Below are positions 1 through 64,000 of a stretch of 64,000 nt of DNA, in pieces. The DNA lies in NCBI GenBank assembly GCA_965112155.1, contig OZ218108.1; one strand, 5' to 3'. The notes below the pieces were generated by a model, which worked only from the letters and a program-made list of their open reading frames with translations, was not told where the DNA came from and searched no databases. The DNA comes from Podarcis liolepis. Taxonomy: Eukaryota. Position 1 is the stretch's first letter, and each line of letters begins with the position of its first letter. Position numbers and translations under genes: made by a program.

Positions 1-940
1 TCACCATTCCCTGGGCTCTGAGCCTTCTTCCCTTAGGGTTCCCCAGCTGGTTCCTCCTACCACCCCTCTGCATCCATCCAGTCCATGACATGTGCTGTAA
101 AAACATGAGTCACTTGCACAATTTCATGTGACTTACTTGTGAGTAAGCATTCACAGAATTAGATCGTAAGTAATAATTACATCCTACTCTATTTCTATAA
201 GAACACGATAGGCTAAACCATGGTCTCCCACACCAACCCAATTCTTCCAATGCTTGCAAAAGATACCAAGGCTCACAATTTGATGAGCCTTCTACGAAAA
301 GAAATTCTTCAAATTATGAGAATGAAGGGTGATTTGTAAATTATAACATGAAAGACACATGGAAGCCCTCTTTGGGCATCCAGAAAATAGGTTAACTTAA
401 CACATGCAGGGTATGAGGAAGAGCTTTCTAGCTCCACCCCCTCACCATTTCTGTCACTCTCCATGAGCCAGAAGTGGACCTATTGAAGATGCAAACCTAC
501 TGAACTCATGTATGCTTCCTACATGTTTTAGAACTCTGATGTTCCAAACGTAGGAAGCCCACACAAAAATAAACTCCCTGCTTCAGAAAGTCACCTTCCA
601 ACTCAGGCAGGGTTGGCAAAAACTGTGGGGGATAAATCTAGTGTGCTGTGCTTATCTTCACAGTGCCCCCCATGTTAAGTTACAAGTACCTGAAGGGGAC
701 AAGCTGTTTGATATGGCGGGTACCTCCTGGCAGAAATTCATTAGGAGATCGCCATACATGAGGGTTTTGCCAAGCTTGAAAAAGACTAAATATATTTGGG
801 TGGGCACAGTGGCATGAAAATACTCTCCCAGCCTGTATGGTAAGCTGCTGCAGCAGCCATCAACACAGAGGAAGAGCTGCCAAATAGAGCAATTTAAAAT
901 AGTGACTATGTAGTGACTTATCCAGCATGTGAGCTAGTCC

Positions 941-1308
941 TAGGAGTGGGAGAAAAATTTGATTCAGTTCTCGTTTGAAGGTGGACCGCACTAATTTACA
1001 AAACAATATGCAAACCAAAACAAAAATAGCACTTTTCTGAACTTTGCAGTGCAGTTCTCTGGCCAAATAGTGTGTACAAAAATGTATATATTAGTAAAAA
1101 TAACATACCAAATAGCATTATATTAGGGCAATCTGCTCTGCACAAATTTGTATAATAGGTAAAATTGCATAAAAAGCTGTGTCTACTAGGATAAATCCTC
1201 ATTTTAAAAAAAGCACAAGCTGATGTGGAAATGTGGAGAAATGAACCAAAAACTAGGGGAAAAGTGAGAAACTGGGAGACAGTGAAATTAACAGATTTGC
1301 CCATCCTG
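941..1308 (+). mobile_element. Old AT-rich non-autonomous DNA element (hAT-like ends), family unresolved
   Basis: Ends TAGGAGTGGG / CCCATCCTG form an imperfect inverted pair. The AT-rich body resembles degraded copies at about 4008-4260, 13700-14041, 28730-29031 and 59320-59550. Confidence 0.5.
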
Positions 1309-1366
1309 GGTTGGTCTTCCCGTATTTCATTGAGTCATCCAGTTTGGGCTACTGCCCCTCAGGTGA

Positions 1367-1367
<1 letters not shown>

Positions 1368-1397
<30 letters not shown>

Positions 1398-1448
1398 AAG
1401 AAGAAGAAGAAGAAGAAGAAGAAGAGTAGTAGTAGTAGTAGTAGTAGT
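1368..1448. repeat. Compound microsatellite (AAG)n(TAG)n forming the tail of the adjacent SINE
   Basis: Directly visible; abuts the 3' end of the minus-strand SINE. Confidence 0.97.
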
Positions 1449-1684
1449 TTGGATTTGATATCCCGCCTTTCACTCCCTTTAAGGAGTCTCAAAGCGGCTA
1501 ACATTCTCCTTTCCCTTCCTCCTCCACAACAAACACTCTGTGAGGTGAGTGGGGCTGAGAAACTTCAAAGAAGTGTGACTGGCCCAAGGTCACCCAGCAG
1601 CTGCATGTGGAGGAGCAGAGATGCGAACCTGATTCCTCAGATTACGAGACTACCACTCTTAACCACTACACCACACTGGCTCTC
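1449..1684 (-). mobile_element. tRNA-derived SINE with CORE/L2-like body (Squam2/Squam3 type)
   Basis: Minus strand begins GAGAGCCAGTGTGGTGTAGTGGTTAAGAG (A box), then a GGTTCGCATC B-box-like motif and the MIR-like GGGTGACCTTGGGCCAGTCAC, and ends in a microsatellite tail. Confidence 0.8.
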
Positions 1685-2504
1685 ATAAGCAACAAGGCTA
1701 GAGGACCCTACTTCCAAATGAAGATTATATACACATTTGTTACTGTGATCTCCTCACACTCAGCTACTCTTGATTATTGTAAGCAGCAAATTCATTTCGG
1801 TGCATTCTTATATATGTCTACTCAGAAGAGGCAAGCCTTGTTGGATTCAGATGGCTTACTCCCAGGAAAGTGGGTACAGGATTGCATCCTTGATGAACTG
1901 CTCATCTTGATGGATTCCTGTTATGGTTATTCAAACAATCCTTTGTTAAATAAAAAATTTAAAAAACCAGGAATAAAACGTGGCCAGGTATTCCAAGACA
2001 AGAGGGAAAATGCAATTATTTCAGTATATTAAAAGAAATCTGCACAGGGAATAAAGATGGTTCTGTTTATTCATTGCATGCTTTCAAAGGCTTTTTGCTC
2101 TTTAAATTTGTTCTAATGTTATCAGAATTGATTTTTCATCTTTGTAATCCCAGAGAGAATGCCTTTGGTGAAGCTCTCAGTGGTTACCTATAATGAAGAA
2201 TCAGTTTGCAGAACAGTTGCTATGCTTGCTCTTAAATCCAGAGCTTATCTAGAAAAAAATCCAAAGGGCTAAATATAGAGGTATGGCATATATGAAATAT
2301 TTATTTTGGCACAGGTGTCTAGAATACCAGGAAAGGGTGTTTGTTCGCATATTTTATAGACTTTAAAATAAACCTTGAGTCTTGCTGTAAGCTTGCTTTA
2401 AAAATTCACAGGAGATAATAATGCAAGAGACAATATCATTGTGTTGTCACTGATGTCATTATAAGGGGGGGAGATTAGCAGCAAAGCACATGTTTTGCAT
2501 GCAG

Positions 2505-2975
2505 TTTCAATCTTTGGCATCTCCAGATAAAACCAAGAGGTGATGATGGGAAAGATCTCTGCTTGAGACCTGGACAGCTGGTGCCAGTCATCAGTGGTGA
2601 CTGGCCCATTTGGGCACATAGGACACTGTTGGACCCGCTAACCTCAGCCTGCCCTCAGCCAACCCCCAGCTGCCTGCCTTTCTACTGAACAACCAGTCCA
2701 GCGGTTGGTACTGCCCATCAGCTTCCTTCTCCTTGATTTCAATGTTGCCCTTTGTGGAACTCAGCAGGGAGGAGGATGGGGACTAAACTAGAACGATCTG
2801 GGGTTACTTGTTATTGGCTCTGGCTCTGCCTGTCATTGACTCTGGTTCCACCTACTGATGAGACTCCTTGCCTTCTGCCCTACCAGTCACAATGAGACCA
2901 GCCATCGCTGGTAGATAATACTGAGCTGGATAGGCAAATAGTCTCATCTAGATTAAGGCAACTTCCTATGCTCTT
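2505..2975 (+). mobile_element. tRNA-derived SINE (tail AAGGCAACTTCCTATG) interrupted by a hAT-like MITE at 2592-2910
   Basis: The SINE halves ...GTGCCAGTCAT | GTAGATAATACTGAGCTGGAT... rejoin to match other copies in the window. The insert has imperfect inverted ends CAGTGGTGACTGG / CCAGCCATCGCTG. Confidence 0.6.
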
Positions 2976-4777
2976 GAGAATGAAGTCTTAGTTGACACTA
3001 GAAAACATTGTGTTGCGTGAGAGCTAGAGTTGCATGTTTACTTTTTACCTTTATTTAAGGATAGCATTTTAATAGAGCTGGCTCTCTTGGGCAAAAAGCC
3101 CAATACCATTTTGAGGCGTTAAGTGTCCTAAACTGTGAACTGCATCGCACAGAACAAGGGGGCAGAGAAAGAAACAACATATTTAAGTTCCTAGTAGTTT
3201 TAAGAGGCAGCCAACATTTCTGAATATTTGCTAGAAAGTCAACCCTTCAGCCGCACCTATTTCCCTGATCTACTAACAGTCCAGAAATAAGTATTAATTT
3301 ATGCATACATCATTCTGTTTCATGTACGCAAAACATATATTTAAAACATGAAAGGGAAGAGGAGACTGAAAATATGGCAGCAGAAAACGACGACAAGTGG
3401 CATACAATTATCACTCGTTTTTTAAACCCTTCTCTCACAATATCTGTATATTGAGAACTGGTACATAATCCCATTCTAGGGAAAAAAAACAAACCCCTAT
3501 AGATCTCTTTGCTTGAGAATGCAGCTTCAACTTCCCCAAGCAATTACTGTTCACATGAAGGGCTTCACTGATTTCAGTTACCCTTACAGGGACAGGGTTG
3601 AATTACTGGCCCCTGCACAGATGTCTGTGTTTACAAGGCAAATTTTGGATGACACCTTTTTTTTCTTTCCACCTGCACTTGCCTGTTTGCCATTTGAAAC
3701 TCTGTTCACAGCCCTGGCAATCAAATTCCATTGTACAGATGTTTCCTGAAAACTCAACTGCATACTGGCCAGCAGGCAGCCACAAAAATTGTCTGCAAGT
3801 GGTAGGAGGAAATGGGAACTGTAGTGGCGGCTGATGACTAAACAGAAACCATTGATGGAAAAAAAACACAATTTAGCACAAAATACTAGTGCTTTTTCTG
3901 ACAGTGCTTTTACATTAACTGGGGGGGGGAGAAGTAATGGGTTAACATCATAATAGCAACATTTTGATGCCTTCATAAAGCTGGCTACCACACTGCTTAC
4001 TTCTGACTAGGGGTGGAAGAATCTGCCATTTCTCAATTTTTTCAATCTTAAAGTCAGTTCTCTACATGTCTGCAGCAATTTGCAATTTTATAAAAAATAT
4101 TCATGAAAATTCACCAGGATGTTAGTGCAAATCACTCCTAATAAACACATTTTTGTATGCAGTTTTAACTAATGCACACAGTTTCAGAGACAATTTACAC
4201 TAATACATTGTATTTTAGGGTATTTTCACAAATATATTCATGTTGACGTATAACTCCCCCAATCCAATGACCCAATACCATTCACTGACAAATATTTTTG
4301 TTTATGTTCATTGTTTGTTATTTACCTGAAATAAGATAGCACTTAACACTTACCAGAGCGAAGGGACCATTAATGCTGAATCACAAATTTTATTTAGTTT
4401 AGGGAATGGCTTTGTAGTCCTACTTCCTCCCTGAAAGTAGCAGCTGGGGAGGTTAAGAATCTAAGTCTTATAAAATGCTTTAGCCCTAGAGAGGACTTCA
4501 GATAGAACAGGGGAGGGGTAAGACTAGAAACAAGCATGTGCTTGCTATCTAGAAATGTAGTGGTTTGTTTTTAGTTTGGCTGCTATTGTAATTATCAAGA
4601 TAGGGGTTTGTGGGGAGGGGGTTAATTATGCATATAACTTTCACTGAGGTGTTAGCATCAGGCTGGATGTCTAACATTTCTGGCTGATTTCTGGGTGCAG
4701 CATAATTGCATGTCAGCTCTTCATACAACCTTGTATTTCATGTTCTGTAATGGGTTAGCAGCCCAGAAAAGGCCTTT

Positions 4778-5132
4778 GGGACACGGATGGTGCTGTGGGT
4801 TAAACCACAGAGCCTCGAACTTGCCGATCAGAAGATTGGCGGTTCGAATCCCTGCGACGGGGTGAGCTCCCATTGCTCGGTCCCTGCTCCTGCCAACCTA
4901 GCAGTTCGAAAGCACGTCAAAGTGCAAGTAAATAAATAGGTACCGCTCCAGAGGGAAGGTAAACAGCATTTCCGTGCACTGCTCTGGTTCACCAGAAGCA
5001 GCTTAGTCATGCTGGCCACATGACCGGAAGCTGTACGCCGGGCTCCCTCAGCCAATAAAGCGAGATGAGCGCCGCAACCCCAGAGTTGGCCACGACTGGA
5101 CCTAATTGTCAGGGGTCCCTTTACCTTTACCT
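4778..5132 (+). mobile_element. Sauria SINE, full length
   Basis: GGGACACGGATGGTGCTGTGGGTTAAACC head, GGTTCGAATCC B box, CTAGCAGTTCGAAAGCAC core, (ACCTTT)n tail. Confidence 0.92.
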
Positions 5133-5299
5133 ATGTTTCCTCAAGAGTCTCTGGTGAGGGGCTTCAAAGGGTTTTGATGAAGTCTGTGTATATGAGGACT
5201 CCCAGTTCATCCTTCAGTTATATGTTTGTTGACACTCAACAAATTCTAAAAAGCTGATAGAAGAGGATGAAGCCATCCTCAGCTTCTTCCTCAGCTAGG

Positions 5300-5548
5300 C
5301 TTGTTGTGCTTGCTGCCTGAGGCAAAGCTCAAGATGACTCCCTATCCCTCCATGTGCAAAAAGCCCATCAGACTTAACAGGATGGCATCCTCCCACCAGG
5401 CCTGAGGGCAGCAAAATAGTTTAGGGGGGCAGGGTAGGTCACGTGGTGCTCGCAGACCTGTCTTCCAACAACTTGCCACTGTTCTGCACTCCCAGCATCT
5501 GCCGCCTGAGGCACCTGCCTCACTCTGTCTAATGGTAGGGCCAGCCCT
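5300..5548 (-). mobile_element. Non-autonomous DNA element fragment; a related copy lies at about 31568-31810 in the opposite orientation
   Basis: The end ...GCCTGAGGCACCTGCCTCACTCTGTCTAATGGTAGGGCCAGCCCTG is the approximate reverse complement of CAGGGCTGGTTCTACCATGAGACAAAGTGAGGCAGCTGCCTCAGG at 31568. Confidence 0.55.
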
Positions 5549-5686
5549 GCTCCTGAGCAGATTGGGAAAAGGTCTTCTCAGATTCTGCTTTCAGACTTCC
5601 CATAAGCATCTGGCTGACCATTGTGAAAACAGGATGCAGAACTAGATAGGCCATTGGCCTGGTCCCACAGGCTCTTCTTATGTTCT

Positions 5687-5688
<2 letters not shown>

Positions 5689-5726
<38 letters not shown>
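5689..5726. repeat. (AC)n microsatellite
   Basis: Directly visible. Confidence 0.97.
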
Positions 5727-5728
<2 letters not shown>

Positions 5729-5807
5729 GATTCTGGTTATCACTTAGGTCACCTACCCTTTAGTTTGTTCTAGAGCACCATTATATTATTGCACCTAGAA
5801 AATTTTG

Positions 5808-8476
5808 TTTTTTTTTTTTTTTTATAAAATTTTTTATTGCGTTCCTTTTCATAGGTTCACAAATTAGTTTACATAGCAACATACAAGAAACATTTTTTTT
5901 TTATATATAAAGAAAAATAAAAAAAGAAAAAAAAAATTGAATATGTTACACATCATGTTTCATAAATTTACTTTCTTTTGGACCTCCCCACATCTTCCCA
6001 ACATTGCATTCATTGTTCTAACCTGATCAGCAATTTGTTACCTTGTTTCACAACTTATTGTATCTTTGACTTTATTATGTTACCAATTTCGAAAGTTTGT
6101 AGTTTACTTTTGGTACCTTCACAATAAACATAATATATTGTTTCAAATTTGTTTCCTTTTCTTTTTTATCTACGCTTATTTTATCCTTTGCTTAAATAGG
6201 TTGCGGAAGCGTGACGTTTCCTAATCATGCACAATCTTAACATTCAAACAACTTATAATATTTTTGCAAATAATCCTTGAATTTTTTCCAGTCCTCCTCT
6301 ATTGTTTCTTCGGTCAGATCTCGAATTCTGCCAGTCATTTCTGCCAGCTCCATGTAGTCCAACAACTGTGTCTGCCAGTCCTCCAGTGTGGGTAAATCTG
6401 GTGTCTTCCAGTACTTTGCGATAAGAATCCTTGCTGCTGTTGTCGCATACATAAACAGAGTTCTGTCCTTCTTTGGCACCTTCCGGTCCACCATGCCCAG
6501 CAGAAAGGCCTCTGGTTTCTTAAGAAAGGTATATTTAAATACCTTTTTCAACTCATTGTATATCATTTCCCAGAAGGCCTTTACTTTCGGGCAGGTCCAC
6601 CAGAGGTGAAAGAATGTCCCTTCTTCCTCCTTACATTTCCAACACTTATTATCAGACAGGTGGTATATTTTAGCCAACTTGACTGGGGTCATGTACCACC
6701 GGTATACCATTTTCATAATGTTCTCTTTCAAGGCACTACATGCCGTGAATTTCATACCGGTGTTCCATAACCTTTCCCAGTCCTCAGACATAATGTTATG
6801 TCCTACATCCTGTGCCCATTTTATCATAGCCGATTTAACTGTCTCATCCTGTGTATTCCATTTAAGCAGCAAGTTATACATTCTCGAAAGTACCTTAGTT
6901 TTGGGTTCTAATAACTCCGTCTCTAGTTTCGATTTCTCCACCTGGAAACCAACTTTTTTATCCATTTTGAAAACCTCTTGCATTTGAGCATAATGTAGCC
7001 AGTCTCGCACCTTATTTTTTAATTTGTCTTGGCTTTGGAGCTTCCAGTTGTCTCCAACTCTTTCAATTAATTCCCAATATTTTGGCCAGTAGGCCTCCAT
7101 ATTGGGCCTTTTTTTGGAAACTTTGGCTTCCACTGGTGATAACCACCTCGGGGTTTTACTTTCTAGTAAATCCTTGTACTTCATCCATACAGCAAATATT
7201 GATTTTCTGACAATATGGTTTTTGAACAATTTATGAACCTTTGCCTTGTCATACCACAAGTATGCATGCCAACCATAAACATTGTCAAACCCTTCCAGGT
7301 CTAGGACATCAGTGTTTTCCAACAAGAACCAATCCTTCAACCAGCAGAAGGCTGCAGCTTCATAGTACAACCTTAAATCCGGCAGGGCAAACCCCCCTCT
7401 TTCTTTTGAGTCAGTTAGTATTTTAAATTTTATTCGGGGCTTTTTGCCCTGCCAGACAAACTTAGATATATCCTTCTGCCACTTTCCAAAACATTCCATT
7501 CTGTCCACGACCTGTAGGGTTTGAAATAAAAATAACATTTTTGGCAAAACACACATCTTTATAGCTGCGATTCGGCCTGACAAGGTAAGTTTCAATCTTG
7601 CCCATATATCCAAATCCTTTTTGATTTCCAACCAGCATTTTTCATAATTATCTTTAAATAAATTTAAATTTTTGGTGGACAAAAATACCCCCAGGTACTT
7701 CACTTTTTTCACCACACTTAACTCTGTTTCTTTCTGATACCCCTCTGTCTCTGTAGGTGTCAGATTTTTAACCAAAACCTTGGTTTTTTGTTTATTAAGC
7801 TTGAATCCCGCCACCCGACCAAACTCCGAGATAAGTTCAAGAACTTTTTTTGTGCTAGATTCTGGCTCCTGTAATGTCAAGACTAGGTCATCTGCGAAAG
7901 CTTTCAGTTTGTATTGTTTCGCTCCGACCACTATACCCTGCACCAACCGGTCCTCTCTGATCATATTCAGCAATACCTCCAGGACAGAAATAAATAACAG
8001 AGGAGACAGGGGGCACCCCTGTCGTGTCCCTTTTTCAATTTTGAGTTCCTCCGACACCACATTGTTCACTATCAGTTTGGCTTTTTGTTCTGAGTAGATT
8101 GCTTCTACTCCATTTTCAAACCCCCTTCCCACTCCCATCCCTTTCAGGTTTTTCTTCATAAACCTCCAAGAAATGTTGTCAAATGCTTTCTCCGCATCAA
8201 TAAAAATTAATGCGGCCCTTGTGTTCCTAATTCTCAAAAGCTCCAATATGTCAATAATGTTCCTGGTATTGTCCGACATATGTCTGCTAGGGAGAAAACC
8301 TGCTTGGTCCTTATGAATTACTTCATTTAATACTTTTTTAAATCTATTTGCTAAAATGTCTGCAAATATTTTGTAATCCACATTCAGGAGTGAGATGGGA
8401 CGATAGTTCTTAAGCTGGGTCTTTTCCATTTCCGACTTTGGAATCAATGTGATGAATGCTTCTTTCCACGTTTCCG
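5808..8476 (-). mobile_element. 5'-truncated L1-clade LINE with poly(A) tail and TSD
   Basis: TSD TGCACCTAGAAAATTTTG(T) at 5790-5808 and 8477-8495, poly-T at 5808-5823, minus-strand AATAAA at 5833-5838, 3'UTR of about 410 bp, uninterrupted ORF2 remnant. Confidence 0.95.
6237..8476 (-). CDS. L1 ORF2p remnant (RT plus C-terminal CCHC; endonuclease lost by truncation), about 746 codons without stops
   Basis: Motifs NYRPISLLNVDYKI, IDAEKAFD, GTRQGCPLSPLLF, FADD, YLG and CWKC-x8-H-x4-C. The first ~98 aa of the listed 844-aa ORF come from flanking DNA. Confidence 0.92.
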
Positions 8477-9591
8477 TGCACCTAGAAAATTTTGTCTCTT
8501 TGCCGTGATCCACAAGTACATTTACCCAAGATGTGTAAAAGCAACTGAAGGGCAGAACTGTCTGTTTTTCTCCTTGGAACATTAACATGTTTAAGAATCT
8601 AGCTTTCAAACACACAATTGTCCTGACAGTGAATTTTACTGAAGTCTCAAATGCAAATAAATAGTTTGAAACAAAGGTTGTATAAATATCCGCCTGTGCC
8701 AGCAGTTCAGTTTGAAAGAGAACGCTGTAAACATGAAGTAAATTAAAAGGGGATCTGCTTTTGTGGAGCACTTGGAGGAGTTATTACAGAGAAAACGTAT
8801 GCTGTGTGGTGCAACAGCACGTACCCATGTGGCTAACCCACAACTGGTCAAAGAAACAAGTCCTGCCCGTACCTAGGACTTCTGCCACAGCCAGACCACA
8901 ATTCCTGAGAGGGATAAGCTTAATTGGCTGAAAATAAACCCCAGGCCCTGTTGCAGCTCATTAACTGGTCACAGACATGTTGCAAGGGAGGGAAAGTGGG
9001 ATCTGTTGGACGAAGCTACTTCTCTGTGCACTGCAAATGAAACAGACTATTGGTTTTGTTGATAAAGGAACATTGTTTGGCTTGTGCCAACTAAGTAATG
9101 GGAGTCAGTGGCATTTTTGGCCAAATATAGCCCTCCCAGATTACTCCAAAAAACCCAAGCTTTTAACTCAGGAGCTGAAACCATTGAAAAGAAGGAGGGG
9201 AGTTTACATTCCGGCAGTCTCCTGTAGCAAAGCCAAATGAATGTTTGGCTTAAGTTGCATCTCTGTCACGAGCCTCTCTCAAGCCAGAAAATGTCGTTTC
9301 TATAATCAAAGAATTGAATGCAGTTTACTACTACTGTGAGGGGCATCATAAGGTCACTGCAGTGGGCATGGGAGCAGCAAGCCAGTAAATGCATAGCTGT
9401 TGCTGAATACAGACACTGCATCCTTCAGAGACATGCTGAATAATTATTATCTGGGTACCCTCTTCTTTCTTCTTTTATTGAAAATGAATATAGCCACCCT
9501 TCCATATATATATTATATATAGCACCCCCACCCCCAATCAATAAAAATCCCTGGGACAGCTGAAGAGCAATTCAAATTACAATGTATGATA

Positions 9592-9833
9592 CAGTGGTAC
9601 CTCAGGTTACATACGCTTCAAGTTACATACGCTTCAGGTTTCAGACTCCGCTAACCCAGAAATAGTGCTTCAGGTTAAGAACTTTGCTTCACGATGAGAA
9701 CAGAAATTGTGCTCCGGCGGCATGGCAGCAGCAGGAGGCCCCATTAGCTAAAGTAGTGCTTCAGGTTAAGAACAGTTTCAGGTTAAGTACGGACGTCTGG
9801 AACGAATCAAGTACTTAACCCGAGGTACCACTG
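9592..9833. mobile_element. Tc1/mariner (Tigger/pogo-like) MITE, 242 bp
   Basis: TIRs CAGTGGTACCTCAGGTTA / TAACCCGAGGTACCACTG (17/18 match), TA on both sides, internal GCTTCAGGTTA repeats. Confidence 0.9.
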
Positions 9834-12499
9834 TAATTAAAATATACCCCCCAAAATAAAAAAGAGCAAAAGAAGCACAAGCACTTTCCCACACAAGAGG
9901 CTACTTTGCTTAAAACCCTTTTCCTTGCAGCTCTTTCCCTAAACACTTTGCAGCCTGGATGTAAAGCTCTCAGTGAATAATAAGATCTTAGACAGCCAGC
10001 CAAAGAGAAGGGGCAGGCAAGCCTCTCTGCAGATGAGAGCGACTTGTCTCTCAAAGTGTCTTGCAAACACACCCCAGTGTGATTTTGGGGTTTCTACCAA
10101 ATCCCCTTTTGGACAAAATTGCTTGGGGAAAAAGCTTTGTTGGACAACAATGAGAAGATACAATGGCGGAGGAGAAAAATGTTTCATTGCCTCCATCACC
10201 ATCACAGTGTAGGTCTGGTAAAGCAGGACTGGGGACTCTGTGGCCCACCTGTGGCTGCAACTCCCATCACCCTTGACCACTGGCCATGTTGCCTAGGATT
10301 GGTGAGAGTTGGCATCTAACAGCATCTAACTTCCCAGCATGCCTCAGGCCCTAGCTCAGAAGAAGGGACAGGAAAGATGCAACTGCTTTAAAACAGACAG
10401 TCAAAACAAAATGTTATAATTTTCTGAGGTCTCCTTGAGGATAGAAAGCACTTGTTATAGCTCTTGTAGCTGAAAACCAGGAGTGTGGGCAGTGACATGA
10501 AGAATGACAGCTCTCTGTCTCTCCCTCTCTCCTTTTAACAGCTCTTGGCTGACTACAATGTGGACTTCATCTATGTGCATGCACTGGGACTAGGTCTAGA
10601 TTTTTGTGACAAGAGATCCCTTCCAGACAGGGTGCTCCTTCCACAGCAAGAGAGCCCTCGGAATCACACCCATCCATTGGTTTTCTGAGCAGCAAGAATG
10701 GTGATTTGGGAATCACAATTAGGCTCAGTATCTAACTCAATGGGCCCTTTAAACAACCAGCAACCCGCTTACGGGTTGCTGATTTTGTTGGGTATTGGTT
10801 TCAGCCGTGATGCCAGCATTACAGATCTGTTGACTATGGGTCAAGAGAGAAATTTACACATGATCTTATCATAACAAATAAAGCCTTGTGCTGCAAATGT
10901 GCAGAGAGGAGAAGCAGGGCAGTGCCAATACTCCTTGCTCCTGACCTCCATGCATTCATTCAAAGTTCTAAGCAAAGCCTGTGCATATACAAGCTTTGTG
11001 CATCTACACCCAGTTGGCGGGATCCAGGGACTCTGCCTTTTGCAAGTTTTCCTAAATCAGAACAAATGGCAATTCACAGAAAACCCAATTGCTGTTTGTT
11101 CCGATTCAGCACTAAACCACAGGTTTTCCCAGGAGGAAATGACAGGGCAAATGGATGCCTGGTTGAGCCTCCTGCCTCTCATTGGCTGTGGTTCCACATG
11201 TTGGTCTCCCTTGCCTTCTGCCCTATCAGTCCCAATGAGCATCAGCCACCTCTGATGACAGTGCTACTGTTTTTATTGTTGTTAAGAATATAAATGATCA
11301 TGATGATCACCATGCATTTTGCTGAGTTCAGTCTTTGACTAATCTGATCATAATGATTTTACCTAATATTTTAAGGGTTCCCGTTTCAAATACCAAAAGC
11401 ACCCAAGATGCCTTATGAATAAGATAGCAATGTTTTTAAAAGAATAATAAAGGAATCATATGCTTGTACTCTGAAACAATTACTGAAAATGTATTAGAAG
11501 AAAGAGGGAAGCTTCTCCTGCTAATATGCCAATAGCAATGTATGCTGCACTGAGCTTCTTTCTGTGTTTTTATTGGGGGGGGGAGCACTCCGAGGGCAGA
11601 AATTTCACTTCTATACTATTTCTAAAATGTCTAGCCAAACGCTAAATTAGAGGTACCAACATATTATGGGTGAAAGCTCTCCCTGACTTCAAGTAAGCAC
11701 CAAAATTACCTTCTCCCTGCCTCCAAGCTTCACCGTGTTAAAACTTTTGCCTGGCAAAAGCTGATCTCAAGGGTGGGAGAAATGGGTGGAAAACAGATAC
11801 TAAAAGCCTGAACACATGAAGGAAAAACACCCAAGTGGATATAGCAACAGCGTGCTCTACTTCTTCCACTTGGACGGGTTTATGGTCACACTTTTGCTTG
11901 AGCTACTATGACTGATCCTGCTGCCAACGCCAGCACTTGATGTTTTGTTCCAAATAACAGTCCATGAGGAAATGGGGTGGAAATTTCCAAAATGCAGGCA
12001 GTCTGTTTGGATAAAGACTGCCTTTTATATCACTCCGGGGCCTAGCCTGCCATGATCACTGGTTCTGTGTGGGTTTGCTTGTGCGACTCCACGTGGATGG
12101 AGTCAGTCCACAAATGAATGAGGCTCTCCCTCCCCCGGCAGTCATTGACTCCTGGGGTGTTGCAAAGGAGAGGGAGGGCAATTAAGCATGAATTAAGTCA
12201 ACAACCCCTTGCAGTTAACACACAGCTCTTACTGGGAGTGTGCTTGGCTCAGGGCCTAGAATGGTGTTATTGTCTTCTTCCATAGGGTGCAGAGGAAAAG
12301 ATTTTTTTTTAATAAAAAAAAAAAGTTTGCAAAAAGATGCTATTCTTAGGAGGGGTGCTTTGCTCACATACAATACTCTCTGCTCAGTGGTAGCACGCAA
12401 AACAGAATGTGAATTTATGGCCTAACATTTACTCTGCTAAAGCAAATGCAAACGCTCCCGCTGCCAAACACAGGGGTGGCAATAAACGTTTAATGATCC

Positions 12500-12690
12500 A
12501 GAGAGGCAATATGTTATAGTGGTTAGAGCACTGGCCAATGACTGGGGAGAGCAGGGTTCAAATCTCCATTGAGCCATGAAGCCCTTTGGATAATTTTATG
12601 TCACACACCCTGTCAGGTGTGGTCCTCACAAGAGGAGGAGGAATTTTGTACAATAGTGTGGACTCCCTGGACAAAAGGTGAGACATGAAT
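12500..12690 (+). mobile_element. Degraded tRNA-derived SINE
   Basis: TATAGTGGTTAGAGC A-box-like and GGTTCAAATCT B-box-like motifs followed by a MIR-like body. Confidence 0.55.
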
Positions 12691-12705
12691 GTAAACAGTT
12701 AGGTA

Positions 12706-13203
12706 CCGTATTTTTTGCCCTATAGGACGCACTTTTTCCCCTCCAAAAATGAAGGGGAAGTCTGGGTGCATCCTATGGGGCGAATGCAGGCTTTCTCTGA
12801 AGCTTGGAGAGCGAGAGGGGTCGGTGAGCAGGAAGACATCCGCAGGCTAGGCAGCCCTGCTGAAAGCACAGCACCCAGCGCTTCAGGAACACATCCACAG
12901 CCTAGGCAGCCCTGCGGGAGTTCCCGCAAGGCTCCCTACGCTGTGGATAGCAGCCTGCCGCCCGGCGCGAAAGGCACCCTGAAGCAGAGCGCCCCACGCG
13001 CTGGGCAGACATCAGCCAGCCCCACAAGCTCGGGGGACAGCGGGGAGTCACAGCGCCGCCATCCCGCTGTTCCTCGACCTGGTTTGGTTTCCCCAACCTG
13101 GTTTGGGGGGGGGGGAATAAAGGGGGGAAATTTCCTTTATTTCCCCCCAAAAAAACTAGGTGCGTGCTATGGGACGGAGCATCCTATGGGACGAAAAATA
13201 CGG
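12706..13203. mobile_element. Tc1/mariner (Tc2-like) non-autonomous element, 498 bp, GC-rich interior
   Basis: TIRs CCGTATTTTTTGCCCTATAGGACGC / GCATCCTATGGGACGAAAAATACGG; TA on the left and CA on the right (mutated TA). Confidence 0.82.
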
Positions 13204-13249
13204 CAATTGCAAATCTCATTTATCTTGTTTACTTTGGTCCTCGGACACA

Positions 13250-13461
13250 GGGCTTATCCACACTTAGATTTCACCCTGTTCTTTCCAGGCACAGGTTCAC
13301 ACTTCAAAGCTCCATGTCCGAGGGATCAATTTTTTTCCTTGGAGCTTTCACTGTAAAAACCTGCTCTTTAAAGCTGAAACACAACAAATGGCAATTATTG
13401 TTTTCCATGGACATGCTGTTTGCTCCATAAAGTGTGGAGGAAGGGAAGTGTGGATAAGTCC
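13250..13461. mobile_element. PIF/Harbinger-like MITE, 212 bp
   Basis: TIRs GGGCTTATCCACACTT / AAGTGTGGATAAGTCC (15/16 match); 3-bp flanking direct repeat ACA. Confidence 0.8.
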
Positions 13462-14298
13462 ACAGTCTCTCTTACAAATGTAAATGCTAAGTAAACATGA
13501 ACATATTATTGCACTGAATAATAATAAAAAAACTTTATTCGAGAACAAGAGGAAGAAAATACTGCATGTGCTGCTCATAAACATTTGCACTATTATATTA
13601 GCCTGCAACACTTAAGCTGCAATCTGTTACCTGTAGAATTCAGTGTACAGATGGATGGATCAATCAATCAATCAATCAATCTATATTCAACCCATGTCAG
13701 TTGTTGTTTTTCATGAGCTAATTCACAAATCTTTTCTGTTGCATTTCCATGTCACTCTGCAGATTAAAACGAAAAGGGGGGAAAGAATTTGCATTATTTC
13801 TCACAAAATATGCATTTTTATATGCATTTTGTCCAAAAATATACATTTGTGAGCCTGTATATTTTAACCGAAGATATGCATTGTATATGCATTTCTTTGA
13901 GGCAAAAGCTGTGTTGGAAAATTCGGAGAAGTGCATAAACTGAAAGATAACAGTGTTCCAATTAGCATGTTAGTCTGGGAAGCACAAATCAGGTCAATTC
14001 ACTTAAAAACGCAAACTGCTTGAAATCCTTGAGCACCCCTAATTCAGTGGGCCTTTTCCAAAGCCATATATAGGAATACACCATACAATACTGTTCCAGC
14101 ATACGATTCCATGCTTTGTAGTCCTGTACAGTGTGTGTGTAGGCACAGCTGTCCTACAGCTATTTCTACTCATTCATGAGCTGTCACGGCACATTTTAGC
14201 GCCAGGCTATTAGTAACCAAAAAGAAGGAGGATATCCACAACCATTTTTTTGTAAATGCTGGTAACAAGAGCATCAATATTCTCTGGCAGCAAAGATT

Positions 14299-14303
<5 letters not shown>

Positions 14304-14341
<38 letters not shown>
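14304..14341. repeat. (TG)n microsatellite
   Basis: Directly visible. Confidence 0.97.
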
Positions 14342-14343
<2 letters not shown>

Positions 14344-14843
14344 TTAAATACTGTGAAATGAAGCAGCTGAAATTTGTTGCTATTGCCAGTGTTTTCTAAA
14401 TAAGGTTTTCAGAGCTTGCTTCACCTGTTCCCATATTAGGAGATTTTTCCTTAGCTACTTGAAAGATTTTCTACTTTTTTGTCAAGGAATTCACAGTTAA
14501 CATAAACTGCAATAAAATGTAGAGTAACACGAACCACTTGGCAGTACCTCTCTTGCTTACTGCTCTGCCATTAGAGTGGAATAAGGCTACCAAAGAGAAA
14601 CTGCTTTGAAAGGGGTTGATGGAGAAATTGGATTCTCTCCATGAGTTTAGAGCTCTCATCATTTTCCTAACAGCCAAAGAAAGTATTTTCCAAGAAGAAG
14701 AATGGCTAAATATAAGTTGAATGCTTAAGTGAACTTCTTTGAACACACATGAACGCGCACACACACACACGCACACACACACACACACACAACTGTGTGA
14801 AAATACAAAAATGTCATTATTGTTTCTTAAATAATGATGATGA

Positions 14844-15796
14844 TAGGAACATAGGAAACTGCCTTATCCATTGGTCCATCTAGTTAATATTGCCTACACC
14901 AGTCATCCCCAAATATATTTTTTCCATGGACCACTTGAAAATTGCTGAGTCTTGGCAGACCACTTAATGATTTTTCTGCCTGTTGTAGAAATCACAATGC
15001 ACTGTGCTAGATTTTAAATTGCATTCTATTGCTTTTCTTATTTCTTTCTTATTTTTCTTATTTCTTATATTGTATTTTTATTGTATTACAATTTCAGTTC
15101 CATAGAATTCAATTTGTAAGAATTCAGACATGCAGTGCACAACCTGAATGCAGCTTGCGGACCACTGCTTCATAGGCTCCAACTGACCCCAAATCCTAGG
15201 AGAGTCCTGGAAAATCACTAGTCATCGCAGCAGAGATGTTGCCTTGGGTCAAAGATTGTGGGGTCCATTGGCATGGCACGCACAATATCTCACAGACCGC
15301 TTCTCCCCATATGAGCCAACCCAGACCCTGTGATCATCATCTAAGGTCCTTTTACATGTGCCTCCTCCACAAGAGCTCCAGAGGGTGTGAACACTAGAAC
15401 AATTTGTGGAATGCTCTCTCCAAGGAGGCTTACCTGGCACCTTCATTTCATACCTTCAGGCACAGTAAAAAATGTTTATCTTTAACCAAGCCTGTGGCTG
15501 ATTAACATTCTATGACGTTTTAAATGTGTTTTGGGGAGATGGCTTCTTGGTTTGTTTTTGTTTTATTATGTATTTTGTGTCCTCGTTTTATTTTTTTATT
15601 TTGTGAACCACCCAGTGATCTTCGGATGAAGGGTGGTATACAATTTTAATAAAGAATAATAAACCATACCATACACTGACTGACTGCGTCTCTCTTGAAT
15701 TTCAGGCAGAAGTCCTTCCCAGACCTACCTGGCAATACTGGGAATTGAACCTGGGATTTCCTGCATGCAAAGCAGATAGTCTACTGGGCATAAATA
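14844..15796 (-). mobile_element. tRNA-derived SINE split by nested inserts (hAT-like fragment at about 14900-15170, L2 3' end at about 15280-15665)
   Basis: The tail half TAGGAACATAGGAAACTGCC...CCTACAC resumes at about 15672 as TACACTGACTG...GGAATTGAACCTGGG...TGCATGCAAAGCAGA. The L2-type end is GTGAACCACCCAGTGATCTTCGGATGAAGGGTGGTATAC. Confidence 0.62.
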
Positions 15797-17710
15797 CACT
15801 GGGCAACAATTTCTTACTTTTTGAATGTTGTCTAGATTTCTACAACTGATTTGGGGTATTTTTGCACTGCTGAATCAGGAAATGGCATCCGTTTCTCTCC
15901 ATCAGGTCAGGTTTTCTGTAAACTGAATGGTGGGCATTGATAAAGGTAAGTACATGTAAATTGCATGTTGCTTCACCATTTTTCAAACTTCAGGGCTTGA
16001 ACTTCTGTTTCTTGGCACTCCTGGAATGCTCAGCAGCACGGAGGTCTCTCTTCAGAGTCCAACAGTAGTCAGCCATCATGACTGCGTCCCAGTGACCCTG
16101 ATACCTGGTCTCCATCTCTTTCATGCCCTGATGGAATCTCTCCCCCTGCTCGTCACTCATTGAACCCAGGTTCTCAGGAAACCGGTCCATATGTGAAAAT
16201 AGGTAGTGCATCTTGACGCTCATGTTGCAGCCCAGGTTTCTGAAAGCAGTCAGCATGTTGTTGACAAGTTCCGCGTAGTTTCTGGCCTTATTGTTGCCAA
16301 GAAAGTTCTTCACTACCAGAACAAATGCCTTCCACGCTTCCAGTTCCACTTCGTTCATTGAGTTTCCGAACTCTGGATCTCTGATGAGCTGACGGATCTG
16401 AGGACCGTCAAAGATGCCAGCTTTCAACTTCTCCATGGTCAATCCTGGAAAAGCCTGGCACAAGTAAATGAAGCTGTCACCATCCTTGTCCAGAACCTTG
16501 GTGAACTGCTTGATTAAGCTGAGCTTGATGTGCAGTGGTGGGAAGAGTATTCTGTCTCTGTTCACCAGAGGGTCATTGATGACGTTCCTTTCTTTGCAAG
16601 GCACCAATTCCTCCCACACAGGCCAGTCCTTCTTCATGTAATGTTGAGCACGGTCCCTACTATCCCACATGCACTGAAAACATGGGTACTTGGTGAAGCC
16701 AGACTGTTGTCCCAACAAAAAGTTCACCATCTTCAGGTCAACACAAATAAACCACTTATGCTGATCATAACCAATTTTCTCCAGCACATACTTCACCGCT
16801 TCATAGTTCTCCTTCAGTGTACTCGAGTGAGCCAGGGGTATAGAGGCAAACTGGTTGCCGTTGTGTAGCAGAACACATTTCAGTGATCACTTGCTGCTGT
16901 CAATGAACAGTCTCCAATCTTTGGGTTCGTACTGGGGCACTCCAAGCTTGAGCAGAAGCTGCGCAATATCTGCACAGTACACCAAGTTCTTCTCTTCCAA
17001 GAAAAAACGGAGGTACTCTTGATGCCTGTTGCGCAAGAAGCTGATGCGAGCACTGTCAGAGAGGAGGTTTTTTTCTTCAATCTGGATGCCAACAGTTCAG
17101 CAGAGTCCTTTGACAAGCTGAGGTTGCGAACTAGATCATTCAACTCCTTTTGGGAAATTGGATGTGGAGCATCATCTTCAAGAACCACTTCTTCTTCTTC
17201 ATGTCCTTCAACACTGGAGGCATCTTCGTCACTAATGTCAGGAAGTTATCCGAAGATAGGCACTGGAATTTCATCACAATGAGCTACAGGACAACGTGCT
17301 GATTGAAGATCAGGATACTTCGTGGGGCGGCTGCCCCATTAACTTGGTTTTCATCCACCAACTTTATGCTTTGCTGGACCAATTTATGGAAGATTTCGAG
17401 GTTTTATGACTTCAAACTGATCCCTTTTCGACATAATCACCCAGAACTATCGGACCTGAATACTTCTTGTCATTAAAATAATCATTTCCAATCAAAACAA
17501 TTATTTGACAAGGCATTTTACCCCCACCAACTTCTTCTAAAATGCTCCACACAAGTGTACATGTGAACAAAAACCTAAAAAAGACATGTGGCCATAGCTC
17601 AAAAACTTGACCTGATTGAGCAAAACCAATGTGATTTTTGGATTCAGCACATCAGATTCATCCTAAATCAGCTGAAAAAATGCAGACAACAAATTTGTTG
17701 TTGACCAGTG
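15797..17710 (-). mobile_element. Chapaev3-type (CMC superfamily) DNA transposon, 1914 bp, internally deleted
   Basis: Termini CACTGGGCAACAA / TTGTTGACCAGTG, imperfect subterminal inverted blocks (CTGATTT, TGCTGAATC, ATCAGGTCA), 3-bp TSD ATA at 15794-15796 and 17711-17713, and transposase motifs. Confidence 0.88.
15990..17320 (-). pseudogene. Chapaev3 DDE transposase pseudogene
   Basis: Motifs YPDLQSARCPVAH, ELNDLVRNLSLSK, WRLFIDSS, ICVDLK, GFTKYPCFQCMWDSR, PPLHIKL, GIFDGPQIR, MSVKMHYLFSH, SDEQGERFHQ. Stops at 17246-17248 and 16887-16889, frameshift in the T-run 17068-17074. No N-terminal Cys/His domain is visible. Confidence 0.85.
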
Positions 17711-18481
17711 ATAGCAATGTCTTTTCATTTCCCCTTCCTTGGTTATGAAGTCTCATGCTTCAAATCAATGTGTTTTTTGGAGAGCAATCCCAAGCAATCA
17801 TGCGGTCATGGGAAACTGGAACAAATGACCACTTGCTGTGGAAAGCAGCACAGTGTGAGGCTGAAATCGCTCTTGTTTACCTAGTGCCTTGACTCTCAGC
17901 GACAGGTTAAAAGGGAGGGAGGCAAGAGCTGCCTGAAATATCATGTTGGGCCTGTAAACCCAGGAATGCTCAATCAGCTGCCAGCAGTGCCCCCAAATGA
18001 TCTGTATAGTTTGCCTCCCCTGAAACCTCAGTGAATTTCAGACATTTCTGACTGAACAAGTTTGCCTAAGGTGAGATTTATCAGGCAGTGTCAGAGCTAG
18101 TGTACGACACATACTGGGTTCTCCTTGAGCCTAACTTCTGCTCCCAACTCTATGGACACCCCAATGCACACGCAGAACTCTGGGTAATCAAAGGGATTTG
18201 TCAGCACTGCGTGATGGAAGGTAGGTCTCTCTTTTGCAGCATAGTTTTGGAGTTGCTGAGGACATGGCAGGAAAAGCCCCTTGAGACATTAGAACTCCAG
18301 ACATGTATCGGAGGTCCTACACACGTAGCAAGCTTCTGAGTCAAGATGTTTGTCAAATACTTTTCATGCCAGTTTGAAGCAGAAGCATAAAATGGCAGAC
18401 TCCCTAGACCAGCTTATGGTACGTGGTGCCAATTTTAAGGTGTAATTGTTTCGTTACAAAAAAGTTGCTTACAACACTCAA

Positions 18482-18851
18482 TGTTGTGTACTGAGTTGAA
18501 TAGGATCCAAACTGCAGCAGTCTGATTGGTCCTAGAACAATAGGATCCAAAATGCAGCAGTCTGATTGGTCCTAGAACAATAGGATTCAGAATGCAGCAG
18601 TCTGATTGGTCCTAGAACAATGCAGCAGTATGATTGGTTGGCAGGAACCACCCAATCCTGCTCCAGATAGAAGTGAATCCACAACCTGATTGGCTTACAG
18701 TAGAATTCCGGAATTAGCCAATCATGTGCAGCCCATTGTGTAAATAATGTATATAAAGCAGATACTGTGAGGGGACATTCATTCATTCCTCCTCACCACT
18801 ATGAGCTGAATAAAGAGCATGAAATCACTTTGCGACTCTGAGTATATTTCA
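18482..18851 (+). mobile_element. Solo LTR, 370 bp
   Basis: TG...CA ends, 5-bp TSD CTCAA (18477-18481 and 18852-18856), TATATAAA at 18750-18757, AATAAA at 18809-18814, tandem repeats in U3. Confidence 0.9.
18499..18638. repeat. 40-bp tandem repeat (three units plus a partial) inside the LTR U3, each with an inverted CCAAT box
   Basis: Unit AATAGGATCCAAA(C/A)TGCAGCAGTCTGATTGGTCCTAGAAC starts at 18499, 18539 and 18579. Confidence 0.93.
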
Positions 18852-19328
18852 CTCAAGTAAATGTCTTAAGAAATCAGCATTCTTTTAAGGAGAGGGAATG
18901 CGAGGAGAGGAATGTGGGGTGAGGCTCCGTTCTCCCCAGTCTTAATTCTGTCACACAATCCACAACACCACACCAGCTCTTAGCTAAGGGCAACTATAAA
19001 GGAAACCTCTTGATAAATGGTGGGAAGAGGGTGAAAGTGTCAAGAGAGAAAATTGAGGCAGAAACAGAAGCTATAATGGAAAGTGAGGGAGGGAGTGAAT
19101 GACAAAGAATATCTAAATTGAGCTTCTGTGCAGTGGATAATTCTTTTTTAGTAACGTGCATCACCTGGAAATGTAAGTTGAATATAATAAAGAGTGTACT
19201 ACAGTTATTTAGAAACTTAGGAGACATTTAAATTCAGTAAAAAGCAACCCATTTCATTCAGAGTTCAGACATAACATTAGGACTGTTTACTATTTTAGAT
19301 TTACTTTTAAAAATATATTAAATACCCC

Positions 19329-19559
19329 CCCGTGGTGGAGCTTCATGCTCCAACACCGGGGGGCGGAGAGAAGATGGGGGCAGGGCTGGTGCACATCCCA
19401 GGGCATGGCGCGCTGCCCACAGGGGCGTGGCACATGTCGTGGGAGTGTGGCACGTGTCCTGGGGGCGTGGTGCCCAGTGCAGTGGGGGGAGTGGCACCCC
19501 ACCAGGATTGCGCTGCCAGGGCTGGTGAGCTTCCCCGCACTCCTCTTCCTCCACCAGTG
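19329..19559. mobile_element. hAT-like MITE, GC-rich, about 230 bp
   Basis: 8-bp TSD AATACCCC (19321-19328 and 19560-19567); imperfect TIRs CCGTGGTGGAG / CTCCACCAGTG; internal GGCGTGG repeats. Confidence 0.75.
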
Positions 19560-19659
19560 AATACCCCTTCATCCTGGGCATTCCCTATTTAATCCCTTTT
19601 TAGCTAAACAAGCACTGCCTTTGGAGCAAAGAAGGCAGTGAGGGCCACTAACCTAGTTC

Positions 19660-19870
19660 GCTTTAGAAGAGGGTTACATAAATGAATGGAGGAAAGGGCT
19701 ATTGGTGGCTACAAGCCATGATGAGGACTATGCTATGCCTCTGCAGTTGGAGGCAGTAATGCTTCTGAATACAGTGGGGAGAGTATTCTTGTGCTCGAAT
19801 CCTGCTTGTGTAGCCACTGTGAGAACAGGATGCTGGACTAGATGGGCTTGATCCAGCACAGAGCTTCTTA
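19660..19870 (+). mobile_element. CR1-type LINE 3' fragment
   Basis: 3' end GAACAGGATGCTGGACTAGATGGG...GATCCAGCA...CTTCTTA; similar ends occur at about 5590-5688, 51080-51275 and 51650-51820. Confidence 0.6.
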
Positions 19871-21474
19871 TTTCATTTTTTATTTGAAACACTTCACACA
19901 CATTATCTTGTCATAATCCCTATAACCCTGTGAGACAGGTCAGTATCATCATCCCTATGTTGCAGAGGATGAGGCCAAGAGATGGTGGCATGTGTCCAGC
20001 CACCCAGTGAGTTCGTGGAAGAATCAAGACTCAATATGGAGTTTCACAGCTTGGCCTCAGCCGCAAATTTCTCAGATGACCACATTACAAAGGGACCGAT
20101 TCCTCCCCAGTTCACAGGCTACCATACTACCCAATTAGGGAAGCAGATGCTTTTATTTAGCATTGCCTCGGTTTTTATGTAGCGACCTATCTTTTTTCCT
20201 TCATTATTAGGCTTATTGGTGTTCTTTTTAATCAGGTTGGTGTTGATGAAGTAAAACACCAAAACAAGACCAGCAAATCAGTGAAGGCATCAATGCTACC
20301 AATCCTTCACAACGTAATTCCTGTGGAGTCTGTCAGGGTGAAGATTTGGGGCTCATTGCAGCCATGAAGAATTAGCATGCTTACACACATTATGATTTTG
20401 GGGCTGCACACACAAGTTAAACTTGGTCAGCCTAATAATATCAGGAAGTGGGCAGTTTAGACGGGGGAAACAAGAGATGAGTAATAAAGAATGCTTTCTT
20501 GAGGTAAACAGCCTTCCTGTAGTGATTTGCCTCTATTTTTTTGTTACACCTGACCCAACTTTACAGTGAGAAAAAATATCTTGTGGTATTCTCTTTCTGT
20601 TTTTGCTTTTCTTGAAAACCAGGCATATCTGTGAAGGACAGTGGACACAAGAAGAAGCAACCATCTCTGCAAAGCAGGAAATGAAAAGAAAGAAAAGGCA
20701 AGTTTTGTAAGAAGTACAGAAAAATAGAGTTGGGAGGACTAGCGACCAACTATCTGTATGGTCCAGGGATAGGGAGGGAGCCTGTGGTTCTTTAAATGTT
20801 GTCGGACTCCAACTCCCATAATTCCTGATCACTGGCCATGCCAGCCAATGACATCTGAAAGGCCATATATCTAGTCCATGAGGAAGGAAACATTCAAACT
20901 TCTACCATGTTCTCTTTAAAAGCTTCCACTTGTAAAAATAAATAAATCCATACAGCTATTTTACTTATGCATTTTTTGCCTTGTATCCTGTGCTTCTTCA
21001 AATGACTTCAAGATATCACACACGGGGAGGAGTTATTCTGTTTCATCCCCACAACAATCCCATGATGTAGGTTGGGCTGAAAGATCAACTTGCTCCCAAA
21101 TTACTTTGTATATTTTCCCGGTCGAAACCCAACCTGATCCAAGAATATTGATTGACCAGTTGGGTAGGTGGTTGAGAGTCGATATTCTAGGCTCAGCATG
21201 TGTTATGTTTTAATTTAAGTTGTGTATGCTCCCCAGCCATTCTCGGCTTGAAGGCACTCCCTGTGTGGCCTGGTGCCCTGACTCATTTCCAGTAACACGG
21301 TGCCTCAAGTCTCATTCCAAGTAATGGCTGTATTTCATTTCCTTTACTCCTTCTTTTTGACAGCTTCCACCTGCTGCACAGCAGGAGCAACTGGGGCAAA
21401 ATCAGGCTGGGGAGAAGGAGAGGTGAACTTACTTAAACAGTTAGAACTTTAGGCAGGAATACTAGTTCTCGTTA

Positions 21475-21925
21475 GAAACATAGGAAACTGCCATATCCTG
21501 AACCAGACCATTGGTCCACATAGTCAGTGACATAGCCTGGGTTGCCAGTGCCCAGGCTGCATGGAGGAGGAGTAGGAAGGAGGGAAATGGACAGCGTACG
21601 CATGCACCTTCAACCCGCCTAAGGAGTCCATGTCACCCAGGAGATCACAACTGCAGAGATAAGAAGAGTTGTTCCGTTGTCTGGAGAGGTCACTTCCTAG
21701 TTCACACGGAGAAGCTATTTTCAACAGAGCATGCAGCTGTTTTGAGGCAGCAATTTGAATGTTGAAATTTTGCACCCCTAACAAATTTTGCGCCCAGGGC
21801 AACCATCCCCATGCTGTGCCACTGCCCCTGGCCCAATATCTCCATGGTTTGGGCAGGAGGAAAGAACCTGGATGATAGAAGCTGGGAGCTTTTGCATGCA
21901 ACACACATGCTCTACCACTTAGCAC
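21475..21925 (-). mobile_element. tRNA-derived SINE interrupted by a hAT-like MITE at 21525-21824
   Basis: Tail AAACATAGGAAACTGCC...CCATTGGTCCA and head ...TGCATGCAACACACATGCTCTACCACT flank an insert with TIRs CAGTGACATAGC / GCTGTGCCACTG. Confidence 0.6.
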
Positions 21926-22999
21926 GTGCCCTTCCTCACAGTCTTCCTGCCTATGGCTTTCTTGAATATTCTGCAAGGCAAGCATCAGCTCTGCCAAACC
22001 CTGTGTTGCTAGTTGATAGTCCAAAAGCACTAACAGGATTAGCATGGGGAAAAGAGCAACCTTTATGCAAAATCAGTAGCTGTCATTTCAAACTTCCTAG
22101 TTTCTTCCTACTTTCAAGCTGATGACTGTCATCACTGGAGCGGGGGGGGGGAGCAATAGGATAAGTGCATCCATGGCTACGTGCACCTTTTAGGTTCAGG
22201 GCCATTCTGCATTATATCTCTGAAAAGCAGCAATTGAGGGACAACAAGGGTAGAGTCGCTGCCTTCATATCCTGCCTTGCAGTATTCCCAGAGGCATCCA
22301 GCTGGCCACTGTGGGACTAGATGGACCCAGAAGTGCCTGGCTGTCAATGATGTTCACCTCAATAAGATGCCTGTGGAGAGCAGCATGTTCATTGATGGTG
22401 TGAAAAGCAATGGAAAACGTAATTATTTAAAGCACCAGCAGCCCACACTTCAGAGACAACTGGAATAGCGTACATGAATTCCTGTGTTTCACTTTTGTGA
22501 AACAACATGGTATCATATTCTCACTTGTCAGAAGATAACTGCAGGTTCAGTCATATAGTGAGATGGGGGATTACAATGTTGTGCTCTGGGATTTACATTT
22601 GTTGATGCCTGCGCCCCCTGAATGTGTGTCTTTCAGGACTTCCATCCAAGCAAACATGTTGAAAACATAAGCTGCTGCCACTTCACCATGTGCCTTTGTG
22701 GGAACTCTTTATCAGTATTATGTCTGTAGGTATATTATGCCCTTGAATGTTTGAAACCACTTCAGATATTAAAGCTGGGAAGGTCTGAGGAATCTGATGT
22801 CTAAATAGTAATTCAGTACAGAAGGCTTTAAACTCACATGCTTTTTTAGTATAGGCCTGAGTTATTTTAAACTTTATGTTCATGTCATGATTCCTGTCCT
22901 TTATTTCCACTGTTCATCTTATCTTATGTTGTCTGCTTTGTAGTTTTGAATCAGTAATTTCTTTTGAAGCATAGGAATCACATGCAAGTGTGGGGGGGG

Positions 23000-23267
23000 G
23001 GGGTGTTTCCCACGGGGGTCATTTAACTGGCCCACAAACCGCCCACAAACTGAGCCACCCACTCAGCAAGTCCCCACATGCTGCACTAAACCCAGGCAGT
23101 GCAGCGTGGGGACTCGCTTCCGCGGCGCTGAAAATTGTGCATGCGCAGATACCTAAAATCACATCTGTGCAGATGCCGGAAATCATGGGTGCACGTGCAA
23201 TCCAGCCCATGGAGCGCTCTCCGCTGGAGTGAACCGGCCCAGGCAAGATAAACCTTGCCAACCCCTG
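23000..23267. mobile_element. hAT-like non-autonomous fragment (one end preserved)
   Basis: Terminus reads CAGGGGTTGGCAAGGTTTATCTTGCCTGGGCCGG on the minus strand; CpG-rich body in an otherwise CpG-poor region. Confidence 0.55.
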
Positions 23268-26200
23268 CTATAAACAAAGAAAACAAAGAACAGGCTTGAG
23301 GATTGGGTTCATTGAAAGCCTTACTGATATATACTCACTACAGTTATGTTACTGGCAACCTTTAGACAACCTAAAAGTTGGGGGGGGTTGTTGTTGTTGT
23401 TTTACGCTTGAAAGGATGTACGCTACAATGTTTGAGAATTGTTGCTTAGTTTAGAGAGTCACAAAAAATCAGAGATTCAGTAGAAAGAGTCAAATGTGTA
23501 TGGCTCAGTTTGTCCAACACACTGGGAATTTCTAATGCCAAATTATTTGAAATTGGTCTTTTCTCTGCCTTAATAAGGATATACGGGCTTTGACTTTGCC
23601 TTCTTGAAAATATACCACCTCTGGCAGAGGAGTGTGTGTGTGTGTGTGTGTGTAGGCCATCACCTCTTTTACATGTTTAATTGACAACAGAAAGGAGACA
23701 AAGCATTAAAAGGTTATTATAATTATATTTGCTTCCATTTCTTTTCATTAGCTGCATTTTGTTAACTTTCTAAATTATGCAGTGTTGCTTCGACCTATAT
23801 TTTTAAATGCCTGAAAGAATAATAAAAGATCTGAAAGGCAGTAATTTTGGACTTAATGCTTGAACTTTGAATGCTTGTATTTTTAGTGCATATTCTAAAG
23901 GTGCCTGTAGAAGGAAAAAATAGGTTTAGGTCAGCTAATAAGAGTAATTTGTGAAAAACAACAGCCCTTTGTGAGCTTTTTTTTAATTGTTCATCTTTTT
24001 CATGTCTAAGGACATTATTTCCTTTTAAACTGACAATTATGTAATATCACAAAGTCTGACCAAGAAATACTAATCTATTGTAAGCACTTAATATCAATGA
24101 AGTCTTTTACCCTTTTGAGATCTTATGAATACCTTCAATGTAACAATGGAAATAAGTGTAAAATGAAAATATCTAATTACAATAAAATGATGTCATGACA
24201 TGTATTCCAAAACGGAATCTAAGCTGTTTTCCATTCCAGAGGCTATCAGAATATACTCTGCCGGATTCTTAAGGAATATTTGGGATTCAAGAAGCACAAG
24301 ACATGCTCAAATCCTTGGAAACTATGTCTCCGACTTGGTGGCTGATGGCTCTTCCAAATGGAAAAAAAGTCCTACGGTGAAATCTGACAAACATGAAGCA
24401 ACTGTTCTGAAGAATGTGCTTTACAGTTTTCAGATTGAATGACAGCAGTTGGATTCGGCATTCGTAGAGAGTACAGACCAGTGGAGCATCACACTTCTGT
24501 TTCATTGGGAGCATTCAGAAAGATTCACCCAAATGGCACTTTGTGGAATGCAGTTCCAGTGCAACATCCATTGAAGCAGACAAACAGTTCCAAGGAGCAT
24601 TACTGCTGCTTAAGAAATTGTACTGACCTATGCAGAACTCCTTCTCATATAAGGCATGGGATTGCACAACCCTAGAAGTAATGAAGCAGAAGTAGACAAA
24701 GTTTCACAAATTATGCTGGCAGCCCAGAAACCAATGGAAAATTACTGCTATTATTTTCCTTCTGCAGATAAGCTTTTCATAAAGATATCCTCACATTCCT
24801 TAAGAAATCTCATTGCCTCTAAATGGCTCAATATCATAAGAATAGGAATTTATCTTGTCCAGAATTTTAGGTCAGCAGCAGATGTTGGCGAATTCCCATA
24901 GAATATGTGCCCAGCGTGAAGGCATTTGTTTTGTTTTATTTTAAAGTGGCAGAAATCTGCTCGCTATTCTTGCATTATCTGCAACAGCTGAGCAATCTTT
25001 CAGTGCCACAGGGAGATTGAAAACTTGGCTGAGATCTAGCACGGACAAGCTTGCCTTAATCACATTGCTCTTTTACATTTGCACAAGGACATCAATACTG
25101 ACAGTGCCAGAGTCAAGCCGCCATTTGCTGAAAACAACTGTCAACATTTTCCAGTTTTTGGAACCTTTTACAATGCGATCTGTGTGGGCAAAACTTATAT
25201 CACTGTATTCATCGGCTGTAAGCTCCCTTTACCAAACATAGCAATATGCAAAAAAAGTGCATTGGCTGCTACCTGATTCTTCTGACTGACAATCAGAAGA
25301 AAAATGGAGGGGGCTGCAAAATGAATAAATTGAAATGAACAAAAGTTTGTGTCAAATTATCTGTTGGAGTTATTTAAACCTTCCCACAGCTTTGAACCTA
25401 ACCCAGTATTTTTTTCTTTTGAAACACACAATTGGTCTTCTCTGGCAAATCTTTCAACAGAGAGAAAAGAAAATTAAACTAACTGTCTTTGTTGGTCATG
25501 AGGACTAGCCGGTTGTTTTCTATTTGGGTGAATGCTCTTGACCACTCGATTCTGTTGAGTCTGTGGCAAAGCTGAAATCTCAACAATGACACAGAAGCAA
25601 AATGTGGTCCAGTGAATCATCATACAATCCTAAATTAAAGTCAGATCTCTAGATAGCTTTTTAATAATCTTTTCTTTGTAATAGTCTGTGGCAACTTCTC
25701 CCTGTAGGAGTGAGGGACAAGTTAGAAAGGTCTGCCCCCAGAGACTCAATGAACCAAGTGGATTCCCGAATGTTCTGGGAGATTTTCCATTGGTGATCCT
25801 GTTGAGGCTCTGGTCTTGCTCTGGAAAGAAGAAATGAGGTAAGCCATTGACAGGATCACTCCTGAGTGTCCTATGTGGTGCTATGAAGCTTGCATTGGTC
25901 CCTCATATACCAGAGACTTGTGAGTTATAAAGCAGGCAGGGTGAAGACTAGAACAGAAGGAGTGGAAAACTTGTTTCAAAACTGGGCCAACATTGGTGAG
26001 TAGCATGTAGGCAACTGTGCTTACTATGTAGCATGAGGGCAGGGAAGAAGGGTTGCTCTGCTGCCTCCATTGCATCCTCTATTGGCCCTTCAGGGATTTT
26101 TGTTAGGCCCCTCAGAGGGTCACTGTGATGAGTATACTGTCTGTCATGAGAGACTTTTGAGGATAAAGTCACTCAGCATCACAGCAATCTTGTTGTTGTG

Positions 26201-26332
26201 GTTGGTGCTGAATCAATTGAGGTGTCCAAAATGCATATTTAGGAGGAGATGCATTGGAATGTATAGAAAAATGTGCATTTTAGGGGAAGAATGTATATAA
26301 AAAACACTCAAAATGCATGAAATTTAAAAGTG

Positions 26333-26335
<3 letters not shown>

Positions 26336-26387
<52 letters not shown>
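26336..26387. repeat. (AT)n microsatellite
   Basis: Directly visible. Confidence 0.97.
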
Positions 26388-26389
<2 letters not shown>

Positions 26390-27141
26390 CACAGGATGGA
26401 TCGGTGATGGAACACATGGAAAACTGACATGGAATGAAAATAAGCTGGTCCACACATCCCTGAGATATATATAGGTATACTTGATGTAGGTAGGAAAACC
26501 TTTTATCACCTTAGCCACTATTTCTAAAAGGCACTATCAGTAATCCTGCTGATTCTTTCACATTAGGTTGTTGTTGTTTCTGTCACCTACGAGCATCACT
26601 TCTGAGATCTCTGAGTAAACACTAAACAATTCTTGGTACTTAGCTGTATCTGAAGTGAAAGACAGAAAAAGGAACATGTGTAGAGCACACATCTGGCCCA
26701 AAGAGTTTCCTTTCCTATGAGAGGTCTGGGCTCCCTGTCAGACGGAATGGTGTCTTACAGTTAATTTGTTTCGTGGCCGGCGGCAACAAATAATTCTTGT
26801 CCAATGCCAGGAATTAGTCAGCTGTATAATCAAGACCAAAGCCTTTGCTTCTGTAAAGCCAAAGGCTTTGTGGCCATTCTTTTTCTTTTTTCTTTTAGAA
26901 AAACCCGGAGATGATAAGGAAATGTATACATTGCCACCGGCTCAATGAGGTACTTGCTCTCGGCGTAATTAGTTTCTAATTGTTTCCAAAGTTTACAGCC
27001 GATAAAATGGTTAATCTGCACGATGGCAAAAAGGAAGCAGGGGGAAAAACGTGACACACTTGAATGAACTGTAAGGAAATAAAGTGCACAACATGTGATA
27101 ATGCCATGACTCCGTGTTGCTGCTGCACATTTCTGGGCTGA

Positions 27142-27313
27142 NNNNNNNNNNNNNNNNNNNNNNNNNNNNNNNNNNNNNNNNNNNNNNNNNNNNNNNNNNN
27201 NNNNNNNNNNNNNNNNNNNNNNNNNNNNNNNNNNNNNNNNNNNNNNNNNNNNNNNNNNNNNNNNNNNNNNNNNNNNNNNNNNNNNNNNNNNNNNNNNNNN
27301 NNNNNNNNNNNNN
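27142..27313. other. Assembly gap (172 N)
   Basis: Run of N. Confidence 1.
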
Positions 27314-27757
27314 TGGGCGTGGAATCCTGACCCCACAAGAAGAGGCATTAAATGACTGCAGGCTGTGACACTACTACAGGATAATGCCAATCTAGCAAAG
27401 AGCTGAGAAAGAAGGGGGGGAGAGGGAGGCAGGCAGGCAGGCAGGCAGGCACCTACTGAAGTTACAGGAAAGAACCTGAAGCTTATTCACGTGGAATTCA
27501 AGCAATTTAAATGGGACAGCCTTGGATAAAAGGGAGAAATGGAATATAGAATCAGAATTTTGTTGGATGTTCCTGTTGCATTGCCAGCCCTTTGATGATG
27601 ATTTATCAGATTTTTATCACCGTTGCCATTTTACAAGTGGGGAAATGAGCTGTCTCCTGCTTCTCATGGGCTTTGCCTCCACCCACCCACCCACCCTGAA
27701 CTGCAGCCACTCTTTCTCCCTTGTTATACCTTCCCCTTTCAGCACAACTGGTACTGA

Positions 27758-28126
27758 GGGTCAAATAAGATGTAACTATGAGGACGGCAGCAGACGTGGT
27801 GCAGCGGAGGTTTGCTCAACCCTTTACTCACCTGCTGCAGCTCAGAGGAAACTCCCTCCACTGAAGCTGCTATTTGCGTCCGGAGGAAATTCCTCACTGG
27901 TTCTGGCCAGTAGGGGATTTCTCCCAATGCAAAGAAAGTGGCTTTGAATTTTCCTCATTTCCACAGCAGGGGGAGAAAGGGTTAAATCCCCCCCCCTGCA
28001 CACTTGCTGCGGTGTCTAGAGGTAATCAGCTCTTCTTGCCCCCACCCCCAAGCTGATGCTATTTGCATTTTTAAAACTTGCACATTAACTGCAGAGGCAC
28101 ATTTAATGCTGCATCTAGTTTAGTCC
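27758..28126. mobile_element. Fold-back (palindromic) MITE, possibly Harbinger-like
   Basis: Nested inverted blocks around about 27903: AACCCTTTACTCACCTGCTG / CAGCAGGGGGAGAAAGGGTT and GGAGGAAATTCCTCACTGG / CCAGTAGGGGATTTCTCC. The outer ends are degraded. Confidence 0.6.
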
Positions 28127-28139
28127 TAAGTGTGTAATC

Positions 28140-28277
28140 CAGGTGTCGGGAACTTCTGGCTCTCCAGATATTGCTGAACTACAACTCCCAACATCCTCAG
28201 CAAGCATGGCTAACGGCCAAGGGTGGTGGGGGTTGTAGTTAGGTAACATTTGGAAGGCAAAAGGTTCCCAAAACCTG
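28140..28277. mobile_element. hAT-like palindromic MITE (older relative of 41492-41627)
   Basis: CAGGTGTCGGGAAC / GTTCCCAAAACCTG ends with internal arms AACTACAACTCCCA / TGGGGGTTGTAGTT. Confidence 0.75.
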
Positions 28278-30221
28278 CTCCGTTCCTTACAGCTCTTTCA
28301 ACCCTGGTGGTGGTACATATGCCAGAGCAGAAACCCAGCCCTCCCAGTCTGTGGTAGAGAGCAGCTGCTCCCACGGCCAGTACCAGTTGATGTTGTGGAG
28401 AAGGCAAATTGAGGGTGTTCATACAGGCCTATTTCCTAGTATGGGGTATCTAGATCTTGTGAGATTTGCTGGAACCAATCAGATACAATGTTAGGACAGA
28501 ACAGGCGCCTTTCTAAAAAGTGAGCTGCTGTCACCAGCCCCTTTTGAGTATTTGCACTTTTTTTAAGCTTAGAAGGGACATCCATGAGGATTCCAGCATG
28601 AAGAACCTCTATCCTTTCTTGGCTCTCCTTATGCAGTACTAACTCTGAGGCTGGAGATCAGCAATGCATCAAAGGAAATAGAAAACAGTTTCCCAAGAAA
28701 CACACAAAATGAAAGACAGCTACCCTTTGAAATTCACTTTTCTAAATTTTGCAGAGCAGTTTTTCAAAATATGTATTTAAACACACGCACATTATATGGG
28801 AAAGTGCGCATAAAAATGTATGGCATCGGGGGAAATCGCTTGCAAAAGGTGTGTGTATTTGGCAAAATTGAATTCAAAAATTATATGTATTAGGAGAAAT
28901 GCACTGTAAAATGCTGGTGAATTTTCATGAGCACTTTTTAAAAATCAAATTCACAAACTGATGCAGAAATGTAAAGAACTGAATTTTTGGAAAAGAGAAA
29001 AAACTCCAACTAACAAATTTGTCAATCCTTAGACACAATTGACATTTAATAATTATGTTAATATAATACTACATTATGGAGGGCACCACATCTGTTAATC
29101 AACAACAACAAGAAACTCTCAGAGGAAGGCTAGGCAGGGTTAAACCTTTTCTGTAAAGAAAAGGACACTTGGTTTTGTTTTCAGCCGAACATCAGGATGC
29201 AGCTGGCCTCTTTAACCTCAGAGAGTTCCCAGTTTCCTCTGAGAGTTTTACAGGTATGCGGGTTCTAGGAAGCTGCTTGGCATTGCAAACTCTGGAAATT
29301 TGCCATGGCAACCACCTACTCCATCTTCAATCTGGGCAGGGAAAAGTGATCTTTTCTGGGGTTTACAGAGAATGAGCAAGAATAATTCAGAGGATTCTAG
29401 TTTGCTTAATTTAAACGCAGGAGACCTGGCTAGGCAGATTGACTAGTAGAGTAGCACAGGAGCTGAAAGGTTATTCCATTCCTGCAGGGAGCATCACACT
29501 GGCATAAACTGTGTGCCTTAAATCTCTCTTGCTGAAATTAGTGGGGCATCAAAGTGATTACCTTTGAATGGACCGTGCTCAAGAGTTTTAAGCAAATGCA
29601 TTTTTTCTAGAGATGAAAACATTCAAAGGATCTGTGTTTTGTTCAAATGGTCTAAATCTTTTTCATCTGAATGATCTCCAGGGGCAAAGAGCAATTCAGG
29701 TGAGCATAGAAAGGGGGGGAAATAGGGCCGTCACCTTCATGTGAGTCACAGCTCTCAATATAGTTATGCTGAGTCAGTTGCTGCAAACTCCATGTAGTTC
29801 AATGGGACACTGTAAGAATGCCGTTTATACAGAATTTTAGGGCAGCTGCACTGGGCCTCAATATTTGGCATGCAGGCCAAACTAGCATATTGTTAATTTG
29901 TTCCATAAGCAGCAGGCATGAGAAAGCCTGAGCTATCATGGTCGTGTCCAAAATTGGGGCTTTTTGTATTTCAAGGAAAGCTATTGCCCTGATTGACCAT
30001 TGGCGTCAACATCAAAGAGTTGATTTTTGATAAAAAAGAAACAGATACCAGGATATCAAGGTAGCTCAAGTTTCCTGGTGGCTGCTATTTATAACATGCA
30101 TACACACACACTGTGCATGTTAATAGAATTCATGAAATTAGCACATGTCTACTTGGTCCCCAAATGCCAGATAACATGGGCAAGTTTTGTTTCCTGGGCA
30201 GGCTGCCCCAACAGATTAGGG

Positions 30222-30416
30222 AGGGCCATAACTCACTGGTAGAGCAATTTTTTTCATGCAGAATATTTTTTTTTAAGGTTTAATCCCCGGCCTCTATAGG
30301 TAGGGCTGGAAAAGGTTCCTATCTGAAACCCAGGAGAACACTTGTCATTCTGTGTAGACATTACTGCACTGGATGGATCATTGATCTGATTCAGTATATG
30401 GCAGCTTCATACATTC
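30222..30416 (+). mobile_element. tRNA-derived SINE (same family as 2505, 14844, 21475, 34118 and 54457)
   Basis: AGGGCCATAACTCACTGGTAGAGCA head, GGTTTAATCCCCGGC B-box-like motif, GGCAGCTTCATA tail. Confidence 0.7.
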
Positions 30417-31945
30417 TTAAGAGATCCTGGTCCTGACTTTAATGCTAGCTCAGAAAGGAAGTTGACAGAGGCAAGCAGATCATTATGACATACAAAATGA
30501 AGAACTACCCACAAAGGTGTTCTGAAGAGTGGTACTAGAATCTGTACACCAAATGTGGTAGATGGCAATGCATGATTATTAATGATCAACAAAGCTAGTA
30601 TGTTACTGTCAACTTAAAACACTAAGAGCAAGGCAGCGTTCCAAACAGCAATTGGATTTTACGGTCTTGTCTTTTCCAGTATTCACTTATGGTTGTTTAA
30701 AATAAAGGGAGCATGTCAATAATGCAAGTTTTTGCATTTGTTTAGGATGTCCAATGAATGTGAAGCAATGTCCAAATGTTATTCTGTGGCTGCTGAATAT
30801 GCCAAATAATCCATCTGCTTCTGCAAAACTTGGCTCCAAAAGCAAACATCCACTTTAAGCAAATTAAATTAATTAAATATCATAGCTCCACCCTTTGGTA
30901 GCAAACTAAAATCATGCCAAGTTTCAGCTGCGGCTGCCCTATTGATCTCAAATGTGTATAGCACCGATGGCCAACAGAGGACATTGAAATGGGCAACAAT
31001 GTAAGCCAATCACCACCACTCAATTTTTGCAGAGATATCTACATGTTTTACATTTGGAGGAGGTTTCACTTGACTAGAGACTGGAGGTGCCTCTGGTTAG
31101 GTGGCCACAAACTGATTTCCGGATTTTATGTATAAAATAGTGCCTTTCAGCTGGCAGAATGACTCAGCAGGATCAAGATTAGTATACTATGCAAAATTTG
31201 TGTTCAAGGGCAGAAGTGAATGATTTTGAAACAAAGAAGGAAAATTTGATGGGAAAGACATCTGTTTAGCTCTGCTCAGATTTCACCCTGGGTGGGAGCC
31301 CCATCTTTCCATATACCAGCTTGTTCCATTCCAAATATCTTCTATTTATGCATGCAAGATAGACCGATCAATGTATAGGTACATAGAACTTTCATGGCCA
31401 AGGGATAGTGCATCTCTGAGTGCTGCACCCTATAGGTGAACTTCTAGAGGTATTTAGCTGCAGATGGAAGGCAAGTCTTTCTTCTTCTTTCTGGTGTTTC
31501 TTACCCAATGTTTGCTTTCCTGGCATATTTGAAAAAGGAACTGAGTTCAACTAACTTAACCTGCATCCAGGGCTGGTTCTACCATGAGACAAAGTGAGGC
31601 AGCTGCCTCAGGTGGCAAATACTAAAGGGAAAGGAGTGGACAGAGCTGTGTATGCATGTGCCATGCAGTCTGCTCTGTACCTGCTAAGCCAGTCTTCTGC
31701 CTTCAGGTACAGTGCAGGATACTGAAGCAGAATGCAACTGCCAGCCTGGCCAGTTTTTGGACATGGAGTGTATCCTTGGCCTCAGGCAGCCCAATGTCTT
31801 GGATCCATCTGAAAGTGAATTGTTGCTTGGATCTCTGCTATTGTACTTCATGCATCATAACAGGCAGTATGGCATAATGTAAAGCATTTAGATCAAAATA
31901 TCCAAAATAAAGGGGCAAGTTGATGATGGACTATTTTGCTGGGGG

Positions 31946-32027
31946 CAAAATGCTGTCATACAGCACTGAAAGCTACAAGGGTCCTACAAAACGCTGTCAT
32001 GCAGCATGCAAAGCTACAAGGGTCCTA
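31946..32027. repeat. Imperfect 41-bp tandem duplication
   Basis: CAAAA(T/C)GCTGTCAT(A/G)CAGCA...AAAGCTACAAGGGTCCTA occurs twice in tandem. Confidence 0.85.
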
Positions 32028-32395
32028 GGTAAAGGTAAAGGTACCCCTGCCCGTACGGGCCAGTCTTGACAGACTCTAGGGTTGTGCGCTCATCTCACTC
32101 TAGAGGCCGGGAGCCAGCGCTGTCCGCAGACACTTCCAGGTCACATGGCCAGCATGACGACGCTGCTGCAGCGAACCGGCACCAGAGCAGCACACGGAAA
32201 CGCCGTTTACCTTCCCGCTATAAAGCGGTACCTATTTATCTACTTGCACTTAAGGGTGCTTTCGAACTGCTAGGTGGGCAGGAGCTGGGACCAAACAACG
32301 GGAGCTCACCCCGCCACGGGGATTTGAACCGCCGACCATGCGATCAGCAAGTCCTAGGCGCTGAGGTTTTACCCACAGCGCCACCCGCATCCCCC
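32028..32395 (-). mobile_element. Sauria SINE, full length, young
   Basis: (AAAGGT)n tail, complete body with many intact CpGs, 12-bp TSD ACAAGGGTCCTA (32016-32027 and 32396-32407). Confidence 0.95.
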
Positions 32396-33377
32396 ACAAG
32401 GGTCCTACATGGAGATAAAAATTGGCAGCCTGTAATGTCCCATTGGAAGTGGGCATTGCTAGCATTGCTAGGAAGCCTGGAAACAACAGACCTGCCTTGT
32501 GTTGTCCCCAAGCTCTGAATCAGCTAGATCTACAGGTTTGGGTCTGCTCATTATCTTCATCCCGGGACCTTTAATAAGTTCACTTTCCTCCCACTGTACA
32601 GCTCTGAGTGTCTTCATCCTCACTAGGGATGAATTCAATTCTGCATGCTATCTCCTCCATCTCAAACTCCTTCTGCCTTCAGAGTTCATCCTCCTTAGCC
32701 AGCAATCCTTTCCTGCCCAGGAAGGTCGCATAGGTCATCCTGGGAAAGGAGGAAATGCATTGCCCAAAAACATAGCATGGCATTTTCATGTGTTGATGAA
32801 AATTTAGAAATCATGTGTACTGTTTAAAGAGAAATACAGTGCATCTTACTATGGGGAGGGGAGCAGCCTGCCTACCAGTTCAACCTGCAGTCCAATGGCT
32901 AAGTGTCGATGGGCAACTTCAAGGCCCTTGCTCTACCTTTGGATGGTTCTTTATCCTTCATCTTGACTTAGACCAGACAGCCTCTCAAAACAGACGTTTG
33001 TCCCCTGGCAGCCTTTCAAATAAAGCATGGCACATATCCACCTGCTCCTGCCACCTGTTGTTCTTTGCTTCAGCCCACTGGCCTTGGCATTATTCTGCCA
33101 GGAATCCTCATCTCTGGCCTGAGGCTCCGCTCTTACTTTTTCCATTCTTCTCCCTCCTCAACATGTGACTCACTTGCTTTGTCCTCACTGTTCCCCACCC
33201 CCACCTCTAGCTCTTATATATATGAAAGCACAGGCTCCTCCTCTCCTCTTCTCTTCTCCTTTATCCTCATCCTTTGCCTCCCTGTCTACATGGAAACTGG
33301 AGTGTGTGGCTATAGATGTCAGAAGCTGGATGCCAGCTTGCCAAGCCTGATGATTCGTACTGAAGGGGGGGGGGGGA

Positions 33378-33740
33378 GTTAAGGACCCCTGACAGTTAAG
33401 TCCAGTTGCAGATGACTCTGGGGTTTTGGCGCTTATCTCCTTTTATAGGCTGAGGGAGCCGGCGTTTGTCCACAGACAGTTTTTCCGGTCAGCATGTGGT
33501 CAGCATGACTAAGCCACTTCTGGCGCAATGGAACACTGAAACCAGAGCAGCACATGGAAATGCCATTTACCTTCCCACCAGAGCGGTACCTATTTATCTA
33601 CTTGCACTTTTTGGTGTGCTTTAGAACTGCTAGGTTGGCAGGAGCTGGGACCAAGCAACAGGAGCTCACCCTGTCATGGGGATTCAAACCGCCAACCCAA
33701 GAGGCTCAGTGGTTTAGACCACAGCGCCACCCGCATCCCC
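33378..33740 (-). mobile_element. Sauria SINE, older subfamily
   Basis: Same architecture with more substitutions; possible TSD TTCRTACTG (33354-33362 and 33741-33749). Confidence 0.9.
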
Positions 33741-33749
33741 TTCATACTG

Positions 33750-34115
33750 GGTAAAAGGTAAAGGTACCCCTGCCCGTACAGGCCAGTCGGGTCCGACTCT
33801 AGGGTTGTGCGCCCATCTCACTTAAGAGGCCGGGGGCCAGCGCTGTCCGAAGACACTTCCAGGTCACGTGGTCAGCGTGACGAAGCTGCTCTGGCGAGCC
33901 AGCACCAGCGCAGCACACAGAAACGCCGTTTACCTTCCCGCTATAAAGCGGTACCTATTTATCTACTTGCACTTAAGGGTGCTTTCGAACTGCTAGGTGG
34001 GCAGGAGCTGGGACCGAAGACGGGAGCTCACCCCGCCACGGGGATTCGAACCGCCGACCATGCAATCGGCAAGCCCTAGGCACTGAGGTTTTACCCACAG
34101 CGCCACCCGCGTCCC
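33750..34115 (-). mobile_element. Sauria SINE, full length, young
   Basis: GGTAAAAGGTAAAGGTACCCCTG tail through CAGCGCCACCCGCGTCCC head; closely similar to 32028-32395. Confidence 0.95.
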
Positions 34116-34117
34116 TG

Positions 34118-34265
34118 TTATTGGTCCATCTAGTGCTTCCCTGGCTACACTGACTGATAGTGGCTCTCTAGAATTTCAGACAGGAGCTTTTCCTAGCCCT
34201 AAAGGCACCAGGGGTTGAACAGGGACCTTCTGTGTGCAAGGCTCTAACACTAAGCTACAGTCCTC
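34118..34265 (-). mobile_element. tRNA-derived SINE fragment
   Basis: TTGGTCCATCTAG...CTACACTGACTG...GGGGTTGAAC...GACCTTCTG...CACTAAGCTA matches the other copies. Confidence 0.65.
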
Positions 34266-36353
34266 CAAGGCCCCTGCTATCCCTTCTTCTGGTTCTTTTA
34301 TCTTTAAACCACATGTGGATGGACAACCTTTCAGACAGGAGTCTCCTTTGACATATTAAAAACCGTCTTCTGTAAAGTAGGACATGCAGCCAGCCTATTT
34401 CTAGCGTATTCCTCCAATCCTTATTGAGATATTGGGTACAAGTGAGAGAAGAGCAATTCTGCTGTTTCTTAGCAAGCATCTGAACATGCTTCTTAGCAGG
34501 ATTCTCTCATGGGGAAATTGACATGCAGTCAGGGTCAGCTGTGCTGCCAAAGAAAGGAAGGAAGATATATTTTCTGTAGTGAAGAAATATGCTCACTTTT
34601 GCACAGAGGGTGCTTTACACAAAGTAATATGATGGATTTTAAAAGAAAAGCTCACAATATGAGCTGACTTCTCACAGTATTCATGCTACGCTCCTCTGTG
34701 CGTGTGTATTTTAATATATTTTGGAGGACAATGATAGGCATGAGCTCAGAGCGAAAAAAAAGAAGAAGAATGCAGTAATCCAACAAACAAATGCTGAGTT
34801 GGTGGAAAAAGCTTTGCTCATGTTACAAAATAATATTGCCCAAGACGAGTTGTGTGATGCACTCCAAACAGCTAATTAGAGCAGATCAATGAAAGCTAGA
34901 AAGATATGTGACAGTTGTGTGTCATCAAAAATGTACCTGACCTATCATCCAATCCCCATGAGAAGATGGCCCTGGTAAGTACTCTGCAGCAGCCATCCTC
35001 AAAGCACTAACCTGACAACACACCAGAATAAGCAATTTTTAGCTTCTGCCGCAGCAGTTCTCAGACCATTTCCTGATCACGTGTTCCTTTAAAGAAAAAA
35101 AAAAGCAACTTAGGACCAAATTCCAGGGCCAGCCCAAAACACTCTTGGGGCTGAAGGACAAGATGACTTTCCCCATCTCTCTATGTACAGAAACTGACAG
35201 GACTGACAGCTGGAACTTACTGTAACACTGGTCATGGGACAGTGTCCTCCACTTCACTTGAAGACAGCTGGCTACTTTAGGGAGTGCATAGCAGGTCACA
35301 TGGCACATACAGCTCTATCCTCCAATGCCTTGCCACTACCACCCCCAACACATACCTGCACTGAAATAAGTCCTGGAGCGGCACTCCCTCTCCACTATAC
35401 CACTGGTTTCTGGGGATAAAATGTAGCATACAAATGGTTGGCTGGCATCCATCTGTCTCTAGAGATAATGGGGTGCATCTCCAGAGGTGTAGCACATAAA
35501 TATACCATTGAGTAAAAGAAAAAAATATTGGTATTTACTCTGGACACTTCTAATTCAAAATAGCCCCTCTTAGTTTCAAACTTTCTTGTTTTTAATACTG
35601 ATGTAATTGCGCAGCATTACAGATCTGCCAAAAAACTAAGTTCTTGGCTTCAATTTAAAAAACTTTGTTCGAAGTCGCTAATTAATTATTTTCCTTTTAC
35701 ACCTAGTTCTTCTTTAACCTAAAAATATTCAGTTTTATAATATAACTCTTGGCAAGCTGAAGAGACTAAATAGGCAACTAAATACTAAAAGCAAAACTAT
35801 GCAAAACAGCAAATATCACGAAAGCTTAACACTAAATAATCCACACAATGGATAAAGCAGACGTCCATCTGGCCACAATCAAGAAGGTGGCCTTTTCTGT
35901 GATGATGCCCACTCTCAGAAATAGTCTCCCCCTCTCCTGACCAAAAAAAGGTATACACAAATATCTGCGCAATTCAACACATGCGAAAAATGTTTCTGCT
36001 TTCTATAGTTTTTGCTAGCTCCTGTTCTCTGCTGCTGTAGAACTTTAAGGCTTTTTTAACCACTTGGTTGTTATACATTGCTTTTTTATATTGTATTTTA
36101 TGATCTGCTGCAAACATGACAGGCAGCATATACATATTTTTAATAAAGAAACAAAATTAATATTAAGAATAACCACAATAATAGTAACTTTTGTTTATAA
36201 ATAGACACAATTTGGTATGCAGTGTAAGCTACAACCCTTGGGTACCCGTGGCATTATAGAACAGCAGTACACAAAACATTATTAGGCATCTGTGAAACCA
36301 GCTGAGAATATATTCTTTATTTACTTATTGCACACTTTTTTACCAAAGTTGTA

Positions 36354-36588
36354 CAGTGGAACCTCAGTTTGCAAACTTAATCCGTTCCGGAAGACTTCTG
36401 AAAAGTTCAAAAACCAAGGATCAATGGGCTGGCTGCAAAGTCAATGGGGGGGGGGGATGAAAAACGTGCCTTGGAAGCCATTCAGCTTCTGAAAATCATT
36501 CGAAACAGGAGCATTCATTTCGAGGTTGTCGGCACTCAGGTTCCGAATTCTTCGGCTTCCGAAGCGTTCAGTAATCGAGCTTCCATTG
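36354..36588. mobile_element. Tc1/mariner (Tigger-like) MITE, 235 bp
   Basis: TA-CAGTGGAACCTC ... GAGCTTCCATTG-TA (TIR 10/12 match, TA duplication). Confidence 0.78.
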
Positions 36589-37889
36589 TACTTGCATGAA
36601 AATCCAATTTAATAGAATTCCAGTTGCACACCAGTTCATTCAATATTATGCAAAAGATTCCAGAGGTTTGTTTGTGTTTTTCATTTGCAATAGCACTGCA
36701 TCGTGGATTTTCTAGATGCAAAATTGCCTAAATAATTAAATCAGTGTTCACAAGGATGCGTGTTTGGCTCGTAAGAATGAGGATGGCTTTGCCACAAAAC
36801 TTCAATGAATGATCCATGCTGCTAAGTTGGAGGTTTCCAAGGATGCTTAGGCAATCCCGTGCTGAAAATTATATACTGTAAGCATCCAAACCTCCCGGCC
36901 ACAGCCTTCTTCTCCTAGCTCTGTAGTCTCAGGCTGGTAGGGCAGAGAGTAGTGTGGAGGTTCTCTTTCCTATCAGGCAGATTCCTAAATAAGGCTAGCA
37001 TGCCGATTTTCCCAGTTCCTCTACCAGGCATAGGCTGGTAGGAGAGGAAAAAGGCTTGGCGGAGGGGGGGCTCCTACCTGCTTCCTATCTAATCAGAGTG
37101 GAGAGAAGCATCTGTTCTACATTCATCAGCAACTGCACCTCAAAATTCTGCACATCTGAGTGCATCCAGAATGGTTGCCAGAAAAGCTTTCAGCCTGCCA
37201 TTTGCACTTCCGTTCCAACTCCCCCTCATTTTCTGCACCCCCTTCCATTCAGTTAACATTCTGTGGTCACAGAGCACACTGTTTTGAGGTACCACCCTCC
37301 TTTAGGGGGTTTTCTAAATATTTTTGAACATCTGCAAAACCTGGGGTTCCCCCCCCCCCAAGTCGGCTGATACCTACCTCTTGTGCGTGGAGGGTACCAC
37401 TTTCACCTAATAAGGATGAACACTCAGAGATCCACACTCAGAGACCTATCAGCCTATAGGACACTAATAAAAGCATCATAAGCCACCAAAGTGGTTGCAT
37501 CACTGCATTTGACAGACCCCAAGTTAAAACAAAGGAGATGCAATGGTTTGTCTTGGTTAACCAGGCTAGCTGTGCTTTCCCTTGTGAAGAGTTAGCTGGA
37601 AATTACCCAGTGATGCTCCAGCAATTGCTCAATTGCGTGGGCAAACCTGCTCATTCTTATAACTTTACTTTGCAAAACCACAAGAATTGTGGCAAGAAAT
37701 CCAGTTTACCTCATCTGCAGGAAGTAAATATAAAAGCTGGTCCATTCCTCACCCCATTTCTGCTGGGCTGGAGCTATGCACTTCTACAATGCAAGTACCC
37801 AGCAGGACTCCATGTTTTGACCACATCCTTTTCTTGGCTTTTATGTTTAGCATCTTTGCATCATTGTAGTAGATCAGTGCCTGCTCTCA

Positions 37890-38590
37890 GTGATGAACTG
37901 AATGAGAGCCAATAACCTAAAGCTTAATCCAGATGAGATTGAGAAACTGTTAGTGGGAGGCTCCCCAAGCCACATGGGTGGAGTTTAGTCTGCCCTAGAT
38001 GGAATTACACTCCCTCTGAAGCAGCAGGTGCATAGTTGGGGGTTACTTCTTTATCCATTCAGATTGCTTGAGGTTCAAGTGGCCTCAGTGGCACAGAGCT
38101 TTTGCCAGTGGCCCAGCTGAGCCCCTCTCTGGATGGGGACAGCCTAACTTCTGTTGTCGACACTCTGGTAACCTCTAGAATAGATGACTGCAATTTGTTG
38201 TATGTGGGACTGCCTTTGAAGATGGTTCAGAAGCTGTAGCTGGTGCAGAATTCAGAGGTCTGAGAATGTAACACCAATCCTGGTGCAACTGCACTGGTTA
38301 CCAAATAATTTCTGGGCTCAATTCACATTGCTGGTTTTGACCTATAAAGCTCAGGAATACTTCTTCAGACATAAAATGTCCTGTACAGTGAATTCATCAT
38401 CTGAGACCCTTCTCCTTGTGCCCTGTCTGAGGGAGGCATGCAGGGTGGCAACACGAAAACAGACCTTTTCAGTAGCAGCTCCCCATCTGTGGAAAGATTT
38501 CCCGAGAAAAGCACACCTGGCACCATCATTGCCTGTTTTTAGGCACAATCCAAATACATTTTTATTAACCCAGACCTTTGGTCATTAATT
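37890..38590 (+). mobile_element. Degenerate L2-clade LINE, 3' part of ORF2
   Basis: Broken frames read LKLNPD, LVTSRIDDCNLLYVGLPLKMVQKL*LVQN, LHWLP, LVLTYKA and FSVAAPHLW. Confidence 0.85.
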
Positions 38591-38985
38591 GAGAAGGTAA
38601 CTAATTATAACTGGGGCCTTCCCCCCACTGTAATAATAAAAGTATGTACAAACACATAACCATCCAAACAATAACATAATCATACACGGAGCATATTTTA
38701 GATAAAAAACAAATTGAAGACATGCAGTTAGATTTAGCCAAGAGGCCTCTTTTTAGTGCTTATCCTTTTAAATGAGGTAGGTAGGATTTGCACAAGATCT
38801 TGTTTTGTTGCTGTTTTCTATTTGGCTTTAGTGTTTCTTGTATTTGTATTATGTAAGTTGCTTTGAGACACTCAGGAAGTGATGAATATATACAATAATA
38901 CCTTCATAGGCATTGGGGGTGAAGTTATCTCAGGCAAAAAAGAGAGAAATACACCAGTCTCTATATTTTTACCATGTCCCCCATT

Positions 38986-38986
<1 letters not shown>

Positions 38987-39033
<47 letters not shown>

Positions 39034-39250
39034 TATCACCCTTCATCCATAGATCTCAGGGTGGTTCACAGCATAAAAATACAAGATAAAACACAAAATA
39101 CATGATAAAAATAAGAACAAAAATAAGCCAAGCCAATAAACCTCCCTCCTTCCCACAGACACATTTCAAAGGATCTGGGATGTTAGTCAGCCCAAGGCCT
39201 AGTTGAAGAAGAACCTTTTTGCCTGGCACCTAAAGGTGTATAATGAAACA
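38987..39250 (-). mobile_element. L2-type 3' end with (AAT)n tail (38987-39033)
   Basis: Reverse complement of the L2 end seen at about 15600-15660, adjoining the microsatellite. Confidence 0.7.
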
Positions 39251-40876
39251 TCCCCCAAAATAAAGAGCAGCAGTTGCAACAACAGTGGCAAAAAACCCTC
39301 TTAGTACTACTAATAATTAAATTATTATTTTCAGGATTCCAGCCAGCCAGCAGGCCATGTCCTTTTCCAGGATATGGAACTGTCCAACTGTCCATACCAG
39401 CCCTTCACCCCTTGGAAAAGTATCTCCTCCTCATCTGGAAGCTGGACGGTAATAAGAACAGACACTCATGGGGAGAAAATAAAATATCCCCACCTCCCGT
39501 ACCAGTCCTCCTCTTCATCTCCCTGTTGCAATGACCGCTAACACAAAGGACTATAGAAGATGTTGCTCTCCCAGGAACTCTTTCAGGAGTTCTTGTGAAA
39601 ACCAACATCTACCGTAATCCCGTGGGTTCCAGTCCACTGTTAGCCAGCACTATGGGAAGAAAGGGAGGAGGAGAAAATTTCCATCCAAGCAGGGGGGGAG
39701 GGTATTCAGGGCTAATGTGCCCCTCTCAATTTGACACAGGCTTTCCAAGTGCCTGTCATTCTTTTTCTAGCCTGGCTCGGGAAAACTTCACTGGTGCCTC
39801 TAATTTTAATATTGTGCTGAGGCGCATTTAGAACCATCTTCCATTATTTTGTATGAAATGCATATTTCGTCCCACTGCACATGCCAATAATTTTGTTTGC
39901 TAGTTTTATGTTGAATAGGCAACAGTTGGAACATCACACACACACCCTTACCAACCCCATTTTAAGCAAAGTAAGAATGAGAAGTGCCTAAAATGGCTGC
40001 CCAAGTAAATATCTGGTTCTAAGTGTCAGAGCACAGCAAAGTCCCCAATCCGCTCCTCCGCAAGGGGGATGACTTATCTAAGGCCTTGGAATAGATCCAA
40101 CCATTTTCGACCAGGTTCTAGAATCACAATGCTTAAGTAAACTTCTATAAAGAATCCGTACGCATACAGACCTGAAGAATGATGCGGAATCCGAAGCAGG
40201 CATGTGGTAAAGTAACATTTTTATTGCAGTAAAAGAAGTTTAATATAGAATGTCTGCAATACCATTCTGGCTTATTGAGCAGAGAATCTGTGGGATCATT
40301 CATGCCATCTGCACTCAGCAGGGACGGGTTGCTGAGAAAAGTTAGCAAATAAAAACAATAAAGAAAGTAAATGAAAATAATATGCAGAGTGATAAAAATA
40401 GGGAAGCCAGAACTCTAAACCAGTTGGATTTCAGTTACCTCCGCTGGATCTTTCAGCAGAGAAATGTGTTGCGGTAACGGCTATATTTAATGAAATGCAA
40501 ATATAAGAACCTAGTCCAGGTAGGGGAACTGCTATTTACCTGATTGAGGCTGTAATTCATAAACTACTTAATCGGGATTAGTCAGTGAAATCCATGCAAA
40601 ATGAAGCTCATTTTAAAACAGATCTTTTTCTCTCTTCATTTTCAAAGGTAACAGATTCATAATATTATCTCACTGGAAACTCTGAAAAAAATGTTTTAAC
40701 TGCTTGTGTCTGGAATTTTTGCAAGACTTCACACTCTAACAAAAAAAAATTATCTTCGTATTAGAAGGCATCATTGGAATTTTTTCTTCTTTTTTGTAGT
40801 AACCTTTTTTTGTTTTGTTTTGTTTTATATTATTTGTTTTCTATTGCTTTTTTGCTTTTTTTGGGCTTTTTGTTCC

Positions 40877-40914
40877 ATTAGAAGACTATAAAGATATTAG
40901 AAGACTATAAAGAC
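40877..40914. repeat. 19-bp tandem duplication
   Basis: ATTAGAAGACTATAAAGA(T/C) twice. Confidence 0.9.
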
Positions 40915-41491
40915 AATACCATCATTTTCAAAACATTTGTTAGAGCTAAGTACATAAATACCAGTTATTAACCACTCCAAAGTCTGCTGGAACCACAGTG
41001 CCTTTACTCTTTTTCAGGTTTAAGTAGACTTTACTGGAAAAGAGGTTTCATTACTATTCTTGGACATCATGCCCAAGAAGGATCTATCTGTTCTTTTCAT
41101 GGTCAGGCCTCATTTCCCAGTTATATGGAAACTAGATTAAACCCTTTCTTAGTGATCTTGCTAGGTGCAAATGTCCATACTACAATATTACAATACTACA
41201 ACTTTGTTCTGAAGAAAAGGGCACTAATGCCATGAGATTAACTGATAAAAAGTACTTGTGGACATGATAGACATCTGGGCATCCAAAAACAAGTGTGGAT
41301 GTTTCTTAGCTCCCTGGCTAAGAAACTATTATTTCAGGGAAATTGATCTCCCTTGCAGAAAAGAAATTTGAACGCCTCCAGATCACAAAGGCCACCTACA
41401 ACCATATCCTCCATTTTATCTAGATTCAGCTTCAATTGGTTTGCCTTCATATATTCCTAGATGTCAGTCTATAACCAAGATTACTGTTGAC

Positions 41492-41627
41492 CAGGCATAG
41501 GCAAACTCGACCCTCCAGATGTTTTGGGACTACAGCTCCCATCATCCCTGGCTAACAGGACCAGTGGTCAGGGATGGTGGGAACTGTAGTCTCAAAACAT
41601 CTGGAGGGCCGAGTTTGCCTCTGCCTG
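41492..41627. mobile_element. hAT palindromic MITE, 136 bp
   Basis: Perfect 8-bp TSD CTGTTGAC (41484-41491 and 41628-41635); near-complete fold-back from CAGGCATAGGCAAACTCG to CGAGTTTGCCTCTGCCTG. Confidence 0.93.
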
Positions 41628-43399
41628 CTGTTGACTCTTAACAAGTATGTGTGAGATCCTAAGTTCTACTATCTTCAGAGCACAACACTACCATCACTTA
41701 TGCCTCATTATCTTCATGAATATTTCCACCCAAGGCTGCAGCCTACACACAAATACTCTAGCCTTTAAAAATAAAGGCCTTTTTAAAAAACGATTTCATT
41801 TGATTCAAACACACTGCATGCAATTCTGACCTCTCACTCTAGTCAAAGATTTCGTGTTGCCTGGCTAATTCTATGACCTAACAATCAAGGTATAAATGCT
41901 TTGAAAATCTTCCTATTTTATTTTGTTGGGGGGCTGGGTGGGATACAATAAGAGCACTGCCTAACTACTAAGTAAACAAAGAAGCAGCTTTGTTCCAGTA
42001 CTAACAGAGGTTCCAAGTTTCAAACTCCTATTCACTGGGTCTTGAAGAAGGTAGCTTGCATTTTTTGGTGTGTGGGGTGTGTGTGTGCGTGTGAATAGCT
42101 AGAGAGTCTGAACCTCAAACACACAATTTTTAAAAAACATGATGAAAGCATAAGGGCTTTGTTATGGCACACACAACACCCCAAACCTGTTTCCCCTTTA
42201 CGAGCTTCTAAAAAGTATCTCCCATATAATTATTAAATGAAAACACTCACTTACCCAGTACTCAGCCTTTAAATCTTGAATAAGAGACATTCACTCTGAG
42301 AGAGGTACTTACCGTGTTTCCATGGATACTGGATGATGCCAATCAGGTCCATGTTTTTATCTGAAAGTGGTACCCTGCAGAGAAATGAGTTTGGTGAGTA
42401 GCTGTTTATGTGCAGTAAGTAAATAGGAAGCTTGTTTATTTGACAAAGGGCCTGTGACCCAGCCTCCCCTTCCCAATACCTCTCATTCTCTCTCCCCTCA
42501 ACCCTCCCCCCTTTAAGCACAACAGTACTGGGGCATGTCGTCAAATAGTTTGTGTAGTTTCCTGCCAAATTGCTGAAGATCAGGATTTTGGTAATGCAGA
42601 TAGATCTTTTTCCTGGTATTTCACCCATTTGGTGAATTAACAGTACTAATGGTAACTACCAGATTCCCCCCCCCCCCCAATAGCTAGTACCATAGACTTT
42701 TTTTCTCTCCAAGCAGAGGCAGATGAGTAACAATAGGTTACATAAATACAATAGAAGTTACATAGTCAAAAACAGCCTGTGAGTTGTGTGTGTGTTGTTA
42801 CCAGGATGAATAACAATAGCAGACTGGCGAGACATAAATGTCCTTACCTTAGTCTAGAAAGGAGAAAAAATCCAGAATGAAAGTGCTTCGAGGTTTAACA
42901 AGGTTTTACTTATACACATTTGCTCTGATTCCTCAATTTTTGAAGCCTCTGTGTAATTCTGAAATGCAGTCTCTTAACACGACATTCTAATTTGGGGAGT
43001 GAGATTACTGAATCCTCTTTGAGAAGTTTTAGGTTTCTAATATTTCTCCGGATAAAAGTAAGAGTGAAAAGGGAAAGAAATCCACTTTAATACTTAACAT
43101 AGTTTAATAACCCGAATGATGTGTGTTCTGTTTCCATTTCTAAAGAAGTTTCCTTCCAGCTGTAATTAAAAAGTACAAAAAGTTGTCTTGTTCTAAAATT
43201 ATTCTTGGAAATAAGTTTTTTTTTTTTAACTTCACTGTAAAAGAGGGGTATTCCCACCCCCATCCCCACACTTTTTTTCTTTTACTTTCGGCCATCTGAA
43301 AGTCATTTCATTTTGCTTCCTCCCAAGAAGTGATTTTTGGATAAAGCTACTGATTTGATATTTTCCAATTGAACTTACAGCTTGCTTTGTGGACAGAGT

Positions 43400-43605
43400 A
43401 ATTCTATGTTCTTTCGCCAGAGCTGACAAAGGTCTGCTTGTCAGTGATACCTTTTACAGCTAAATTTACTCTCGAGTGACAGGAGCAGGTGGGGCCAGGC
43501 ATGCCAGACACTTGTGCATGGAAATCACGCATCTTACAGGTCAACAGCAAAGGGGAAAAAGCTTGTGCCTTCATAGCAGAGGGTGAGTGAGGCAAACAGG
43601 ACCCA
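43400..43605 (+). promoter_or_regulatory. MEF2C: MEF2C skeletal-muscle-type promoter/enhancer: MEF2-like site CTAAATTTAC (43460-43469) and E-box CAGGTG (43486-43491)
   Basis: The motifs are seen directly. The context TTTACAGCTAAATTTACT...GAGTGACA...CAGGTG...TGCCAGACACTTGTGCA...ATCACGCATCT matches my recollection of the mouse Mef2c muscle promoter. Confidence 0.82.
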
Positions 43606-43738
43606 AACTGGGGGGTTTCTCTTCAAAGCCAGCTGGTCTGGCTTTATTCTACAGGAATTTTTTACCTGTCAGTTTAATCATCGAAACCCTCAGCAGGTGC
43701 TGACGGGTACATCTTCCTGGAGAAGAAGAAGGGCACTG
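43606..43738 (+). other. MEF2C: MEF2C non-coding first exon (5'UTR exon A; the true start may be up to about 80 bp further upstream)
   Basis: AACTGGGGGGTTTCTCTTCAAAGCCAGCTGGTCTGGCTTTATTCT...CTCAGCAGGTGCTGACGGGTACA...GGCACTG matches the recalled 5' end of a human MEF2C mRNA, and is followed by donor G|GTGAGT at 43739. Confidence 0.85.
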
Positions 43739-46183
43739 GTGAGTTTAAATAAATAAAATCCTTTTTCATATATTATATATATATATATAAATAGAGTTGA
43801 GGCTGATCTCCCAATTCTACTATAGAATTCTGCCTAGGACCAGGAACCGCAGGTAAGTTTTCAAAAACTTAAGGGATTTTTTTTATTTAAAAAATGAGAC
43901 ACATTTGGAAACATGCTTCTTTCTAATAATTCCTTTGACAAAAGAAACTTTCACGACCAAGATCCAGTGTTTTATATTATTGTCGCTTTTTGGAAAAGGT
44001 ATTCTGAAGACTAAATGCTGAGAATATATATGTTTAGCATGCGGGGGGGGGTGGAATTGGCAGGAAAGCTAGGAAGCACATACCCCCCCCTTTCAAAATG
44101 ATTTTCCTTTTTTTAAAAAAGTGAGAAGTGAAAAGAATATGTTCCATTTTGTTTCCCTCATTCTACCTATGATTCTGTATTTGTTTCTGACCCCTGTTGA
44201 ACGTCCTATCAGATATAATGTACAGGAGTGAGTTTTTCAATCAAATGGGGAGTGAATGTGGAAGACTTTTTAAAATTTTAAGACGTTACTGATCAAAGGC
44301 AACCATACATTATATACTGGAGGTGTCACTGGGGAAAGAAGTTGGATTATGAAACAAAACTACGTGTGAATATAATAGTGTATTTGCACCCTGATTTCAC
44401 TATAATTGCATCATGTGTGCTGTTTGAACAACTGTTAATTTCATAAAACCGCCATTCTGCTGGTGGAGTCTACAGAGAGGAACATTTTTTCAGGACAATC
44501 TTATTTTAATTACTGCAAAGACGTGGGGGGGAAAGATCAAATGCTAAGGCGTATTTTAGGGAGGAGCAGAATTTTTATGATGAATTTCTATTTTCACAAG
44601 CTTGTGCTTTTAACTGTGCTTCACAGCAGTTCTTACAAACTGTCAAACAAATTGAAAGCATTTCTGTAAACAAGTAATCAAGTTTTTTTATTTAAAAAAA
44701 AGAGGGGGGAGAAGAAGAAGAAGACAAAGTCTATATACAAAGAGAACATATGAAACTGCTTTTAACAACCAGATTCCATACTGACATACTGCCTGGCACG
44801 CAAGTTTAAAGAGCACAGAACAACAGATAGATAAATTGTGACATTAATTTGGCACTGAAGGTTATTCTGCTTGGAAAATAAGCACGGGAGTTTTAAAGCC
44901 AGGATTGTTCAACAACTTTAAAGAGATTTTCTACATGGAATATTTGATTTTCCCTATGTATGGAACATGAAGTCCAGGGGTTACTGATCTCAAGAAATGG
45001 GCGAGGTTTTTCAAACACTGATCGGTTTTTCAAAGTAAATGCAAACAATTTCCTTTTTTTTCCCCCTACAAGAAATTTGTGTTTAAGATCACAGCCTTGG
45101 TCTGCCTGTCTGTCTTGTTCATGAAAAAAAAATAAAAAATGAAGCATGCAGAACAGCTGATTTGTCTTTATAACTGTCCTAAAACCAGGCAGCTGCCAAA
45201 GCAGAATGCCATTGACACAGACATTTGCAAGAACAGTTTTCAGTTTGTGAACTGTCACTGTAGGTCACTTGATTTGATACAATGACACAAATTATGTTCA
45301 GAAAGAAGGGGAAAATATGTAATCGGTAACTTAATTGGCTGTTTAAGGAACCTGAACCTGTGTTTCCTCTGATATCAATCCAAGACTAAAATCCTGTGCA
45401 CACTTGCCTGGGATTAAGCCATATGAAATACAGTGGGGTTTACTTCCAAGCAAACACGAATAAGATAGCACTGCATGGAGCTATACACTGATTGATAATA
45501 CCTAAATATGTAGCATACCACATCATTTGCTTCCTAGGCTGTGACCTGTTGAACACAGGGGGACTTATTTTGAGTAAACAGGCAAAGAAGGTTGCCTTTA
45601 ATTTCTGAAAATCCTCCATGCCCATTATCTTGAAAGATAAATAATTCTAGAAAGTTTTCTTTTTTAAAAGCAAAATAGATACCTATCGGAAATTATGAAA
45701 CTGTACAAATTCATGAGCAATGGCAAAAATAGTAAGCTACAAACTGTTTTTCTTTTTGTGGAATCAAGACACCTGAGCTTCTGTTAATGTGACTCACTTA
45801 ATTAAAATCTTTGTAAATAGAGTTTGTAGCCTGAGTTCCTTCTGTTTAAAAATTAGTCTGTTTTGTTACACCTGAAATCATAAAGTAGTTTACTTCTTTT
45901 GAATAAGAAACCTAATTTTGTGTATTGGCAATCATATATGCAACTTATTTAGCTTCATACTGATTAACCCTGATCATTAGCTTTTGACATTGTTACCATA
46001 TCATCTAAATATCTGAGTGTGACTGAATAATAAAGGGCTAACATTTATCTACTAACAGATAGTATCTGTTAAATGGACCTTTCCTCTCGTCAGTGAAATT
46101 TAAAATAAATAAATGTTGTTGTTTATTTAAAGGTTGGATGGTTTAAAAAGCAGAATTGGTGCACTTTTGTCCTTTTCCTAAAC

Positions 46184-46227
46184 ACATGCTCAGGAGTGAC
46201 TGAAACATGCTCAGGAGTGACTGAAAC
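46184..46227. repeat. Perfect 21-bp tandem duplication
   Basis: ACATGCTCAGGAGTGACTGAA twice. Confidence 0.92.
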
Positions 46228-47914
46228 TGCCATCAATAGCTATGTATATTCAGAATTGTAGACTCTTAAGATTTGTAAACTGCCCCGGAGGACCTTGAGT
46301 CCAGTCCCATTATTTAAGGCAGTCTAACCCGCATCTCAAGCTTTTCTGATGGGAACATTCACAGTATTTGCATAAAACCTTGCAAGGAATAACATTCTGG
46401 AACCTCCATTGGTAGTTTACTGTTGCAGAATTCTTCCTAGTTCTAATCTTAAAATTTTGTTTGTGTAATGTGAGGCGGGTGCTTTGTACTCTATACTTGG
46501 AAGATATGGGGCATGGTCACTGGGGACTTCGTAATAGGCAAGCCCTGTCAAAATACACCTTGCCTGGCCCCTGTTCATTGCAATGAGATTTCCACCAGGG
46601 GACTTCCACATAGATTGTGCATATAGTTACTCTTTTCCTTCTTTCTCACACCCTTTTAAATAGCTAAAAACAGCTCATGTGAGCCCCACAACATCTTTTT
46701 AGGGGGGAGGGGGGCTAAATATACTCTGTTTATCCAGATTTTCCAGATAGACCTTTTATTATCCATTCCATTCCTTTATGTAAAAACGACAACACCCAGC
46801 AACCTAGTTCACTTTTCTACTACTTCTTTGTCTTTACCAGTAAATTGTAAAACTTGACAAAGTTGTCTCTATGTATTTTCTCTAACTGTGACTCACTGGA
46901 AGTACAGAAGTTTTGCATATGCTATTCCTCCTTCCAAGCCTAGAAAGCCATGAATGTGTCATATACTTTCAAAGCAATGCATGCCTTTCTTTCTTTCCCT
47001 TGCACTAGGGAAAACGCATAATAGCTTTAATGAAATTAAGAGAATGGACAAAACTGCTGAAATTATAATCTTGCACAATTGCCCTTGCATACATCTGTTT
47101 GCATATATATTTATTGATATTTCTTTTTAAAAGGTAAGTGATACAGCTGAAAAGCCAATTTGCAAACTGGTTTTCCTTTTGTGTGTGCATTAGATGCAGT
47201 ATTCCTGCAGCGTAAACCCAATGCTCCTCTTCCTAATCATTTAATTTAGAGCAGTCTTGAAAAGTACAAAAATATGGCCTAAGAACAAAATATTCTATCA
47301 GAATCGCTCAGGTACTACAAGACCACTTGAGTGGCAGGTATAGTAAGTTATTCTTCCTGGAAGGAACTGTTACACACCAAGGGCAATTGAATGAGTAGAA
47401 AATTGTTAAGTTCTTAGAATAAATTATAGATCATATGAACCAATACTCTCAAAATCAGCCATGCTCCGATTGTGACTCCTCACTAATCCCTGAAATTAAT
47501 TGAATACTTCCTTGACGTTGTCACATTCAGAGCTATTTGACCCTCCCTTTCTTCAATGTATTCTCATTCAATCATCTTGGGCGATTATCAAACACCACAT
47601 TTTAATTCTACTCCAAGCCTGCAATAGATTAGCCTTTTTGTATTTCAGTCATGGCCTCACAGTCGAGTTCCATACTATTGGGGATCCAGCAGTTTAGGAA
47701 ACTTGCAAAACAGCATCACTTGCAAAATATCCATATAGCTGTCTCAAGACTCTGGAAAAAAAATACAGGAGTATAGGCATATAAATGAAAAGAGTCTAAT
47801 GTGGCATCAAACACAACTATGAACCAAAATGTACTATGGTGAAAAGTGGCAGACTCTGTTCTTCTATCACTCTAGTATGTTATCTTGGAACATACTCCTC
47901 CAGAGTTAACGCCA

Positions 47915-48185
47915 AAATGAAAGCTGCCCTGACAGGCTTTCCTGAGAAAGATGAAGCAGACTCGTTCTCTCCTGCTCCAAAGAGACATTAGAAATTGAAA
48001 GGAATCGGATCTGGGTTAAATATTAGGAGGAACCTCCTAACAGTAGCAGCTGTTTGACAGTGTCTTTTCTAGAGGCCTGTCAGAAACACTGCAGCTGCAC
48101 CCTGTATTGTAGATCATGCACTGAGCTGGGGGTTGAGCTAGGTGACTTCCAAAGCTCCTTACCAACTCTAAAATCCTGAAATCTT
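47915..48185 (+). mobile_element. Old CR1 LINE 3' fragment
   Basis: TTAAATATTAGGAGGAACCTCCTAACAG and terminal GGGTTGAGCTAGGTGACTTCCAAAG...CCAACTCTAAAATC. Confidence 0.65.
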
Positions 48186-48199
48186 CCCTGATCAACACA

Positions 48200-48394
48200 G
48201 GTCACATTCACTCCATACGTTTAAAACATATTCATGCCACTTTTGCAACCATGTCTTCCCCCCAAAAAAATCATGTGAATTGTAGTTTACCATGCACAGA
48301 GGCACAATTCCCAGCACCTCTTAACAAACCACAGTTCCCTACAGGAGTTCTGGAAGAAAGCCAAGTGCTTTAAACATATGGTGTGGATATGATC
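48200..48394. mobile_element. Degraded palindromic MITE (Harbinger-like)
   Basis: GTCACATTCACTCCATACGTTTAAAACA / TGCTTTAAACATATGGTGTGGATATGAT form an imperfect inverted pair. Confidence 0.6.
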
Positions 48395-50664
48395 ATAATC
48401 TACACAGAAGACATGCAGCATTACAGAGATATGGGCTGTGTTGCCCACATAACCAATTCAAAGATAGAATTTGAGACGGTGGAGAATCCCAGACAGTGAA
48501 TCAAAGTTATGAGCCCAGAAAAAGGGGAATCTGAGATAGTGGGGTGAAACCCACATCTCATTGTAGTCCATGGAAAATCTCGCTTTTATTTCTGTGAATC
48601 ATATCCACAGCATGCTCTGACTTGTTCTTATGATCAAACAAATTATTTACACAGCGGACCTTTATATAGGTGGGTCGTGGTTCTTTCTGTCTATTTATAA
48701 AAAGTTATATTTATTTGGGAGAGCGAAATTGCTAATTTTTTTACCAACTATATATCTAATAAAACTATTTAATAACGAATGTGCTGTACTCCTTGTTTAA
48801 CTCCTATTTACTAATTTGGCTGGCTTCCAAAACTCCTGGGGGGGGGAAGACTGACCGTTTTTAATAGACTATAATGTATTTAGTTTCTGAGAAGCTTGTT
48901 AGGTGTTGAAGTGTTTTAACTGATTTCACTCGTAGTCAACAGCAATGCAAAGAGAAAGGACAATGAACAGATTAGAAAATCCATGTGAATAAAGAAAGGT
49001 AGTTCAAATGCTAATGAATAAGCACCATTTAAAGTTTTAAAAGAATGTTTCTGATTGATAACGTAGCAAATTGTGGATATTGTAATCCCAAAACTACCTG
49101 TTTTCAAATAAAATAAAAATACTCTGGGGTGGCATTTTACATATGTTTCTGTACTAAGAGACAACTGCTGCTTTGTGGTGAATTTCAGGTTAAAGAAAGG
49201 AATCAAGCCCGAGATGTTTTTGTTGTGTTTTAAATGGCCTAGCATTTAGACTTGTAGTACTGCAGATGAAGTGGGATCTCATTCCTGCAAACCTGGCAAG
49301 GCAAGCTGGCTTTATCCTGCTTGTCAGAAAAGCCTTCATCTCACTGCTTTGCTTTCCCAGTCCCAGTACATCCACAGTTCCTACAGCCCATAGAATCCAA
49401 ACTGGTTTTAAAACATCGTTTTAATACACTGAGTGCTATTTTATATTGCGCTGCACTGGACTATCTCTCTTCCACACCCAGCTTGACTGCCTTCCTGTTT
49501 TTGAAAACCTCTCTATTCAGTGTTTGCTCTCACTCCCGAGAGCTTGTGTTTAGTCCACTGATAGTGCAGTGATCTCTCTAGCAGGTTCACATGTTGTTTC
49601 ATTGTTTCAGATGCTTACTGAAAAACAATATACTGTATACCAATACTGAAAGTTTTGTGGTTTGCAAAGCAATGGAACATAATGGTGAGGAGCATTTTGT
49701 TTTGTAGCTCATGCTGCTTTCATACTCCGGCAGCTGACTTTCAGGCTAGATTACCCCCAAGGCTAAATATGCTACTGAAAGAGGCTTGGACCCCACAGTG
49801 TACAAGTACAGCCATGCAGTGCTCTAAGAGCATGTAAAGTGTGGGCTGGGCCTATATTGCATGCCTTCATTCCATGCCAGTCTCCTTTCAAATTCCACTC
49901 TTCTCTGAACATGGCAGCTGTGTGCTTAATCACATGACAAGGGAAGAGTGATATCATGTTCCCCAGTTAAGTACCAAAAGGCTGCAAAGCATGAGAAGCA
50001 GGATAATGAGCAGTGTGGGACTAACGGGGCACGAAGAGGATGCTTTTAGGGGCTTAATTGTGCCAGAGGCAAGCTCAATATCTGTTTCCAGCACAAGGGC
50101 TTAACCCTGGAGAATATGAAGCCCAGTTTCCACTCTCAAACAGGACTCCCATTGCAACCACATTTGGGGAGAGATCACATGGCAATAGCATACCTCTTAC
50201 CTAACGTCACAAAGTATTGTGAGACTGTTGAGAGACCACACCTCTCCACTCCACCCTGAGTTGCACGAAGGGCAAGTCTTCTGTATGTCCAGTCCCCTGT
50301 TCCTTTTAATCCATTCATGAATATATTGCTTAATGCCAAAAGAGTATTCTAAGCAGTTTACAAGTATAAAAAACAGTGATGTATTATATTGCCTTTTTCT
50401 CCTGCAGAAAAATATAGGATTTTTTTTGCCAGTCCATCTGGTTTGGCTTTGGTGGCTTTTGCTGTTCTTGTTGGCCTTCTTGTATCAATTTGGGGACAGG
50501 GTTTATGTTCTGTATGAACTGCCACAATTGGTGCTTTAGCATTGGGCAGCAAATCAGGGTTAGAGATATTAGCAACCCATTTGGGAGTCACCTTAAGGGC
50601 TTTGGGCTACTAGAAATAACTGTATCCCCCTCTGGGTCAAAGGTTAGTTGGGGTCTATTCTGCC

Positions 50665-50882
50665 TTCCTACCCTGCCCACCTAGCAGTTCGAAAGCACCC
50701 CTAAGTGCAAGTAGATAAATAGCTTTATACCGGGAAGGTAACAGCGTTTCCAGCTTCATCACGCTGGCCACATGACCCGGAAGTGTCTTCGGACAGCACT
50801 GGCTCCCGGCCTCTTAAGCGAGATGAGCACGCAACCCCAGAGTCAGACACTACTGGCCCGTACGGGGTACCTTTACCTTTAC
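50665..50882 (+). mobile_element. Sauria SINE, 5'-truncated
   Basis: CCTGCCCACCTAGCAGTTCGAAAGCACCC body, (ACCTTT)n tail, 10-bp TSD CTATTCTGCC (50655-50664 and 50883-50892). Confidence 0.92.
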
Positions 50883-51364
50883 CTATTCTGCCATGTGGTT
50901 TTACTAAGCAGGAAGGTTGGATGCTACATGTTAATGAGAAATTGCAGCACTAGACTTCATGTCCTTTTAATGTGAAACTGTCATAAGTTGGTAAGGGCTT
51001 TTTTCACCCAGCTCAGTACATCTGGTTTCTGGTGTCTTTCGCTTCATCTCCACTGCAAGGATATGTAAAGAGAAGGTAAAAAGCCTTCATCAGCAAGGGC
51101 CTATAGAGTCCCCCTGCACACCAGGGATTAGAGGGAAGAGCTTGCAGATCAAATGCCAGTAGCTGGAAACTGCAGGAGGGGAGAATGCTTGGGTCTTGCA
51201 TGCAGGCTTCCCCAAAGGACACTGGGCTAGATGGGCCATTGGCCTGATCCAGCAGAGCTCTTCATATATTCTTAGAGGTTGGTATTGCCAGGTAGATTTG
51301 ATCCTAAATATGTAGCTTCCTGGATCCTTATTATTTATCCCATGTCTGCTTGCTTTGATGTTTG

Positions 51365-51518
51365 CCCTGACTAATAGCTCAGATAGGAGAGCATGAGATC
51401 TGAATCTCAAGGTTGTGGGTTTGAGCCCCACATTGGGCAAAAGCCCCACATTGCAGGGGGTTGAACTAGAATAGATAATCCTCGTGGTCCCTTCCAACTC
51501 TACAATTCCATGATTCTA
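51365..51518 (+). mobile_element. Short tRNA-derived SINE with CR1-type 3' tail
   Basis: TAGCTCAGATAGGAGAGC A box, GGTTTGAGCCCC B box, tail GGTCCCTTCCAACTCTACAATTCCATGATTCTA. Confidence 0.75.
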
Positions 51519-52599
51519 CTGTGGTCAAAAAGAAAAGAAAAGGTGATGACAAGACCTTCCATTAATGTGCAATGAACATTATATAGTTTAGAAATACGTG
51601 GTGTTGGGGTGGGGGCAGATCCCATGTTTCATGCCTCATTCCCCAGTAGCACTGTTGGAGGCAGTATGTCTCTGAATACTAAGTGCTGGGATGCACAAGT
51701 GCTATAGTGTGCGTATACTGCTTGTGCGCTTCCTACAGACATCTGGCTAGCCATTGTGAGAAGAGCATGCTGGACTTAAAAGGGTCTTTGCTCTGATCCA
51801 GGAGGGTTCTTCTTAATGTCATTATAGCATATGTATTTTTTTACTACTTGTTACTTTGTTACTTACTTTTTAACTGGCATGGAGGGAGGAGAGGTGCTTG
51901 TGGGATTTTAGTTGATTAATTTATGTTGTCTTGGGAGCCAAAATAACTTGATAGGTCTTCATTACCATGCAGCTTAACTTCTTTGTGACTGGCGGGAGGC
52001 GGGGAGCATCTTCTGCTCCACCCCAGGTACCAAAATGCCTTGGGCCATCTCCGTTCAAAGGGCATTCCCAAGCAGAGGAGGAGGAGTTGTCTCAGAAAGA
52101 AGGCATCCTGACATCCCCCCACTTTCTGAAGGGCAGGGGCAAATGTTTGAGCCCTGGAGATCTTTTTTGTTTTCCAACCTTATACCCCACCTCATGTTCA
52201 AAAGAATCTCAAAGCAGCTTTTACAATACAAGACATAACACCCAAATAAAATGTATAAAACACGCCATGTTTCATTGCAAAAATGAAAACGTGTGGGAAT
52301 GAGATCTTCTACTCTTCTAAAGCAACATGCCCTGAACTGGCCCCCTCCATTAAGTTTCGAACTACAACTCCCAGCACTGGGGCTGTTGAGAGCCCAAGAC
52401 ACCAGGTTGGGGTAGACTTTCCTACAAACCTGGCCACATTCCTGAAAAAATGATTTTGTTTAAGAACACACCTGAAACACAGAGAAGATGATAGATAGTC
52501 CTAACCATCTCTTTTACACGTGTGTATGAAATGACTCCCTATAGATCCCCAAACCTCCTGCCGAACAGAATCAACCCAGAGCACCCAGGAAATTATCTC

Positions 52600-53270
52600 C
52601 TTGTTGGCAGATTCCCCCGCCTTTCGGACGTGGTATTTTTTCATACCCCCGAAATCCTTGTTGCAGTTGGAAGAGGAGGATCTGATCTCTGCACCGTGGA
52701 GCGTCTGAGCTACTAACCGGCAGCCAAGCATCAAATCGTTTTGCAGCAGGAGGAAAATGAAGAGGGGCGGCGGGGTAGCACGTCAATAAGGTCCGAATAG
52801 AGCGTTGGAAAAGTATGAAGCGCTCTCCTCGCTCCCCACCCCCGCACCCCCGTTGGTCGGTCCCAGTTTCGGGCCAGCCGCGTGGCTTGGGTCGCACCAA
52901 AAAAAGACTGGAGGGGGGGTGGACGAGGAGAGTCTGGGCATCCGGCAGACTGGACGCTCCTGGGTGCTGCCTGGCCCATCGGCCCTTTGGGCTCCTCACG
53001 GGCGATATCCAGGAGCAGGAGGCGGCATGGCGGCAGCCGGCATGAGACGGACGGAAAAGGAAGTCTTCCGGCGTAGCCGCAGTGGGGATCGCAGCCCGGT
53101 CCCGAAGCGCCTCGTCGCCGCCTGCGCGGTTTTTCTGGAGGGCGCGTGGCGGGGGATGGAGGCGGTGAGCGGATTGCAGGCGTCGGGCTGTGCGACCTCG
53201 TTGGCCCCTTCGAGGATCTCTCTCTTTCCTTCTTTCTGAACCTTCCCTGAGACCTGCGTAGGAAGGCAGA
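52600..53270. promoter_or_regulatory. CpG island in the MEF2C 5'UTR intron (candidate alternative or bidirectional promoter)
   Basis: Sharp rise in GC and CpG without TIR, TSD or SINE hallmarks; GC box GGGGCGG and CRE-like CACGTCA at about 52764-52785. Confidence 0.72.
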
Positions 53271-54456
53271 AGAAGCAAGGGAGTCCTGACACATACCACC
53301 AGCTCCCACTTGGCATGAGAGGACTCAGTCAGCCTCCTTTTTATATAATGTATTTGTTTTAGTGTTTAACTTGCAAGCCACCTTGGGTTTCCTAACAGAA
53401 AGGCAGTATATAAATCCAGTCAATAAATACACTTTGAGGCCACAGCTTGACCCTCTTGGCTTTTCAAAACCTTGAGGTCCTTCTCCGTGAAGCCTCGCTG
53501 TGCTCCCTACCCCCTTGGCAAGGACAGTGACAGTGGCCCTCTTTTTTCTCCTCTGGAAAGTACATAAAGCTGAAGAAGCAAAGTTGGAAGAGGGATACTG
53601 TGGCTGTACACACACCTCTGTTCGCCCAGCTCAAGCACACTCCCGCTTCTGGTTCGGGGAGAGGTGTGCGCATGATGTTTGCCAGAACTATTTTGCAATT
53701 TCTTACGAAATGCCACATTTCGACGCTTCCTCTGTCACCCCTTCCAAAACAAGTTTCGATCCGAATTGAGAAAAAGAACAGTCTAGCTGCATTTTAAATG
53801 TGTGCACAGTCTAGTTCTCACTTCCTCTTTCAGCTGTATGGGCTTTTCAAAGCTCAGATTAGCTCTTCTAAACCCTCTATTGATCCCTTGGAGAAGGAAA
53901 GTTTGTGCGCTCATTTTTTCTGTTGAATGAGGGTGGGTTGATAAGAGGGAGTGACGGGTGACAAGACGTGGGGGGTGTCCATGGCACTCACACAAAAAAT
54001 TCAAATGTGTTCTTGGGCCTAAAAAGGTTGGTGACCCCTAACAAAGAGTTTTTGCATGCCAGAGCATTCAAGAGACCACATGAAAATGCCCACAACTCCC
54101 CCACAGTAGGTTTTGTGTATTGTGTGTACAACTGCATCAGAATGTAGAAGGAATAGGTTAACCCGCAATCCTTTCTAGCAGCCTCCATTGTGGAGGAGGT
54201 AAAGTGTGAAAAGAACAAGCAAGCTGAACACAAGTCTGCAATGTAAAAGAAAAAATCAGGGCTGCAATTGTGGGCTTGTTGTTTATCTGTGACTAAGGTC
54301 CATGGACCATAGTAGGAATTGCTTCCAAGTAAACAACCCAAGACTCGAACTGGCTTAGACTCGATACAGTTAACAGGGTTCTGATACAGACTATCAACAC
54401 TTTGTTATTGCGTACAGCAATACAATGAATGTCTCCCCCATGAATTTTGTAAGTTA

Positions 54457-54640
54457 GAAACATAGAAAGCTGCTTTATATTGGTTAGACCTTTGGTCCAT
54501 CTAATTCAGTGTTGTCTATGCTGACTGGAAGTGGCTCTCCGAGCTTTCAGGCATGAGTTTTCCACAGCCCTACCTGCAAATGCTAAGGGCTGAACCTTGG
54601 ATCTTCTGCATGGAAAATGTGTTCTACCACCAAGTTATGG
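54457..54640 (-). mobile_element. tRNA-derived SINE
   Basis: AAACATAGAAAGCTGC...TTGGTCCATCTA...TGACTGG...CAGCCCTACCTG...GATCTTCTGCATG...TTCTACCAC matches the other copies. Confidence 0.7.
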
Positions 54641-56291
54641 AAACAACCTAGAATAAAACATTCACACAAATAATTCAGTTAGTGATACATTGTATATCAA
54701 ATGCTGTGTGTGTGCGCACACGTGCATGTGTGCATGCGTTTTCACCCTCCTTGCTTCCTTCAGAAGTTCCAGTGAGGCCGTTTTATGGGGGCAATTTCTC
54801 TGTGAGAGACTTCAGGCCCCTCTTGTAGCAAAGTTTATTTACAAAATATAGAGGAGGAGCAGCAGTAAAAGTCACCAAGCAACACCCATCCATCTTCTCA
54901 ACATCCTTTACCATCTACAAACCTCTTAGCAACCACTTCTAGTAACCTCAGCCTCAGATTTCTGTTTTCTCCTTTTTGCTTATATTCAAACACACACACA
55001 CACACCCAACAACAACAAAAAAACCTATATCTCTCAGTGTCTGCCTAGGCTGGTTGGGTATGATAAACTCCAGTGAACTAGGGTAGCCAATAGCATGGGA
55101 GTAGCCAGGATTTATTTTAGGAGGGGGGCACAGAACTGAGTTATATGTGATGCAATTGGTCGGTTAGTTAAGTATTTTTATTTATTTACTTGATTTAGGG
55201 GGCCTGGCTGCACGTATGGCCAATTGTCCTCAAAGCCATTAATCAGGAGACCCTCTTACCACCATCAGATGTCAGGTTGGAGAGAAGAAGAGGTCCTTTA
55301 GCATGATCAAGAAGAATGACTATATCTACACCACTAGGAACTAGAATTACTTTGAATCACAGCCCTTACAAAGCTTTAAAAAAAATCCAAAAACCCACCT
55401 GTGTTCCAAGCTAAGATGTTGTGATGGATTGACTCTGAAAGGCTGTCCACATAAGACTCTTGTGCTTCTTGTTCAGCACCTTAATATACAACTAGAATGT
55501 AGGTAGAAGTACTTTGGGGTGGGGAGCACCATGTTGACCAAATATATTCTCAAGGGACTGTATCCAATGTTGGTCAAATTCAGAGCAGACCCATTAAAAT
55601 TTGTGATCAGGACTAACTTAGGTACAGTAATTTCATTGGGACTCATCTGAGTGGTGGTCTTTCCATTAAACATGCCACCAGCACTGCTATCATGATCCCT
55701 CTGATTTAATATATCTATTGAAGATGAAATAGCTGTAAAGTTATGGAGCTCCCTCCTACTGGAGCTACAATTGGCCTGCCCAATACTGTAATGTTTTTCT
55801 AACACATTTATTTACTCTGTCGTTTGAAGTTGAGGCACTAGTTTCGAGTCTCTGGGACTGTTCTATGTTGTCAGATTACTTTAGTTTAATGCTAATTTTT
55901 TTGCTATTTTAATATTATCATTTTGTTTTATTGTATGGTTTTATATTATGTTGTATACTGCCCTTAAGATGAAGGGTTGTCTAGAAATAACAGCAACAAT
56001 CAGTATAATGCATCTCACATAATATGCCAGTTTGCATTTATTTCAGTCTAGCGTTCCAGATTTGGTGTGGTTCACTATTATGATAATTCAGCATCTTGGA
56101 TAATTTAAACAGTATTTACTCAAAATACTCGATCTTAGTTGCTTGTTAATACGTAGTTTCTAAGTGATATCAACCAGATTGCCTAAAGCTTTACAGGAAC
56201 TGTTGTCTTCAAGAATTTTCATATTATTTGCTTCACGAATAGAGATCTGCATTTTAATAATGTCTTACTGTTCTGCTTTTAAACATTGAAG

Positions 56292-56389
56292 GTGCCGACT
56301 AAGAGTTGTAAACTGTGAAGTAACTACTATGGAACAGCTTAAGTAAAGCACCGAAGGTGGATGAATTTGAAATACAGAGGGTGTATGTG
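56292..56389 (+). other. MEF2C: MEF2C non-coding second exon (5'UTR exon B, 98 nt)
   Basis: Acceptor AAG| at 56289-56291 and donor GTG|GTGAGT at 56390. The sequence GTGCC...AAGAGTTG.AAACTGTGAAGTAACT.CTATG...AAGTAAAG...GTGTATGTG matches the recalled segment that follows GGCACTG in human MEF2C mRNA. Confidence 0.83.
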
Positions 56390-56915
56390 GTGAGTGTTTC
56401 ATATTTTAATTCCCTGCCTCCTGCAAGATCATTCAATATTACAAAAAGCTCTATTTATTGCTTCCTTTTTTGGATTTAGGGCTCAAGCTAAACTCTGCAG
56501 TTGTGTGTACTAAAAGGTATACGGATGACAAAGCTTCTCCCTAATCACTACTTATTGTACATTATATCGTTTTAGCCATGGCATGCCACGGTATTTAATA
56601 TACATGTGTCACCCTTTCAGCTCCTACCTTTGAAAATATATTTTACAATTAATTCATTCCACAAGAAATTATATACATTTTCATTCTCCCCTATGGATTG
56701 TGAAATATTTAAATTACCCTCCTGGAATCTACATCCTATTATAACGAGATTTTGGGAATTTATATGTTATGGGCAATTATAAAAGCAATATGGATTGAAA
56801 GAATATTCTGAATGATTGGAGAACAAATACAGTATTGTTGAATAAAATCTTGTGGGGTAGATCAATCTATAGCCTTGGTTCCTCTCAGGGTGGGTTGCTG
56901 TGGCAACCGCCCCAG

Positions 56916-56917
<2 letters not shown>

Positions 56918-56960
<43 letters not shown>
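56918..56960. repeat. (TA)n microsatellite
   Basis: Directly visible. Confidence 0.97.
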
Positions 56961-56962
<2 letters not shown>

Positions 56963-59900
56963 CCCTAAAGCTTGTTTCAAGAGCTGTACCCAGCATGGGC
57001 CAAGCTTAAAAGCAGACAGATGTAGAAAGAAGTGCTTTCGTGAACTACTCTTTCAAGACAGGCCTGTGGTAGAGAGGAGCATAGGAAGACATGGGGTGGG
57101 GCTGAACTATGAACAGAAATTGGAACCCAAGTCACCCAGGGTTAGGATGTATAAACTCTGGGGTATTCAAATGTGACTCTGGCACTCTGTAATTTAATTG
57201 TCGCTTTTGCAATGTAAATTGGCAGCGCTGTTTCTTTTGAAGAAATAAACATTTGACTATCACTCCAAATTGAAGAAGGGGGGGGGACTCGGATAATTAC
57301 TGAAAGGGGATGTTAACTGAGCTCACCATGAAATAATCATACTTGTAAAGGAAAGAGACACTTGGCTGCACCTCAGCCCGTGGTAAGGGTATGGAAGGGT
57401 TGATTACTCCAATAATTACACCTCCTGTTGTGCATTTTTCCCCCTGTGTGTTTTGTTTAATTCAGATGTAAGTTTCAGGTGGAAGGCTGGGAAATGGTGC
57501 AAGATTTTCTGTTTCCTGTTGCCAGCAGGCCTAGGCCTAACAGGAACCCTTAATCTTACCTTCCTGGAAGAAATCCAACGGGGATTTGCTGCCAATTATT
57601 GGCTGTTTGTAACACATGTTTTTAAAATAATGGTCTGGAGGTGATGGTGTTTCAGTGTAAATTATATTGAATGCTAAATGACACAGGAAGATTCTTCAGG
57701 TGCTGTAAGAACTATTTTTATTTGAAGTCTAAAAATATTCTCTACTGAGTTTCAAGAATGAAGGAAACAATTTGACTTCTATACTGCTTGTCTATGAAGT
57801 ACTGAAACACTTTTTTTTTTTAAAGGGGGAGGTGTCTTCTTCATTGCTTTGGGCATCTTTGCTCTGACTGAAAAATAATGTTGGCACAAACCACTGAGTA
57901 TCAGTCCCCAGGATAAGGTCACATCTATTTAAAAACTGGGCCCTAATAACCTAAATATGTAGACGATGCACAGGACATATGAAGCCACTGCATATATTTC
58001 TTTCAGTGGTGTCATTCTCTGATTTCGGGCTATTGAGCCAAAGTAGTGCTGACCTTTGCCCTGTCAAGCTGAGAGCCTTGCCTTTGAGACATTTCAACAC
58101 TTTGCGGCAGCTTCCCCCCAAAGAAATGCAAGAAATTATAGAATTTTGCTCACTACACTTGGGTTGGCTTCATATAATTCCCCTTCCCCTTATTTCACCC
58201 TCTCCCAAGTGATTTTGTGTTGTGTGTTTAGCAACATCCCAAGATGACAGACACTGTTGAGTTTTGTCAACCCTTGTCCAAGAGACAACCATCTTGGTGC
58301 ATATAATTTCCTGCATTTTTTTCAATGCCCCCAGCTTTGCTTTGAATAATTTCAGACCAGTTTGGGCTATGTGAACATACAGTTCCTGGGTGACCATAGG
58401 TAAGGATTTTGCAATGTATTTCTTTCTCTGTCTAAACAGCAGCTGATAGCCTGTAGGTTGAATTCTGATCACCCTATTCTTGTGCGCAAAAAATAGACAC
58501 TTTGAACAAGCAATAGCTTCTCTAGTCCTACATCTACTATCAAGATATCTATGAGATCCAGTTCCTAAATCCCATCTCAGAGCCACTACCAGACTGTTTC
58601 TATTCTGTGGATAAGAATTCAGTTGCAGATCTGCAAATTCACTTTGCGAAATGAAAGTGGATTTAGCCTTCTTGCACAGCAAATCCACTTCCCCCCCAAA
58701 TTGGACATTTTCAGTAAGGAAAATGACTGGAAAGTATGAGAAAACAATATTTTGATACAAAGTTGTACAGACCCCCCACAAACAAATCAGGATGAGTGTG
58801 CAACAAACAGCCAACATTGTACAACCTCCCCACAAACTTTGTGAAGAGAAATCGGGATGAATGCTCAGTAGGTCACCTGGAAGCAAGTTTTGTCCTACTG
58901 AGCACTCTACTGCCCTTCTAGCACATGCTAGAAATCTGAAATGACGAAGAAATTGTGGGGACCATAGATCTTTGTTTATAGTCAGATTCATTACTGAACT
59001 CTATATGAAGTCAAGTTATGGTAGGCTCATAGGTCTCTGTTTCTCTATGTGCATGACTTCTTTCCTTGGGGCAAGCTGGCTTCAAGGGTCAGGTGGTGCT
59101 GCAAGTGATGAAAGAGAAGTTTTCTCTCCATGGAAGAGCCCAGCCTCTGCCTCCATTCATGCCTTGCTTGTCTCCTTGAAGACAACCAGGGTGTGAAGGG
59201 GCAGATGGGCCTGTGAGAGTGAAGGAAGGAGTGCCCTCTCTCCTAGTGCAGGCTGGTGACTCTGAAAAGAATTGAGCCATACCCCATGACCATGCAGCCG
59301 CTCCCCCCGCAAGCAATGGGTAAAAGCAATGTTTCTCTCATTTCTAATTTCTCCAGTCTTAAATTCATTGTTGTTGTTGCTTTGAAGAATGAAGTCCTCA
59401 TGAAAATTCATAAGCATTTCACTATAAATATCTCCTAATATACACATTTTTAATACAATTTCCCCTTATGAAAACATTTTTGCAAAAAAAGCTTTCCTGT
59501 AATGTAATACAATTTTTAATGCTATTTTCACTAATATGTGGATGTTTATTTACAAAGCTGGTGCATCATGGTCCTTGATCCAATTTATGGGGCTGTGAGG
59601 TTAGACAACATTATGTGTTCCCTTCTTCTTCTGTGACTTTGAACAGCCAGGTATCTTGAAAGGAATTCTTGGTGTTACTGTAATTCAAGACATATCCTAC
59701 AAAAAGTTACATGATCTACCTTAAAGCCCGTAGTCCAGATCCAAAGGGACCACCTAAACCTGAAAGCTGAGGAGAAAACGATGTGCACATTTCATCAAAC
59801 CTTTAAGCACTTTCAAGCTCCGTTGCTTTCAAAAGGAGAGATTAACTCTCCCATTGAAATCAACGCAGGTTAGCAGAAGTTTCTCCATGCATTTGAACTT

Positions 59901-60158
59901 TTTGATGGCTGCAACAGCAAGTAGTTATTTCTATATGTGAAACAGCCATCACAAATCAAACACCATCTCACACCATGTCAAGCCCAATGATTTTCAAGTG
60001 AGGCAGCTCACCACAATCTGTGGTAAGTCACTGTGTGATGCATTATTGAGTGGTGGGCATTCATACATGCATGTGTCAGGAATGTGGCTGCATAGTGACG
60101 AAGTGATATACAGTCAACGAGCAATTTGCACAGGGGTTCCATTCTTGGACCCCATGTG

Positions 60159-60755
60159 TGTTAGTGGAGAACGTATAAGCACACCCCACCCCATTCTGCT
60201 CTGCTCCTGTTCCGCCCTTTCAGTGACGTGTTTTCTGACATTTTCAGTCATTTCTGGGTTTGGTGCTGTGCACACATGTGCTTTCATGCATCTTTTGGAT
60301 ACATCTTAAGCGGCCGTTGCCAGTATTGTGAACTTCCTCTAGAGCTTGGTCCCAATAATAGGTATACATCGAATCTTGAAACCACAGAGGAGTTATAGCG
60401 TATCTAAGAGAGTTTGTACTGGTCCAGTAAACACTTCCGCTGCGCCACCAGCAACAGCTCTCTTTGCAGAGTATTAATTAAGTCCAGTGCAGAGATTCTT
60501 GTTGCAGTACAAGCTTCAGAGTCTCAGCAGCAAAGAAATAACGACACAGGGAAGCCTGTCTTTCCAAAGACAGGTTTATTGCAGAAAGATAACAGAAACA
60601 CCTCCGGAGCTTTCGGACATTTTGCTTCACGCCCCACAGGCAGAGAAAACAAACACTCTTTATATACTGAGCAACTTAACAACTTAACGAGCTTGACTAC
60701 TTAAAGTCACATGACATTGCTAACTTGCCAGCGTCTTAGGTTTCACACCCTAACA
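60159..60755 (-). repeat. 3' LTR of the copia element
   Basis: Starts TGTTAG immediately after the PPT GAGAGGGGG (60756-60764); TATATAAA at 60659-60666; AATAAA at 60575-60580. The end at 60159 gives a 6-bp terminal inverted repeat TGTTAG/CTAACA; the alternative end at 60500 gives TGTT/AACA. Confidence 0.72.
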
Positions 60756-60786
60756 CCCCCTCTCGCTGGCAATACAAAAAACAAAA

Positions 60787-63700
60787 TTACTTCAGACCCA
60801 TTTCTTCACAAAAGTTTTCATGCCGCTGAAACCCAAGCGGTTTTGTAAAACCATCAGCTTGATTTTCATGACTGGGACAGTAATTTAATTTAACAATTCC
60901 TGCTTTTACCGTTTGACAAACATTTTGAAAGCGGATATCCAAATGTTTTGTACGACCTTTAAACTGCCCATTTTGTGCTAACTTAAGACACGGTTGATTA
61001 TCACCCCATACAGTGATTGGAGTGATGGCCTTTTCATACATCTCTTGTGCCAAGCATTTGTAAAATTCTAGATCTCTACATAACTCAGATAAGGCACAGA
61101 ACTCAGCTTCTGTTGACGACAAAGCAATCAGGTTTTGTTTCTTGGATCTCCACCCAATCAGAGAGTTACCAAATTTTATTACACAGCCAGACACTGATTT
61201 TCTATCCTTTAAATTTGCCCAATCACTATCTGCCCAACAAGTAATCTGTGCTTGTCCTTCTGAAGACAATTCAAGGCAAAAATCTTTGGTGTATTGTAAA
61301 TATCTTAACACTCTTTGAATTCCTTTCCATGCATTTACACTAGGTTTCGAAGATTCTCTGCTGAGTAAGTTAACAGCGTAAGCAATATCTGGTCTACTCC
61401 ATTGCGAAAGATGAAGTAGGCTTCCCAGTGCTGACTGAAAGATTTCAGCACGCTTGAATTCAGCACTATCCTTGAACTCATTGCCTTTTACAAAACCCAT
61501 TTCCATTGGTGTTCTAACACCTGCACACTCCGTCATGTTAAACTTTTTCAACATTTGCAATATCTTGCCTTTTTGATTCAGTAGAAAACTGCCATTTTTG
61601 GTCCTATCTATCTGAACACCAAGATAGACCTTCACATCACCAAGATTCTTAACTTTGAAGTGTTTATTTAACTCTTTGGCTAGTTTTTTTACTTGTTCTT
61701 GTGTCTTTGAAGTATAAATCAGGTCATCTACATAAACAAGCAAAGATTCTTGAGCATCTCCTGAACCTCTGAAATATAAGCAATTGTCAGCCTTGCTCCT
61801 GCTAAAACCAATGCCTACCAAAACGTCATTCAAACACTCATTCCAATTATGAGCGGATTGCTTGAGTCCATAAATAGATTTATGTAGTTTCCATACCTGA
61901 TTTGATTTACCAACTTTCAATCCTGGCGGTAGCTCCATATAGAGCTCTTCAGCCAAGTCTGAATGAAGATAAGCTGTAGAGACATCAAATTGATTCACTT
62001 TGAACCCTTTCTGAGCAGCAACTGCTAATAGTGCCCGTAGGGTTTCACTCCTTGAAGTGGGTGCATAGACTTCAGAATAATGTAACCCCTTTCTTTGCGT
62101 AAAACCTCGAGCTACAAGCCTTGCTTTGTACTCTGGTTTCCCCATCGCTGTTGTCTTTATCCTGTACACCCACCTACAACTTACAGCCTTGGTACCTTCT
62201 GGCAGTTTGGTGATGGAAAACACACCCAGTTCTTTCATAGAATTCAACTCCTTTTGCATGGCCTCACGCCACCTACTGGCCTCCTCCTGGGGTAATTGCT
62301 CAACCTCCTCAAAACTTTCAGGTTCGCAATTTGCCAAACCAGCCCAAACACTAATAGCTTGGTACCTTTCAGGAGGTTTACCTTTGTTGGCACGCTTGGA
62401 ACGCCTTAACAGTTCCTGCGATGTTCCTTCAGTTTCCCCCTCTGACCCAGAATCACTAGTCGTCACCTGTTTGTCACTAGTGGTTGTAGAACTTTCTGAT
62501 TCTGACTTTACACGTCTCTCTTGCTGTACAGGTGAACTTTTATAGCTAGAAGATTCTGACTTTACAGACGTGGGTGAACTAGGCGATTTCTCACCCTTGT
62601 CCTCAGACTCAAATTCCTCAGTCTGTTCTGGAACTAATACCTGCCCTGGGGCCTGAGTTTCATTGTTACTGTTCACCACATCAAATAGTATGTCAGGATT
62701 CCCATGAATTTTATTCCAACCATCCTGTTCACAAAATTCTGCACTTCTGCTGATTGTGATTTTCGTTTGATTGCCTTCTACATTCACAAATCTCCAACCT
62801 TTTGTGTTTGCTTGATAACCACAGAAAAACATTTCTTTAGACCTAGGATCGCCTTTCCTACGTTGTGCCCTAGGCACCAGCACATAAGCACGACATCCAA
62901 AAACTCTTAGATGATCAATTTTTGGTTTTTTCCCAAATAGCATGAAGTAAGGAGTGTTGCCTACTGTGCTATTGTACACTCTGTTAAAAGTATAATTCGC
63001 ATACAGTGCAGCCTCAGCCCAAAAACGCTGTGGAAGTCCAGAATCAAACAGCAAAGCAGCAATGGCTTCCTGTAATGTTCGAAATTTTCTTTCAGCAACT
63101 GCATTCTCCTGTGGTGAATAGGGATTGGTAAGTCTATGAACTATACCTTTCCTTTTTAACCACGTCTCCAGCGTGTGGTTCACAAATTCCCCACCACGAT
63201 CTGATTGTATTTTACGTACCCTGGTGTCAAATTTACATTCGACTTCTTCAATCCAATCCATCAGGATGGAAGCTGCTTGTGATTTTTCTTTCAGAAAGAA
63301 AACCCAACTAGCCCTTGAAAAATCATCCACCAAAATTTGCATAAATCTCGCACCTCCAAGCGATTTGACTGGCATAGGGCCACACACGTCTGTGTGCACA
63401 AGTTCAAAGGGTTTCTTGCTTACTCTATCAGATCTAGGATAGTTACATGTCTTAACCTTAGCATGTTTACAAGCACAACAATCCAGAAAATTTGGACAGG
63501 GTTTAATGTTACACTCCTCAGCTAAATCTGGCATCTTGCTTACATACTTAAAGCATATATGAGCTAACCTTCTGTGTAGTAGATGTGCACAACCTGTATG
63601 AGGAGCCTTATTTACACACTTAGCTTGCGCTTCACCTGTTGAACATCTACCTGCTGCTAACTGCTCTTCATCCAAAACAAAAAGCCCATCCTCACAGGGA

Positions 63701-63999
63701 ATTTTAACTAGCTCCTTCCCCTGTTTCGAAATGGTGCACACATCATTTTCAAACTCAACCTTAAAACCACTTTTTACCAGGCATGACACACTCAAAAGTC
63801 CATTCTTCATTCCTGGAAGAACAAAAACAGGAAGGTTGGTTTGCAAACAGTTAACAAAAATTGTGCCTTTAAGGTTCATTTCTCGTTTACTATTGTCTGC
63901 TATAGTCACGGTTTTTGCAACTGGCAATGTCTTGCAGTTCATCAAGCGGCCACTAGATGTCGCTGGAACTAAACTGTGACTTGCTCCACTGTCAATTAT
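60787..63999 (-). CDS. Copia Pol polyprotein (protease, integrase, RT, RNase H), open to the window edge
   Basis: The frame continues upstream of the listed ORF as IIDSGASH (protease DSG at 63985-63993). Then HRRLAH...CCAC zinc finger, VHTDVCGP / SDRGGEF / ENAVAER DDE triad, YKARLVARG, FDVSTAYL, YGLKQS, YVDDL, ADSDWA, TEAE, GDNQ, ADGFTK. No stops in 1070 codons. Confidence 0.96.
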   Translation of the reverse strand: MIDSGASHSLVPATSSGRLMNCKTLPVAKTVTIADNSKREMNLKGTIFVNCLQTNLPVFVLPGMKNGLLSVSCLVKSGFKVEFENDVCTISKQGKELVKIPCEDGLFVLDEEQLAAGRCSTGEAQAKCVNKAPHTGCAHLLHRRLAHICFKYVSKMPDLAEECNIKPCPNFLDCCACKHAKVKTCNYPRSDRVSKKPFELVHTDVCGPMPVKSLGGARFMQILVDDFSRASWVFFLKEKSQAASILMDWIEEVECKFDTRVRKIQSDRGGEFVNHTLETWLKRKGIVHRLTNPYSPQENAVAERKFRTLQEAIAALLFDSGLPQRFWAEAALYANYTFNRVYNSTVGNTPYFMLFGKKPKIDHLRVFGCRAYVLVPRAQRRKGDPRSKEMFFCGYQANTKGWRFVNVEGNQTKITISRSAEFCEQDGWNKIHGNPDILFDVVNSNNETQAPGQVLVPEQTEEFESEDKGEKSPSSPTSVKSESSSYKSSPVQQERRVKSESESSTTTSDKQVTTSDSGSEGETEGTSQELLRRSKRANKGKPPERYQAISVWAGLANCEPESFEEVEQLPQEEASRWREAMQKELNSMKELGVFSITKLPEGTKAVSCRWVYRIKTTAMGKPEYKARLVARGFTQRKGLHYSEVYAPTSRSETLRALLAVAAQKGFKVNQFDVSTAYLHSDLAEELYMELPPGLKVGKSNQVWKLHKSIYGLKQSAHNWNECLNDVLVGIGFSRSKADNCLYFRGSGDAQESLLVYVDDLIYTSKTQEQVKKLAKELNKHFKVKNLGDVKVYLGVQIDRTKNGSFLLNQKGKILQMLKKFNMTECAGVRTPMEMGFVKGNEFKDSAEFKRAEIFQSALGSLLHLSQWSRPDIAYAVNLLSRESSKPSVNAWKGIQRVLRYLQYTKDFCLELSSEGQAQITCWADSDWANLKDRKSVSGCVIKFGNSLIGWRSKKQNLIALSSTEAEFCALSELCRDLEFYKCLAQEMYEKAITPITVWGDNQPCLKLAQNGQFKGRTKHLDIRFQNVCQTVKAGIVKLNYCPSHENQADGFTKPLGFQRHENFCEEMGLK

Positions 64000-64000
64000 C

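Follow-up and report, generated by a model that had tools for sequence, protein, structure and literature searches.

A young, intact Ty1/copia element beside MEF2C in a lizard genome combines a short half-tRNA primer site with a same-sense copy of its probable primer in U5

The window, by which we mean the whole 64,000-nucleotide stretch analysed, ends inside a Ty1/copia element of 5,111 bp on the minus strand at 60405-65515 (locus L001; numbering continued past the window end; Table 1). Its 5′ and 3′ LTRs are identical at 351/351 positions and have the ends TG...TA; both its size and its two identical LTRs around an internal region are as in Ty1/copia elements, which measure 4 to over 9 kb. 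The uninterrupted frame of at least 1,070 codons with all catalytic motifs described in the original prediction is present exactly as given (60787-63999, minus strand) and open at the window end. Beyond that end, where gag, the primer-binding site and the 5′ LTR had been sought, all three are present, and gag-pol is a single intact frame of 1,386 aa (64947-60787, minus strand). Gag, protease, integrase, RT and RNase H follow one another in the Ty1/copia order, as do the Pfam domains of gag-pol (protease, integrase, SH3, RVT_2), and the arrangement typical of the group is completed by a tRNA-iMet primer site after the 5′ LTR and by a polypurine tract abutting the 3′ LTR, the latter as anticipated. 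The LTR has also retained CpG as claimed, with an observed/expected ratio of 0.49, against 0.27 for host DNA in the window. The proposed borders did not hold: the 3′ LTR ends at neither 60159 nor 60500, and the duplications suggested for these ends (ATGTG and ATTCT) are both wrong, because the target-site duplication is GATAC at 60400-60404 and 65516-65520. The neighbouring gene is MEF2C, identified by an exon that matches it at 67/67 positions; other MEF2 paralogs are excluded, three other MADS exons being different. Since MEF2C lies on the plus strand and the element on the minus strand, the insertion is antisense to the gene, as had been stated; it may also, as predicted, lie in a 5′UTR intron of MEF2C.

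Table 1. Features of the element and its surroundings, in window numbering (continued past position 64,000)
Feature	Position	Strand	Comment
Single-copy host CpG island	52501-53501		3′ LTR points towards it
Candidate splice donors (56390, 57383, 57468)	56390-57473	+	Pattern scan; possible upstream non-coding MEF2C exons
Target-site duplication, left copy	60400-60404		GATAC on minus strand; single copy in empty allele of run X3
3′ LTR	60405-60755	-	351 bp, TG...TA
U5 same-sense copy of tRNA-iMet bases 7-32, 3′ LTR	60421-60448	-
Poly(A) hexamer in 3′ LTR	near 60580	-
TATA-like box in 3′ LTR	near 60666	-
Polypurine tract	60756-60767	-	Abuts 3′ LTR
gag-pol ORF, in-window part	60787-64000	-	ORF start 64947, beyond window
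RNase H	61233-60858	-	Within gag-pol ORF
RT	61734	-	Within gag-pol ORF
Integrase HHCC + DDE	63585-63105	-	Within gag-pol ORF
Protease	63993	-	Motif within gag-pol ORF
Gag with CCHC knuckle	64215	-	Beyond window
Leader box	about 65135-65150		L001; predicted to pair with tRNA D-loop region or U5 copy
Primer-binding site, 8 bases	65157-65164		L001; for tRNA-iMet bases 32-39
5′ LTR	65165-65515	-	Identical to 3′ LTR; own tRNA copy at 65181-65208
Target-site duplication, right copy	65516-65520		Beyond window
Large CpG island nearest MEF2C coding exons	about 68201-70801		2.7 kb beyond 5′ LTR

The element is intact and recently inserted, and it belongs to a young family. At least 104 copies, each an LTR-primer junction, are present in this lacertid-type genome, together with 238 exact LTR starts of the family; LTR pairs differ by 0-2 positions in 14/15 two-LTR loci, which were picked for likeness, and pN/pS is about 0.2 among 10 open copies. 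A 5-bp target duplication flanks 13 of these 15 loci and 3/3 solo LTRs, and is absent at L012 and at the tandem L014. In contigs of run X3, from another, related animal, the insertion site is empty and the duplicated target is present once. The identical LTRs, the size of the family and the empty site bear out the expectation of a recently active, multi-copy family and a polymorphic insertion. The view that copia in such an amniote is surprising is not supported, and squamate copia itself is not new, since it is already published and common: according to the excerpted text of PMC11889832, copia occurs in 23/24 squamates, Podarcis muralis has 1,004 copies in 44 clusters, and Mtanga is the only copia clade found in lepidosaurs. 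The focal family may be among those P. muralis clusters. Relatives in the protein collection comprise one near-identical protein, the next best reaching 64-68%, and in a quick tree without bootstrap the lizard families and one protein form one group within a set of nematode and arthropod copia. The lizard elements analysed are all from one genome.

The focal primer site pairs with tRNA-iMet bases 32-39, in the anticodon arm, over only 8-9 bases. A match of this length is found at 17/17 focal junctions and at 20/20 sister loci chosen by protein likeness only, whereas other families in the same genome have the usual 14-base site; the 14-base sites on C1-C5 had 0/38 focal junctions among them. 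The short-site families form one clade (SH-aLRT 99, in the quick tree without bootstrap). As in the Hemivirus type, the match lies within tRNA-iMet and not at its 3′ end; self-priming and a primer formed by the tRNA 3′ end were both rejected on account of this match to the anticodon arm. At L052, in a related family, the primer site is the complement of the whole of tRNA bases 1-39, its sequence being an imprint that the half primer left in the genome; tRNA sequence left by primer read-through is seen at L021, L051 and L052. Priming is very probably by the 39-base 5′ half of tRNA-iMet.

Within U5 lies a copy, in the same sense, of tRNA-iMet bases ~1-32. At L001 the identity is 26/32 over bases 1-32, and most other copies of the focal family match at 18/18 over bases 7-24. 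Compared with shuffled sequences, the copy is significant (p<0.05) at 16/17 short-site loci and in four of the five lineages, and at 0/4 loci of two intact long-site families; L101, an old copy with stops that stands for one of the five lineages, lacks a sense copy (p=0.63) in spite of its short site. Weak sense matches at L039 and L055 (p=0.020 and 0.003) belong to long-site loci with no copia ORF in reach. Between the focal and sister lineages, synonymous divergence is close to saturation, with four-fold sites 31-37% alike (random 26-28%), while the U5 block keeps 23-27 of 32 tRNA bases. We consider it probable that the copy is under constraint or is refreshed from the primer. It lies anywhere between 16 and 53 bases from the LTR end, and it stops at tRNA base 29-32, where the primer site starts. 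Short site and U5 copy are both of one origin, so their association counts as a single evolutionary event. The literature searched, to which the original Ty5 paper did not belong, gave no description of a U5 primer copy. Metagenome contigs with the same U5-plus-primer layout yielded 26 matches, 0/26 near a copia frame, which we took as chance. The original prediction had missed both the short site and the U5 copy.

The focal element is anatomically a complete copia, of a family whose spread is recent; for its replication we propose the following sequence of events. The primer site would pair with tRNA bases 32-39, and boxes in the leader (in sister families also upstream in U5) would pair with other parts of the tRNA half and so offset the short site; in the focal family the upstream antisense box is not significant (p=0.21-0.24). 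The U5 block reads in the same sense as the tRNA, so that it could bind the primer solely through its DNA copy. Reverse transcriptase would copy this block after the first 16-53 bases, and the new minus strand, now the complement of primer bases ~1-32, would fold into an RNA:DNA hairpin with the still-attached primer, pulling it away from the leader and U5 boxes. RNase H could then cut the paired portion of the primer down to about 8 remaining bases, so that plus-strand synthesis would restore just an 8-9-base site. The predicted primer:anti-U5 duplex has -38 to -55 kcal/mol vs about -28 for shuffles, calculated with RNA parameters for what would be an RNA:DNA hybrid. Substitution classes (6 vs 3, 9 transversions) do not favour a minus-strand fold-back over a plus-strand or RNA hairpin. 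We give fold-back of the new strand on its own primer, followed by release and trimming, slightly less than an even chance of being right, and an even chance to the reading as a whole, in which an intact, recent, half-tRNA-primed copia has a U5 copy that lets the new strand fold back and the primer be trimmed. Only tentatively do we suggest that a lizard copia clade has evolved self-encoded primer editing, with sequence, not a modified tRNA base, setting the plus-strand strong-stop end.

The U5 copy could instead act in RNA. Paired with the leader boxes that are complementary to the tRNA, it would close a stem that encloses the primer site and has to be opened by the tRNA; the stem would switch the RNA between priming and either translation or packaging, and the tRNA likeness would be a by-product. 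Predicted RNA folds of the focal family do pair the U5 copy with the leader as well, and the folds of L001, L003, L093 and L095 show such pairing, but L095, L097, L100 and L103 keep the copy without excess U5:leader pairing. The U5:leader duplex reaches -35 vs -23 for shuffles at L002 and L013, although excess pairing is also found at some long-site loci without the copy. By eye, a change at tRNA base 30 that is common to nearly all blocks meets a matching leader base in several families; the focal block, however, fits the tRNA (18/18) more closely than leader pairing would need. An RNA stem also leaves the regeneration of just 8-9 primer bases unexplained; we regard it as rather unlikely.

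It is distinctly unlikely that the copy is functionless, a nascent strand having once copied its own primer, with occasional refreshing by template switching onto the primer. Such refreshing would yield the same tRNA likeness, the read-through at the three loci named above does leave tRNA sequence behind, and L101 lacks the copy altogether; however, the copy has been kept in four lineages with far-diverged synonymous sites, at 16 to 53 bases from the LTR end, and it stops just where the short primer site starts.

We strongly doubt that the insertion alters MEF2C, whether through antisense transcripts started in the 3′ LTR or through disturbed promoter use. The 3′ LTR had been predicted to face a CpG island: it does point to window position 57 kb and to the island at 52.5-53.5 kb. 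On the opposite side, however, lies a larger island, the nearest one to the exons that code for MEF2C. An effect on the gene would be consistent with a polymorphic, antisense insertion 2.7 kb from that large island, with two acceptor-like sites in the element on the host strand, and with the corn-snake copia that disrupts OCA2 and CLCN2 via cryptic exons; the host strand of the element, however, has no AATAAA, and exon capture would touch the 5′UTR only, since the MEF2C coding exons start 58 kb from the insertion. In RNA run X23, which comes from another organism and of which about 12% was read, 4 reads fell on the LTR and 0 on the flank, an uninformative result, and literature on MEF2C upstream exons gave nothing usable. 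The polymorphic insertion beside MEF2C can serve as a marker and is a candidate for a regulatory allele.

The focal U5 block includes what we take to be the box A region of the tRNA. That it forms part of an RNA polymerase III promoter, as in Helenus-type LTRs, is very improbable, and we rejected it for want of a box B: the excerpted text of PMC10886601 does describe LTR segments that derive from tRNAs and have both boxes, but nothing in the LTR or the leader matches the part of the tRNA 3′ half in which box B lies, box A bases are altered at L086, L094 and L095, a TATA-like box accompanies a poly(A) signal in the focal LTR, the 4.2-kb ORF requires polymerase II, and ARAGORN found no tRNA in L001.

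If fold-back on the primer is indeed how these elements replicate, the primer-editing step would be a new way of primer handling in reverse transcription. To our knowledge, primer release and the second-strand stop in half-tRNA-primed elements are poorly worked out. What appears to be new is a short tRNA-iMet site together with a same-sense U5 copy of the primer, marking one clade. One genome offers a natural contrast between young families with 14-base sites, with occasional read-through to 39, and a young 8-9-base clade with the U5 copy. Standard LTR annotation, based on a 12-base primer match and TG...CA ends, may miss or misdescribe a clade whose LTRs end in TA or AA and whose primer site is short.

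The tRNA-Lys3-like sequence in HIV-1 U3-R is reportedly a tRNA-like LTR stretch tied to strand transfer, and a box complementary to the primer in RNA. Ty1 and Ty3, with extended primer contacts beyond the primer site, resemble the focal element in having a short primer site plus further tRNA-related boxes; in their RNA these boxes form the complement of the primer (PMC5371799, as excerpted), whereas the focal U5 block is same-sense. The active corn-snake copia in introns of OCA2 and CLCN2 (PMC4657000, PMC11948899) is, like the focal element, young, intact, polymorphic and in or near a gene, and antisense in OCA2; unlike it, when compared by eye and unaligned, it measures 5,832 bp and has a primer site for the tRNA 3′ end and TG...CA ends. 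Mtanga-clade copia of squamates share host group, abundance and youth with the focal family; their classification rests on RT/RNase H, and 'PBS' is absent from the main text as excerpted (PMC11889832). Helenus and other TRIMp3 elements also have tRNA-derived sequence within their LTRs, fungal TRIMp3 members use anticodon-arm priming as does the focal element, and a partial likeness to a tRNA is noted, without detail, for several Repbase LTRs (PMC10886601, in excerpt). Helenus and TRIMp3 are, however, short and non-autonomous, with boxes A and B (same excerpts), whereas the focal element is autonomous and without box B, and the tRNA copied in it is its own probable primer, ending at the point where the primer site starts; at 5.1 kb, with a 1,386-aa ORF, no box B match and a box A that varies among lineages, it does not belong to them. 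Drosophila copia and yeast Ty5 represent the Hemivirus type of ICTV, defined by half-tRNA-iMet priming (PMC8515867; PMC5371799 and PMC6317226 in excerpt). They share with the focal element a primer site that abuts the LTR and matches the tRNA-iMet anticodon arm ending at base 39, a single gag-pol frame and a 5-bp target-site duplication; the focal element differs in its 8-9 matching bases, as against 14 in other families of this genome, in an LTR that ends in TA, and in a U5 that has a same-sense copy of the remaining primer.

The window corresponds to G000:C12:31,620,001-31,684,000, on contig C12 of the 1.57-Gb genome, and the 1,070-codon open frame originally reported near its right end is real, running from 60787 to 63999. 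A check for gag, the primer site and the 5' LTR in the adjoining stretch (locus L001), as the original prediction had advised, showed the element to be complete, with identical 351-bp LTRs (termini TG...TA), a polypurine tract and a flanking 5-base target duplication. Its single 1,386-aa ORF comprises a copia Gag with a CCHC knuckle, protease, integrase, RT and RNase H, with all catalytic motifs present. The LTR ends and target duplications first proposed were wrong, because the LTR extends 95 bases beyond the TG...CA-looking end at 60500. The antisense orientation relative to MEF2C was borne out; the suggested effect of the insertion would be possible but is unlikely on that gene, whose MADS exon (MEF2C match 67/67) lies at C12:31,762,813 and ATG exon at C12:31,743,418. 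To the right of the element, at a distance of 2.7 kb, is a large CpG island.

Features located in the window and its continuation
Feature	Position (continued window numbering)	Strand	Remark
Whole focal element	60405-65515	minus	5,111 bp
Candidate donor-like sites for a possible transcript from further left that might span the element	56390, 57383, 57468		
Single-copy CpG island	52501-53501		resembles a promoter; the large MEF2C island is some 15 kb to its right
LINE RT-like frame	about 6200-8780	minus	847 codons; by eye
Transposase-like frame	16000-16886	minus	298 codons; by eye
Run of N	27142-27313		172 N

The scarcity of solo LTRs follows from two genome-wide counts for the focal family: 238 occurrences of the exact 24-base LTR start, and 104 junctions at which a 5' LTR meets the primer site. 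Twenty loci were fetched out of the 41 best LTR matches, chosen for likeness and hence leaning young; 15 of the 20 have two LTRs, and among these 8 pairs are identical, 5 carry a single difference, 1 carries two, and 1 locus is a tandem array. The full 1,386-aa frame is present in 10 of these 15 loci picked for likeness, and nine other open frames show pN/pS of 0.16-0.30 against the focal copy, a sign of a replicating family; together with the identical or nearly identical LTR pairs, these values uphold the recent activity first proposed. At locus L014 (C1:20.189-20.200 Mb) the elements stand in tandem, their LTRs adjoining, and L012 has identical LTRs and no matching target duplication. Among 100 listed focal junctions, 28 fall on contig C20, which is 40.1 Mb long and makes up 2.5% of the assembly; this enrichment of about 11-fold, with many older sister copies besides, is the pattern that a W chromosome should show. 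None of the 100 listed is on C10.

The insertion polymorphism considered possible at the outset was supported when contigs from three DNA runs were compared over window 59800-60900. A contig from X3 (organism B) departs from the flank at 60404 and then reads into what lies to the right of the element, giving an empty site with one copy of the target duplication. The contig from X5, another sample with the same species label as X1, departs at 60403 and extends about 1.4 kb more, from which we infer that this site is also empty. In X1, a filled-junction depth of 23.6 versus 40.9 in the flank suggests heterozygosity for the insertion, and the assembly may have been built from this run. The focal family is at high depth in all three runs.

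The primer site of the focal element adjoins the LTR and matches only bases 32-39 of tRNA-iMet (host reference sequence from L022), and 17 of 17 focal-family junctions match 8 or 9 bases. The usual match is 14 bases (246 sites in the genome, of which 20 were fetched from 100 listed) and stops just short of tRNA base 26, a methylated position; on contigs C1-C5, none of the 38 focal junctions was among the six TA-type 14-base sites. The site in L052 is the full complement of bases 1-39, and sites in L052/L024 (C3:113,763,570), L021 and L051 are complementary to bases 1-39 or 16-39. Judged from sequence, these long sites appear to be genomic imprints left where a half-tRNA primer was copied as far as its 5' end, and L052, L021 and L051 back the 5' half of tRNA-iMet as the likely primer. 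A 4-base duplication directly behind the 8-base site in 5 of 17 focal junctions (L004, L006, L009, L010, L018) suggests slippage at the second strand transfer.

Sixteen bases before the LTR end, U5 carries tRNA bases 7-32 as a same-sense copy, with bases 7-24 matched 18/18 in most focal copies. The 8-9-base primer site recurs in all 20 sister loci picked by protein likeness alone. Dropping 7 near-duplicates from each set of 20 left 13 sister and 13 long-site loci, which were tested together with 4 focal loci against 300 approximate dinucleotide shuffles per locus. The sense copy reached p<0.05 in 16/17 short-site versus 2/13 long-site loci; in neither of those two (L039, L055) does the fetched stretch show a copia frame. 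The four loci that belong to intact long-site families gave p of 0.39-0.94. L039 and L041 share a leader and have 14-15-base half-tRNA sites, neither matches a copia frame over 6.8 kb, and an 870-codon frame of another kind lies near L039. A U5 box complementary to tRNA bases 1-17 reached p<0.05 in 7/14 short-site versus 0/13 long-site loci, and sits upstream of the U5 copy wherever both are present; in the focal family it falls short of significance.

A quick RT tree of 43 rows placed the 16 short-site rows and a Podarcis protein in one group (SH-aLRT 99) of five lineages, four with the U5 copy and one (L101) without. LTR ends within the clade are TA, AA, GA and CA; L085-L104 show non-canonical AA and GA besides CA in one clade of young families, and in L094, L095, L097, L100 and L103 the tRNA copy is followed by a second poly(A) hexamer some 20 bases short of the LTR end. 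Four-fold degenerate sites are 31-37% alike between focal and sister lineages, which is near random and at which a neutral ancestral sequence would be about 50% preserved; among sister lineages they are 42-50% alike, for which the corresponding share is 61-69%. The U5 blocks retain 23-27 of 32 tRNA bases (gaps allowed), and the block is therefore likely to be constrained or refreshed. That the copy is refreshed and functionless seems to us unlikely, and a polymerase III role highly improbable.

Our favoured reading, somewhat short of an even chance and built on sequence comparison, is a fold-back of minus-strand DNA onto the primer, mainly because the boundaries of copy, leftover and primer site fit. 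As RNA, the same-sense copy cannot bind the primer; its DNA complement can. RT would make that complement as soon as the minus strand has grown by 16-53 bases, and it would stay tethered to the primer. For its duplex with primer bases 1-31, the predicted energy is -38 to -55 kcal/mol versus about -28 for shuffles (RNA parameters). The duplex would strip the primer off the boxes in leader and U5, one after another as RT reaches them, RNase H would remove the paired part, and the leftover bases 32-39 would be the primer site that the clade regenerates; families without the U5 copy regenerate 14, sometimes 24-39 bases. Against fold-back stand the lack of a seen intermediate, L101 without its copy, substitution directions that at 6 versus 3 do not favour it over its rivals, and the single origin of the trait. 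An RNA stem between U5 and leader, which accounts for part of the focal-family data, is a rather doubtful alternative.

As far as the available text of PMC11889832 goes, 23 of 24 squamates have copia, of the Mtanga clade only, and P. muralis has 1,004 copies; the accessible parts of PMC4657000 and PMC11948899 describe an active corn-snake copia disrupting two genes. Given these reports, an intact young copia near a lizard gene is ordinary, and the initial view of one in an amniote as surprising is not supported. The element itself is of a known kind; the genome contains relatives up to 97% alike to a Podarcis lilfordi copia protein, which marks the host as a lacertid-type lizard, and the focal family may already be listed. 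The corn-snake primer is apparently the ordinary 3' end of tRNA-iMet (PMC4657000, supplement), so both priming modes would occur among squamate copia. The primer handling by the present clade is likely a new variant. A literature search for such a U5-plus-primer layout, covering few subscription journals, returned only Helenus (PMC10886601, available in part). The same partial text notes, for several Repbase LTRs, a likeness to part of a tRNA, and a curator may therefore have seen such a layout; Helenus as described there is non-autonomous and has boxes A and B, unlike the lizard element.
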